Below, piece after piece: positions 1 to 63,485 of a stretch of DNA of 63,485 nucleotides (positions are counted from its first letter, which is position 1; every line of letters begins with the position of its first letter). Below the pieces are notes generated by a model that ran no database searches, was not told where the DNA came from, and saw only the letters and a list, made by a program, of their open reading frames with translations. The DNA lies in assembly GCA_000708835.1 (NCBI GenBank), contig DF237177.1, positions 62,001 through 125,485 of the forward strand, written 5' to 3'. Position numbers and translations under genes: made by a program. This DNA is from Klebsormidium nitens. Lineage: Eukaryota > Plantae > Klebsormidiophyceae.

Positions 1-227
1 GTTCCTGGTTTGCAGCTCTTAACTCCTGCCACTCAACCGCAGTAGGTGTTTGCCTGTGCCTTTTTCTCAAGGAAAAGTGTACATATTTCAGGAAGAGTGG
101 CTGATGTCTGAGACAGTCAGCGTCTGTATTGATCTCATGCATGGCATCGGGCTTCTTTTTACCTTACGGCTTCTGAACTTCCGATTCTATTATAGCTTGA
201 AACTATTTCAATGACATCTCCTTGCAG

Positions 228-3200
228 GTTCATCTGCCAGACATTGAGCCCTTCTTGAGGTCTCTCAGACTGCAAACAATCTTTCTTCGGCGACCTAATC
301 CATGGGAGAAGGTAATATGTCTGAACATCTGCTTCACAGTTGCCTGAAAGAGTCTGGTGTGACGTTCAAATGTTTCTATTTGCCATTCGTAGGATAGTCA
401 CTTGATGAAATTTGTCGTGGGGCATAAATGGATACTCTATTCAGCTAATACCGCCTCACATTGTTCAAGGAAGCAGTGACTTTGATATATTGGGAAAGCA
501 TACTGAGCCTGCTTCTAGTTGCAGGAGAAGGTGCGGGGCTTTGTGAAAGGGAACTGGAGCAGCAATTGGGCGCAGGTGCGACTTTTGTCTGTCTGAGAGG
601 CACCGTTCTGAAGCAAGTAACGGCATCAACATTGCTCGTTCACTAAGATCGTGAGCCGAATTGAGACTTCTGATCGAAACAACTCCTTAGAACAACTCTT
701 AGAGTTTCCTGCTCATGTGTAACGAGGTCTGAAGGTTGCTGGATACAGTCTGATGCGCCGGTTGTTAAGTCGACAAGTATAGGCGTCTTGCTTTTCAGTC
801 ACTGATTTGGGGACAGCTTCTATAACATTGTGTGGTGCCTGACTGGAAAGTTTGTCCCTACAGGAAGTGGACGTTGCTTTCTCGAAGCAGCCCATCTCAT
901 GCTTCATTGCAACCAAAGAGGTAACCCTCCACCAACTTGAAGTCTGTTTATGCTGAAATGAGCGTCTTCCTCAGTTGCTGGCTGTGTGTGCGTCGAGCAA
1001 TACATCTCTTTTCCACAAGCCCAAAGATATTGTTTAGGACAGCGTTTACATACTTGACCAATCAACACGGCCCTAAATTACCAGCACAATAGCTTCTTTT
1101 GATCTGAGTAGTTTCTGCTTAAAGACACAGTTCTGATCAAATCCCAAATTGAGAGTTAATTGACACCTGATGATCGAAGTTGAAAAGCGGTTGAACAAAC
1201 GGATTCCGTGAAAGAGGCAAAGGATCAAGGAGAAGACTCGAAAAGCACGTTAGATTGACAGGTTCCACTTCACTTCATACGTTTGGAAGGAACGCTTGAA
1301 CACGCGCTCACTAACTGCGCTGGTGAGCTGATGAAGTTTGCACGACTCATCACCGCATCGTGGAAGCCCACGTTCACCCTTCTCAGAGTCTTCCTTCACG
1401 TTCGCTAGCTGATCAGGCCCGTTCTGGTTTTCTTTCCAGGACGACATTGTTGGCTTCTCTGCGTGTAAGTAGGCCTTCCCTGGTCGAGCAGCCTAATATG
1501 CGTTCAATGGACATCCAGTAACTCTCCGGCTGAGCTTGTGCTCAATACTCGTGCTTGGACCTTCCATTTCAATGTTCGATGCTGTTTTGCCTGCCGATGT
1601 GAGTCGTGCACGTGCCCTTCGAGATCCCCACAATTCTAGTTGGAGGGACTTTGGGAAAAGCTCGGCGCTGGCACACCTTCGTCGCACTCTGGCTTCGTCC
1701 AATGAAGGCCACAGTGAGTTCCCAAAATTTTTGATGGGTTGTCCGGTTGCTTGACTTCGATGATTCGTACACAAGGCTTGCTCAGTGCGCGAAGTCTTGC
1801 TCATTCAACGAAGAGTACCCCTCCGGACGTAATGAAAAGAGCATGGCAACTTTCTAATGGAGCAAAATATAACCGCAGATGAGTGCACACGGAGAGGCTT
1901 CTTCGGCCCAATGGGCGTCTTACCAGAGCACCGGAAGAAGGTGAGGTGATAAAATCTACATGCGTCGACCACATCAGATGCAACTTTTGAACTCGACGTG
2001 TTGAGTGACCCTCGATTCAGCCCGTCCTTGACTGGTCTGTCTGGATGCCATACCGGGTAAACGCGTGAAGTCTGTCCATCCAAGTCTTAATCTAGGAAGC
2101 AAAGTCAGGGGCTTGTTTCCTGCCATAAGGTATCCTACCAGAAGGAGGTTTGTAAAATAATTTCAAGTCTCTGAAAGTCCGCCATAGGGACATTTGAGAA
2201 GCGGGTTACAGAGGAGGGGTGGGGTTGAGGTGCGAGACTGCCGAAGAGGCTGAACTAGATAGGCGAAACTGCAGGGGATTGGCACGGCGCTCCTGCTGGC
2301 CGGCCTGATGGGCCTCCAAGACCTGGGGTGAGCCCCACCCGGCTGACGTCATCTGGTCCTGCGTTTCGCTCGTCCCGAGCGCCACGTCTGCGTGCATACG
2401 AGCTGCGTGTCGATTCATGACCACTGGCCCTACGAGTGAGTATTAAGAGGTGCGGACACGGGGATAACGAACGATTGATGTATGCCTTTCTCCTTAGCTC
2501 AGAATCAGCGAGCTGAAACGGATTGGAAGGACGAGACTACGTCGAGCCTTGAAAGCAAACGCTAAACACCGCGCCTGACGCCGCTATTGTCCTTGGAAGC
2601 CACTACCATGGGAACGCCTAGTCGACGTTGGCGCTTCTCCCAAACGCTTACCGAATCGCGTGTTCCGGCAGCAGCCGAATTGGCTTCCAGATTTTGCGCG
2701 GGAATGTGAGACCGGAAAGCCGACTAAACCATCGGATAAAGTTCTCCCCTAATACTGCCATGCCCCCTTTCGATCGCTCCGTCTCGCGTGGTTTCGCCGA
2801 CATTTATACGTGTGCCAGGCAGCGTGGCGATTGGTAGACTAGGCTACATGTTTCATTTCGCTTGCGCCGTGCCAGGTACGTCTATGGCATCATCGGCGCT
2901 GCAGGACCGGTCGACTTCTACCACCGGACGTGCGGTGCTGTGCCGATTACTCTGAACAACGGTAAGCATACTGACTGCACACTTGACGGGGAAGAATGAG
3001 ATGGTGTAGTGTTGTGATTGAGCTTTCGTTACTTTGCTGTCGTCAGATGCCGCTCAATTGGTCTGGACCCGGAAGCTTTGCACAGCTGTGCTTCACAGGC
3101 TGCTGCCAAGAAGTCAAAAGAGTGATTGGATATTCTGATTAGATGCAGTACTGGCAAATAGGGTCTCGCCACGGGAGGCTCGTCGACAGGCCACTTCTAT

Positions 3201-3439
3201 TTTTGTCATTGCATCTGCTCCTAATCCACCTTTCAGAATCTTCGCCACCTAAAGTGATTCAAACACGAATTATGATGAATTTGTTTTTGAAGAGGAGATA
3301 AGTGCCTCGCTGCCCTCTGCTCGTTTTGTTGTCTTCAAACTGACCAAATTTGCCTTGCGCTGCAGGACGAGGGATATACGGGCTGAAGGAGGAGCCTCGC
3401 TTCATGCGGCAGTCCAAGAAGGATACACGTACAGAGTGA
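228..3439 (+). CDS. GNAT-family N-acetyltransferase, 5' end incomplete; exons 228-311, 525-575, 864-920, 1440-1464, 1879-1940, 2275-2327, 2876-2961, 3366-3439
   Basis: Eight GT-AG-bounded exons join in phase (492 nt, 163 aa + stop): VHLPDIEPFLRSLRLQTIFLRRPNPWEK-EKVRGFVKGNWSSNWAQ-EVDVAFSKQPISCFIATKE-DDIVGFSAY-ECTRRGFFGPMGVLPEHRKK-GIGTALLLAGLMGLQDLG-YVYGIIGAAGPVDFYHRTCGAVPITLNN-GRGIYGLKEEPRFMRQSKKDTRTE*. Acetyl-CoA motif A (V.PEHRKKGIGTALL) and the FY motif are present. None of these exons is in the ORF track. The start exon was not identified. Confidence 0.85.
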
Positions 3440-4638
3440 CTGTTCACGACGAGCACAGACTTGACACGACAGACTCTTAGCATGTACATTCCCCTCTTGC
3501 ATGGAGCAATCTGGAAGGCGTTGCTGGTGCTCATGTACTAGTAAGGTGTCAAACTCCTTAAAAGGAGTATGTCAAACCTGGGCGAACAAACACAAGACGC
3601 CATTTGGCATTGCGTGGGTTATCGTGTTTGACTTAACCAGCAACCCTTGATGTTGTGCCAATAGCCTCTGCTCGAGCCGGGCTAGAACACGTGGGCAACA
3701 TGAGGACATTGAGGAGCTAGGTTACTTCTCATAGCGAAAGTACTTTGCCGCCTCCTTATTTCAGATTGTCGTTCCAACACGGAAACACTTACATGCAGAT
3801 CATGCAACCTTCTCGCCGATCAGCACCGTCTGATATTAATGGATGATTGCGAGATATTATGCATCATGGTCATACATTAAGTATTAGCCATTTGCGACCA
3901 TAGGTATACGTGTCTTGAGCATTGAACGGTACATCTTAGATTGACCACGCATGGGTCCCGGCGCTGCATGCGGGCGGCAATGATAATGCCACTCATGCGA
4001 ACCCGACTGCAGCTTCTGAAAGTTCATATGGACCAATATGAGCATATAAATTGCACCAATAATGAGCGGCGTGTGTATATACAGAGTTGTTTATCCGGCG
4101 GCCACGAGATTGAAGGCCGCTCCAGTGATTCGCGGCATGGCTGTTTGTGTCGGCTATTCCCAGAAAGGTCAGGCAGATTCATGGCCCGGGACGAATTTGA
4201 TTTCATTTCGGTACAGTAATTGGATTTATTTCAGCTAGTGAATGAGCGAGAATTGCATCAACTTCGCGTTGCAGCCGAGGCATATACAGCATGCCATGCC
4301 CCACCGGCTCTTTACATTGTTCCAATCGAAACCTAAGCAGCCCCTAACCTAACTAACAGTGCATGCCTATGTAACAGCTTTTTAGCATGTACAAAAAACG
4401 CGCAAGCCTCGTCCTTTCAATTACCTGCCAGCGAACTGTTTTATAATATTCTCAGTATCCAACTTTCGGCTGAATAACCTTCTGTGCATGGTGAATGCAG
4501 GTGGCTGTTTTTGCGGTCCGTCCTGACAACCCGCAAATCTGTAACAGCGATCCGGTAATCCGATTATTGCAAGATTGAACGAGCACGGATCTAGTTTCTT
4601 ATGCGCAAGCTTCGACTGCAGACCAAGGGGTTGCGGGG

Positions 4639-7600
4639 TTATTGAGAGATTTTCTCCCAGACGCAGTAGTCGCAGCCGAAGCAGGCCACCTTCCAGTCGC
4701 ACTCAGGAGGAGCCAGATGACCCATGTCGTGCCTGCAGGTTAAAACATTCAATGCGTCAATGACGTGCCACGTAAGCGGTCGCAACAAATAGTGCAAGCA
4801 ACGTCTACACGCCACCAACTTGCCACGGTTTGCTGAGTGGTGAAAGCACTGGCGAGAGCACCTCTGCCGCCTCCTCAAACCCGAAGCGCGAAACTCCATT
4901 GTCTCTGAAGAATTCATGGGACCTGACTCACAAGAGCACGCATGAGACATTCGAAACCAAAGAAACCCAGTACTTTGCCAGAAGCGTGCTAAGGGATCTT
5001 ACCTGGGTCCGATTTTCACAATAATCTTGTTGTCAATCTCCGCAACGTACAAGTCCCCGTCGGCGCACTTGATGTCGATCTTGCTGTTCGCCCGGATCCC
5101 GTTGTGTTTCCGGCACTTGATCAGGTTCGAAATCTCCTCCTTGAGGCCCCAGTCATAGAAGTGGTCGTAGAACTGCGAGGGTTAATCGCAGGTTAGCCGG
5201 AGTTCTTCGCCGAAATTTGATGGTTGAAAATTCGTTATGTACTGAGGAGTCCCGTCTGTCGGGGACAGAAGAACCTTGCACAAAACGTGCAGTCTTACAT
5301 GTTCTACGGTTCCGCTTCAGGGGCGCAAAGCTAGAAGAGGAGAGTTTGCCAGATTCACTCTTGCAAACCGTGCAGATTGCGCCCTACCTCGAAGTTCTAT
5401 GTTTACACCTCCTAATCTTCCAGCCTCATCAATCTGCAGTGTGCTGCCAAGCCCCCAACCCCATTCCCTGCTTACTTCGTACTGCCAACCGGCTGAGTCA
5501 GCATGTCTGCTTCCAGTGCGTCCAACCACTGTCAAAAGGCAAAAGCTTGCCCAACACACCTCGCCCAAGAAAGAACCAAAGCCCCACCTCGAGGATCGCT
5601 CTCTCAAGGCCACTCAGAACGAACAAATCCGGAGTCCACTCAGGTACGGAGAGACCAACCTCGCTCACGAGACCACTTCATCCGCCACAAGAAACATCAG
5701 ATACTAAAGTTCTTGTGCTGGATTAAGTCGTTTCGTGTGCCCAACCCGAAAGCTCGCTCCCTAGAGCGACAAGACAGGAACACATTCGCAGCCGACTCAC
5801 CACGGAGGGGATCCCCGGGTGCGTCAGAATGTACGCGTATCCCTGCATGACCTTGTCCGCCGGGAAGGGCCAGTGGTTCTGCGTGGAGCCCGTGTCGTGG
5901 TTGTCCAGGAACGTGACCGCCTTCTCGGGCATCCAGCCGATGAGGCCGGGCGGGAAGTTGTTCTCATCGCGCAGGCGCCACAGCTCGCCTTGCACGGCCT
6001 GCTGCAGGATGCCCTTGGTGGTGAAGTCGAAAGAGGAGCAGAGGCCCTCCGCGCTGTTGATCCAGTCGACCAGCTGCTGCCGGTGGAAGTCTGCAGGGAG
6101 GCGTGAAAGGGTATGTTTAGAGTGTGGATAACAGGGTTAAAGCGGACGAGTTATGGTTTAGGACGGGGCAATCTGCTGCCAATAAAACTCTCTTGGGAGA
6201 ACAAGATTCCAAATGGGGCCCGGACAGTGAGAAGGACGAGAACATGAGGCTGGTGATAGTATCTGCGGACGTACTAAAGTCGAGAGAAAGCAACGTTTGA
6301 TATGAGCGAGAATTGAAGGACACGAGAGAGGTCCTGTCTTTATAATGGGGTCCGGTTTGTAGAAATGTAAGCAGAGAGGACGATGGGAGAAGAAGGCCGA
6401 GCAGAAAGTCGGAAGAGCATCGACACGGCATGCTCGTTTGGTCTGCTGCCGGATGAGGTCTCCAGGCAAAAAGCTTATGGTCTCGAGTCCAAAAAACCAA
6501 AAGCACGGGACGAATGCAACTACGTGGCAAAGGGGTATAGATATGAAGTCGACATTCCTTCGACCGGACCAGAGTCTCTGCACGAAGATGGAAACACCAC
6601 CTTGTCGGGACTTAAGCAACACATTGCTTCAGCTCGTGACATGTTTGCCTCAAGCTTCGTGCCTTCATGAGCGAAACTTTGGCCCAGGGGGCCAAATGCA
6701 TTAGGCGACAGTCTTTCAACGGAAGGGTTTAAACCAGGTAAGTTGCCAAACCGTCTTTCTCAGTTCTGTAACGACTGTGATGGGCCAGGTCATGTTGCAA
6801 TAACATGCCTTGTTGTTGATCCGTCCCCTCGTAATATCTTGCTTCATTGGATTACTGTTCGTTTTGCCCCTGAGACTCATCAGTTTACCAGACGTTTTGC
6901 CCCTGAGTACATCTCATTTCATACTCTCAAGCCCACAACCTACCAAGCCTCTGCCTCACATGAAGTCCCACAATCCAAACCCAAACCCTAATCTCCCAAA
7001 CTCTCATAGTTTAAACCCAAGAAGCGACCATGGACACGCTTAGTAGTGAAGATAAGGGCATCACTTTCCAACTTCACTCGTCCACTCAATAAGAGAAAGC
7101 CAAAAGAGAAGCAGTCCCTCACCTTGGTTGTAAGCAGGCCCCTCGCCCTCATACCCTATGGAGGTCCAGTACTCCCCCACCGAAAACCCAGGCCCGGTCT
7201 CCTTGCAGTACAGCGCCACGGCCCATCCCGCAAAGCCCTTCGTGAAGTCAAACCGCCAGCCGTCATAGCCAACGTCCTCCTTGAGCCACTTCATCCAGCC
7301 AATGAGATCCTTCTGCACTCTCTCGTTGGTGTGGTCCAGGTCGGGCGCGGCGCCGTAGTCCTCGCCAGTGTCAGGCGCTCTGTTTGGAGAGGGAGTGGCG
7401 TCAGCGCATTCTAGGGTTTGACAAGAAATTATTTTCAAAGAACTGAGAGGTGACACTTCATGACTTACTTTAGCATTGCTGCAAGATATGTTTCAGGTCT
7501 TTCATTCCATGGAGGCAGTGAAGAGGGCAGGGCTTGATGCATACGACACTTCCGCTCCAGTAGCCACTTTCCTGGTCAATGTGTGACTGTTTGTGATTTA

Positions 7601-9388
7601 GATCTGCTTTCAGCGGTGGAAACCCTAAGTTCGGATACCCTGAAGATTACAATAGAAGCACCAAGAAATTGAAGTGCTGCTGACCTTGCATACAAGAGGT
7701 GAGAAAGACCTTACTCTGGCTTCAAGAAAGACACTCTCACAAAGATGATTCTTAGATACCCAGTTTCAAATCTGATCAAAAATGTCTCCCTGAAGTGAAG
7801 TTATCATTTTTCAGGAAGCCCTGGCAGGCTTGAGGAGGACTGCACCACCCCAGCGCCTTACCCTGTGCCGTCTCCAAACTCGTCATCCTTCGCAATGGAC
7901 CAGGGTCCCCAGTCCAAGCGTTCATCAGGTGTGCCTCCCTCAAAGATACACCACACGCCGCGCTCGTCCTGCAAAAGGATTGGACAGCTTAAGGTACTGC
8001 ACCGTCGTTAGGGTTTGCTATGAAGAAAAGCTGATCAGTGCCTGGAGGGAAAGCAGATGTCCATTGTTCCAGTTGCAGATGATTGTGAGGGTTAATTGCA
8101 TCAACAGTAGATCTGCAGAGGAATGTTTACAGCAAGATTTGAAAGGAACAACAATCTCAAACCATTGAATGACCACGAAACCCTAAAGTTCAGGGTACGA
8201 GACAGCATCACCAAACACCTCTGTAACTGCTTCGGCGCTGTATCATGAGAAGACAAAGCTGAGGACCGAGAGATTAGCATGAGGCAAGACGCTTACCTGC
8301 TGATCAGCACACCGATGGTTGATGACAATGTCGGCGACTGCGCGCACGCCGTTGGCATGGAACTCGTCAATGAGCTCCTTCAACTGCTCCTCATTTCCAT
8401 ACTTGGAGGCATCCAGGTTGTAGAGCTGGCCGGGAAGATAGCCTGCGAGGAAAAGCCGCTTGTGAGACAAGGCTGGTCTACCAAAGATCTGAGAATACCA
8501 CTGGTCACTGTGGATTCCTCGAGAAAAGTCAATCAGACGGATGTTCCAGAGCCAGTCTTGTCCCTGATCAGAAATGAGATGCAAGTGATTTAAGAAGCTC
8601 ATCGAATGCAATGTAGTGTCCAGGCAAGTTGGATTCAAACAACTGCTTGCTGTCCATGAAAATTCGAGGCATCGCGTAGCAGAGGGATCACTTGGACCAC
8701 AGACTCCGTAGCTTCTAAAACACTCAAGTGAATCAACATAACCATCCACTGGCCAATCCTGTCTTTTGTGATGCAGTCCAATGCAGGGACTAAGAGTTGT
8801 CTGTAGAGTTCTGATTTTTCCTTCCAGATCTCACAGAAACAGAAAGGTCTATGATACCAACTTGCAAATTACCAACAAGCAGCACTCACCCTGAGGAGCC
8901 ACTGACTGGCTCGGCGGTGGCAGCCACACGTCGGTGATCCCTGCCTCCGCCAGGTCCTTTGCGCACTTCTTCAGGATGTTGTACCAGCACTCGTTCTTGT
9001 TGGACTCCCAGTTGAACCCCTGAAACATGACCACGTCGTTCCAGTCGCAGGGGATGTTGCCACCCCTGGAGCCCTTGGTGGCAGGCGCCTTCTTCACCTT
9101 TTCTTTCGCCTTCACCTTTTCTGGCATTTTGGCCGCTTCTTTGGAGGCGTCCTCTGGCTTCGATTCGGCTTCGACAACAGCGGTGGCCCTAACTGTAAGA
9201 TCTCTGGCGTGGGACATTGCCTTTGGCGTCTGCTTCAGGAGGGAAGAGCCTCCTAGACTGCCGGCACTCAGCCGGAGCATGCTAGGGAGGCTGCATTCAG
9301 ACGTGCGCAGCTGCTTTGAGATGGATGAAGTCTCAAATGCCGCACGGGACAGTACAGACGCCTGCACCAGAGTCGAAGCGGTTGCCAT
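4639..9388 (-). CDS. AMY: Alpha-amylase (GH13, plant AMY type) with transit-peptide-like N-terminus; exons 9388-8890, 8442-8297, 7968-7862, 7379-7123, 6090-5801, 5172-5003, 4732-4639 (520 aa)
   Basis: Exons join in phase (1563 nt). Motifs [41 protein letters not shown] (nucleophile Asp), GEYW (acid/base Glu), FLDNHDTG (Asp), YILTHPGIP and the C-terminal beta domain FYDHFYDWG...[15 protein letters not shown]. Confidence 0.95.
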
Positions 9389-10206
9389 CGTGTCTCACTC
9401 AACAAAAGCACAAAAGCTGTCAGCAAGCACGCTTGATTTGACAACACGAACACGCGAGGATCAGGGCCACCACTTCCTAGCAAACAAGCTCAAAGAAACT
9501 TTATTCTGAAATGGCTAAAAGGATCAGTGGCAGCAAGGCTTATGTTCGTGAAGAATGATCGTCTCGTGCCTCCTGATCATACGAAAGAGACCTTCTGAGA
9601 AGTCCTTTCTCTTTCCCTCTCCTTCCTTCCCTGCTTGCACCTCACCCCCGAAGACATGAACGAAGATGCACAGCTTGACAATCATCATCGGGAACACGAG
9701 GGGCTGCACAAACTGCCACGTGCTTTACAGTAGTGCACAGGGTTTGCGATGCACTGCTCTCAACCGTCGATGGGCCCTTGATTGGTCAACATCTGCCAGA
9801 TGGCCTGTTCTGCGCCTACCAGGTGGCAACCACTTTTCTTGAAAGTGACAGGTGGCCCACAATCAGGCATGCATCACTAAATGTTGGATACGGAAGATAC
9901 GGATTCCGCAGCAATGATTGCGCTTCGGTCCGTCCGGATCGGGATTCGTGCGGAGGGCCTGCCTCAAGATGCCTCAAATCTCGGCGGCGCATGCACATTG
10001 CAGTCCCAGCTTTCTTCTCGACACAAAGTCCTACTCCTAGTATCATCTCGCATGCGAGTCGCTAACACAGTTTTGGAATAGGTATACCGAAATGGCCTTG
10101 AGTATCCTTCGCAGAGTTCTGGCGCACTCCACGGGCCTGAATCCGTAGCGATTTATCTGCTTCGCCAGCTCAGACTGAGCACTTCTAGAACGTCCGTGTT
10201 CTTGAT

Positions 10207-10259
10207 TCCTGGCGGCAATCATCTGGATTATCCTGGCGGCAATCATCCTGGCGGCAATC
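10207..10259. repeat. Short tandem repeat, 3 x TCCTGGCGGCAATC(AT)
   Basis: Copies start at about 10207, 10231 and 10246. Confidence 0.8.
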
Positions 10260-12254
10260 GTGACTACGAACTAACCTGATCAGCCTCCAAGTTGAACATC
10301 CTTACCACCTTCTCGTCACATTTGTCATATGCATTACACTGAACCCACACTGAATTTCAACTGAATTGGCTACTGCTAAGTTCCATTAATGATCAGTTGC
10401 AACTTTGTCAACTCTGGCGTGAAGTCTTCAAACATGCAAAGTGCACAAAGACGGATCACACGACAATCTTCGTTGGATTTGGAAATGTGAGCGCAAATCT
10501 TCGTATCAATTAGCAGTACCTCGAAGGACAGCTCGGAGGGCGCGTTAGCCGAGTCAGCCTGCATCAGAAAAGGCCGAATGTGCCCTCCAAAGAAAACAAT
10601 ACAGTCGCTAAGTTCATAAATCTGCTCACCACTGCAGGGCCACTGCATCACATTTCAGTCGTTGCAATCTGCATGGAAAGAGCTTCTTGCTTAACATGTA
10701 TTGAATTACCTTCGTTACTTTTCTTTTGAGTCGGCTAACTGTCAAGACAATCGGGACTTCCCGTCACAAGCCTTCCCTGCTGAGGCCTGTTGGCGAGCGT
10801 TCGTTGCTTCTATCGCTTGTCAAAAGAGAGTGTTGAGAAAGGGTTCCTCGATTTCTCAACTAAGTCTTAGGTTCTTGACATTGGATAGGCCCAGTTCGAA
10901 ACTTCAATCTCTAAAGCATTTAGATCCGATCAGCAAAGGGAAGAGCTTTGCCGCCTGGCTTAGGACGGGGGTGCATTTGCCTTCATTCTGAATACTCTGG
11001 ATTGTCGAAAAAGGTCGAGTCAATGGAAGAGCTTATCCTTGGAGATCGACCTTTTCCAGTAAGTCCCTGTGACTGATTCGCTACGGCTGCCATGAGTCAG
11101 GCATCGGTTCCGACGACCAATTGATATGAATCGAATCCAACTCGACGGTCATCTTCCTGTTTGCTCCAATCTGTTCCTTTGACTGAAGAATGTATACTAT
11201 CTTATCAGCATAGTGACTCCACTCTTATATTGCTAGTGCCCAACGTCAGGTATAAGTTCCATCGAAGCAAGCTCTTGTAACACAGCGTTAGCCGCATAGC
11301 TCATAAAGCTCGACGCTCTATCGTCGATCAAGGCGTCTAGTAAAATCTCGCTTCATCTTCAACCCTGTGGGCGACTGCAGCTACTTGGGAATTACAGTAT
11401 CTCTTCCGAAGGATCTTACAAAAATCACAAAAGCAGTAAGCATATGTAGAATGATACACGGTCAGAATTTCGTATGATGTGCATGGCAATACAGGTGGCA
11501 CAGCAGCAATTCTCGCCGGCAAGGAAGTCTGCAACGTGGATCAGTCAGATCGGAATATCCGCCAAACTGTACTTTTAAGCTTTATAAGCTCTATAACTGC
11601 AGTGAAGCTGCTTCTCGTACGAGGTAATATCTGATCATCAGAGCTGGCGAAGTCCTTGCGAACGAGTAAACGGCTTTTGAAGGATTCCAAGCAATCTCGG
11701 GATCAACGAACAAACGGAAACATGGAAACACCGTGACTGGTCACTGACAGTCACAGCACTATATCTGCGTGGTGAATACTAAGCGCTTGAGGTTGACCCT
11801 ACTTATCAATAGACTTCATAAAATAATCCCTGCCTTGCCGGATGATGCATCAACACTGTCTCAAACAAAAGTTTCTGCATCGGAGGGGAGTGACTCCAAC
11901 CACAAGGCAGGCAGACTGGTTTCGTTCCGTCTTCCTGCGCATACCAGGCCTTGATCCTCCTTGCAGGAGCGCCTAGGGAGCGCTTCAGGTGAAAGCATTC
12001 GCAATACAACTCGTTTGCCCTTGAAACGGCACGGACAAGCTCCTTAGCGGAGGGCGGGTCCCGTTGGATTTCCTGAGGTTCCCCCTCTCCGTGCTGTGGC
12101 TACCCTTTGGTTCTTCACGGGGGCTATTCCTCCTTGTAAGCCTTTTCACAAGCTGCTGTTCGGCAATCTGCTGAACTAATCTTGCTTCCGAACACGGGGT
12201 ACTTCCCCAGGACTGCCCCAACCTTTGCAAACAACGGGAGATTCTCAAGGGACA

Positions 12255-15200
12255 ATGGTAAACGAGAGGTTTCTCTACCTGTTGACATGGGTCGTTTTGG
12301 TGGGCTTAATGATCAGCGACCTCTCCTCGAGGCGACATCCTGCCCCAGCGAAGGCGGGCTTGGTCGCCCTTTCGGTGCCTCCTACCAGGGACTGCGAGCA
12401 GCGGCTCAAGATGATCACTGCGTGCCACGTGGCGGGGCAGGCGTGCTGCCACGTGTTCCAGGAGGCCAACGCGAGGGGCTGCTTCTGTTACCTGGCGAGT
12501 AAGTGTCAGCAGAGTCAAAATGCTGCTCAGTGAGATCGGGCTTGGATTGCTCATGATGTACTAAGTACGTCACTGCAGCAGATATAACACTCATTCTCTA
12601 CTTCGTCAAGGGATGGAAGCAAAGGCAAGCTTCTCCGTGTGAGCCATATTCGTTCACCTTCTTGAGGACTTCTTGATCATATGAATTTAGGAGCAGAGAC
12701 TGATTTCAATGGCGTATTTAAACACTTGAATCTGATGTTAGTTTTCAAAGGGCAGGTGCCAAAGCAACCAGTTGACCACGAGAGCGGGCTAGAAATTGTA
12801 AAATACATGTGACGTTTCCTTGAGAGTACTCTATCTGTCGAATTTCAAAAGCAGAAGATGCGAGAAGGACTTCAACTTCGGCAGTAGATATTAGCATTGA
12901 AAATCAGTCGACTCTCCTTTTCGAAGGCACCGTTCGCATCAGTCGTTGATGCCGCAAGGAGCCGAAAAGCGGCTAAACACGAGCACGATTTGATCTTCCT
13001 TCAGATAATAAAAGTCTGTGATGTATCCATCCGATCCTGATTCTTTAGATTCCAAAATTCGGTAGAGTGATGTCAAGACGAACGTCATTGTGCTGCATCA
13101 CTTGGAGCTGCGAAGACAAAAAACATTGCGGACGCAATGACTTTGACAACATTTGTTGTGGCCTCATCCTTTTGTAGCCTTCGGATATCTAATGACGACT
13201 TTCACGTCTGTCGTGGATCTGAGCTGAAAGTTGTCTCTATTCTGTGAACTCAGACTTCTCCGTGGAGGGGGCGATGTCCCTGACGTCAGCCGACGTCGCG
13301 GCTCTCGCATCGACCTGCGCGGTCCCCTACGTCAGCGTACCAGGTGCTGACACGTGTCCCTCTGCCCCGCGCTCGCGCTTCCCGGCGGCCCACCTTGAGA
13401 TCGTCATTCTGTTCGGTTACGTCCGCACCCCGGCTCTTGGCGCGCGTATTCACACCTTCCTGGCGCCGGTGACTTCGCGTTTCGCCCGAGGCGTCTGGTC
13501 GGAGGTGGGAATAGGCCCCGGACGCGGTTTGGGGGATCCCTCTGGCGGTCCGTTTGCTGGTCACACAGCCCAACGAAGTGCCCGGGGGATGCTTCCGGGC
13601 CCAGAGGCTGAATTGAGAACGAGCCTTTTGGAAAGCGCGTTGTGGAGCTTGCCGCGGGGACCGTTTCTAAACGGGAAGAAGCAATTTGAGACGTCTGCGG
13701 AGCAGTCCATGGTTCTTTCTTCCGGTGCGGTTCGGCGCAAAGACGTCGGTGAGAAAGCGGTCCTTCCGATCCTCCCGGAGCAAGATTCCGTTGCCGGGGA
13801 GGGTTCTCGAGCAGATGAAGAGCGGAAGGAGCGGAAGCGGAGGCTGGCTACAGGGAGCTTCGTCGGAGGAGCGGACTTGCTGATCAGCGACGAGTCTGGC
13901 AGCTCCGGCGGAACGGTTTCATCGGAACGGAACGGGGTGTGGCACAAGGGCACGTTTCATGCCGCAGATAACCGTGACGTGAGGTTGCGAAAAAAGAGAA
14001 GCCCATCGAACGAGGCAGACTTTGATGTAGCAACCGTCGAGGCCTTGATCCGAAGCGAGTTTCTTGGGGACGTGCTTCCCGAACGTGACGTTTCGACCAC
14101 GAAGTCGCCGGACTCCGCGAAGACAGAGCTTTGCACCGGAGGGGATTCCGCTCGTTTCGCTCGTTCCGCTCGTTCCGCTGAGCCCCTCGGCGGTGGCAAA
14201 ATGGATACTCTTCCTGACCTGTCGTCCCCGTCAGCCAGAGACGGGGGCAATGAGCGGATTGACCGAGAACCGAATGAGTTGCAGCACGGGCCGTTCACAG
14301 TAAAGGACAAAGGTCCTTCGGCAGACGAACTAGACTGGGCTTACTTTGCCAGTGTGCGACAGTTGCAGCAATACCGGCAGCATACGGACGCTTTTCTGGC
14401 ACGCCAGGGGTCAGTTCCGGACGCGCAGGAGAGCGGAAGCGGAAGGCAGACGGACGGAAGCGGACGTCCGGAACCCGCGGAGGAGCCCACTGTAGGTAGG
14501 TTAGAATCAATTCTCTCATGTTTGCCGTTTCTGACTCTTCTCGAGGTATTGGCCTTGGTCCTTCACCTTGCTTTTCCGTCTCCTTTCACCGTTGTCCTGC
14601 TTCGGTCCCCTGGTCGGCAGCGGAAGGAACGTCCGACGCGCGTAACGCGAGCGCAACTGTTGAAAGCAACGTACGTGGGAGATCTCCTCTTCGTGTTTGC
14701 AAGGCGGGTTGCACCAAACGGTTCAATCATTTTGTCTTGCCACATCTTTTCAGAGTCAAGTAACGAGGCAAGTTACCTCAGGCGTACATCCTCACTCGCT
14801 TGGTGAGGGTTGAAACCTGGCCATCAGGATTGCGAGCCTCATCGGGCTTTACTTAATCTTCTCGCATTTGATCAGAATGGTTTTTCCCAGTCACAGGCGT
14901 CGCTTGAGCTGTCGCGGTACTTCATTGCACTGTTGACGAGAAGATGATGTTTTGTTGCAAACATTCCATCGAACTCGTGACGAGAAGATAGTGTTCGCAA
15001 ACAAACCTTACAGTCCCTTTGACGCTCTGCTCCAATCCCTCCACGCGCAGATGATGAGGATTCACAAATCGCCCGGGACCCTCGCCTGGAACGTCTCTCC
15101 AACGGGCCGGTTGCGGCCTTACGCGCCCAGTCATCCGCCCGGGCATCATCAACCGACTTACTTCCGAACTTACTCTCCGACAAAAAGCAGCCCGGTAGGA

Positions 15201-15708
15201 GCTCCCGGCTTCCCTGGATCGCCCAAGTCGACTCCAATTTTCCAAGCGACCTTCCGCTTCTCAAACCGACTTCCGCACAGAAGTCTCCGCTTCTCATCGC
15301 ACTCAATGCTCCAGAGGACTCCCCCTCGCCCCCAGAAACCGCTCCCCCACCCCCCGAGTTCTTCCCCCCTCTCGTTCCGGAACCACCGCCGCCAGCCCCC
15401 GGAACGGAACCCCCTCCCTCCTCCTCCCCCGGAAACCAGTCCCCCCTCCCCCACCTGGAGCTTCACCCCCAACTCCTCCGCCCCTTTCGCCCCCCCCTCC
15501 GCGCGCGCAACCCCCTCCCCCGCGTGCGCATCCCCCTCCCCCGCGTGGGCACCCCCCTCCTCCAGCGGGAAAGCCTCCTCCCCCGGCCGCCCCTGCGCCT
15601 GCCCCGGCTCCGTCGTCTGCTTTTAGAATTGGTCGGGTTGATTCATTGTCCTTATGGCAAGTCCTAGTTGCGCTTATGGTGGGATACTATCTCGTGGCGT
15701 TGCTCTAA
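12255..15708 (+). CDS. Secreted 8-cysteine-motif (nsLTP/prolamin-like) protein with long disordered region, Pro-rich region and GPI-anchor-like tail; exons 12255-12498, 13254-14495, 15051-15708, with a probable 1-nt deletion in the C run near 15441-15446
   Basis: Signal-peptide-like N-terminus (MVNERFLYLLTWVVLVGLMIS). The phase-1 splice 12498/13254 completes C-X9-C-X6-CC-X10-CFC-X24-C-X12-C. The phase-1 splice 14495/15051 continues in frame into PEDSPSPPETAPPPP. One extra C gives SPPPP/APAPAP repeats ending PSSAFRIGRVDSLSLWQVLVALMVGYYLVALL*. Exon 2 may contain further introns. Confidence 0.72.
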
Positions 15709-17011
15709 TTGATGCGGGTGTCTACCGGAGTACACGGTTTGACGCCGTGTGGGTTGAAGGAAAGAGTGAGGGATTGCTTCTCAAGAGCGTAGGATTCGCA
15801 CGATAGGAAAGTGTCGTTAGAGTCGGATCAAAGCGGTTGCAGGATAGTCTCCTGATACGTTTCACTCTTTTCCAAGGACCACCCGCCGTCAGTGTGATCA
15901 TACGGAACGACAGTAGATTCACTGCTGTTCAGTATTGCAGAATCGTTCTTCCCAAATACCTTGCACTCGACGATTCAGAAAGATTCGAGTTAACCAAGTC
16001 GACAAATTAAAGGCATCAGGTGCTCATCAGGTGTTTGTCTTCATGGCGGTTGACCCTGGACATTTAGGGGGCCCGAAACTCAAGATGGGCCCACACTTTT
16101 CAGATCCACTCAGAGTTTTGTGAGTACGTACTATGCCAGATGGGATCGACAGCGTCTGTATTTGCCTGCGCAATGCGCCTGGGGGAAAGCTTGACGGTGA
16201 AGCAGCTGGCATGACCTTGACAGCTAAGCTCAGCCATGGTTTGAGACGGCAACAATTATGTGACAGGCCGGCGGGCTGCAATTATGAACCTGTGCCATTA
16301 AAATTGGCCATCATGTTGCTGCTGTCACCATGAGCTCTGATGTCAGCGTGTGTTTGCAGGTTGTATCAACGTCTAGGTCATCTTAATCAAGTACACGTGC
16401 GTGCATGCCGCGCTTCAATCAGGGTACATTTATACTGCTCATGCATCATGCTTGTGTACCTATAGTATGCGCTTATGGTCAACTAATGCCTTAATCAGAA
16501 CTGATAGCAAGACCGCGCGGCCTAGTCATCGCCCCAGTCAAGCGTACGCAGCTTAAGGAGCTGAGCCCAGTTGATCTGCACCGTGACAGTGCTTGACGAA
16601 CAGCGACCCAAAGTCCTAAGGCGCCAGATTGCAATCTGTCATAAGAAGCTGTCTGTTGGTACGTGACAAGCTCTGAAGTCATCGAAGTACTATCCTTCGA
16701 AAGACTGGTACTCAAAAAGTAACATAAGGATTGGAAATTGTAGCAGAAAGTCTTCTTTGGCACAGTTATGAGAAGCGACTCGTCAAATCGACAGAATAGG
16801 TACTATGGAAACCTGCATTCAATCTGACGCCTTCATAAATGACTTCGGCAGCTTTCACTTCTAGACTGACAAGCTGTCTCATGTACATCGTATTTGATGT
16901 ATGCAGATTGATTTTAACTTCTTTTTTACTCTGGGAAGCCGTTAACAGCCTCCATGTTAAGATTGGTAAAACAGCGGTAACAACGTACGTTCGCAAGTAA
17001 TGTATGGTCGA

Positions 17012-18846
17012 CTATGAGACAGCCGGCATTGCTTGTCTCAGCCGTGTCTTCAGCTGCTCCGCCTGGCCCCGAAGATCCTGCTGGAGGAACTTTGAGCGAG
17101 CCTGTACCACAGATTGACTCACAATCAGCTCAAAAAGACACCAGCAAGGCACAGGGCACAGTATCCCGATTGCTGTAGGAGGTAAAACAGCGACCCGAAG
17201 TGTTCTTGAGCTGGCTGGGAACATGTTCCGGGATCATTTTCTAGGCAGGAACTCTGTCTCTTTCACCATCATTGAGATTTTTCAGTAGCCAGATAATAAG
17301 GCTATCTGCAAAGGAGCCGATCCTTGCGCAGTCGCTATCAAAACCAGAAGTAACATAATCCCAACTCATGAGCAGGGACTCAAGTGTGCGAGGCATGCGC
17401 TTGTGGTAGTGAATTGGTTCACCGAGGGCACAAAAAGATGCGCTGATGTACCACGATTGGCACACGGGCTGATTGAGACTCTTTAATCTGCCTGGAAGAA
17501 AGCTTGCATATACAAAGAAAAATCGAAGGTCTGGATTCGGAGGCGAACTGCAAAAAGCGTATCTAACACAGTCTCTTTTGGCGCTTTCACTGACCATCTC
17601 TCAACCAAACACTCCAAACGGGCACCGAAGCAAGTCGGCCAAAGACGTATGGCTTCTTCAACCATAGGGCGTCAGTGCTTGCAGAAAGATTACCTGTATT
17701 CGCTGAACAAGCATGTTGCATTCAAACTCCAAGTACTGCTCCACCGTCATGTCGTGCGGGACTGGAGGCCCAATGGTCACTTGCAGAAACGTGCGCGTCC
17801 CCAGCCGGATTAGATCACCAGCTTGCAACCGGATCCGGCCGTCTGGATAGGGGAGCAAAGTAATTGTACATCATAAGCGTGGAAGTTTCCAGCTTCGATG
17901 CCATGGTGCAAGAGGTGCAACGCCTCATACTTGGACGGACAGGCGTGTTGTCTGGCAAAGTGTTGCTTGTGAGGAAATGCAGAAGCAGGCCCATTATGGA
18001 ACACTCTGCCAATTGAAAAGCAGTCCTCAAAGTGAAGTAATGTTGCAGCCTGTTTCATTGCTCTTTAGAAGGTTTGCTTGCTTTTCATCCCCAACCGTTC
18101 TGCCGGCCCTTCTGCAGGCACTTTATGAAAGATATTGAGGGATGAACGGAGCATGGGAGTATTCATCAAGAAGCTGGTAGTAATAAAACAAATGAAAGTG
18201 CCAGAATGCATTGACATACCTGCATCTTCTGCTGCCGGCTGTACATCTCTTCCATTGACTTGCGTGCCATTTGAGCTTCCGAGGTCTCGAATGGTCCAGG
18301 AGACGTTTACCCACTCCAGAATCGCGTGCCTTTCTGAGATCTGCGGGAGACTTTTCTTAGCATATGCTTAGAAAAAAAATCCAATGCTAATGCTCAACAG
18401 GTATGTCACCTCCCTACTCGGCGCTGTCAATTTGAATGTAACAAGCACAGCTGCAGGAAGAAGTTTAAGACATTCCAGTGTTGGTTCCTTTGCTACTCCT
18501 GACCTGACATCGATCAAGCTGACCCCCCAATCCTGGACAAAGGCTTCGCTTACTGACAGACACCTCATTCACAAGGCACAACTGCATGACACAAAACAGT
18601 TGCTGTCTGTTGATCGTCATTCATAAAGCAGTATGTGACTGGCAGGGTGCATCAATGCTTGCAACTTACGGAGCTGTCCTGGAGATGCAGAGTGCTCTTC
18701 TTTGTCCTCCCAACCGTAATGCTTGCTCCTTTGGCCATGAAGGCTTCTTTTGTCTTGCATGGTCCAGCAACTACCTCCAGTGCGAGATTGTCCCTTTCCC
18801 GTCTCTGCTCACCAGCAGCCGGAGCGCTTGCTCCCTGTCCGTTCAT
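17012..18846 (-). CDS. FHA-domain protein; exons 18846-18670, 18340-18220, 17842-17694, 17101-17012 (178 aa)
   Basis: Exons join in phase (537 nt). FHA signature GRTKKS...D..ISERHA...DLGSSNGT.VNG...GDLIRLG, followed by a helical tail MTVEQYLEFECNMLVQRIQARSKFLQQDLRGQAEQLK. Confidence 0.85.
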
Positions 18847-19777
18847 TGCGTCTCTGATTGCCGCCAATTACCCCACTATGGGCCGGCGTTGCATACAGTC
18901 AGTTGCAATAGGTGAGAGTCCGTGGAAGACAAGCCGGCTGGGTTACGTGAAGGCCTTTCAATCTGCCCTTGCAATTTTCAAAGTCGCGAATGCTGTTTTA
19001 TGAAGTCCTCCGCAGAGGGTTTTGCTTTTGGTGCTACACGATTGTTGCACTTCCGAGCGCTTCTCCAGCCTCTGCTCGCAAGTCACAAGTCATTCTCCAC
19101 GCTCCAAGTTGGCACCAGACAAGCTTGCGCTAGGGGCATACGGTTCACCGTTCAATTCCGAAAGGCCTCAGCCAATTCCCTACCTAAGTGTTGATCCTAG
19201 AAATCATTCGCCCGGCTCCACCATCACCACGCCGTCCACTTCAATGTCAGCCTTGGCCCTTCAGTGCTTCAGCCTTCAGCTTGCTATCGATCAATACGGT
19301 AGAAAACAACGTTTTACCTTTTGCGCCCACTGGCAGAGCTCTCGTCGAAGAACCATCGTCACGAAAGAGACTCGTGAGTTCGATGCAGCGCGTTCGACGA
19401 TATCCAACTGGGCAATTTTTGAAAGTTTGAAAAGGTTCACGATTGCTCAAACCCTATGATCGACGGTCTACACCACTTTGATCGACGGTTATCAAGCTTC
19501 CTTCTGTGACCAACTGGCATCTACGATGATGCCACGTGCTGACTTCTCAGCAAGCCAGCTGTCGACCACTGACTGGCCCTTTGCTCTCTTCGCCATGGTG
19601 CTGAAGGCTGAACATGTGAATGTGAATCCTAGCTCTGCATCGAAGCTGCATTGCGCATTGCTTGAACTTGCTTCACAGAAGCGTCGCACCAAGGCCGCAA
19701 GATACTTCTTTGTTGTGGATTTGCGCTGTGGATTTGCGCTGCCTATCAGAAGATATTGGGGCCATCTTCCCCGCGCA

Positions 19778-22700
19778 ATGTCCGTTTCTTCTCGCGCCTT
19801 TGCTACATCGAGTCCTACGCACATTGCAACCGCGGCTACATCCTTCATAACCGAACAGAACCAGGTGTCGGGCTTATCGTTGATCTCTAGAACTGCTTTT
19901 AATCCGAATCAGTGGGCCATCAGAAAACTACTTGATCCTGCTCCCAAGTTTCAACGTAGACCACTTGGCAAACAAGTGTTCATACTCAAGGCAATGGCGA
20001 CCGAAGGAAATGCTGCCAACGTAACTGGCAAAGTGTCTCCGCGCCTGATGGTTGTGTCGGATCTGGACAACACGATGGTCAGTATTTCTCTGCTTCTATT
20101 GGTCCTACTTAAGTCATCTTGCATGCAGGATCTTTGTAGACAGTGTGAATCCATATCACGAACGCGTTGCTTGAAATAGCAGTACGGCTACACTGATTAA
20201 CGACAATTCTTTCAGTTGTTGCTTCAATAGAACATGTCCTGCATTTCAAATGTCCAGATCCCCGCACTGTAGTCTGTAGAGCTTGACCAGCTGGCTTTCA
20301 ACTTTGAACGGTCTGGATGCCTCAGCTAAGAGCCCGAGCCCTCCTGGATCACGATGTTTCAAGTGGGGTCAGTGGCTCTTCCTGCTGCAAGAGTTCGGCT
20401 GTCAAAACATGAAAAGGTAGGCGACAATGCAGAAGATCGCTTCGAATGTGTTGCAACCTGGCTCGTTCGCCACATTATTGCGGAATGTTTCTTTGACCTC
20501 AATACTTCACCATTTTCAGGTAGACCACCATGATCCCCCGAACGAGCGGCTCCAATCTTTCAACAAGCTCTGGGAGTCGGAGTTCAGCCACGATTCGCTC
20601 CTCGTCTTCAGCACAGGCCGGTCTCCAGTTCTGTATGAGCAGCTGCGGAAAGAGAAGCCGCTCCTAACGCCAGGCATTGCCATCACGAGTGTTGGAACAG
20701 AGATTGTCTATGGGGACACGTTGCAAGCAGACAAAGGTTGGGAGGAAATCTTAGATCAGGGCTGGGATCGCAACAAGGTTGTAGAGCTGACGAAGAAGTA
20801 TCCAACCCTGAAATTGCAGGTGAGGCTGGCAGGAATTTGATTTGATTGTCCAGAGTCTTGCTGCTATCTTCTTTGTCCATAAGCATTCTCACCTTTTGCC
20901 AGTCCGTACAAGTCCACCTCTGGAGTGACTACTCTCAAGCATTGACAGTCTTCCTGCAATGCAAACCAGATTACCAGCAATTCGATGAATTCTGCTTCCA
21001 GATAGTTGATGGGGCTTTACTGGCTGTATCCTTCAGTGGTGGCTGAAAACGCAACAACTTAATCCAGAGGTGCATTTTAGGAAGTCTTTTTCTTCGATGG
21101 AGTAGGACGCATTTCAAAAGAACGATCCACCATACACCATACTCTACACTGTACTAGAGGCAATAGCAGCCTTCTCTGTAAGATCAACTCAGGCTCAATG
21201 CAAAATGTTCCCCCATCAGATGGGGGGGTCAGATGTTGTATCAGATGGTTTGCTTTGCTGACTCTGCAGGCAGACACTGAACAGCGACCACATAAGATCA
21301 GCTTCCACATCGAGAAGTCTGAAGCTCAGAAGGTGGTTCCCGACTTGACGGCAGCATTTGAGCGGGAGAAGGTGAGTCGCTACAATTCAGGACGGTCTTG
21401 CTGTACAGGCCGAAACTTACCCTATCAGGAGGCTCAGAGGGTTTTTATGGCAAATGCATCTGACAAATGCTCACGAAGTTCTTACTTCAGGCCTCCATTG
21501 TATCCAGAAAAAGTAATTTGTCTAAATTAGACATCTGGGGTGGCACAATGTCACACTTGTGAATCTAAACTTTCATATTCCCATGAAAAGTGACCAAGAA
21601 ACACCAGTTGGACATAAATGTACTGCACACTCGAGTTTACGTTCGAGTGAGTCGACCTGGCGCAGGAATCTGAATTCAATCAGTATTCAGACAATGCTTC
21701 TCGGACTCAAGTGCACTCGGTGTATCGTAAGCACCTTGTCTGCGCTCGCGGGCGAACAAATTGATGCGTCGAAACAGAGGTTTGCACTCTAGGACCGAGT
21801 ATCTGCTTGCCACTGTAATCCTCACATTCAAGTGTCCTCGTACTTCTCCGGTCATTGTTAATTCTATTAACCGACTTTTAGAGTCCTCCCAGGATCTCTT
21901 TGCTGTCAGACTGTATGGTTGGGACACACTGAAGCCATGTGCAGAGAGCCGCTTCTGGTTTTTTGATCTGCATTCGATTCTTATCTCAATCTTTCATCTC
22001 ACAACTCTGCAGCTTGCGGCCAAGATCATCTACAGCGGTGGCTATGACCTCGACATCCTGTCTCAAGCCGCTGGCAAAGGGCGTGCTCTCGCATATCTGC
22101 TGAAGAAGTTCAAGTCTGAGGGCCGCGCCCCAAAGAACGTGCTGGTCTGCGGAGACTCCGGGAATGACATCGAGTTGTACGAGGTTGAGGGTGTCAACGG
22201 AGTCATCGTAAGTGTCGTTGGTTCTTGTCTCGTTTACCCTGTGGTATACCGCTCGTGAGGGGTGTGGGGGTTCGTGGCGCTGATTCAGCAGGCTGTTGAT
22301 CTGTTACGAATCATTGAGTAGCACTTTAGGTGCACAGCTACACCATTGTCAAGTATGAAGGACACCCACTTCGTTTGAGCATGTGCGGTAGCAGGATGGG
22401 GTGCAGTTGCCTCCAGTGTCCTACTGCTTCGAAATCGTTTCTCTTCTAGAAAGCGAATCGTACATCAGTACTAAGAGGTTGAACTCTGGAGGTAGATGTT
22501 GGAAGCGTTGTTGGAGGACGCAGGAACGAGATTCTTGCACCAACCTTCTTCGGACCGGTGTTGATCAGGACGAAGTTATGGTGCTGCTGCAACTGAGTTC
22601 TTTGACACCATTTTACAGACAAATGTCCAACTGCTCTCGTATTCGTGAAGCAGACACGTCTTAGACTATTCAACACACTATTTTCATATCGTATCGAAAG

Positions 22701-22856
22701 CGTTTGCATTGCTTGCAGGTTGGAAACGCCATGGAGGAGCTGGTGTCCTGGTATGACTCCCAAGCAGACAAGGGCCACGTCTTCAGAGCCACGCAACGGT
22801 GTGCTGCGGGAATTGTGGAGGCCATTAAGCACTTCAAGTTTGATAGCTCGAGTTGA
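19778..22856 (+). CDS. SPP: Sucrose-phosphate phosphatase (HAD IIB); exons 19778-20077, 20520-20819, 21270-21371, 22013-22207, 22719-22856 (344 aa)
   Basis: All introns phase 0 (1035 nt total). HAD motifs [21 protein letters not shown] and CGDSGND; SPP-typical [16 protein letters not shown] and IIYSGG.DLDIL. Start ATG at 19778 is inferred (19994 is an alternative). Confidence 0.92.
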
Positions 22857-24173
22857 TGACTTGAGTAGCCAGCTTTTGACAATGGTTTGCAGATCACAAG
22901 TCCGCTAAATGAAAGCCTCAGGTTGAATGACATGAGCGACTGTATATTATGCAGAGGTGAATCTTCTTGAGAGGCCACCCGACCTCGGATTCTGAAGCGC
23001 GGATTGATGGAAATCAGATCCCAACACCACATGGCGGCATCCGTGCAATTTGTAAGCAATCATTGTCGACAACTATTGGATATAGAAGAAAGACGCCGCG
23101 CGCTTTGCCTCTTGGGGTTTCAACAATGCATGTGTGCTGCCGGGACAATCACCAGTTCAAATCAGTTTTGGACATCTTGCAGACTTATCTGATTGTCAGG
23201 ATTCTCTCGCTTCGACATGCAAACCCAAGCTTTGACTGGCAATTCACCTGCATATAACCGTGCTCACCGGTATATGCATCACACATGCATTCCTTATGAA
23301 ACCAACGCTCCTTATGTGGTCGGCATTAAGCCATGCGGCCGATCATAAAAGCGACATATCGCGTCCCTTCCGTCAGCTCTTTGGGCTCATTATGTGGTCG
23401 GAAGCCATGCGCAGAGCAAGGCGATGCAATAGTTGAAACATTCTTAATTGAGTCATTCCTTGCAGCGGCCAGCACTCAGATGAGCCTCGGACTCGTGGAG
23501 AGTCATGCGGGCAGAATGACAATTTGCGCGCGCGTGAGCTTGCAGCAAAAAGGAAGGCCGGCCGCGCCTGGGCCGCGGGCGCATTGCGCCCGCTGCGCCG
23601 TTCATGATCTTTGCGCGCCGCGGGCCCGTTCGATCGCGTTCAAGTTCTCACACAGGTCTCGCAGCATCGACGGTCGACGGGACCTCGTCTGTTGCAACAT
23701 CGATCGAGCAATTTGAACGGCTCAGAAAATTTTCAAACTTTGAATGGCGACGCTCCTCAAATCCGGTAGGTGCCGTCCTGCTAAACAGAAATTGGTGACT
23801 GGCCAAGGGCCTACCAAATGAAGTTCGGTGTTAAATAAACGGTCACGATCGCTCCTGACCGATCGGACGGTGCACGCAGGGTGATGAACGTGACGGATTC
23901 TGCCGGTGCCGGTAAATATTGCTGCATGACCCGCAGAGGACGCCACGTCAGCACCCCCCGACAGTGGAATCCGAGCCTTTTCGATCATGGTCCGTCGAAC
24001 GCTCGGGACTTAGGGCTAAGCGACTGGGCATCACAGCCAAGGTCGGGGCTCAGGCACTTAGAGAGAGGCCGCGGAGTCCAAAAGGCAAGTTCGAGGGCCC
24101 GGTAAAAGCGGACCGGGTAGCAGCAGGCAGGTGGAGGCGCACGGGGGCTTAGGGAGGAAGAGGCGTGATAACC

Positions 24174-27100
24174 ATGGAGTCTCAGGCTAGTCTCCAGCAT
24201 TTCAGCAATGAGTTGAGCAATATAGATCCGGACACTGTACAGAGCATTGCGTCAGGTGCGGTTAGGGTTGACATTGTGAGTTGCCAGGAGGGCGTCGCTG
24301 TCAAGTGCTTCACATGCGCTCACCGCATTTGGGTCAAGAGCAAAAAGTCCTCCAGCCTCATGACGCTTGCATGGCGCAAGAGCGACCGCGGCACGCTGAT
24401 GGGCTACCTGGTCAGTGCTGATGTTCCGAGGGCCAAGCAGTGCAAGCAGGTTNNNNNNNNNNNNNNNNNNNNNNNNNNNNNNNNNNNNNNNNNNNNNNNN
24501 NNNNNNNNNNNNNNNNNNNNNNNNNNNNNNNNNNNNNNNNNNNNNNNNNNNNNNNNNNNNNNNNNNNNNNNNNNNNNNNNNNNNNNNNNNNNNNNNNNNN
24601 NNNNNNNNNNNNNNNNNNNNNNNNNNNNNNNNNNNNNNNNNNNNNNNNNNNNNNNNNNNNNNNNNNNNNNNNNNNNNNNNNNNNNNNNNNNNNNNNNNNN
24701 NNNNNNNNNNNNNNNNNNNNNNNNNNNNNNNNNNNNNNNNNNNNNNNNNNNNNNNNNNNNNNNNNNNNNNNNNNNNNNNNNNNNNNNNNNNNNNNNNNNN
24801 NNNNNNNNNNNNNNNNNNNNNNNNNNNNNNNNNNNNNNNNNNNNNNNNNNNNNNNNNNNNNNNNNNNNNNNNNNNNNNNNNNNNNNNNNNNNNNNNNNNN
24901 NNNNNNNNNNNNNNNNNNNNNNNNNNNNNNNNNNNNNNNNNNNNNNNNNNNNNNNNNNNNNNNNNNNNNNNNNNNNNNNNNNNNNNNNNNNNNNNNNNNN
25001 NNNNNNNNNNNNNNNNNNNNNNNNNNNNNNNNNNNNNNNNNNNNNNNNNNNNNNNNNNNNNNNNNNNNNNNNNNNNNNNNNNNNNNNNNNNNNNNNNNNN
25101 NNNNNNNNNNNNNNTGTTAAAGTTGCTCTACGACAATTCTCAATTGTGCGGCCACAAGATATCTCAATTGTTTGAATCAAGAAACACTGACTCAATGGGC
25201 TCCATACTTGTCACACTGCCTCACAATGGCAGGGAGGTTCTTTTAGAAGACCTACTCCCGCCTTGTGTTCAAGGAGGCAGCGATGGGCATCAAGGAGCAG
25301 GCGGTGCGCTACCTCGAAATGATGGCGGCTCCCGAGGGGTCGGTTCGCGTTTTCCTGCCGACAGGGTCGGCGTCCCCTCCGCTTAGTCTGTACATGTCGG
25401 CATGGGATCACAACGGAAACGGCCGGCCAAAGAAACTGGGAAAGCCGGACAAGACGCATGCTTTGCCGGAGACAGTCTGGTGGGACACGCGCGGCAAGCT
25501 CTGCTGTACGTGCGACCGGGGCCGACTGACGGAGGGACGCGCCGTGCGTGCACAAGCTGGCTTTGGCGGCCATCAGCGAAAGCTGGGCCTCAACAGCGGA
25601 GCTGCCCACCCACGAGTTGCTTGGCAAAGGGGCGAGGGTAGAGCGGGTTGGAGCAGACGCGACGGGGAGCTATTTTGCGGTAGCGGACAACGTTCAGGGG
25701 CCGCCGGGCCCTCGAAGGCGCATGGTATTCCGCAGCAGCAAGGGGGTGTGGTACTGCAAAGGGAAGCGCGACGGGTGCCCATCTCTTGTCGATTGCTCGA
25801 GTGCGGCAAAGACGGCTCTGAGAAATGAGGGGGACCTTCCGATCGCCGACCAAGTGGTCATGAGCCTTTCGGAGCCGATATCCAGGGCTGCGCTGGGCTG
25901 GCTCAAAGCGTGGAGCCGAGAGTTGCCGACAATCGGACGGGGGGTGGTGCCCAGCGTGGGGGCACCCTCGCCCCCAACTCTGGTCAATGAAGAGCAATAC
26001 CTCATCGAGCTGCTAGAGCAGCGGCCCCACGAGCGGGCAGCGTGCGCCGGCGACACGTGCTTTTGTCGTCAGCATGATCGACTCTTTGAAGAGGCCGCTG
26101 CACACATCTCGGACGGCGATCAGGGCCCGGAGAAGGAGCCGGTTGCGGGAGAGGCACCCCCTCGCAAACGGGCAAGGCGGAACAAGGCTTTCTGGGAGGC
26201 GCACAAGCAAAGCCCGCATCCGGCAACGAGACGAGGGTGGGACGCGCGGCCACCAGCAGAAGCGAGGGGGAAGGAGGCAATCCGGGGTTGGGTTGACGCG
26301 TGCACGAGCTGCTCGTTGGCTGCAATAGCGGTCGCGGGAGGCCGATGCAAGCACGGACTGAGAGGCCTCGAGGGTTCGCGCCCCCGTCATGCTTTTGAGC
26401 ACGGAGGCGGTCCAGGTCTCAAAGCCCAAGCTAGCTCGCCCAAGCGATGCGCATGCTGTTCATGACCCCCTAGTAACCTCGCTCAGAAGCCCCGTCCCCG
26501 TGAGCGAGCTTTGCAAGTGCCACTTTCGAGAGCTTTCAGAGAAAGGGCTGCTTAGCGCGCTCTGCCCATTGGACTCTCCCGCATGCGGCGGCTCGTGGGT
26601 CGAGATGTGGGTCCAGGCAGACGTGACGGCCTCCCAGTGGAGCCAGCAAGTGCGGGTGCGGTTATTCCATTGCCAGTGCCTCGACGAGGCGCACACGATC
26701 CACTTTGACGGGGAGCACCTGGGGTTGTACGCGTGGAACCGGCGGACCCTCTTTGTGCAACAGAGCCTACAGCTGCTCCTGCGGGGGATGCAGCACGGGC
26801 ACAGCTTCAAGGCAGAGCTTGCGACCCATCAAACGGCCTTCCATTGGTTGCCGGACGCTGTTGTTTTGAGCGAGGAGACGTGGCGAAGGGCGAGCCTCGA
26901 CTTCTTCAAGCTGGTTGGGCTGGGGCTCCGGGATTGCTGCTCGTTGTGCGGTCCCCATCCAAAGGTAAGCTACATGACTTACTCATGCAAAACACAAGAG
27001 GACACGAGAATCTTCTGTCTATTGTGTTTCTCCTGTCTATCATTTTGTGACCGTGAGAAACATGCCTTTAGTGTACATTCTTCCATAATTAGTGTACATT

Positions 27101-29334
27101 TGCTGATATTCTGTGTACATCCAGTGACATTCCGTGTACATCGAACGATGTCCAGTGCAATGAATTTCAATCCCCTGATTTAATGGTCGATTGGCATAAC
27201 CTTGGCTCGACATACCCGTTGACCTACCGTCACAAGTTGGGCTCTTTTGCCAGGTGCTCATTTGCGACGGCATTGTCGGCCTCGCCAGCGCGGATGGCGC
27301 GCAAAAGCCAGGCGGGCTTGGGAGCTCCTCGCTTGACGCGCGGCGCACATTCTGCCACCCTAGCCGTTTCTCCACGGGGGCGCTCCTCGAGAAGCGGCCC
27401 ATCTCCGGCCGCGACTATTGCGGGTCCGGTCTTCAGGGGGGCGGGTTGAAGCGCAAGCTCTTGCTGCTACCTGAGTTGCGAGAAGCGCTCGCGCGCCTGT
27501 CCCAACATCGGCCCAAGGACGAGAGGCTTGGGAGGAGGCTGTCAAAGGTGGAGTATGAAGCGCTCTTGAACGGGCTCGGCTCACGAGGACCCCCAGATCG
27601 TGAAGCGTTTCGGGCCGGATGAGGCGGGGGGGCCGCTTCCAGAGGACGGCAGACGGCGCATGCTCGCCAAGCAGCGCACGATGGTACGAGACCAAAATCT
27701 GGCCGTCTTTGAGTTGCTGACGGGGATCCAGGCCGACTTTGAGAGGCGAGGCTTGAGCTCAGACCTGTGGCAGCGCTGGGTGGGCGAGTGGACGGAGCTT
27801 CTGTACTCTCTCGGCGCGCACGACAGCGACGAGGCTCTCATCGGACCTGGCGCATTGCATGTAATCCGGCGGCTTTGCCTTGGGGGCGAGGCAACTCGCG
27901 AGGACCGACGGGACTTGGCAAAGGACGCACCAATCCTGCGACGCATCCTAGATTCGTGCGGAGGGCTCACATTCCCGGCCTTCTTCATGCGTGTGCTCTA
28001 CCACCTCTACCTGCTCGTACTCTTGGCTCAGGGGGGGACGGGATTCGAGAGCGAAGGGCGGCGGGGCTGGGTGCACGAGGCAATCGATTCATTCAAGCGA
28101 GCGGTTGACCTTCTTACGGAAGCTCGAGCGCGTCCCTTGAGCATCGATGAAAGGCGACACTTGGACGAGGCGCGAGGGCTGGCGAACGAGCTGCTCCCAG
28201 GGGTCGAAAGGTTGGTGCCAAGCCTTCAACAGTGGGAGAGAATGAGCGGTCATGAGCGCTCGCTCTGAAGAGAGAGGCTGGGGCGCGACGAGGAGGGACA
28301 CGAGTTGCACCCGTTGCCGGCGGGGCACGCTTTTCGAGCCGAGCAGGACGTCTTGGCGTGCTATCCATTCCCTGGTTGGGAGGAGAAGCGGGGGTTGCCG
28401 TGGTACAGCAGCTTCGAGCATCCGGACGGCCGCAGTAAGAGTTCGGAAGAGAACAAGTGCGCAACGGGGAAGTTGATGACCGAGTGGGATGCTGAGAACG
28501 TTCCTGGGCTGGTGAAGGGAGCCGGAAAGCCCTCGGGATTGAAAAAGGGAAGCAAGAGCAAGCGGCCAAAGAGGACTAGGGGGGGTTACGTTTTTGCGTG
28601 CCCGCATCGGGTCATCTACGGCTTTCACATCATGCTTCGAGGAGAGAGTCCAAGGGACGCCTTTGTCGTGCTCTACACTCGGCTAAGGCGGGAGGACTTG
28701 CCAGAGGTTCTGGTGCATGACAACAGTTGCGCCTTGCGCAACTACTGCTTCCGCAGGGAACCGGCGCATTTTGCCAAGGTTCGGTTTGTCGTCGACAGGT
28801 GCGTCACTTTCACGCCATAATTGCGTGGTTGGACAATCTGTATGAAGACTTGGTTGTAGTGGGCGTTGTTGCCAAGCATTGAGTAGGGATTGCAGTGTGC
28901 ATCAACTGGGATTGCGTGTACATTGAGATTCATTTTGCAATTGGGCCGGTGCTGAGAGCTTTGATTCTCGATTCAAAACGTGTACATTGGGTATTATTCT
29001 AAAAATGTGAACTGATGTACATCTTCATGTTGACAGGTTCCACTTTTCAAAGGCCGGGTCGGAGGTACACAAGTGCGGCCCCTCAAATTGCCCGGACAGC
29101 TATCCGTCGCTCCACTGGGTAAACACCAGTGCAGTGGAGTCGGTGAACTCCTTTTTGAAGGGGTTCAGGAGTCTAGGATGGTACTCGGGGCTCGAGAGTT
29201 TCATGGTGATCCTGCCTCTGCTCTTGGGAGGCTACAATAGCGCTTTGAGGCGGGTCGACGATGCCAAGCTTAGCATTGCAATTGCGGTAGCCGTGTGGAC
29301 GGTGGGGGTGCGCGCTCAATTGTTGCAAGGATAA
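24174..29334 (+). mobile_element. Degraded KDZ-superfamily (Kyakuja-Dileera-Zisupton-like) DDE transposase gene with SWIM/Cys clusters; introns at about 26965-27253 and 28799-29036; N gap 24453-25114
   Basis: SWIM-like CTCD...CVHK (across a frameshift near 25540) and WYCKGKRDGC...C. Cys cluster HCQC...FDGEHLGL and CSLCGPHPK. After splicing: VLICDG (D), GGYVFACPHRVIYGFH...GESPRD, VHDNSCAL..YC..REP (D), VDRFH...HKC and NTSAVESVN (E). Frameshifts near 25540, 26400 and 27600 and an in-frame TGA at 28266-28268. Confidence 0.8.
27071..27141. repeat. 21-bp-period minisatellite with GTGTACAT core inside a transposase intron
   Basis: GTGTACAT at 27071, 27092, 27113 and 27134; further copies at 28916 and 28980 in the next intron. 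Confidence 0.8.
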
Positions 29335-29860
29335 TCGGGCGCTTTAGTGTAAGTTGAGCCCTATTCAGTGGCGGTACACACATTGATACATCATTTCGAG
29401 TAGTGTATCACGCTCCTAAACGCTGAAAGGCTGGCTCTTGAAAGATGCCAGATCATCTGCAACGCTTACGACGGCCGGATTAAGGCACGATGCGTTGCCC
29501 TTGCGCATAAAGCATATCGCAAAAGAAGCCTGAAAAGAAGCCTGATACAATTGATACGCCTGATACGCATATTCACAGCAAGTGGTCCTGTATGTAATGC
29601 TTCTCTTTTTTGTTCTTCTTTGAAAAACTTTTGTATACTTTATGTGTGTATCTTGTATCAGGCGTATCAGCTCCACCCGGCGCACATTGCAGACATCATT
29701 CGCTTCCCTGCATCATTGAGAGAATGATAAATACTTCACCGCCCAGAATTCCGCTCATTTGGCATTTCAAAAGAACAGTTGGCAACAAATTCCGAGATTC
29801 CAAGATTGATACACATCCGTTCAAAACAACCAAATTGTTGTATCCGCTGTATCAGTCTGC

Positions 29861-30638
29861 CTATGGGAGGTTCCCTTGCGCATCCGTCCGCCCTAGCTCC
29901 TCCTTGGTCTTCAAACGAATCCCAAAGAAACCTCTAAGCCGCTTCTTACCGTCGATCGTTCGAATCAAGATGGCTTTTCCCCGCTCTTGTGGGAATCCTT
30001 TCAATCGCATCGCTCTTGTCAAACCGTCCCCCGCCAATGCCACATCATGCCCACTTGAGTACAGAAAGTTTGTGAAGGCCTCGACAAACTCGATCCTGGT
30101 GACGCTTGCCGCCTCTCCCTCGGCCGTTTCCTTAGTAGTGCAAGCCTCGTCTATGAAAAATTGAAGCTTGTCGTTCTCTGAAGCGTACTCCCTTACAGCC
30201 GCGGAGAACTCCTCGGGGACTGGCGAGAGAACCTTTGAGGCGGGAGCTAGTGCCCTCTTTGCGTAGTACATGATCGCCCCCTGAACGCAAAAGTCTAGAG
30301 TGTCCGCTGCTCCTTCATCCGATTCGAAATATGGCTTCAGGGTTACATCGATGGGCCTGTGCATCTTGTTCGTTGCATCGAGCTCGTGGGGATTCTTGAA
30401 CGTGTAGTTGAACATGAGCAACACAAGCCGTCGAATGAGAGCGGTGTCATCGCTTGGAAAGTCCGGCCTGTAGTTCGTGAACAAACAAAGCTTGTATTGT
30501 GGCACGTAACTCTGCGGTTTGCAGAACAGCTCACGCGCATCAAGCTCGCCACCACCGCTGGCCTCTTTCACAAAAGATGCGTGAAGCACCTCTCTTCCTT
30601 CCGATTCGTCATTCGTGACAAACGTCTTTGTTCGAATC
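29861..30638 (-). CDS. D5-like SF3 helicase, C-terminal segment (copy 1, open frame, 5' side in gap)
   Basis: FVTNDESEG (Walker B region), KEASGGGELDARELF, KLCLFTNYRPDF..DD.ALIRRL; intronless, ends RTDAQGNLP*. Confidence 0.85.
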
Positions 30639-31138
30639 TNNNNNNNNNNNNNNNNNNNNACCATGCCGCTAGGGAGCCAAAACTATGAGTGCCGGAATTG
30701 GCCCTACCTGATCCTGCGAACGCCCAGATGCCGGATCATATGCAACGCTTACGACGGCCGGATTACGGCACGATGCGTTGCCCCTTGCGCATGAAGCATA
30801 TTGCAAAAAGCGAAACGAATCTTGATACAATTGATACGCCTGATACGCATATTCACAGCAAGTGGTCATGTATGTAATGCTTCTTTCTTTTTCTTCTTTG
30901 AAAAACTTTTGTATACTTTATGTATGTATCTTGTATCAGGCGTATCAGCTCCACCCGACGCACATTGCAGACATCATTTGCTTCTCTGCATCATTGAGAG
31001 AATGATAAATACTTCGCCGCCCAGAATTTGGCTCATTTGGCATTCCAAAAGAACAGTTGGCAACAAATTCCGAGATTCCAAGACTGATACACACCCGTTC
31101 AAAACAACCAAATTGTTGTATCCGCTGTATCAGTCTGC

Positions 31139-32430
31139 CTATGGGAGGTTCCCTTGCGCATCCGTCCGCCCTAGCCCCTCCTCGGTCTTCAAACGAATCC
31201 CAAAGAAACCTCTAAGCCGCTTCTTACTGTCGATCGTTCGAATCAAGATGGCTTTTCCCCGCTCTTGTGGGAACCCCTTCAATCGCTTCGCTCTTGTCAA
31301 ACCGTCCCCCGCCAATGCCACATCATGCCCACTTGAGTACAGAAAGTTTGTGAAGGCCTCGACAAACTCGATTCTGGTGACGCTTGCCGCCTCTCCCTCG
31401 GCCGTTTCCTTAATAGTGCAAGCCTCGTCTATGAAAACTTGAAGCTTGTCGTTCCGACTCCGAAGCGTACTCCCTTACAGCCGCGCTAAACTCCTCGGGG
31501 ACTGGCGAGAGAACCTTTGAGGCGGGAGCTAGTGCCCTCTTCGCGTAGTACATGATCGCCCCCTGAACGCAAAAGTCTAAAGTGTCCGCTGCTCCTTCAT
31601 CCGATTCGAAATATGGCTTCAAGGTTACATCGATGGGCCTGTGCATCTTGTTTGTTGCATCGAGCTCGTGGGGATTCTTGAACGTGTAGTTGAACATGAG
31701 CAACACAAGCCTTCGAATGAGAGCGGTGTCATTGCTTGGAAAGTCCGGCATGTAGTTCGTGAACAAACAAAGCTTGTATTGTGGCACGTAACGAGTCTGC
31801 GGTTTGCAGAACAACATCACGCGCATCAAGCTCGCCACCACCGCTGGCCTCTTTCACAAAAGATGCGTGAAGCACCTCTCTTCCTTCCGATTCGTCATTC
31901 GTGACAAATCTCTTTGTTCGAATCTGCATGAGATGGCTTGAGGCCGCAGAGGCATTAGCCTTGAACGTGGGTTTGATGAAGATGGCCTTGTTCCCCGCAC
32001 AATTGTAACGTCCAAAGGCCTTTCGGAGTGCTTGCTTCAACACTCCTTTTCCATTCGAGCCGCTATGACCATTCATGATGACAAACAACTCTTCCAACGT
32101 CTCTCCAATAAGACAATAGCCAAGGAACATCTGGAGCCACTCGATTGTCTCCAGTGGAAGAACATCCATCAGGAATGTTCGGAATCTGGCAGTGGGGCGT
32201 GTGGAAGCACCCGGCACGTATCTAGTTGTCTGATTGATGCACAAGTTCTGAGGATGATGGGGGAGCAAAGCACCGGTTCGAAGATCGATCAACCCGTTTG
32301 GAGCATTTGCAACTGTGGGATCTTGATCAAATCGGTCGAGCAGACCATTTACGTGCAGCTCTCTAACTGCAGAGTGCAAGCACTTACGTACGTCAGCAAC
32401 ATCTTGGACGTTGATCCTTCCAAAACTTGG
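31139..32430 (-). pseudogene. D5-like helicase, diverged frameshifted copy 2
   Basis: Same motifs (LGYCLIGE...GHSGSNGKG, FVTNDE). Small indels relative to copy 1 near 31460 and 31790-31820 break the frame; homology stops at 32430. Confidence 0.8.
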
Positions 32431-32762
32431 TGTAACGGCACGACTGCGCACCGACTTCTGGCTGCGCGCCAAACTCGCGGCCGCGCATCGTCCGTTATTA
32501 TACGCTATCGACTTATTTGATGTATCGAATCACTACACGACACGTGTCTGGGTTACTGTTCCACCGCGTGACCGTCCGATAAGACCCACGTGCACCGCGT
32601 GCGAAGGGAACCGTCCGATAGGCTTTCGAGACTAAGTGTGACGGTTGGACAGGGTCACACGCTGCCTGTCTACTTCACATGTGCGGAAACCATGCGAAGC
32701 TTCTCAGCACGCCTTGGGATCACCTCGTGCAAGAGCGCCTCTCAGAAAATTGCGTCTTCTTG
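32431..32762 (+). mobile_element. Insertion of unrelated sequence interrupting D5 copy 2; possible LTR end
   Basis: Copy 3 reads CCAAAACTTGG-CATGAT, whereas copy 2 reads CCAAAACTTGG-TGTAACGGC. TGTAAC is a typical LTR start. The other end is lost in the gap at about 32763. Confidence 0.4.
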
Positions 32763-32782
32763 NNNNNNNNNNNNNNNNNNNN

Positions 32783-33851
32783 GAACAGCTCGCGAGCCTC
32801 AAGCTCACCGCCACCACTGGCCTCTTTTAGAAAAGACGCGTGAAGAACCTCTCTTCCTTCCGATTCGTCATTTGTGACAAACCTCTTCGTTCGAATCTGC
32901 ATGAGATGGCTTGAGGCTGCAGAGGCATTGGCCTTGAACGTGGGTTTGATGAAGATGGCCTTGTTCCCCGCGCAATTGTAACGTCCGAAGGCCTTTCGGA
33001 GTGCTTGCTTTAATACACCCTTTCCATTCGAGCCACTGTTGCCGTTCATGATGACAAATAGCTCTTCCAGCGTCTCTCCGGTAAGACAATAGCCAAGAAA
33101 CATCTGGAGCCACTCGATTGACTCCGGTGGAAGAACATCCATCAGGAATGTTCTAAATCTGGCAGTGGGGCGAGTGGAAGCACCCGGTACGTATCTAGTT
33201 GTCTGATTGATGCACAAGTTTTGAGGATGATGGGGGAGCAGAGCACCGGTTCGAAGATCGATCAACCCGTTTGGAGCATTTGCAACCGTGGGATCTTGAT
33301 CAAATCGGTCGAGCAGACCATTCACGTGCAGCTCTCTAACTGCAGAGTGCAAGCACTTGCGTACGTCAGCAACATCTTGGACGTTTATCCTTCCAAAACT
33401 TGGCATGATATTGTCAAGCTCCTTTGCGCACGTCTCCATGGCCATTTTGATCTTCCTCATCTGCTTTGGATTGACTAGATTGGAATCGAGAGGCTTAGGG
33501 ACACCGTCAACCACAAACCCCTCCAACTCGGGACGGCTGGCGTACAAAGTGCCTAAACACCTCTCTCTCTGCCTGTCATACCATGCCAAGAGACAACCCA
33601 TCTGACATGTAAAGAGGCTCGAAACCAGGTTCGAGGTGTCTTGTACCCACGATGTCCCGTCCCAGACAAAAAAGAGCTGATCTCGACTCCTTTCTGCTTC
33701 GTTCGTGGTCACGAGAACTCGACCCTCGATCATGTAATGATATGCAAAGAGGCGTCCGAGATTGGCATATGCCTGGGGGGCCGCGTGCTCTTTGACAATC
33801 TGGAGAAGCAAGTCCTGAGTCTCTTGACTCCCTCTCGTGTATCGCGTAATT
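32783..33851 (-). CDS. D5-like primase-helicase, middle segment (copy 3): D5_N region and Walker A
   Basis: FFVWDGTSW, NAPNGLIDLRTG.L.PHHP (D5_N-like), WLQMFLGYCLTGE...MNGNSGSNGKG (Walker A), RFVTNDE; bounded by gaps. Confidence 0.85.
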
Positions 33852-34012
33852 NNNNNNNNNNNNNNNNNNNNNNNNNNNNNNNNNNNNNNNNNNNNNNNNN
33901 NNNNNNNNNNNNNNNNNNNNNNNNNNNNNNNNNNNNNNNNNNNNNNNNNNNNNNNNNNNNNNNNNNNNNNNNNNNNNNNNNNNNNNNNNNNNNNNNNNNN
34001 NNNNNNNNNNNN

Positions 34013-35643
34013 TGTTCAGCGCCGCTTCACTTGGCATGATCTTGTCAAGCTCCTTTGCGCACGTCTCCATGGCCATCCTGATCTTCCTCATCTGCTTGGG
34101 ATTGACTAGATTGGGATCGAGAGGCTTAGGGACACCGTCAACCACAAACCCCTCTAACTCGGAACGGCTGGCGTACAAAGTGCCCAAACACCTCTCTCTC
34201 TGCCTGTCAAACCATGCCAAGAGACAACCCATCTGACATGTAAAGACGCTCGAAACCAGGTTCGAGGTGTCCTGTACCCACGATGTCCCGTCCCAGACAA
34301 AAAAGAGCTGATCTCGACTCCTTTCTGCTTCGTTCGTGGTCACCAGAATTCGCCCTTCGATCAAATACATATATGCAAAGAGGCGCCCGAGATAGGCGTA
34401 CGCTTGAGGAGCGGCGTGCTCAATCACAATCTTGAGCAGCAAATCCTGCACATCTCGCGTCCCCCTTGTGTACTGAGTGACAACTCGCATGTCGTCGTGA
34501 GGATCCACGGGATCTGCGGTAGCATCTTGCAAGGCGGCCTTCAAGTTCTCCAAGACCCCCAACTTTTTGACGGGCTTGTGCGAGCACTCGTCTCCATGGC
34601 AGCGGTAGTATACATGCAGTTCCCTCTTGAGCAGATTGAAGTTGTTGCTCCCCGAGTGCATATGGCCAAAGAAGCACCGTCGAGGCCCATGCGTCCGGTA
34701 GCAATAGTATGTCCCGTACAGGCCGTGTGGTAACGACCCTGCGTACGTGCTTGTTGAATCGCCGGCCTTCTCTGACAGCAATTTTGAGAGTTCTGCCATC
34801 AAGAGCTCCCTGCCGTGTGGCGGTTCCAAACTTGGGCTCGAGCGATCTTGCTTGAAGCTTGGACTTTCCACACGTCCTGGCATGGTTGCATCAATTCTTG
34901 CTCCCGAAACCTCGCCACCCTCCTCCTCATCAATTGTTGCCGCACCGGTACTATGACCTGCATGATTGTTGACCAATTCTGCGAGCCAAATGGGCATAAC
35001 TTGGCACGCTTCATAGCTGGGAGGTCCATTTATCCACTCATAGTATGTTGCAAGCTTGCCATGAGCATTCAAGTAGCTCGTTGGTGAAGCGAACACAACA
35101 CCACCGATTCCTCTTCCATCAACGCCAAAAGTCTTGTCGTCGACCTTGAGACCTTGAAAATTTCGTCTCCACTTGAGACCTGGAGAGTCGAGCTTGAAGT
35201 ACAAGTGCAACCCACCAGAGCCGGTCCTTGCGTTCAGTGTCTCCGGCTCTCCGTGGATCTCAACAAGTTGCTGCCAGAGCTCTGTCCCTGGTCGCTTCCC
35301 CCCTTTTGCAGCCACATCAATGTCTAGCACATACACTCCACTGACTCCAGCAAGTATCGCAAGCCCGTTTGCATCCCGCTTCTCCTTCATTGCTTGATTG
35401 ATGGACCGCTCCCACTGCCTCTGTATCTTTGATATGTGCATACTTGTCAGGGAAGTCAGCTTGCTTCGAGCCTCTATTCCGATCGCAAGAGACGGACACT
35501 GGGAGTGCGTATAAGCCGTTGTTACAGAGTCGTTGGATCTCGTTCCTGATGCTGACGGGTCCTAGGGCCTTGGGGTCTCTGGCTGTCTGAGCCTTCCCCT
35601 GGGATCGAAAGGCGTTTGCCCGTTCAACATCCGACGTAGCCAT
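34013..35643 (-). CDS. N-terminal part of primase-helicase: bifunctional Prim-Pol domain, Cys/His linker and D5_N start; one frameshift near 35430
   Basis: GLYALPV (ORF starting 35643), then NGLAILAG.SGVYVLDID, ARTGSGGLHLYF and VDGRG.GGVVFASP (Prim-Pol motifs), and CFFGH.H...CHGDEC. Overlaps copy 3 in sequence, so segments 35643-34013, 33390-32800 and 30638-29861 rebuild one protein of roughly 1000 aa. Confidence 0.82.
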
Positions 35644-35751
35644 TCCTTTCTATACTCCAGTGAGGAAAGACTATGAGACGATTGAAACGCGCTCCCTTGA
35701 CATCTGCGTTCTCGTACCCGGCTTTTTTTCGAAGCTTCATTGTAGGGCGTC

Positions 35752-36087
35752 ATGGTCCAAAGCACAAGTCCTTTAATCGACACCGACACTTATCCATGTC
35801 ATTGCCGCGTTTGTGAGACGAGTCGTGCTTACCAGAAGGAGCACCATGTAGAGCACGCGCAGACCGTTCGAAGATATTATGGGCGCAATCGTGAGAACAT
35901 CCTCGCACAAAAAGCCTACAAGCGCTTGCTTAATGGGACCACAAGAAAGCTCCACAAGGCCACAATTCAGCGCTTGATAGACGCCGGGTATGATGTGTCG
36001 CGGACGGCCGTCCCCTTGGACACGGAAGGCGAGTCCAAAGCCCCCACCGTGTTTTTGAGTGCGTTCACAAGCATCGAAGTCTCCTGA
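35752..36087 (+). CDS. Small basic hypothetical protein (111 aa) with CHC..C and a basic helix
   Basis: ATG-initiated intronless ORF between the primase-helicase (divergent) and the recombinase (convergent). RAYQKEH...RRYYGRNRENILAQK resembles the basic small ORFs of virus-like elements. Confidence 0.45.
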   Translation: MVQSTSPLIDTDTYPCHCRVCETSRAYQKEHHVEHAQTVRRYYGRNRENILAQKAYKRLLNGTTRKLHKATIQRLIDAGYDVSRTAVPLDTEGESKAPTVFLSAFTSIEVS

Positions 36088-36127
36088 ATGAGGGGTAAGT
36101 GGCAAGGTGGTCAAAGAGCCTGAGCGT

Positions 36128-37180
36128 CTAGAACTGGATCTTATAACCGTCCGGTCGGTAATGGAGCTCATAGTGGCGCATCGCGATTGGTGCCGTATGC
36201 AACATTGACCTGGCAAGCTGGTCTCGTTCAGAGAGGCTCGGCGCATCCTTCATAGCAGTGCTGACAGTGATTTTTCGAAGGAGGCACGATCCCAGATTTG
36301 AGTCGGGATAGATGGCCGCTAAAAACTTTGTCAGGTAACCGGACCCCATTGGAGCATCTGGTGTTCTCATTCGGCTCAACAGGTACTTTCGCGGAAAAAT
36401 AGCAAGACTTTCCGCAATCACGTTGCAAAGCCGGACCGGTATGTCGAGAATCTGCGGCCCGTGCGTTTTGCCGGTTTTGTAGGACTTCAGGTGGAGCCTA
36501 TAGCTGCCCTTTGCATACTCCAGGAGGTAGTTGCGGGATCCCGCCATGAGCTCACGCGCGGCAGTGCTCCCAACCTCTTCGAAGCGCACGATGGGAAGAT
36601 TGCTCCAATCATTACGGATCGCCGGCATTTGTGTGTACAAACAGAGCACGAGGTAGCGACAAAGCGTCACTTTGTCTCCAACTGTGACCTCTTCTGGCTT
36701 CTTTGGCGCGATGGATCGATTGACTTTTCGTTGAAGCTCGATGCGGCGTTGATTGATTTCGTCCAAGGACTTCCAGTTTTTGGCCTCACGCTCTGACATA
36801 TGCTGGGGTGGTCGAGCTTCTTCCATGGCCTTTCTAACAGTACAGTATCGTTTGAAAAGTGCCTCGTAGGTCTGTTGATCACTGGGCCACAGTTTTCGGG
36901 CGATCACCAAGAGTGGACTTATGCTCGTGGCTTGTGTAGGCAATTTGTCTGAATACACGTTATCCAGATACTCTATGATCTTGGTCGTATCTTTGACCCA
37001 GTCGAGATTCTCGAAATCCTCCCTCGAAGCATGCATGCTCTTAAAGAGGCGCATCACTCGTGCACAGTACTGCTCGACCGTGTGCGGCTTTCGTGTCGAG
37101 TCATCAAAGATTTCGTGAAGCAGCCGTTCTGCTGACGACAAAGTTGCTATAACCTTTCTGTTTGCATCTGAAGCTGCCAT
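36128..37180 (-). CDS. Tyrosine recombinase/integrase (350 aa, intact, intronless)
   Basis: Ordered catalytic motifs: PAIRND (R), YKTGKTHG (K), GSCLLRK (R, with the usual His of HxxR substituted), LARSMLHT (H), MRHYE (Y). Confidence 0.85.
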   Translation of the reverse strand: MAASDANRKVIATLSSAERLLHEIFDDSTRKPHTVEQYCARVMRLFKSMHASREDFENLDWVKDTTKIIEYLDNVYSDKLPTQATSISPLLVIARKLWPSDQQTYEALFKRYCTVRKAMEEARPPQHMSEREAKNWKSLDEINQRRIELQRKVNRSIAPKKPEEVTVGDKVTLCRYLVLCLYTQMPAIRNDWSNLPIVRFEEVGSTAARELMAGSRNYLLEYAKGSYRLHLKSYKTGKTHGPQILDIPVRLCNVIAESLAIFPRKYLLSRMRTPDAPMGSGYLTKFLAAIYPDSNLGSCLLRKITVSTAMKDAPSLSERDQLARSMLHTAPIAMRHYELHYRPDGYKIQF

Positions 37181-37347
37181 GCCTTATGTATCTGGATACC
37201 GAGAAAAAAAAGATGAACGGCATCTGGCCGCAAAGTGCTCAGATACCGAATATCCGTGTTCATCTTTGTTTTCACCGTTTTGGTGCGCCTAGGAGCTTTC
37301 ATGGTTATCTCACACGCAAAAGCTTCTAAAACCCGACATAGGGGCTT

Positions 37348-38483
37348 TTACGCCACTCCACTATCGGCCGATATCTGAATATTGCCAGATACCCGAATAT
37401 GGGTGTACATAATTTCTAAAACGGGGGCCTTTTTAGCAATCCAGTATCTAGAAGTGGAGTCTCGTGAAGATTCGGTGGCATGGCGAACCTTGTTGGGATT
37501 TGCAAGCGCCTCTAATTCCAAGACGGGTGCCTCACTCCACACCATGCTAGGGGCATATTCGGCACTCGATGGAGAACGGGCTTGAATGTCTGTGCAACTG
37601 GTTGGAAAAACCAACTCTCGTTCATGCGACATGTTCTTTAGCCGTGATTCCCTCAGTCGTAGCTTCTTTGCTTGACGTTGAGCCCGAGACGCGTTTTTGA
37701 GAGCAATCCGCCAACTGACCTTCACAGCAAATGGGCCATGGATGCCGCTTCGATCCCAATATGAAAAAAAACCTTCTGCATTCAGGGAGCGCACAAGCGC
37801 TCTGGTAATATGACGCAGGTTAAACGGTTCTGCAAGAGCGCGGATTCCCGCCAAGGCAGCTGGATCAAGGATCGTTTCAAGCAATCCAAATTCCTTGAAC
37901 GATCTTACTATTGCGGTTCTAGCACTCTGAAGAACCGCTTGGTCCATCTGCTCGATCGCAAACGTAGTCGGAGGACGAAAGCCTAAAATTGCATCCATTC
38001 AAATCGTTGAATACGGCGCACAAAAGAATCACAAGATATCATTGCACACAGCCGCTAAGTGCTTGATGAGCTTGATGACGTCAGCAGCCATTCCACCAAA
38101 TTATCCGAATAATGGGTAGAATGGCCGGACATCATGTGCATGTACCGACCAATACCACCAATTATCTGTGATCACTGGCGCAAAGTTGTCTCAGCGTCCG
38201 TGTTTTTCACGTACTTTTTGAGAGCGGCCCCTCTGATGACGTCAGCAGCCATCCCCACCAATAATGCTCTGTAATCAACGGTGCGAAGGTGTNNNNNNNN
38301 NNNNNNNNNNNNCGATCGTACTATTGCGGTTCTAGCGCTTTCAAGAACCGCTCGGTCCATCTGCTCGATCGCATACGTAGTCGGAGGACGAAAGCCTAAG
38401 ATTGCATCCATTGTGAGGCTAGAGTACGGTCGACAAAAGAAAGCATAAACCAATTGCCAATCTGGTTGGTCCACACCATACAT
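37348..38483 (-). CDS. Hypothetical protein, partly duplicated either side of a 20-N gap
   Basis: MDAILGFRPPT.AIEQMD.AVL.SARTAIVRS occurs at about 37900-37998 and 38315-38412; no recognisable motif. Confidence 0.4.
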
Positions 38484-38933
38484 GCGGCTTTGAAGAGAAA
38501 AACGTGAAGCTCTTGTTAACCATTGGCAACGTGTGGACTAGCAAGCAAAAAATGCCTTGCTTTCCTAAATGTATGGTGGATGGCCGGCCCGATTTGGCTG
38601 GTCCACACCTTGCATGCATGGAGTCAAGCAAAGGGGGTCGGGCCGAGGGGGTCAGGCTAGAGGGGTCAGACAAAGGGGGTCAGGCTAGGGGGTTCAGATA
38701 AAGGGAGTCAGGCTAGGGGGGTCAGGCTAGGGGGGTCAAATAAAGGGAGTCAGGTTAAGGGGGTCAAGCTAGGGTGGTCAGACATTGAGGGGGTCAGGCT
38801 AAGGGGGTCAGACAAAGCGGGTCAAGCAAAGGGGATAAAGCGACTTGAAAAATCCATCAGAATTCGGACACTTGGACACTTTCGCGCCATTGATCACACA
38901 CAAAAAGCGCAGGGAATGGCTGCTGACGTCATC
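38074..38933. repeat. 21-bp perfect inverted repeat containing TGACGTCA, with extra degenerate copies
   Basis: GATGACGTCAGCAGCCATTCC at 38074-38094 and its exact reverse complement at 38913-38933; near copies at about 38236 and 39025. Confidence 0.85.
38621..38834 (+). repeat. G-rich array of about 14-bp units (GGGGGTCAGGCTA(G) / GGGGTCAGACAAA), about 15 units
   Basis: Directly visible tandem degenerate units with G4-G6 tracts on the + strand. Confidence 0.9.
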
Positions 38934-39080
38934 AACAATGGTTGACTTGAGAACTCTCATCAAAAACTCGGATACCGTACCTGGACGCTTTTCGCGCCAT
39001 CGATCACAGGTGACAGCGCAGAGGAAGGCTGCTGACATCATCCAAGGGGGTCGATTTAATGATTGCCATATGCATGCGAC

Positions 39081-39570
39081 CGACGTCAATTTGCACCAGC
39101 TTGAAAACCTTGATGTATAGAACGGTGGTGCAAATTGTCAGCCGCCACGCCGCGCGCTTTTTGGGTATATTGTAGCTGATTGTGGCATTGCCTGCTCACA
39201 AGTGTTGACAATCTGCACTGGCTTGAAAGCCTTGATGTATAGAACGGTGGTGCAAATTGTCAGCCGCCACGCCGCGCGCTTTTCGAGTATATTGTAGCTG
39301 ATTGTGGCACCGCCTGCTCACGAGTGTTGACAATCTGCACCGGCTTGAAAGCCTTGATGTATAGAACGGTGGTGCAAATTGTCAGCCGCCACGCGGCGCG
39401 CTTTTCGGGTATATTGTAGCTTATGGACGAATGACTCGGTGTCAATTTGCACTGGCTTGAAAGCTCTGATGTATAGAACGGCGGTGCAAATTGTCAGCCG
39501 CCACGTCGGCGCGCACTTTTTGGGATGTTGTAGCTGATGGTGGGAATCCATCGTGATTGACAGATCGCAC
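39081..39570 (-). repeat. Hairpin satellite, left array (about 4 units of 113-122 bp)
   Basis: TTGATGTATAGAACGG recurs at about 39110, 39232 and 39354, with a variant near 39467; each unit has TGACAAT(C/T)TGCAC-N~31-GTGCAAATTGTCA. Confidence 0.9.
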
Positions 39571-39742
39571 CGGCAAGATGGGGCCTCGCACGGACCGGGT
39601 ATCCGCCGTCTCTATGGATGCTCCGTAGCACGTCTACCGAGTACGACAGCCGGTGCATGTGATACGCTGGCCTTTGTTGTGCCGCTTCACACACTTAAGG
39701 AGATCGTGAGTCTCCAAGAAGCACCAGATCCAGATCTTTGCA

Positions 39743-40093
39743 ATGATTTGCCTACCAGACGGAAGCCATTTGTGTCGTGCGGTGGGCGTAAGCTTTGAAG
39801 GCAGGCAAGCTGCGGTGCGCACCCTTCGACCAGGGCAAGAGCTGCTGCTCGTTAGGGATGCGACGAACGAGCACGATCCGCATTCCATCGCGATCTTCAA
39901 GGCGGGAGATCTGGGCTCGCACCTTGGGTTCGTCGGGCGGGACAGCAACCATCACGAGGCGTTTGACGCGGCTCGTGCGGGACGGACACAGTCTGCACTT
40001 GTGCACAGCGTCGGCCCCTGCAGCAGCAGCGGACTCTGGGGGTACACCATGAGGGTCGGGGCACCTCATGATAGCTCGAGTATTATTGCATGA
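39743..40093 (+). CDS. Stand-alone HIRAN-like domain ORF (116 aa)
   Basis: AVGVSFEGRQ..V..L.PGQELLLVRDATNEHDPHSIAI......LGFVGR matches the HIRAN pattern; the true start is uncertain. Confidence 0.7.
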   Translation: MICLPDGSHLCRAVGVSFEGRQAAVRTLRPGQELLLVRDATNEHDPHSIAIFKAGDLGSHLGFVGRDSNHHEAFDAARAGRTQSALVHSVGPCSSSGLWGYTMRVGAPHDSSSIIA

Positions 40094-40094
40094 T

Positions 40095-41330
40095 TTCGTT
40101 GTGGCGCGGTTGACGATCTCTACCATGGTGCTATACACCAGAGCTTTCCGATCGGTGCAAATCCACTCCGATCGACCATAGCCGAAAGCGCGCGGCGTGC
40201 CAGGTCGGCTGACAATTTGCACCACTGTTCCATACATCAAGGCTTGCAAAGCGGTGCAGATTGTCAACGCGGAGGCGTTCTCACCTCCAGCTACAACATC
40301 ACTGCAAAGCGCACGGCATGGCCGGTTGACAATTTGCACCACCATTTTAGATATATCAGAGCTTTCAAACCAGTGGCGATTGACGTCGAGGTGTTTTCGA
40401 GATCCACTCCAACATGCCGGAATGCGCCCGGCGTGGCGACTAACAAGATGCACCACTGTGCTAAAGATTATAATCTCAAAGCAGTGCAGATTGTTGACAA
40501 TGAGGTCTTTCTTCCATCAACTACAACATCGCTGAAAAGTGTGCAACATGGCGGCTGACAATATGCACCCCCGGTCTATACATCAGAGCTTTCAAGCCAG
40601 TGCAAATTGTCGTCGAGGTGATTCCACGATCACCTTCTACATGCCGAAATGCCGTCGGCATGGCGGGTGACAATATGCACCACCATGCTATACATCAGAG
40701 CTTTTCAACCGGTGCAGATTGACGTCAAGCTGTTTCCACGATCGACGGCTACTACATGCGAGAAAGCGTCCGGCGTGGCGGCTGACAATTTGCACCACCG
40801 TTCTATACATCAGAGCTTTCAAGCCAGTGCAAATTGTTGTCGAGGTGTTTCCACGATCACCTTCTACATGCCGGATTGCGCGCAGCATGGTGGGTGACAA
40901 TATGCACCACCATGCTATACATCAAAACTTTCCAACCGGTGCAGATTGACGTCATGCTGTTTCCACGATCGGCTACTACAGGCGAGAAAGCGCGCGGCAT
41001 GGCGGGTGACAATATGCACCACCGAGCTATACATCAGAGCTTTCAAACCAGTGCAAATTGTCAACGATGAGGTCTTTCTTCCATTAACTACAACATCGCT
41101 GAAAAGTGTGCAGCATGGCGACTGACAATATGCACCCCCGGTCTATACATCAGAGCTTTCAAGCCAGTGCAAATTGTCGTCGAGGTGTTTCCACAATCAC
41201 CTTCTAAATGCCGGAATGCGCGCGGCATGGCGGGTGACAATATGCACCACCGTGCTATACATCAGAGCTTTCAAACCAATGCAAATTGACATCGAGGTGT
41301 CTTCACGATCGGTCACAACAGCTAAAAATG
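40095..41330 (+). repeat. Hairpin satellite, right array (about 10 units of 112-117 bp), reverse complement of the left array
   Basis: Recurrent GGC(G/T)G(C/G)TGACAAT(A/T)TGCACCACC..CTATACATCAGAGCTTTCAA.CCAGTGCA(A/G)ATTG; the inter-hairpin segments are related to one another. Confidence 0.92.
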
Positions 41331-41536
41331 CGTGCAGCGTGATCGGCTACGGGCTCGTATCGACGAAGAAGTCAAATACCTTACAATCGCGGTCAAAACG
41401 CGGCTTGATTAATCGCAATGGGCGACATCCTTAGATGTAAGATTCCTAAAATCAACCAAAGCCTACAATAATTAGTGATAGATACTTTCAAATGCAGCTT
41501 GACAACCTCAGATATCTCTTTTGAGACTCGCCCCCT

Positions 41537-44500
41537 TCACCGGCTGATCATGCACTCCACCTCTGCGACCCTCTGCGGGGTGAAAAAACCGTATCGCTCG
41601 TGCAAGCCTCGATAGATTGCGGGCGTCAACAGGTGGGGAGTTTTGAATTTGCCCCCGCTCTTTTTCGCCTTTCGTACCTCGATCCCGAGGCCCGCTCTGA
41701 GCACATTCGCCACCGCATTCCGCTTCTGGGCCCATTTCTCGTTCACTCTCCCATCAGCAGCTTTCGAGGGCCTGGAGATCTGTTGCTTGAAGCCGTAGAG
41801 ATTGAAGATGGTTTTCAAGCGCTCCTTGCTAGGCCCAATGAGCTCCGTATAGGCAGCCTGCACGCGCTCCTCCGACACCTCCCACCGCTCTGACTCGTGG
41901 TTCAGCGCCGTCTCCTCGCACTCGACAAGAAAGGCCAGGACGCGCACCGCAAACGGCACACGGTTGACAGGGTCGCGTAGTTCACGGACGTACTCCTGGA
42001 CCATGTCCGCCTCATTGATCTGGCCGAGCGCTCTGTCCAGGTCTCCGACGAGGGTGTCGAAGCGGTGCTCGCGGAATCTGCAGATTGCAGGGAGCGTTTG
42101 AAGCAGCCTGACATTTGACCACGATCGACCCCACGACACAGCCGAACTGTGAAAACAGCCCCAAGATCGCGCCAGAGCCGTGGCAGATTCAAAACGAACC
42201 TGACTGCAGGTCTCTGAAATCAGCTTGCCCCGCATCCGAAACATCCTCTGTGACTCTGCGCCCGAACTAGCATGCCCATGGCACGGAACCCAAAGCCCAC
42301 GCAAGAGCCAACCCAAAATCATAGCAAACCATGCCTCACATCAGCTCGACCACACCAAATCAGGCTCAAGGCGGATCCGAGACCAGCCTAATCGTGCCCC
42401 AAATGTAACTGACCGCTGCCCTTGGAACAACCCGAAAAGAAGGCCCACGGCACACCCACAGCAAGACAATAGCAGGCCCTAAACAGCTTGACTTTTGGCG
42501 GGATTCGACCTGATCGCACATCAAACAAATGTTTTGAAGTTGAACAGCCAGCAAGCGGGTCAACGAGTGAAAGATACGTGAACTTTGGGTACGTTTGAGT
42601 TCCAACACAGTGGAACTCAATGACAGCAAAACTTCGAAGGCTTTCATTGTGGCTTGAGACGACGCGCGATGGGAACAGTGCAGGTACCTCAGATAGTTGG
42701 CATGGGCCTCTTTGGTACCCTTCGCTTCGTCCGAGTCGGCGCAAAAGCGGATGTAGAAGGAGTGATCGACTCGGCCAGGGTCGACTCTGTACTCCTTCGT
42801 GACCATCTCGTACAAGTATTCTTGCAGCTGCTCCTTCGAAGTCAGGTCGTCGGGTCTCTCGCACAGAATCTCGTACTGCTCCGCACTGATGATGTACTTG
42901 GCTCGCCAATCTTTGTCATTCAGAAGCTCTGGGCCCTCATCAAAGCCGAGGGGTACCTCTGGGGGCGGGCGTCCCGGAGTGCCCTGAGAAAGAAGGCAAG
43001 GACATGTGACTTAGTATTTGGCGGATGTGATAAGCGATCCTGCATCAATGGTAGAGAGCACGTGACTCTCGATCGTGAAACAATGATGCTATGGTTATCT
43101 CCCGCAACGCTGCCCCCTCGTAAAAGACACCTGTCATCCTCTGAACGTGAGCGACACACGCCAATGTGCCCACATACCTGGAGTACTTGTGGGGGAAAGC
43201 GCCCTGTTTGAATGCAGAGAAAGTCTGGTTCATGCAAAGAGCCTAGGCCTCGAGGCAGCTGGGCAACCTCACCCTCGGTTCGATGTGCTCAACAGTCACC
43301 ACAAACCCTTGGTTCTCCAGGTCGGCTCTCAGCTTCGGCACGTACTCCAGGTAGCTTTCGACCTTTGCGAGGATGTTGTTCGCGTACAAGACGCAGCTCG
43401 CTGACGAGCGGTCGCAGATGCCCTGCGAACCCCTCAGAAAGTGAAAGCCCGATGCGTCGCCGAGCATCTGCACGATCTGCCTGTCGTCTCGCTCGATCGC
43501 CCGAAAGACCGCCTCTGTCGAGCGCGGCAGATCCACTGCTGACGAGATCACCTGCTTGCAATAGATGGTGGAGTCGGTGACCGTCCGAAATCGAGCATGC
43601 TGCTGAAGCAGCGTCTCGACTGTTGGACCCGTCAGGTTGTTGAGGGCAAAAGGGACCGTCTCCTCAGCGTGCGGCTTCTCTTTGGAGACACCCGGACCTA
43701 GCTTCGGAGAAAAGGCCACGAGATCCGCTTCCAGATAGGTGTCAGGCTCGGCCATCGCCCTCTGGAAGAAATCCTCGTCATCTCTCGACCTTTTGTCCGC
43801 GTGCAAAAAGATGCCGCGGCGATCGGACTCGGCGGGTGGGTTGTCGATGTTGAAATGGTGTTCCAGGTTCTTCACGAAGCGCTTGGATGTCGAAGGGCAC
43901 TGCGCAAAAAGACTACGAGCAGACTTGTCAGCTTTATTGAGCAAGAAGCAGATAAGCGCCAAATCACCGGACTAGAAGCCTTGTTATACCCCAGAAATTC
44001 CTGACCGTAGCCCCGTCGATCCCCACCTGACCGCGCCCCAGGAACACTTTGACCGCGGCTCAAAATCAACCCGAACCCAGGCCCACAGCAGACCACAGAC
44101 GAACAACCGCGCGGGCCGGCCCGAAATCAGGCCCACAGCAGACCACAGACAAACGACCGCACGCCCCCACTGTAACCATCATGATCACGGCCCTGAACTC
44201 TAAGCCTACGGACCCCAAATCCACCTTAACTGCAGCTCGAAACCACCCCCCGAAACCAGGCCCACAACAGAGCAACGACGAGCCTGACGGCGCGCACGCA
44301 TCTTGAAGCAGCCTAGCATGGCTCTGGATTCTAGCACGGGCCCCATGGCCGCGCCCAAACCCGCTTTTTGAACCCTGCCCATGTTCGATTGAAGCCCAAA
44401 ACGAACCTGGAACCAGTACGAAAGCAAGCCCCGCGGCCAGCTGGGCCAGCTTGTTCTGTTCTGGTGCTCGCTACCTTGCGGTTCAACCTTGGAGTCTCTC

Positions 44501-47500
44501 GAGCAGCCTGGAGCGAGAGCTTACCACGACCTTCGTGCCTCGAGCGACACGGTCCAGCACATCCTGCACCACGGTGCCGATGCATTCGAGCGACCCATCC
44601 CTGCCGGAAAGACCCGGATGGTCGCCCGCCTCGTCGCCGGGTATAGGCCCCTGTTCCGGATCCTGTGGAGGGCCCCATCCGGCCGGACCATGAAGAGGTA
44701 CTCCATCACCCGCTTGCAGTCGATGTTGGCGTCCATGCCGATGACGACTTTCGCTCCCGCCACAAACGCCTCCAGGCAGGCCAGCACCCTGCCCCGTTGG
44801 CTCATGACCTCAGAGTTGAGGTTCGTGAGCACCATGTCCATCTCGTCCATCCCCACGACGTCCATCCTGGATTGCACGCGGTGAATTGAGTTGATGCAGC
44901 AGACAACGCGGGGGGCGTTGATAGGCCCTGGTGGCGCCTCCAGGTACAGCACGACGTCCTCCACGCCCGCCTCGACCAAGTCCTGGTGATACTTGCGGGA
45001 GAGCGAGATGTTGGCTCCAATAAGGAGGAAGGAGAGCCCAGGGTTCCTCCCGACCATGGCCACCTCCCACTCCACAAACGCCTTCGACTTCCCGACCCCC
45101 TTCTTGGCAGAACTCAGGATGGTTCGCTTGCGGACGTGCGTGAGCTCGAACACGGGGTAGGGGCGCATCCTCAGATTCTCTTCGTAATCCTCCGTCCAGC
45201 CGAGCGCTGTGAGGACGTCCAGGGGCAGCACCCGACACTCGCCCCTGCAGAAAAGAGGGCAAGAGACGCTCCTGAGCACTGGCATACTGAGCGCCTATGC
45301 CATGTGGCACTCAGTCTGTCAACCTTGCGTTAGTCTCAAGACAGACCTGACTGTGGGTCTGAGGTGCCCCCTCCCCCTCTTCGAGAATCAGCTTAACGGC
45401 CGGCAACCAACCAGCCCCGAAACCAGCCCAACAACAGCCAGAAGCGATCTTACAATTCGCTCAAAAAAAGCCTCCCCGCGACTCAAACCAGTCCCAAAAC
45501 CAGGCCCTCTGCAAACAAGAAACGAGCTTGCCATACGCCCAACTTCAGCCTGACCGCGCTTTTGGGATCAGCCAGACTGCGGCTCCAGAACAATCTCGAA
45601 AGACCGAGAATGTTCGAGCTTAACTGTACGCCCAAATCAGCCTGATCGCGCTCCTTAATCAGCGAGACAACGGATGCAAAACAGTCTTCAACCAGATCAA
45701 GAGCAGCGCAAAAAACCCCTTACTGCGCGCCTCAGATTCAACCCGACAACACTCTCAAGACAACCCAACCACAGCTTAAAGCAGTCCCCAACCAGGCCCA
45801 CTGCAAACAAGAAACGAGCCTGACCATGCGCCCAGATTCACCCTGACCACACTCTCAAGACAACCCAACCACAGCTTATCCGAAGCAGAGTGAGTTTTTG
45901 ACTGACGCCAATGACGCCAATGGTGCTGTGCAAGGCAGACCAACAAGTACCATGCTCTTAACTGATGCCAATGATGCTGTGCAACAGTAGACCAGGCTCT
46001 TGATTGACAATCAGTGATGAAAGCAATATGATAGAAGGCAGTTTTGCCATGAATGTCCCCACCTTAGCGCCAGCCTGCCGTAACAGACTGTTTCCCACGC
46101 GAGGTATGCAGTTGATTTGAAATCAATCATCTGCACGGATTCGCTACCAAAATTTGATGTTAAGGATAGTGGTACGCTGAAGAAGCTTCGCGTTTTCCCT
46201 TTTGACCGAGAGTTTGTGGAAAAGCCAAAGCCAAATACTAACGAGCGGCTGATTGATTATCAGCTTTCTGAGAAGATTACAGCAAGTCCCAAACCAGGCC
46301 CACTGCAAACAAAAAACGAGCATGACCATGCGCCAAGATTCACCCTGACCACACTCTCTTCACAAGCAACCTGACCGCGCTTTTGAAACCAGCCGGGCTG
46401 CGTCTCTGGAGCAGTACCAAAATCAGATCCTCGATCGAGCAAACAAGCCTGATTGTACGCCCAAAGCAGCTTGACCACACGCTCCCTAACTAGCAAGACA
46501 GCGGACGCAAACCAGTCTCTAGAACCAGACCCATAGGAGGAAGAAACGATCCTCACAATGCACCCTACTTAACTAGGGTGCCCAAATGAAGCCTAAAACA
46601 GTCCCAAATCATGCCTATTGAGAACAGTCTGGAATCTGGATTCACAGCACACCCGAAACGAACTAAGCCTATGTGCCCCTAAGTCTGCACTAACTCCTTT
46701 CGACGCCTGAAGCTTTTTTGCCAGTGCAGGTTGACAACCAAGCCATGCCAACGCTTCTCAAAACTTTGCCAACCACTGGGTCGACTCACCTGCAGCTGTT
46801 CGCAAAGCATTGGTACCGTGCAATGCGCGGCTCATCCCGCTTGTAGATGAGGTACGGGTTCTGGTTGCCCAGAGACGTGTGGCGCCTGCCCGCGATGCAG
46901 CACGTGGGTTCGGGCGAACGGAAGTGGACGAAGAAAACCCCCGGCCGCTCCTGCACCACCCAGTCGAGGGCGGCCCCGGGATGGTCCTGCCTGCAGCGGG
47001 CGAGGAGGACAGCCCGCTCCTGCTCGGTGAGGTCCTCACCGGGCCTCTGTGAGGTGCTCGCATCGTCGAGGGCGAGCGCTCTCTGCCGGAAGGCCCCCAC
47101 GCGGGCCGGAGCAGGCGGAGCGGGCCTCGCGGACGTCCACTCCCCCAGGAGGTCAGCGCTGATCTCGGTGGACACCCTCCGCTCCGCTTCCGAGTAAAGG
47201 CAGACTAGGTGGTCCGCGATCCCCTCGGAGCTGCCCTCCGAAGGGATGAGGGGGCGGAAACGGTCCCCGAATTTGGACGACCTTAGCAGTCGGAAGCAGC
47301 GCCGGCGGTCATAAACTGAATCGTCCCACACATATTCGGATCCACCGTCTTTCCTTAAGAGCTCAACACTGAGCTTCAGGTCGTCTGGGGGGCTCTCCAA
47401 AAAGCACTGGAAGGCCTTCCCGAATGCTCTCCTGGCTTCTAACCCCCCCAGGTAGAATCCCTGGAGCACCTCGTGCACGCTGTACTTGAACCCCTGCTTC

Positions 47501-48573
47501 GGTGGCCGCGCTTCACCATGCGCCTCGCACGCCTGGAAATGGAGCGCCGCCTCAGGGACGTTGAGCACCGAGGTCAGGAAACGATCCCGAACCGAGTGGA
47601 AAGCCTCCAGGCGCCGCTCCCAATCGCTGCGGTTCTCGACAGGGGCCGAATTGTCCAGGTCAAAGTAGATGCGCCAGCAGGCATCGTCTTGAATGATCTC
47701 GTACCAGTGAGCGTACGGGCCGATCAACCTCCGATGCGCTACCAAAGCTGCAATATCTTGGAAGCTGCCATACCGTTTTGCCCCGTTCCTGTTGAGGTCC
47801 TCGGCAACCAGGACTGTGTGCCCGGCTGCCCGCTGTTGCTGGAGCGCAATATCCAACTTTTTGCACCAGCCGGGCCCCCTATCTTCGACTGATGCAGCCT
47901 GGGGGGGCTCCCTGGGCAGCTGCGCAGGCGGCTCCATGGGCGGAAGTGGGGATGATGGCTCTGCAGACGGCTCAGGTGCAGCGGGCTGACTTGTGTCCGC
48001 TGCCGGGAGCTGGTTTGGCAGGACGACGGGCGCCTGCTCCTGGTGGGCGAGGGGAGGGGAAGGGGCGACTGCTGGGGGCTGACCCGGGACAACCTCGGCC
48101 CATGCATTGTCGGCGGGGCGCGGGGCTATGACCAGGGGCACCTGGGGCTGGTCAGCGAGGGGGTGAGAGGGTGGGTGCCCAGTGGGGAAGGGAGGCTCAC
48201 GGGGCTGCGAGAGGGAGGGAGCCAAACCCTGAACCTCATCCATGGAAGGCTGGTTGGCCGGCGGCGACGGTGGGGCCTGATCATCTTCTACTGCGGATGA
48301 AGAGGGGGTCTTCCTCCCACTAGGAACAGGCGCACTCGAAGCGGGGTCTTCCGCCCGAGAAGAAAAAGACATGGACGGCAGAGGGGACGAAGGGCTCGCG
48401 TTGCGGATAGTGCGGGCCAAGGCATCCCCCGTCCCGCATGCACCCAGGGGGCGCACGCGCCCATATGTTTTCAACCGCTCCTCTCGCGCAGCCGCCTCTT
48501 CAGCGCCTCGCTTGGCTTGCAGGCGGTCTACCAGAGCTCCAATGTCTGGAATGGGAGCGTCAGTCACCAAACC
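41537..48573 (-). CDS. Spliced fusion: PrimPol-like archaeo-eukaryotic primase + Zn-binding domain + UL9/origin-binding-protein-like SF2 helicase; exons 48573-46790, 45244-44525, 43899-43273, 42983-42688, 42077-41537; 5' exon(s) not found; 1-nt frameshift near 44600
   Basis: AEP motifs YEII..., IYFDLD, KYSVHEV and DDSVYDRRRCFRLLRSSK; Zn-like CCIAGRRH...YQCFANSC. The phase-2 splice gives SCR-GECR. Helicase motifs SAKKGVGKS, NISLS, VCCINSIHR, VGMDEMD, IGMDAN, KVV-CPSTSK, DLVAFSPKLGPGVS and QQHARFR. All junctions are GT-AG and phase-compatible. Confidence 0.85.
45491..46370. repeat. Dispersed direct repeats inside the 1.5-kb intron of the AEP-helicase gene
   Basis: GTCCC(A/C)AA(A)CCAGGCCC(A/T)CTGCAAACAA(G/A)AAACGAGC at about 45491, 45784 and 46286; a CAGATTCA.CC.GAC.ACACTCTC block at about 45733, 45833 and 46336. 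Confidence 0.85.
46117..46280 (+). pseudogene. Short fragment of a second, distinct D5-like helicase inside the intron (antisense to the host gene)
   Basis: LKSIICTDSLPKFDVKDSGTLKKLRVFPFDREFVEKPKPNTNERLID matches the D5 C-motif/Arg-finger segment (consensus-like KL..CTN.LP....D.GTWRRL..IPF...FV..P...NE). It differs clearly from the local D5 gene. Confidence 0.65.
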
Positions 48574-50827
48574 CTGCAGCAGTTTGAAGAGGGTTTATGT
48601 AAGCACCCAAAACCACGCCTGAGAACCTTGGGTCCCTGATTATCAAGGTGCTAACATGCCAATTAACGATCCGAGAACATATATTGGGCAATCTTCCCCA
48701 GCAAAGCGCGAGCGATGCATCCTGTTTGTCAGGGTTTGGGGGCCAGTTGCATACGCACAAGCCGATTGCTTGCGCCTTGACCTTTGCCTTAACCTGGATG
48801 TTGATCCTAACCTTAACCTCACGCATCAAATAGGTAGGGCCAACCGCATCGCGGTTCAGTGAGCTGCAACAGAGGGAGGTGTTCTACCAGGCATCTTACG
48901 ACGGGTGGCGCATGGCGCGGGCCTCCAAAGTCACCAAGCTCGGTTTATGTACAGCTTGCTCTTCACGTTGCATTCCGGAGGCCTTCAATGCCCCTAGAGT
49001 TCGGCGGTGAGCTTCAACGGCCGCTCGACTGGCCGCCCGAGCTGCCTCATCCACTAAGACAGGGTTTGGTTTTACCCTTTTGCTGTGGAAGCAAAAGGAG
49101 AGGTCGGGTCAGGACTGGGAATGTCTGCAGCACTAGTGGTTGACGGCAGGCCTGCTCCAGAAGCAATCTACCCAAGCTCTGGGACAATGCGATGAACCCC
49201 GCCTCAATTGAAAGGGGTGCCCTTGCCATTCGCAATCCTCAAAGAGCGCCACTTGCATCTGAGGGCAAACGAATGAGACGTACGCCAAAATGAGGAGACA
49301 AAGCAATCAGCTGAGCCAACGAGCTCACCGGGGCTTCTTCGGAACCGGCCGGCCATCCTTGGCGCCACCGGTGTTGATGGCGTCGCTTCGCCGTCCTGGT
49401 CCTGTACCTGAAGGCCAACGGGTCGGCAAACGTGTGAGCTAAAAATGAGCGCAATCGCAGCAATCAAAGTACCGCTGATGTGTGTGATGGGGCTGGAATC
49501 TGCAGAAGCGAAGCCAGGTTCTAGCCAGTTTAGGATGGCCTTTGTGGGAGAGGCAAATGGCAAGGAGCAGCCAATGAAGCATTGGGCACGAGATGAGGGC
49601 ATGCAAGTGGCACTGTCCTGGCGAGCTTGGCAACGCGTGCCACGTAGAGGACGGTGCTACAAAGATGCAACATGGCCAGAGGCTCACCATCACCCCAATC
49701 TCTCCAGCTGATGGCACCGCCGTCGATTCCATAGCAGCCCCACTCGGGGGCACGTCATGCAGCAGGAGGTCTGTCTCCGCCCAAGGATCCTCTCCAGGAG
49801 GCGCCTGATCACAAGCAGCAAGCGGAGAAAGACATCTGTCAAGTTCAGGCGCGAGACCTGCGCTATCTGGGTGGAAATAAGCGCCTGATCAACGAGATCA
49901 AGATCATCGGGGAAGACCAGGAGCGGCTGCCGGACGACCATCCCCCCAGGGTCTTTGGCCAGATACGCCCAGCAGTGACAACCCTCAGAATTGATCAGAG
50001 AACTAGAGGATGCTCACTTCGGAAAGATGCGCCGCGGCGCCATCAAGCACTAGTGTGTCCCCTCCCGATGCTAGGGAACACTCCCCTTCCGCCCGGATTC
50101 CCACTGAAGATGGCCCCGGATTGCTCTCGATTCCGCCCATCATCAGAAGCTTCGCTGCAAACGATCGACCAAACTAGATTGATCGTTGACGTAGATAGGC
50201 AGGCGACCGTGGAAATGACCAAGAATCTCAGCAGAGCGAGTGGGCGATCTTATGAGGGCAGAACACTGAAGCGTCAAGGCTCTTGAGCTTCAATGTATCT
50301 TTTGCGCACACAGCTGAGGCCTGTTCTGAACCTTTTTCCAACGTCCGGGGTTTCACTGATGGTACGGTTAGGGGCCAAATGTGAAGCCGGATCTCACTTC
50401 CCATTATGATCATCTAAGCAACTTACCGATCAGATGTCTGCTTTTCGGTGTCGCGTCCCTCCAATATCCGTCTTGCTGCCAGACGTTGCCACCTGTCAAG
50501 GAGAGGGAAGGCAATCAATCTTTTGGTATGCTTCGGGGCAATGGGAAAAGGCTCGAAAGAAGCCTCCAAGCTTTGCGTGGAGAGGTCCGCAGGTAACATA
50601 CAGACAGATTGCAATTTGAGACCAGCTCTGCAAAGTGAGGGGTTTGCGCTCGTGATCAAGTGAAGAGTGCACCAGGCGAGCCCTCACCCCTCTGATGTGA
50701 CTCCTCGTCAAGGGCTCGTGCCAGTTCCGCCTTCACTTTGTACACTTCACAGCTCCGTGCCCACTCTGCAGGATGCCGCGAAGCACATGTCTGTGCAACG
50801 AGCGCTCACATACAAGGCATAGCATGC

Positions 50828-51139
50828 CTACACAATCTGCATACTTGCATGGTTGGGTGGGCACAACTCTTGATCAAGCAACTGATGTAGAGGTCTAGCA
50901 GCCCTCAGGAACCGTGATCTTACCCCCGACGGTGCAGCAGCAGCTGCATAGGGCTCACCTGCGCGGGTCCTCTCCAACATGAAGAATCGCTTGAAGTCGC
51001 GATGCACACAGCAGGAGTACTTTAGGTTGCCCCCTTCCTTGCTTCCGCGCAGCCCATGGGTTGCAGGGGCACCACATTCTTCGCAGTAAGCAGCGTGCGA
51101 AACTGGTGAGGAAAGACAGAGAACAGGGATCAGGAACAC
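50828..51139 (-). other. Possible Cys/His metal-binding coding fragment
   Basis: CEECGAPATHG...YSCCVHR within a 103-codon ORF; no family assigned. Confidence 0.25.
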
Positions 51140-51265
51140 ACTTCAAGAAGTGTCAGACTTCAGCAAGTGTTGCAGAAGATGCTCGCCCTTAGAGGATTTC
51201 TGGCAGATGCGATAAACACACGACACTTGAAAACAACAAGCTGGGTAGGTCCAGGAAAGTGTCCG

Positions 51266-51625
51266 GCATGGGGCTGACAATTTGCACCACCAGTCTATGC
51301 ATGCAAGCTTCTCAGCCGGTGCAAATTGTCAACCCTCGAACCATCGATCACCACAGAAAGTAGCCGGGAAAAGGCCCAGCATGGGGCTGACAATATGCAC
51401 CACCAGTCTATGCATGCAAGCTTCTCAGCCGGCGCAAATCATTCAGGCCTCGAACCATTAATCACCACAGAAAGTAGCCAGAAAAACGCCCGGCATGGGG
51501 CTGACAATATGCACCACTGGACTAAGCATTTGAGATTCTCACCCGATGCAGATTGTCAGACCCTCGTATTTATCCGAGAACCAAGGACAGCGCCCGGTAT
51601 GGGGCTGGAGCTGACAATCTCTACC
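51266..51625 (+). repeat. Third array of the TGACAATTTGCAC hairpin satellite (about 3.5 diverged units, about 113 bp)
   Basis: GCATGGGGCTGACAAT(T/A)TGCACCAC at about 51267, 51380 and 51493; single related units at about 52990 and 53662. Confidence 0.85.
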
Positions 51626-52231
51626 AGCCGTTCTTTGACATCTTGGGTGGAGGAGCAGTGAGACTTGACCAGCCATTCTTGGCATGAGAGCTTCAGAGCT
51701 CCCCTGGACATTCATAGCGTTGCAAAACCCGTTGCACCCCTGTACTGTTGCAGAATCGAACCTATTGCACCCCTGTACTGAAAGTGGACAACTGATTGAA
51801 CATCACAGAGGCCCGATCAAGGTACAGGTCTGCAGGTGCATGCTGCTAAGTTCTCACCGTTGTCCCCGACAAAGAAGCTAGTGAGTCGCTCCCTTGCTTT
51901 CGGTCCAGCTCGGGGCAGGTCCTGATTCGTGGCAGCTGGGCTCGTGGGCGCTGGGTTTGTGGAAGCCCTGTGCGCTCTGCGGGAGGTTGTCGGTGGTCGC
52001 TGCAGCCCCTCCAGGTGGGCCTGCATGATCGACTTCAAGACATCCTCAAAGCCCTTTTGCAGGCCCGCATCTGCAGTGCTCGCCAGCGCCTCGAGCCCTG
52101 CCATCGCGGCATGCAGGCTCCCATCCCAGGCNNNNNNNNNNNNNNNNNNNNGGAAGAGAGCGAGCAAGATCACACCAGGGCTGAAACCATTCAACCCACG
52201 AGCTGAAGGATTTTGGGGCCGGTGGAGTTGA

Positions 52232-52600
52232 CCAGTCAAAACTTCCCTTGCTAGTATAAGCATTCCAATCTTTCAAGGCAGAACTTTTGACTTCCAGATG
52301 TCCCCAGGCCAATCCAACAGTGATCCTGCAGGCGCTTGGAGCGGCAGCGCCCACCAGTCAAAACTTCCCTTGAACATGTAAGCATTCCAACCTTTCAAGG
52401 AAGAACTTTTGACTTCCAAAGCTCCCCGGCCAACCCAACAGTGCTCCTGTAGGCGCTTGGAGCGGCAGCGCCCATCAGTCAAAACTTCCCTTCAAAGTAT
52501 AAGCATTCCCGCCTCAGCCCTGATCCTAACAGTGTTGTACGGATCAGCGCTGGGGGGCAGTCAAAACTTGCTCCATGAATATAAGCATTCCAAACTTCCA
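52232..52600. repeat. Second repeat family of about 121 bp (CAGTCAAAACTTCCCTT...TAAGCATTCC...AACTTTTGACT), 4 units
   Basis: GTCAAAACTT at 52235, 52357, 52478 and 52560; periods of 122, 121 and 82 bp do not preserve frame. Confidence 0.85.
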
Positions 52601-53890
52601 AGGCTGACATTCTGACTTGCAGTCAACCTGGCCGTTCTACTCATGATCCTGAAGAGCCTCGTAAGCTGCAACCAAGATGCTGGCCTTACCCCAGCTTTTG
52701 ACTCCGCGCCACTCATTGCGCCATGAACCACCTCATGCATGGGTTGAACCAAGGGGCTGCTCAAATTGGGTGCAGCACCAGATGAGCGCGGGGTGGCTTC
52801 CTTTGTTGCTTGATTCCCCCCCTGCAGAGAGAGAGCCTACGATGACATCACCGAAGGCACATGTTGTCTGGCTCTGTGTCTGGCACGCAAAGCACTGGTC
52901 TATGTGTCTGAGCTTTCACACTAGAGCAAATTGACCAGCAGATTGCGCCATGAATCTCACAAGAAACCTCAGGAAAGTGCGCGGCAGGAGCTGACAGTTT
53001 GCACCAGCCTCCAAGCCCAAAGCAAATTGTCAGCCCTTCAGACCTTTGCTCTACAATCATAGAAGGGCCCGTGAAGTGCCTGGCAAGGCCCAACGGTTTG
53101 CACCAGCTGCATAATGCATTTGAGCCTCCAAGCCAATGCAACTTGTCAGACCTTTCATTTGTTGACTGCAGAAGGACCAAGGAATGTGCCTGGCAGGAGT
53201 TCACAAATTGCAATGGCGGGNNNNNNNNNNNNNNNNNNNNAATATAAGCATTCCAGACTTCCAAGGCTGACCTTCTGACTTGCAGTCAACCTGGCCATTC
53301 TACTCATGATCCTGAAGAGCCTCGTAAGCTGCAACCAAGATGCTGGCCTTACCCCAGCTTTTGACTCCGCGCCACTCATTGCGCCATGAACCACCTCATG
53401 CATGGGTTGAACCAAGGGGCTGCTCAAATTGGGTGCAGCACCAGATGAGCGCGGGGTGGCTTCCTTTGTTGCTTGATTCCCCCCCTGCAGAGAGAGAGCC
53501 TACGATGACATCACCGAAGGCACATGTGTCTCTGCTGCTGTCTGGCTGTGTGTCTGGCACGCAAAGCACTGGTCTATGTGTCTGAGCTTTCACACTAGAG
53601 CAAATTGACCAGCAGATTGCGCCATGAATCTCACAAGAAACCTCAGGAAAGTGCGCGGCAGGAGCTGACAGTTTGCACCAGCCTCCAAGCCTAAAGCAAA
53701 TTGTCAGCCCTTCAGACCTTTGCTCTACAATCATAGACGGGCCCGTGAAGTGCCTGGCAAGGCCCAACGGTTTGCACCAGCTGCATAATGCATTTGAGCC
53801 TCTAAGCCAATGCAACTTGTCAGACCTTTCATTTGTTGACTGCAGAAGAATCAAGGAATGTGCCTGGCAGGAGTTCACAAATTGCAATGG
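52583..53890. repeat. Near-identical tandem duplication of about 640-660 bp across a 20-N gap
   Basis: About 52583-53220 matches about 53243-53890 with a few substitutions and one short indel near 53525. Confidence 0.85.
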
Positions 53891-55759
53891 CTGGTCTGTG
53901 TGTTTAAGCTCCAATTGGTCTGTTCAATCTGAGCTTTGATTGATCTGTTCCATATGGCCTGACTGCGTGGACCTCGCACGCACAGAACAGCGTTGATGAG
54001 CTCACCCCAATGGAAGGCGGTAATCCAACAGAAGGGGTGCCTTCCTTGGCGTCAAAGAGGGTGGCTGCCAGCTCCTGCGACAGCGCTGACGTCTTCTCTG
54101 CCATCTGCTGCAAGAATTGAACAGATAATGCTCAGAGGATCCCTCAGATTCCGAAGATGCATTGACGAGCAATTGACTTCTGGTGAGAATCAATGCAATC
54201 CATCAGCTGTGATTAGTCCTGCTTTGCAAGCACAGCCCTCAGCCTGCAATGTGCAGGCCGGCCAGCTGCGGAAGCACATAAGCCTGGGCACAAGAGCTTA
54301 CCTTTTGATTTGGTGCGCAGTGCGACTGCCCACGTACTCTGTTTTCACTGAATATTCAACCTGCACCAAGGCCATGAAAGAGTATGTGCATGCATGCATG
54401 CGTGCAAGATGTCATATTGGATCAGCAAGACATGTGCATGTTGCTGACTGCCCGCTCAATTGCATACTAATGTTGATGGAAAAACGCACGCCTGGTCAGG
54501 TTCCAACATGCCTAGCAGCCCCTCTCTTCCAAGAGCACAGAGACCCAGAAACATCCATCTGACAGCACACAGCACAGGCCTTCAGGATTGTTTTAAAAGA
54601 TAGAAGGCAAGCTGCTCCCACCTGACCGTCATCAGACGCCTGCGCGCAAGACGTGTTGACCGCAGACTCCCGGCTCCTAAGCTCGCTCCAGAGCTCTTTC
54701 CAGAAATGGAGCCTTTGCTGTTTTGAGAAATGAAGTTCGGGACCATGGCAGCCCACGAAAACAAGCTCAAAGAGCTGCCAAAGGATGCCAGAGTGCGCCA
54801 TCGGGTGCCGCCGGCAAGTGTGCCTGATGACCTGTCCAGAATCTGAGTCACATTCAAGGAATCTGAGTCAGCTGTGGAAACATCTGAAAGCAAGCTTGAT
54901 AGCGGCAATGCGGTGAGCAATCTTCAACAACACCCGGGGAAGCCACCATCGTAAGTCACAAGGAAATTTTGCATCGACCATTGCCTTGCTGCTTCGCGCT
55001 ACCCGTGGCCTGTCTACTGTATACCTTAAGCTGCTTGCTGCGAACATTGCCAGTGAAGTGGGTGGGAACGGTCTGCAACAGCCTGGTAATCACACACACA
55101 CGAGCTGGTAATGGTGAGCCGGCCAGGTGCCAGGTCCTTCTGGGCAGATAGCTTATCCGCTCCGTGGCGGCGTTGGGGAAATGCAAGGTCGCGCCGACTG
55201 GTGTATGGGCAGTACTACATCTCTAGTGCTAAGGCATCTACAGCTGGACATGCATTGAAGCTAGAGATGATCATTGGCTTTTATACTACCTTGGCCGCGT
55301 TGAGCCATCGGGCGGCGCGCCGACGTTACCAGGATACACATGAGAGATTGTCTCTTTTCTTTTCAAGCGCCATAGTCACATGGGCTTGACATCAGAAGTT
55401 TCACTGTGCGAATGTGCATATCAACGCAAGCCATGCGTATGCACAGGCATATGGTTAATATGGTTTTTCCAGTACGATAGAGCCAGGTTGGGCAGAATAT
55501 GCAATAATCGCTACAAGACATGAAATCGAGCTTGATAAAGAACCCAAGTGCATCGATCGTTGTGGTCAATGCATATGACACTAGCGCCATAGCCTGCCAG
55601 TGTGCAAACCTCGGTTCTGCATGTCAATTTATCACCTGTCAGTGTTGCATCAAGTGCACCAGCATGCATCCAATACGTGGATAATCCCTGCGAACAGTCA
55701 GAGTGTACCCAAAGTAGCAATCACTCATTCTGATTTTCAGCTGGATTACAGCACAGACT

Positions 55760-58700
55760 GGATCAAGACCACCGGCTTCCATTCCCAATTTCTCCGCGTC
55801 GCAATCTCTTGCAGCATGTCTCCTAGCAGCACACGGTCGGTCACGCAACCAAACTCCAATCTTGTCTTCGTTTCTCTGCCCACCTCTAGCTGCGTCATAG
55901 GAATAACAACGCCATGAACCAAGAAACTGAATTAATCGAATCAGCTGGAAGCCCATCCAGAAAATGAGTTTCTGAAACTTCGTTCAAACCAAAGCGTGCA
56001 AAACCTTTGCCCCATTTCCGACAGGCTTTCAAAGAGGAATGTTGGATCCTGACCTCACAAACCCAACACAGCTTACCTCCATGCGCTCTCCAAGGTTCGC
56101 CACAGCAAACGGATGATGGTGCGGGACGGCGCTGAAGGCCACGAACGTAACCTTGGTCGTTATCTTCAGAAGTTCTCTTGCCTCGACCGGCCCCGCAACA
56201 TAGAACTTGCTGAGGTGGTCCGTAAAGGACTCCTTGAATCTCTGCAAGGCCGTGTTTTCCTATCTCAGTCTCAGTCTCACTCTCCTTCTGCGGCAGGCCA
56301 GTGACTCAAACGCACCCTCGATCACGTTTGAGGAAGAAGCATGCGAACATTCATCTGCGCATGCCATTAGAATGTGGAAAGAGGTATTGTGCCTTCCGAA
56401 ACGGAGCCAATTCCAAACGCGAATGCACATTCTGGTACTTACCTGTCTTTCCTCTAGGCGCTTGGCGGAGAAAAAGTACGCTGAGGTAAGTCCATCCAGG
56501 GTCTCGAACAGTAGCAGATCGATTTCGCAGGTAAATTCCTTCTTGCTGTAGGCAAAATCCCCCGAAAACGCCACTACTTCTCCCTGTGAAGCGAAAAGAG
56601 TACGAAGAGTAAAAACTATATGAAAAGCCGCCCAGCCTCTAAGTCCACCAAACCCCAACCGACGGAGAAGTGAACAGAAAAGGGTGCGACATCCATCTGA
56701 TCGATCCTTAAAAAGGAGGAAGGGAAGCATGGAACCTTGAAAAAGAGCCGCTCCACTCTGCGAGGGCGACGGGATAAGTGCTCGTAATGAGATAACGGAC
56801 CGCCCTAACATGCTGCTTCTCAGTTGCTAACCAAGGTATCCAGCACGGGCTGCTCAGAGCTTCTCTGCCCTGACTGTCCTGAAGCACAGTAAGGTTTGGT
56901 CTTTTGACAGGGGGGCTGCGATTGAGAAGCGGAGCTTCTTCACAGAGAGGAACAACTGCTAGGGACAAGTGCTGTACAGACTCGATGAATGACGATGTTA
57001 TGCAAATGACAAAACATGTTTACCTGAATGTTGTACCGGTGCTTCCAGAAGGCAATCGCCTCTCCACTCCGCAAAATCAGCTCCAGCACCTTCCCTTCCG
57101 CTCGGTTGATGGACCCGTCCTTTTGTCCCAGCACCTGCGTGAAAGAACGAAGAAGGTCGGCTTTCTAAAATGCAGGGGCACCAGACGACAAGCCATGCAT
57201 ACTAATGGCTAAAGCGAAGGCTTGTTCTTTTCAACGTTAAGGTCAACGTTAGGCAACTCCAAATCCGACTCCTTCGATAGTGCAATAACAGATGCCCCTT
57301 GGGAGCAACCAAAGCAAGGATGAAAAGGTGCAAAGTGGCGGGTGGCAGCCGCCCACTCCAGAATGTCGTCCGAGGAGGTAGATCCCACTCAGAGCCAAAG
57401 GGGTCATGGAACACGTAATCGGTGTTGCAAAGAGGTGCGAGGGAGCTGCTGGCGCCTCAGTGCAGTGTACCACAAACCAACCGATTTTATTGAACACTGC
57501 TCGAACCGACGTGCAACTTGCCACTGACGTCTACAGTCAGGCCTTAATAAAGACCAACAACTCGGCCTGTACTAGGACTCCGAGGGCGCAATCGCAAATG
57601 GTGACAAGTCCGTGACACCCAATAAAAAGGTCAAAGCGAAAGGGAGCATTGATTGATATCTGAGCTCCGTCTGTCCTTTGCAAAGGCTACCAGAAGCTTG
57701 GCGATGTCCCCTCATTGCCAGACAGTTGGCAACAATTGCACCGCTCTGAGGTTTGCTCCTAGGAGAAGCTGATCTGACCTGGATCGCCAGGATTCGCGCG
57801 TCGAGGGGCTCGTACAGAGAGTGCTTGCTGAGAGGCTTGGGGGCAATGAAGCCGTGCTCCACCAGACGCTGGACATGAGACTGATCCTGCTCGGAGAGGG
57901 TTCCGCTCCCGAAGTCCNNNNNNNNNNNNNNNNNNNNNNNNNNNNNNNNNNNNNNNNNNNNNNNNNNNNNNNNNNNNNNNNNNNNNNNNNNNNNNNNNNN
58001 NNNNNNNNNNNNNNNNNNNNNNNNNNNNNNNNNNNNNNNNNNNNNNNNNNNNNNNNNNNNNNNNNNNNNNNNNNNNNNNNNNNNNNNNNNNNNNNNNNNN
58101 NNNNNNNNNNNNNNNNNNNNNNNNNNNNNNNNNNNNNNNNNNNNNNNNNNNNNNNNNNNNNNNNNNNNNNNNNNNNNNNNNNNNNNNNNNNNNNNNNNNN
58201 NNNNNNNNNNNNNNNNNNNNNNNNNNNNNNNNNNNNNNNNNNNNNNNNNNNNNNNNNNNNNNAGCGGGAAAAGATGGCAGTCGGTTCGCATGATTGAACG
58301 ATGAGTCTTCAAGGTGTTAGGTTTTTAATCAGGGCGCATCTGAGTAGGAAGATCTGCTTCAAAAAGAAAGCAGGCTGGCCAACACAAAGGCGCTAAAGAG
58401 GACAATTGCGCGTCAGATCACAAGCCCACAAGCAGTCTCGATCTCAATCGTCTATCTGAACCATAAGCTTTTCAGTTCCGAGTCTCTTCCCTCTTGTGAC
58501 TGACGCTATCTTGATTCGTGTACCAGAAATCCCTGGCTTCACGGAAGCAGGAAGTGGACAACAGACATCCCTGACAAGAAACTAACAACCCAGAATTTCG
58601 CACTTGATGGCCTTGTAATGATGAAAGCAGGAAGTGTAGCACCTTCAGTGTCAACCTACACTCCCATCCCAGAATCTGTAGACCAAAAGGCTCTGACTCA

Positions 58701-60788
58701 GTCAACTGACGAGAAACCTTACCTCATCGGGTAAGAGAATAGCGCTCTTCAATCCGCGTGCCAACAACTCCTCCGGGGTTGGGCTCGTACCCTCAACATG
58801 ATCGGCCAAATTAAAGCCGGAACACGTGACGCGCCTCAGAAACACTGCGGGGTCGAAAACTGCCGCCTCCATCTGATCCATCACAAGCACAGATCTTATA
58901 AGCTTATGACTCCTCTTCCCACTGGAGAATATGCACCAATCATTGATCTGACCCAACTCAAGCCACCCGTGCAGTCTTCTGACAAGCCAATAGCTCACGA
59001 GCTCAAGAATGATTCTCCAGGGCCAAGATAGACTTGTGAACAGAGTCAGAAGCAGCAACCCCAGTGGTTGTGCATGTTCCATCGCCATCCTGCAAGGCTG
59101 ACCTGCTGGCGGCGGGCATAGATCGACCAGAGCTGCGAGTAGGTTGGCATGGGAAGTGCAACCGGCGACGGAGCTGCTCCTCGGTGCGACATGCCGTTGA
59201 GGGACTGCTGGCATGCCCGGACAATGGGGCCGTGCTCACTTCCCATGAGGATGAGGCCAAGAGGCCCGATGGGAATGTTGCCGAATACCGCATCGTCCAG
59301 GTAAGCCTGTCACAATTTGGAATGACGGGTCTGAATTGAGGAGATCAATCAGCGGGAAGAAAGGCAAGTCAAGCACGTTTTTGGCCAAGAGCCATCACAA
59401 AAGAACCGTACCATATGTGACGTGTCGCATGCCTGATGCAGGATATAAGTACCATATCTGGACACCAATCTAGGACAGTTTTTGAGCTGAGCTTGGAAAC
59501 TACCTTTATGGAAAGGGCCAGTTGCTCCCCCCCCGGGGACCCGGCGCACACGTATTCGTCACAGACGATTGGAATGTCGAGAAATGCCAGGATGGCGATC
59601 AGAGTCTTGATCTGTGAATGGCGCAGGTCCAGGACCGCCTCGTGGTAGAAGATCGCTGCATCACGCCCCCGGCCTTCTGCCTCGGCCTGCAATGAATGTT
59701 GAGTGTCGGTTTTCATGGCACACTTTAAGGCTAAGGTCGATGCCAGAAAGCTGCATGATCGAGTTGATGTGTTGAAGCTTGAAAAACCAGAAGTCACCAC
59801 AGACAATGACAACCACCCGGAGAGGCAACAGACACTCAATTCAACAGACCATTGCAATCACCAGTATCCCTGCTACATTGCCGCAAAGATCTGCGTAGGT
59901 TAGGTCGGCCTCACCAGATCGGCCCGAACGTCAAGGAGAGCGTTAACCACGCCCATGCTCTTGCCCGTGCGCCTTGGCCCAACCAGGGTGACAACGCGGT
60001 ACTTCTGGCGGGCCATCTCGTAGAAGGCTTCCTTGTAGTCGCTGCGGTCCAGGGCATGATAGCCTGCAAATCAGCTCATTAAGAACATGTGAGCGGAAAA
60101 TATGCAGGTTGACCCTACTTTTACAACTGATTTCAGCCTAAGCACTCATGTGGACTGAGTTGACGCCATGGGAATGGATGGGGTAGGTTTGGGTTTAGAT
60201 GTGTTTGGGTGCTCCTTGACTTTAGGGCTTTATTGATAGTCACTTAACCCAGCTGAAATTGGTTGTAGATCTTGCAGACTCGTCTCAGAAATCCACATTT
60301 GAATGACAGGAAGCTTTGGCTGCGAACCACTCTGATTGCATGGCTTGAAACTCTCCTGTCGAACAGGCAACCAGGCTTCGAACTCTTACCAAGGCTCATA
60401 AATGTCCAGATTCGGTTTCAGGACAAGCAACCAATCTCTAACCAGCACACCATCCATCCACGGTTGAGGGCCCAGTCCAGGTATTATTTCTTCAATTGGT
60501 TTGACATACTTAACGTCTTCAATCCAACAGTAAGACTGACGTAACCTCAAGGCCTGGTAAACCGGTTTATTGCTCACCAATGCCCTCGTAATGGAGGACG
60601 ATGTACACGACCCCACCATCCTCCTCCTGAGCATTCTGGACTGGCAAAAGGTTCTTGAGAATCGCCTCCTTGGTTTCGAAGGACACGGGGGCCCTCCTGA
60701 TGAAATCCACCGTTTCGTCGAAGCTGTTGGGCAGAGGCTGTTGGCGCAGCCACTTCACGAAGTCCGCCTTCGGGGGCGTCGTTTCCAT
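55760..60788 (-). CDS. Multi-exon P-loop ATPase (AAA_14/archaeal-ATPase-like) with possible winged helix and PD-(D/E)xK-like C-terminus; best-supported exons 60788-60578, 60063-59915, 59686-59504; further exons at about 59305-59103, 58950-58722, 57917-57779, 57134-57022, 56878-56731, 56548-56441 and 56232-56071
   Basis: The phase-1 splice gives YEGIG-YHALDR...VVTLVGPRRTGKS (Walker A), then IPIVCDEY (Walker B), LILMGS (sensor-like), HVQRLVEHGFI (HTH-like) and CEIDLLL...FSAKR. The 3' exons and stop are uncertain, and there is a gap at 57918-58262. Confidence 0.6.
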
Positions 60789-62473
60789 CGGGCCTGAAGC
60801 AAAGCAAACGACACCTTTTGCCACGTGCATGAATTTGTCGAGGCGGAAGCATCACCAACAGTAGCTAACTCAAAATTCCTGCAACGAAGATTGATATTTT
60901 GCTGCTGTTGATCTGTCTGTACTGAAAGAGCAGCGCAAGAACAAAGCCAGGAGTTGCAAGAGAGTCCAGCAGGCAGGAACACTTTCAGGAATTTGCCAGA
61001 GCGACGTCCCGTTTAAGACTAGCGATGAAAAATGCGGGCAAGCATGTTACTTACGACGTCCTGCAGAGCTGGGGCCTGCAGCTGCTGGACAAGATAAGAT
61101 GCAACTTGTCAGCAGCGAAGAAATTGAGTCTGCCGGTAAGAAGGTCGCGATGGCTTTGATTCTCAGCAGCAACGACCTGCTAGAGCAATGCACTGCCTTT
61201 CTTTGAAAGCTCAGCACCCCTACTGAGGTGACACAGTCTCATGATCATATGCTTACTTACCAAAACAAAAGCACACGATCAAGCACGCATGAACATAACA
61301 TTGCAAAATGCTAATGGACATCAAGATTAATTAGGAAACTGCTGTGACTACCTGAAACTGAAAGACTGACGTATGCACCATACCTAGCATACACTCAGCT
61401 CAGAGAAACTGTTGACTCAACCTCATCCCACCTAACACTCCAAAAGAACCCGGAAGCAGAGGGACAGTCTCCAAACAGGCCCCAACACACTGGAGGGTTG
61501 GTGTCGATCACTACTTGTCCCTTAAACCAGAGAGCTCCAGCACTCTGCCAGATTGCGGCATGCACGAATGCTTTTGCATAGGTTTACTGTCAGATGAATG
61601 TTCTTCTGAAGCATAAAGACCCTCTGACTGGGGTGGTGCAAACCAGGGCGTCTACCCCGACCTAGAAAGCTCCAGCCCTGTGCTCAATTGCAGGCATGCG
61701 CGANNNNNNNNNNNNNNNNNNNNNNNNNNNNNNNNNNNNNNNNNNNNNNNNNNNNNNNNNNNNNNNNNNNNNNNNNNNNNNNNNNNNNNNNNNNNNNNNN
61801 NNNNNNNNNNNNNNNNNNNNNNNNNNNNNNNNNNNNNNNNNNNNNNNNNNNNNNNNNNNNNNNNNNNNNNNNNNNNNNNNNNNNNNNNNNNNNNNNNNNN
61901 NNNNNNNNNNNNNNNNNNNNNNNNNNNNNNNNNNNNNNNNNNNNNNNNNNNNNNNNNNNNNNNNNNNNNNNNNNNNNNNNNNNNNNNNNNNNNNNNNNNN
62001 NNNNNNNNNNNNNNNNNNNNNNNNNNNNNNNNNNNNNNNNNNNNNNNNNNNNNNNNNNNNNNNNNNNNNNNNNNNNNNNNNNNNNNNNNNNNNNNNNNNN
62101 NNNNNNNNNNNNNNNNNNNNNNNNNNNNNNNNNNNNNNNNNNNNNNNNNNNNNNNNNNNNNNNNNNNNNNNNNNNNNNNNNNNNNNNNNNNNNNNNNNNN
62201 NNNNNNNNNNNNNNNNNNNNNNNNNNNNNNNNNNNNNNNNNNNNNNNNNNNNNNNNNNNNNNNNNNNNNNNNNNNNNNNNNNNNNNNNNNNCGACCCCTG
62301 GTACGACCCTCCCGACATTATCACACCTTTAGGCTCTGGGGGTATGACGGGGCGCGCTGTGATTCGCCCAAATTTAACACCGAACTTCATTTGGCTTGCT
62401 GCGGGTCAATGGCTGCGGACCGCACGACCCTCGCACCGGGGGGGACACGTGGCTCCAATCGGGCGGCTAAAAT

Positions 62474-62521
62474 TAAGGCCGAAGTCCGCTTGGTTTGCTT
62501 ACCAAGCGGACTTCGGCCTTA
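62474..62521. repeat. Perfect hairpin: 21-bp stem, 6-nt loop
   Basis: TAAGGCCGAAGTCCGCTTGGT (62474-62494), loop TTGCTT, ACCAAGCGGACTTCGGCCTTA (62501-62521). Confidence 0.95.
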
Positions 62522-62893
62522 TTGAACAGCCAGGATGCGTCCTACCGATCCCTAAGTTCGCGCGATCGATCGGACGGCCGTGAAAATTCGAAATTTAGCA
62601 TAGCGTCAGGTGCCGGTAAACAATACCGGAGAGGATTTTGCCAGCTGGCCCCCCGCTGCGAACTCGGCGGACCGCCGGGGCGGTTCGAAGCGGTTACTAT
62701 CGAATCTCGAGCCTTCCGGCGGGCCGCCGTCCCGGGCAGCAGTCCAGTCTAGACGCGAGACATACTTAGGGAGAGAGAGAGGCCGGAAGGATGAGCAAAG
62801 ATGGTCGGATATAGGCAGTGTCAGTCGAGCTCCCAGTTGGTTCACGAGGGGCAGCCTTCGTGCATGCGGATGCATGCTGGGGGGGTTTCGACC

Positions 62894-63427
62894 ATGGCAG
62901 CCCCTACTGAGCAGTACCAGGCTTCGGATCTAGCTCACATTGGACACGGTTTGTACTATATAGGCGAGGACAGCGTCCGACCTTCCGAGATAAGCCGGAT
63001 TTCGGGCAGGTGCATCACCTGCAGGCAACAGATTTGGAAGGGCACAGGCAGTATAGACGGGGTGTTGAGGCTGAGCTTCCGCAAGAGTGCAATGAAGGGC
63101 TACCTAGTGAGCTGCGGTGTGCCCAAAAACAAACAGAGGAAGCAGATCATTTGCCTCGCGTGCGTGGGCAAGCTGATGGGGGAGCTGAGGGTCGGCGCTG
63201 ATGCAAGCAGCTTGAGTTTGTGCGAGCGCGGGCATGACCAGCAGGATGGGGTGCTGTTCGAGAGGCTGCCCTCAGGCAGCTGGAAGCAGCAGCTGGCATT
63301 GACGGACGAGTTGCTGGAGGGGGCTGTGGCTGCGAACGAGAGCTCCGTCTCAAGAAAGAAGCCCAGAAAAGCTGCAGCAAATACGCTGAGGGGATTGCAA
63401 GCTGGAAAAAGACCGCGTGCAGAGCCG
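62894..63427 (+). mobile_element. First exon of a paralogue of the 24174 KDZ-element protein (continues beyond the window)
   Basis: ACCATGG start and a 178-codon open frame to a GTGAG donor at 63428. RCITCRQQIW...LRLSFRKS..MKGYLVSCGVPKNKQRKQI aligns with KCFTCAHRIW...MTLAWRKS...LMGYLVSADVPRAKQCKQV at 24290-24450. Absent from the ORF track because no stop occurs before the window end. Confidence 0.7.
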
Positions 63428-63485
63428 GTGAGTGCGCATGCCGTGCTTATTTTCTTCTTAGGTTCTATGTGCAAAACGACCAGAT

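Follow-up and report, generated by a model that had tools for sequence, protein, structure and literature searches.

Gene structure and orthologues of KFL_002280120

The window analyzed here, a stretch of 63,485 nucleotides, comes from the charophyte Klebsormidium nitens and carries on its forward strand a three-exon gene (Table 1). Its exon 2 matches the annotated KFL_002280120 (700 aa) with 100% identity, which bears out the charophyte host on which the original prediction had been conditional. The splice sites read here are identical to those of the database model of KFL_002280120 (P0001), whose UniRef name begins 'Bifunctional inhibitor/plant l…', and the gene is indeed split over three separate ORFs in the ORF track. 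Our main reading, to which we assign a probability of roughly 0.55 from the sequence evidence, is that the locus is a real K. nitens gene encoding a cell-surface chimeric protein of ~712 residues, in which a frame break (one base short) hides a GPI-type tail. The sole joined-exon sequence used for searches and folds was the database model P0001, which is not frame-corrected.

Table 1 Features of the KFL_002280120 locus (positions in the window; frames given as codon starts mod 3)
Feature	Position	Strand	Description
Exon 1	12255..12498	+	ATG at 12255; N-terminus signal-peptide-like; C1-C6; ends phase 1
Intron 1	12499..13253	+	GTAAGT...CAG, phase 1; inside eight-cysteine motif, three codons past CXC
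Exon 2	13254..14495	+	C7, C8, conserved block, low-complexity stretch, conserved helix; ends phase 1
Intron 2	14496..15050	+	GTAGGT...GCAG, phase 1
Exon 3, first part	15051..15430	+	Codon starts = 2 mod 3; LPWIAQV block and first Pro-rich stretch (SPSPPETAPPPPEFFPP...)
Frame-break zone	15419..15441	+	Homopolymer runs C5, A3, C6; coding signal shifts from 2 mod 3 to 1 mod 3
Pro-rich region	15436..15612	+	Frame = 1 mod 3; five x-PPPP-xx heptads (15487-15591), then PAPAPAP
GPI-attachment-like signal	15613..15708	+	Frame = 1 mod 3; stop TAA 15706-15708
Stop codon of annotated model	15665..15667	+	Frame = 2 mod 3; closes Leu/Arg/Pro-rich off-frame reading ...RLRRLLLELVGLIHCPYGKS

Two contigs carry orthologues of this gene: L001 (from SRR23617307) is syntenic, with 72-93% nucleotide identity over window positions 4269-15421, and L002 (from JGI 3300060284) is distant. 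Exon 1 is 84% identical to that of L001 and 45% identical to that of L002, with all six cysteines kept, and in the three-taxon alignment 8/8 cysteines are conserved in both orthologues. Both introns lie at the same positions and in phase 1 in L001 and L002, and the intron-2 donors are homologous. Relative to L001, dN/dS was 0.35 for exon 1, 0.46 for the whole of exon 2, 0.28 for its conserved block, and 0.48 for the first part of exon 3; in the exon 3 region of L001 the other two frames contain stops, and indels relative to K. nitens are multiples of three. Judged by these comparisons (dN/dS 0.28-0.48, synteny, conserved introns and cysteines), the gene is real and constrained.

Relatives were few in the sequence collections. 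A word-index protein search with exon 1 returned a fragment of L001 as its sole match, and the same search with the tail found no relative. HMMER with an exon-1 profile against 1.84 billion representatives recovered the relatives P0003 and P0004, together with P0005, a spurious repeat protein. Metagenome scans gave no match in a collection that lacks even the L002 contig, and look-ups for a second contig bearing the L002 gene gave the same contig only.

The signal-peptide-like start, the eight-cysteine domain, and the linker

The expected signal-peptide-like start is present in exon 1: by inspection, residues 1-25 have a hydrophobic core (residues 6-20) and L-S-S before RRH, and a small residue stands at -1 of the presumed cleavage site both in K. 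nitens (L-S-S/R) and in L002 (S-W-A/H). Exon 1 then supplies C47 (at 12393), C57 (12423), C64-C65 (12444-12449), C76 (12480), and C78 (12486), and exon 2 supplies C7 (13316-13318) and C8 (13355-13357; residues 103 and 116, respectively). Splicing of the GT..AG phase-1 intron that divides the motif does rebuild the eight-Cys motif with a C-F-C centre, as had been read from the exons. The resulting spacing, C-X9-C-X6-CC-X10-CXC-X24-C-X12-C, agrees with the nsLTP 8CM pattern, and the C..C..CC..CXC pattern occurs a single time in all six frames of the window. The short C2-C3 loop was also confirmed, the gap being 6 residues in K. nitens as in L001, and 9 residues in L002. Land-plant nsLTPs have gaps in the range n = 8-30 (PMC9832785); the K. 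nitens C2-C3 gap of 6 falls below this range, and the other gaps (9, 10, 24, and 12) lie inside it.

Only two Pfam families matched the cysteine domain, both in register over residues 47-109 and both sub-threshold: LTP_2 (PF14368; E = 0.042, 14.4 bits against a gathering cutoff of 22) and Tryp_alpha_amyl (PF00234; E = 0.06, 14.0 bits against a cutoff of 21.7). Pfam searches with single exons gave nothing useful, and exon 1 alone matched no family. The three nearest ESM clusters were all LTP_2 (at 0.85), and the structure rows of the ESM Atlas gave TM 0.57-0.60 to LTP-type clusters, including the LTPG-like At2g13820 (0.57), which we take as a lead only. An ESM Atlas search with residues 40-180 added no match for the conserved extension after C8, and searches of PDB sequences (phmmer, hmmsearch) returned no relevant match. 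Two AlphaFold models, built from 4 and 7 alignment rows, had mean pLDDT of 35 and 43; in the cysteine domain pLDDT was 30-76, with moderate confidence in helices 45-59 and 65-73 alone. Foldseek and VIA-align with these low-confidence models gave generic helical matches (Z <5), and no LTP or PDB match.

The original description of an LTP-like protein therefore has to be placed at the level of the superfamily (LTP / bifunctional-inhibitor / seed-storage), where the ESM clusters and the UniRef name agree; it does not extend to the Pfam gathering threshold, and domain membership is weak. The sub-threshold Pfam scores would also suit an eight-cysteine module that is not a lipid-binding LTP, i.e., a cavity-less prolamin-superfamily or convergent domain in a structural Pro-rich wall glycoprotein or adhesin, as would the very short C2-C3 loop, the intron within the motif, and a mature size ~10 times that of a typical nsLTP. 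We consider such a module unlikely, however, given that only LTP-type families and clusters appeared among the Pfam matches on the domain and the nearest ESM neighbours, that the X of CXC is hydrophobic and the other four gaps are within 8-30, and that Chlamydomonas proteins recognized by the pattern only did bind fatty acids (PMC9832785).

About 380 exon-2 residues follow C8, most of them low-confidence in AlphaFold, and ~460 residues separate the cysteine domain from the Pro-rich part. This stretch, which had been described as a disordered spacer of ~450 aa, is mostly of low complexity but more than a spacer, as it contains blocks conserved in three taxa, with dN/dS of ~0.46 over exon 2. One conserved block (...RFARGVWxEVGI) is found after C8 at about 13376-13534, and a conserved helix (WAY..SVRQ...) at about 14321-14407 (residues 438-466) reaches a block-mean pLDDT of up to 85.

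The reading frame of the Pro-rich region and the GPI-like tail

The Pro-rich glycomodules and the GPI-like tail of the original prediction are present, but splicing does not join them to the upstream exons. Exon 3 is entered in frame 2 mod 3, which L001 confirms up to about 15418, and the annotated protein keeps this entry frame until it ends in ...HCPYGKS at 15667, without a hydrophobic tail. The SPPPP/APAPAP modules and the hydrophobic tail lie instead in frame 1 mod 3. No GT..AG intron giving the required -1 or +2 shift was found between 15350 and 15460, and a short frame-repairing intron was rejected, the nearby GT dinucleotides being in the wrong phase and the space too short. With no fitting intron and no tail in the annotated frame, the only way to the tail leads across the break at about 15419-15441.

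Frame 1 mod 3 reads the heptads SPPPPRA, QPPPPRA, HPPPPRG, HPPPPAG, and KPPPPAA, and the Pro-rich region shows a 21-nt tandem repeat. In the tail, Ser-Ser-Ala (15613-15621) is followed by a spacer of 10 residues (FRIGRVDSLS) and a hydrophobic end of 18 residues, LWQVLVALMVGYYLVALL, with a mean Kyte-Doolittle value of 2.09. The GPI call is rule-based: of 909 open stretches (minimum 40 codons; six frames of the window), this tail is the single one to pass a simple GPI-like rule, and a GPI-like end is present in frame 1 mod 3 alone. Dipeptides of the [STAGV]P type occur in AAPAPAPAPS in the tail frame and in SPSPPETAP in the entry frame; outside the domain, three or more of them are spaced by at most six residues, which is the criterion for xylogen-like chimeric AGPs in PMC12209756.

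The coding signal follows the same division. In a sliding profile of GC by codon position it switches frame at about 15405-15450, and in the Pro-rich region frame 1 mod 3 has GC of 0.90/0.90/0.53 at the three codon positions. This frame contains 35 CCN codons, among which each of the four synonyms is used, compared with 15-16, nearly all CCC, in each of the other two. The distribution of C vs. non-C depends on coordinate mod 3 (chi-square test: P = 9e-9), and differences among the heptads are wobble-biased in frame 1 mod 3 (7/8/25 by codon position). L002 keeps to a single frame from its IAQV block onward, including at least 75 residues of xPPPP repeats; both the L001 and the L002 contigs end before the tail. 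At the level of sequence, the composition, the wobble bias of the heptads, and the single frame of L002 show that past about 15436 the true coding frame is 1 mod 3.

The annotated model could still be right, in which case the product would be a secreted soluble protein and the tail an untranslated chance feature of the 3′ UTR. This is how the NCBI model and the assembly read, and no tail-bearing transcript or protein was found in the protein collections. In the annotated frame after about 15436, however, the variable base falls at codon position 2 and Pro codons are only CCC by-products, whereas the other frame has the 35 CCN codons with four synonyms and the wobble-biased heptads; moreover, L002 reads homologous repeats in the frame of its IAQV block, and just 1 of 909 open stretches has a GPI-like end. 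We regard the annotated end as very unlikely to be the true one.

The composition, the heptad differences, and the one-frame orthologue instead make it most likely that the assembly, which was built with Newbler from Roche 454 and Illumina reads (PMC4052687), carries a one-base indel (one base short) at about 15419-15441; two extra bases are a possible alternative. The spurious off-frame end of the annotated protein and its hidden anchor signal would both result from this frame break. The evidence supports the predicted architecture of signal peptide, eight-Cys motif, Pro-rich region, and GPI-like tail as the reading that is ancestral or true, on the proviso that the frame is corrected in the assembly.

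The same sequence facts would be obtained if the frame break were real in NIES-2285, a recent frameshift having lost an ancestral GPI signal and left an incipient pseudogene or a soluble or wall-bound form; a downstream frame that is still coding-like is expected soon after such a mutation. Against this, the remaining gene is under purifying selection relative to L001, and the break is in C5/A3/C6 homopolymers of a 454/Newbler assembly. Homopolymer runs are the classic place for 454 base-calling indels, and we think a real mutation unlikely. The two open frames overlap at 15199-15667, as they might if programmed -1 ribosomal frameshifting linked them and gave two products. We rejected programmed frameshifting as extremely improbable: no X XXY YYZ slippery heptamer lies in the break zone, L002 is read without any shift, and the off-frame product resembles non-coding read-through. 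If the assembly indel is accepted, it is also a warning to users of the 454-based K. nitens assembly, where a homopolymer indel can mask a C-terminal signal and imitate a "frameshifting" gene.

The proposed protein and its relation to land-plant lipid-transfer proteins

With the frame corrected, the protein would begin with a signal peptide, followed by a divergent eight-cysteine domain of ~70 residues, a conserved extension of ~50 residues (RFARGVWxEVGI), a long linker that is mostly of low complexity and contains one conserved helix, an x-PPPP-xx / APAP stalk, and a C-terminal GPI-attachment-type signal. Such a protein would be imported into the ER, where four disulfides may form, the Pro-rich stalk would be hydroxylated and glycosylated, and transamidation at Ser-Ser-Ala would transfer it onto GPI for display at the interface of plasma membrane and wall. 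There the eight-cysteine domain may bind a hydrophobic ligand, on the model of the LTPG and xylogen-type proteins of land plants. AGP antibodies reportedly fail to recognize Klebsormidium extracts (PMC7612518), and AGP-type glycosylation of the stalk is therefore doubtful.

The proposed order of parts is that of LTPG (Arabidopsis LTPG1/LTPG2, Physcomitrium PpLTPg): signal peptide, eight-Cys motif with a hydrophobic CXC residue, Pro/Ser/Ala-rich stretch, and GPI-type signal. The presumed location, on the outer side of the plasma membrane, is likewise that of LTPG. The K. nitens protein differs from LTPG in its size (~712 residues, ~460 of them linking the cysteine domain to the Pro-rich part), in its C2-C3 gap of 6, in the intron inside the cysteine motif, and in the RFARGVWxEVGI block past C8; its Pfam scores are sub-threshold, and the assembly has its tail in another frame. 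With the xylogen-like chimeric AGPs (PF14368, AG motifs, and GPI) it shares the chimera of a cysteine domain and clustered [STAGV]P (APAPAPAP, SPSP) beside a GPI-type signal, and G-type nsLTPs have been proposed to have begun as xylogen-like chimeras (PMC12209756). Its main Pro motif, in contrast, is not the AG module but contiguous PPPP in heptads, an extensin-like feature; its PF14368 match is below threshold, and AGP epitopes are reported to be absent from Klebsormidium. The HyPRPs are also secreted wall proteins with repetitive Pro-rich and eight-cysteine domains, but have the Pro-rich part N-terminal and the cysteine domain C-terminal, without a GPI signal, so that the K. nitens order is reversed.

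The original prediction regarded nsLTPs as a land-plant innovation. This premise is outdated: 29 nsLTPs have been reported from green algae, including two from K. nitens (PMC9832785, 2023). Those proteins (KnLTP1 GAQ85394.1, KnLTP2 GAQ82741.1, and CrLTP1/2; Huang et al. 2023) are likewise green-algal, secreted eight-cysteine proteins that have introns and longer flanks than their land-plant counterparts, but they have ~229 residues and gaps of 8-50, whereas KFL_002280120 has a gap of 6 (<8) and a mass >60 kDa. It fails both filters of that study (gap and mass) and is therefore not among the reported algal nsLTPs. The study reports no GPI analysis for the K. nitens proteins (PMC9832785). The product of KFL_002280120 is thus an interesting yet not unprecedented relative, in an alga, of the surface lipid-transfer proteins of land plants.

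Reviews and one 2025 paper describe streptophyte algae as being without nsLTPs, and the GPI-anchored G type has been proposed to be among the earliest forms. We suggest tentatively, at somewhat less than even odds, that the full LTPG/xylogen architecture (signal peptide, lipid-binding eight-Cys domain, hydroxyproline-rich stalk, and GPI) was present in the ancestor of Klebsormidiophyceae and land plants, that the anchored G type is ancestral for streptophyte nsLTPs and served a cuticle-like surface layer of lipid and glycoprotein before land plants, and that this has been masked by a frameshift in the reference annotation. If true, the G-type layout in Klebsormidium would make the architecture older than the land plants themselves. 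A cuticle-like lipid/glycoprotein layer has been reported on Klebsormidium (PMC4927632), and the K. nitens protein would then be a candidate player in it.

Gene structure, host, and conservation

Exon 2 of the candidate LTPG/xylogen-like gene is 100% identical to the NCBI entry 'hypothetical protein KFL_002280120 [Klebsormidium nitens]' (P0001, the 700-aa database model), so the host is a charophyte alga, as the original prediction had supposed. The sequence of P0001 shows the annotated splice sites to be the very ones given here. Three separate ORFs are indeed present over the gene region, and splicing rebuilds the eight-Cys motif, with six cysteines from exon 1, two from exon 2, a phase-1 intron between them, and the spacing C-X9-C-X6-CC-X10-CXC-X24-C-X12-C. 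A six-frame scan of the whole 63-kb window for the pattern of the first six cysteines found one site only, in exon 1 of KFL_002280120. Two phase-1 introns give the same gene structure in K. nitens, in L001 (Logan assembly of SRR23617307, from a congeneric alga, covering the gene as far as the frame break in exon 3), and in L002 (a JGI metagenome contig reached via an exon-1 profile search, with a more distant orthologue). The gene does have the signal-peptide-like start, the split eight-Cys motif, the long middle, and the Pro-rich end, which bears out part of the LTPG-type observation; the GPI-like tail is joined only across the frame break.

Features of KFL_002280120 in window coordinates
Feature	Window	Strand	P0001 residues	Remarks
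Exon 1	12255-12498	+		begins MVNERFLYLLTWVVLVGLMISDLSS; six cysteines, the last ones C-F-C
Intron 1	12499-13253	+		GTAAGT...CAG, phase 1
Exon 2	13254-14495	+		last two cysteines, then ~380 residues more
Post-C8 block, ~50 residues	13376-13534		123-175	FE..I.FG...AL.AR..T.L...RFARGVWxEVGI; kept in 3/3 taxa
Long helix DELDWAYFASVRQLQQYRQHTDAFLARQ	14321-14407		438-466	core WAY..SVRQ conserved in L002
Exon 3	from 15051	+		entered in frame 2 mod 3

The dN/dS ratio against L001 was 0.35 in exon 1, 0.28 in the post-C8 block, 0.46 in the whole of exon 2, and 0.48 in the first part of exon 3; because it lies at 0.28-0.48 in all parts, the sequence comparison indicates that the whole gene is under purifying selection. 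The middle region is not the mere spacer it had been taken for: both the WAY..SVRQ helix and the block directly after C8 (...RFARGVWxEVGI, three-taxon alignment) are conserved across taxa. Nothing else in the protein was modelled with as much confidence as the helix, where the block-mean pLDDT rises to as much as 85. Neither Pfam families nor Atlas clusters match the post-C8 block, which may add a further structural element to the Cys domain.

Family placement of the eight-cysteine domain

LTP_2 (E = 0.042, 14.4 bits; gathering cut-off 22) and Tryp_alpha_amyl (E = 0.06, 14.0 bits; gathering cut-off 21.7) align in register over residues 47-109 of P0001 and are the only Pfam families on its Cys domain; a third weak row, HDV_ag (residues 267-309), lies away from it. 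The HMM support for the expected LTP-type domain is sub-threshold, both scores lying under their gathering cut-offs. Searches were run with single exons or with the joined database protein P0001; neither a Pfam search with exon 1 by itself nor PDB sequence searches returned a match. The UniRef name of P0001, beginning 'Bifunctional inhibitor/plant l…', is consistent with an LTP-type domain. In the ESM Atlas, the nearest three feature clusters are all LTP_2 (0.85, 178 shared features), and the predicted model superposes on an At2g13820-like LTPG cluster with TM 0.57. All eight cysteines (8/8) are kept in the three taxa, even though exon 1 is merely 45% identical in L002. The C2-C3 loop is short, as originally noted, its 6 residues falling below the 8-30 stated for land plants (PMC9832785). 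Two AlphaFold runs (mean pLDDT 35 and 43) are too uncertain as a fold test, helices 45-59 and 65-73 alone reaching ~70 and the C7-C8 half staying <50 throughout; fold searches with these low-confidence models gave generic helical matches only (Z < 5). On balance, the domain is assigned to the LTP/prolamin superfamily at moderate confidence, and strict nsLTP membership is not claimed.

Reading frame and character of the C-terminal tail

In the entry frame of exon 3 (codon starts 2 mod 3) the first stop is at 15665-15667, and the reading finishes in RLRRLLLELVGLIHCPYGKS, as P0001 does. Frame 1 mod 3, open over 15199-15708, is the one that encodes the SPPPP/APAPAP motifs as well as the tail SSAFRIGRVDSLSLWQVLVALMVGYYLVALL (to its stop). 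No GT..AG pair giving the required frame shift occurs near 15350-15460; splicing therefore fails to reach the hydrophobic tail, contrary to the original prediction.

L001 is collinear with window 4269-15421 (72-93% nucleotide identity) and upholds the entry frame to ~15418, with stops in both other frames and every indel a multiple of three. A sliding codon-position profile places the change of coding phase between ~15405 and 15450. Downstream of the break, GC by codon position in the tail frame is 0.90/0.90/0.53, CCN codons number 35 in that frame (all four synonyms) vs. 15-16 in the other frames (nearly all CCC), and C vs. non-C is unevenly distributed by coordinate mod 3 (p = 9e-9). The Pro-rich region is a 21-nt tandem repeat (heptads SPPPPRA, QPPPPRA, HPPPPRG, HPPPPAG, and KPPPPAA), whose units differ 7/8/25 times at tail-frame codon positions 1/2/3. 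In L002 a single frame covers the LPYIAQV block and the xPPPP repeats that follow it, which span at least 75 residues. The tail frame is demonstrably coding and, since L001, codon composition, heptad differences, and L002 agree, the true or ancestral reading would change frame at ~15419-15441, inside C5/A3/C6 homopolymer runs. A protein search found no relatives of the tail, and L001 and L002 both end short of it.

Roche 454 and Illumina GAIIx reads, joined with Newbler, underlie the K. nitens genome assembly (PMC4052687). Because the break falls in homopolymers of such an assembly, an assembly indel at ~15419-15441 appears the most economical explanation, the main alternative being a real recent mutation at the same place. 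With an assembly indel, the full protein would have ~712 residues (from codon-count arithmetic). The probable homopolymer indel at 15419-15441 also illustrates how a 454/Newbler assembly can alter a C-terminus.

We scored GPI-like tails by a rule requiring a small omega triplet, a 5-12-residue spacer, and 14-21 uncharged C-terminal residues of mean hydropathy >=1.7. Among open stretches of >=40 codons in the whole window, 1/909 passed: the tail, with SSA, a spacer of 10 residues, and 18 hydrophobic residues (mean 2.09). The proposed GPI-like tail thus holds as a rule-based match in a coding frame, but one joined to the gene only across the frame break.

Relation to known nsLTPs and the surrounding window

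PMC5052319 cites Edstam et al. 2011 for the view that nsLTPs are missing from charophytes, and PMC12209756 still follows it. In 2023, 29 nsLTPs were reported from green algae, and K. nitens KnLTP1 (GAQ85394.1) and KnLTP2 (GAQ82741.1) have ~229 residues each (PMC9832785). That study required every gap to be 8-50 residues and a mass <=60 kDa; KFL_002280120, unlike its algal nsLTPs, fails both filters and was therefore not findable by it. Its main text mentions GPI solely for land-plant type G. A pre-land-plant LTPG-like protein, as first proposed, is partly supported by the charophyte host and the layout, but the domain is sub-threshold and algal nsLTPs were already published. The layout of KFL_002280120 is LTPG/xylogen-like, with a putative LTP-type fold and a putative anchor, and fits the proposal of a chimeric-AGP origin for G-type nsLTPs (PMC12209756). 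In Klebsormidium, a cuticle-like layer that contains lipids and glycoproteins has been reported (PMC4927632), and AGP-antibody reactivity has been reported absent (PMC7612518).

Conservation is uneven along the syntenic block: the exon 1 zone (12264-12505) is 89% identical to L001 at the nucleotide level, whereas identity is 72-74% in exons 2 and 3 and reaches 93% in a nearby stretch (5781-6099). Elsewhere, low GC (0.40) and strongly positive GC and AT skew at 24001-26000, with long ORFs overlapping in several frames at 24165-25386, suggest a repeat or low-complexity insert.
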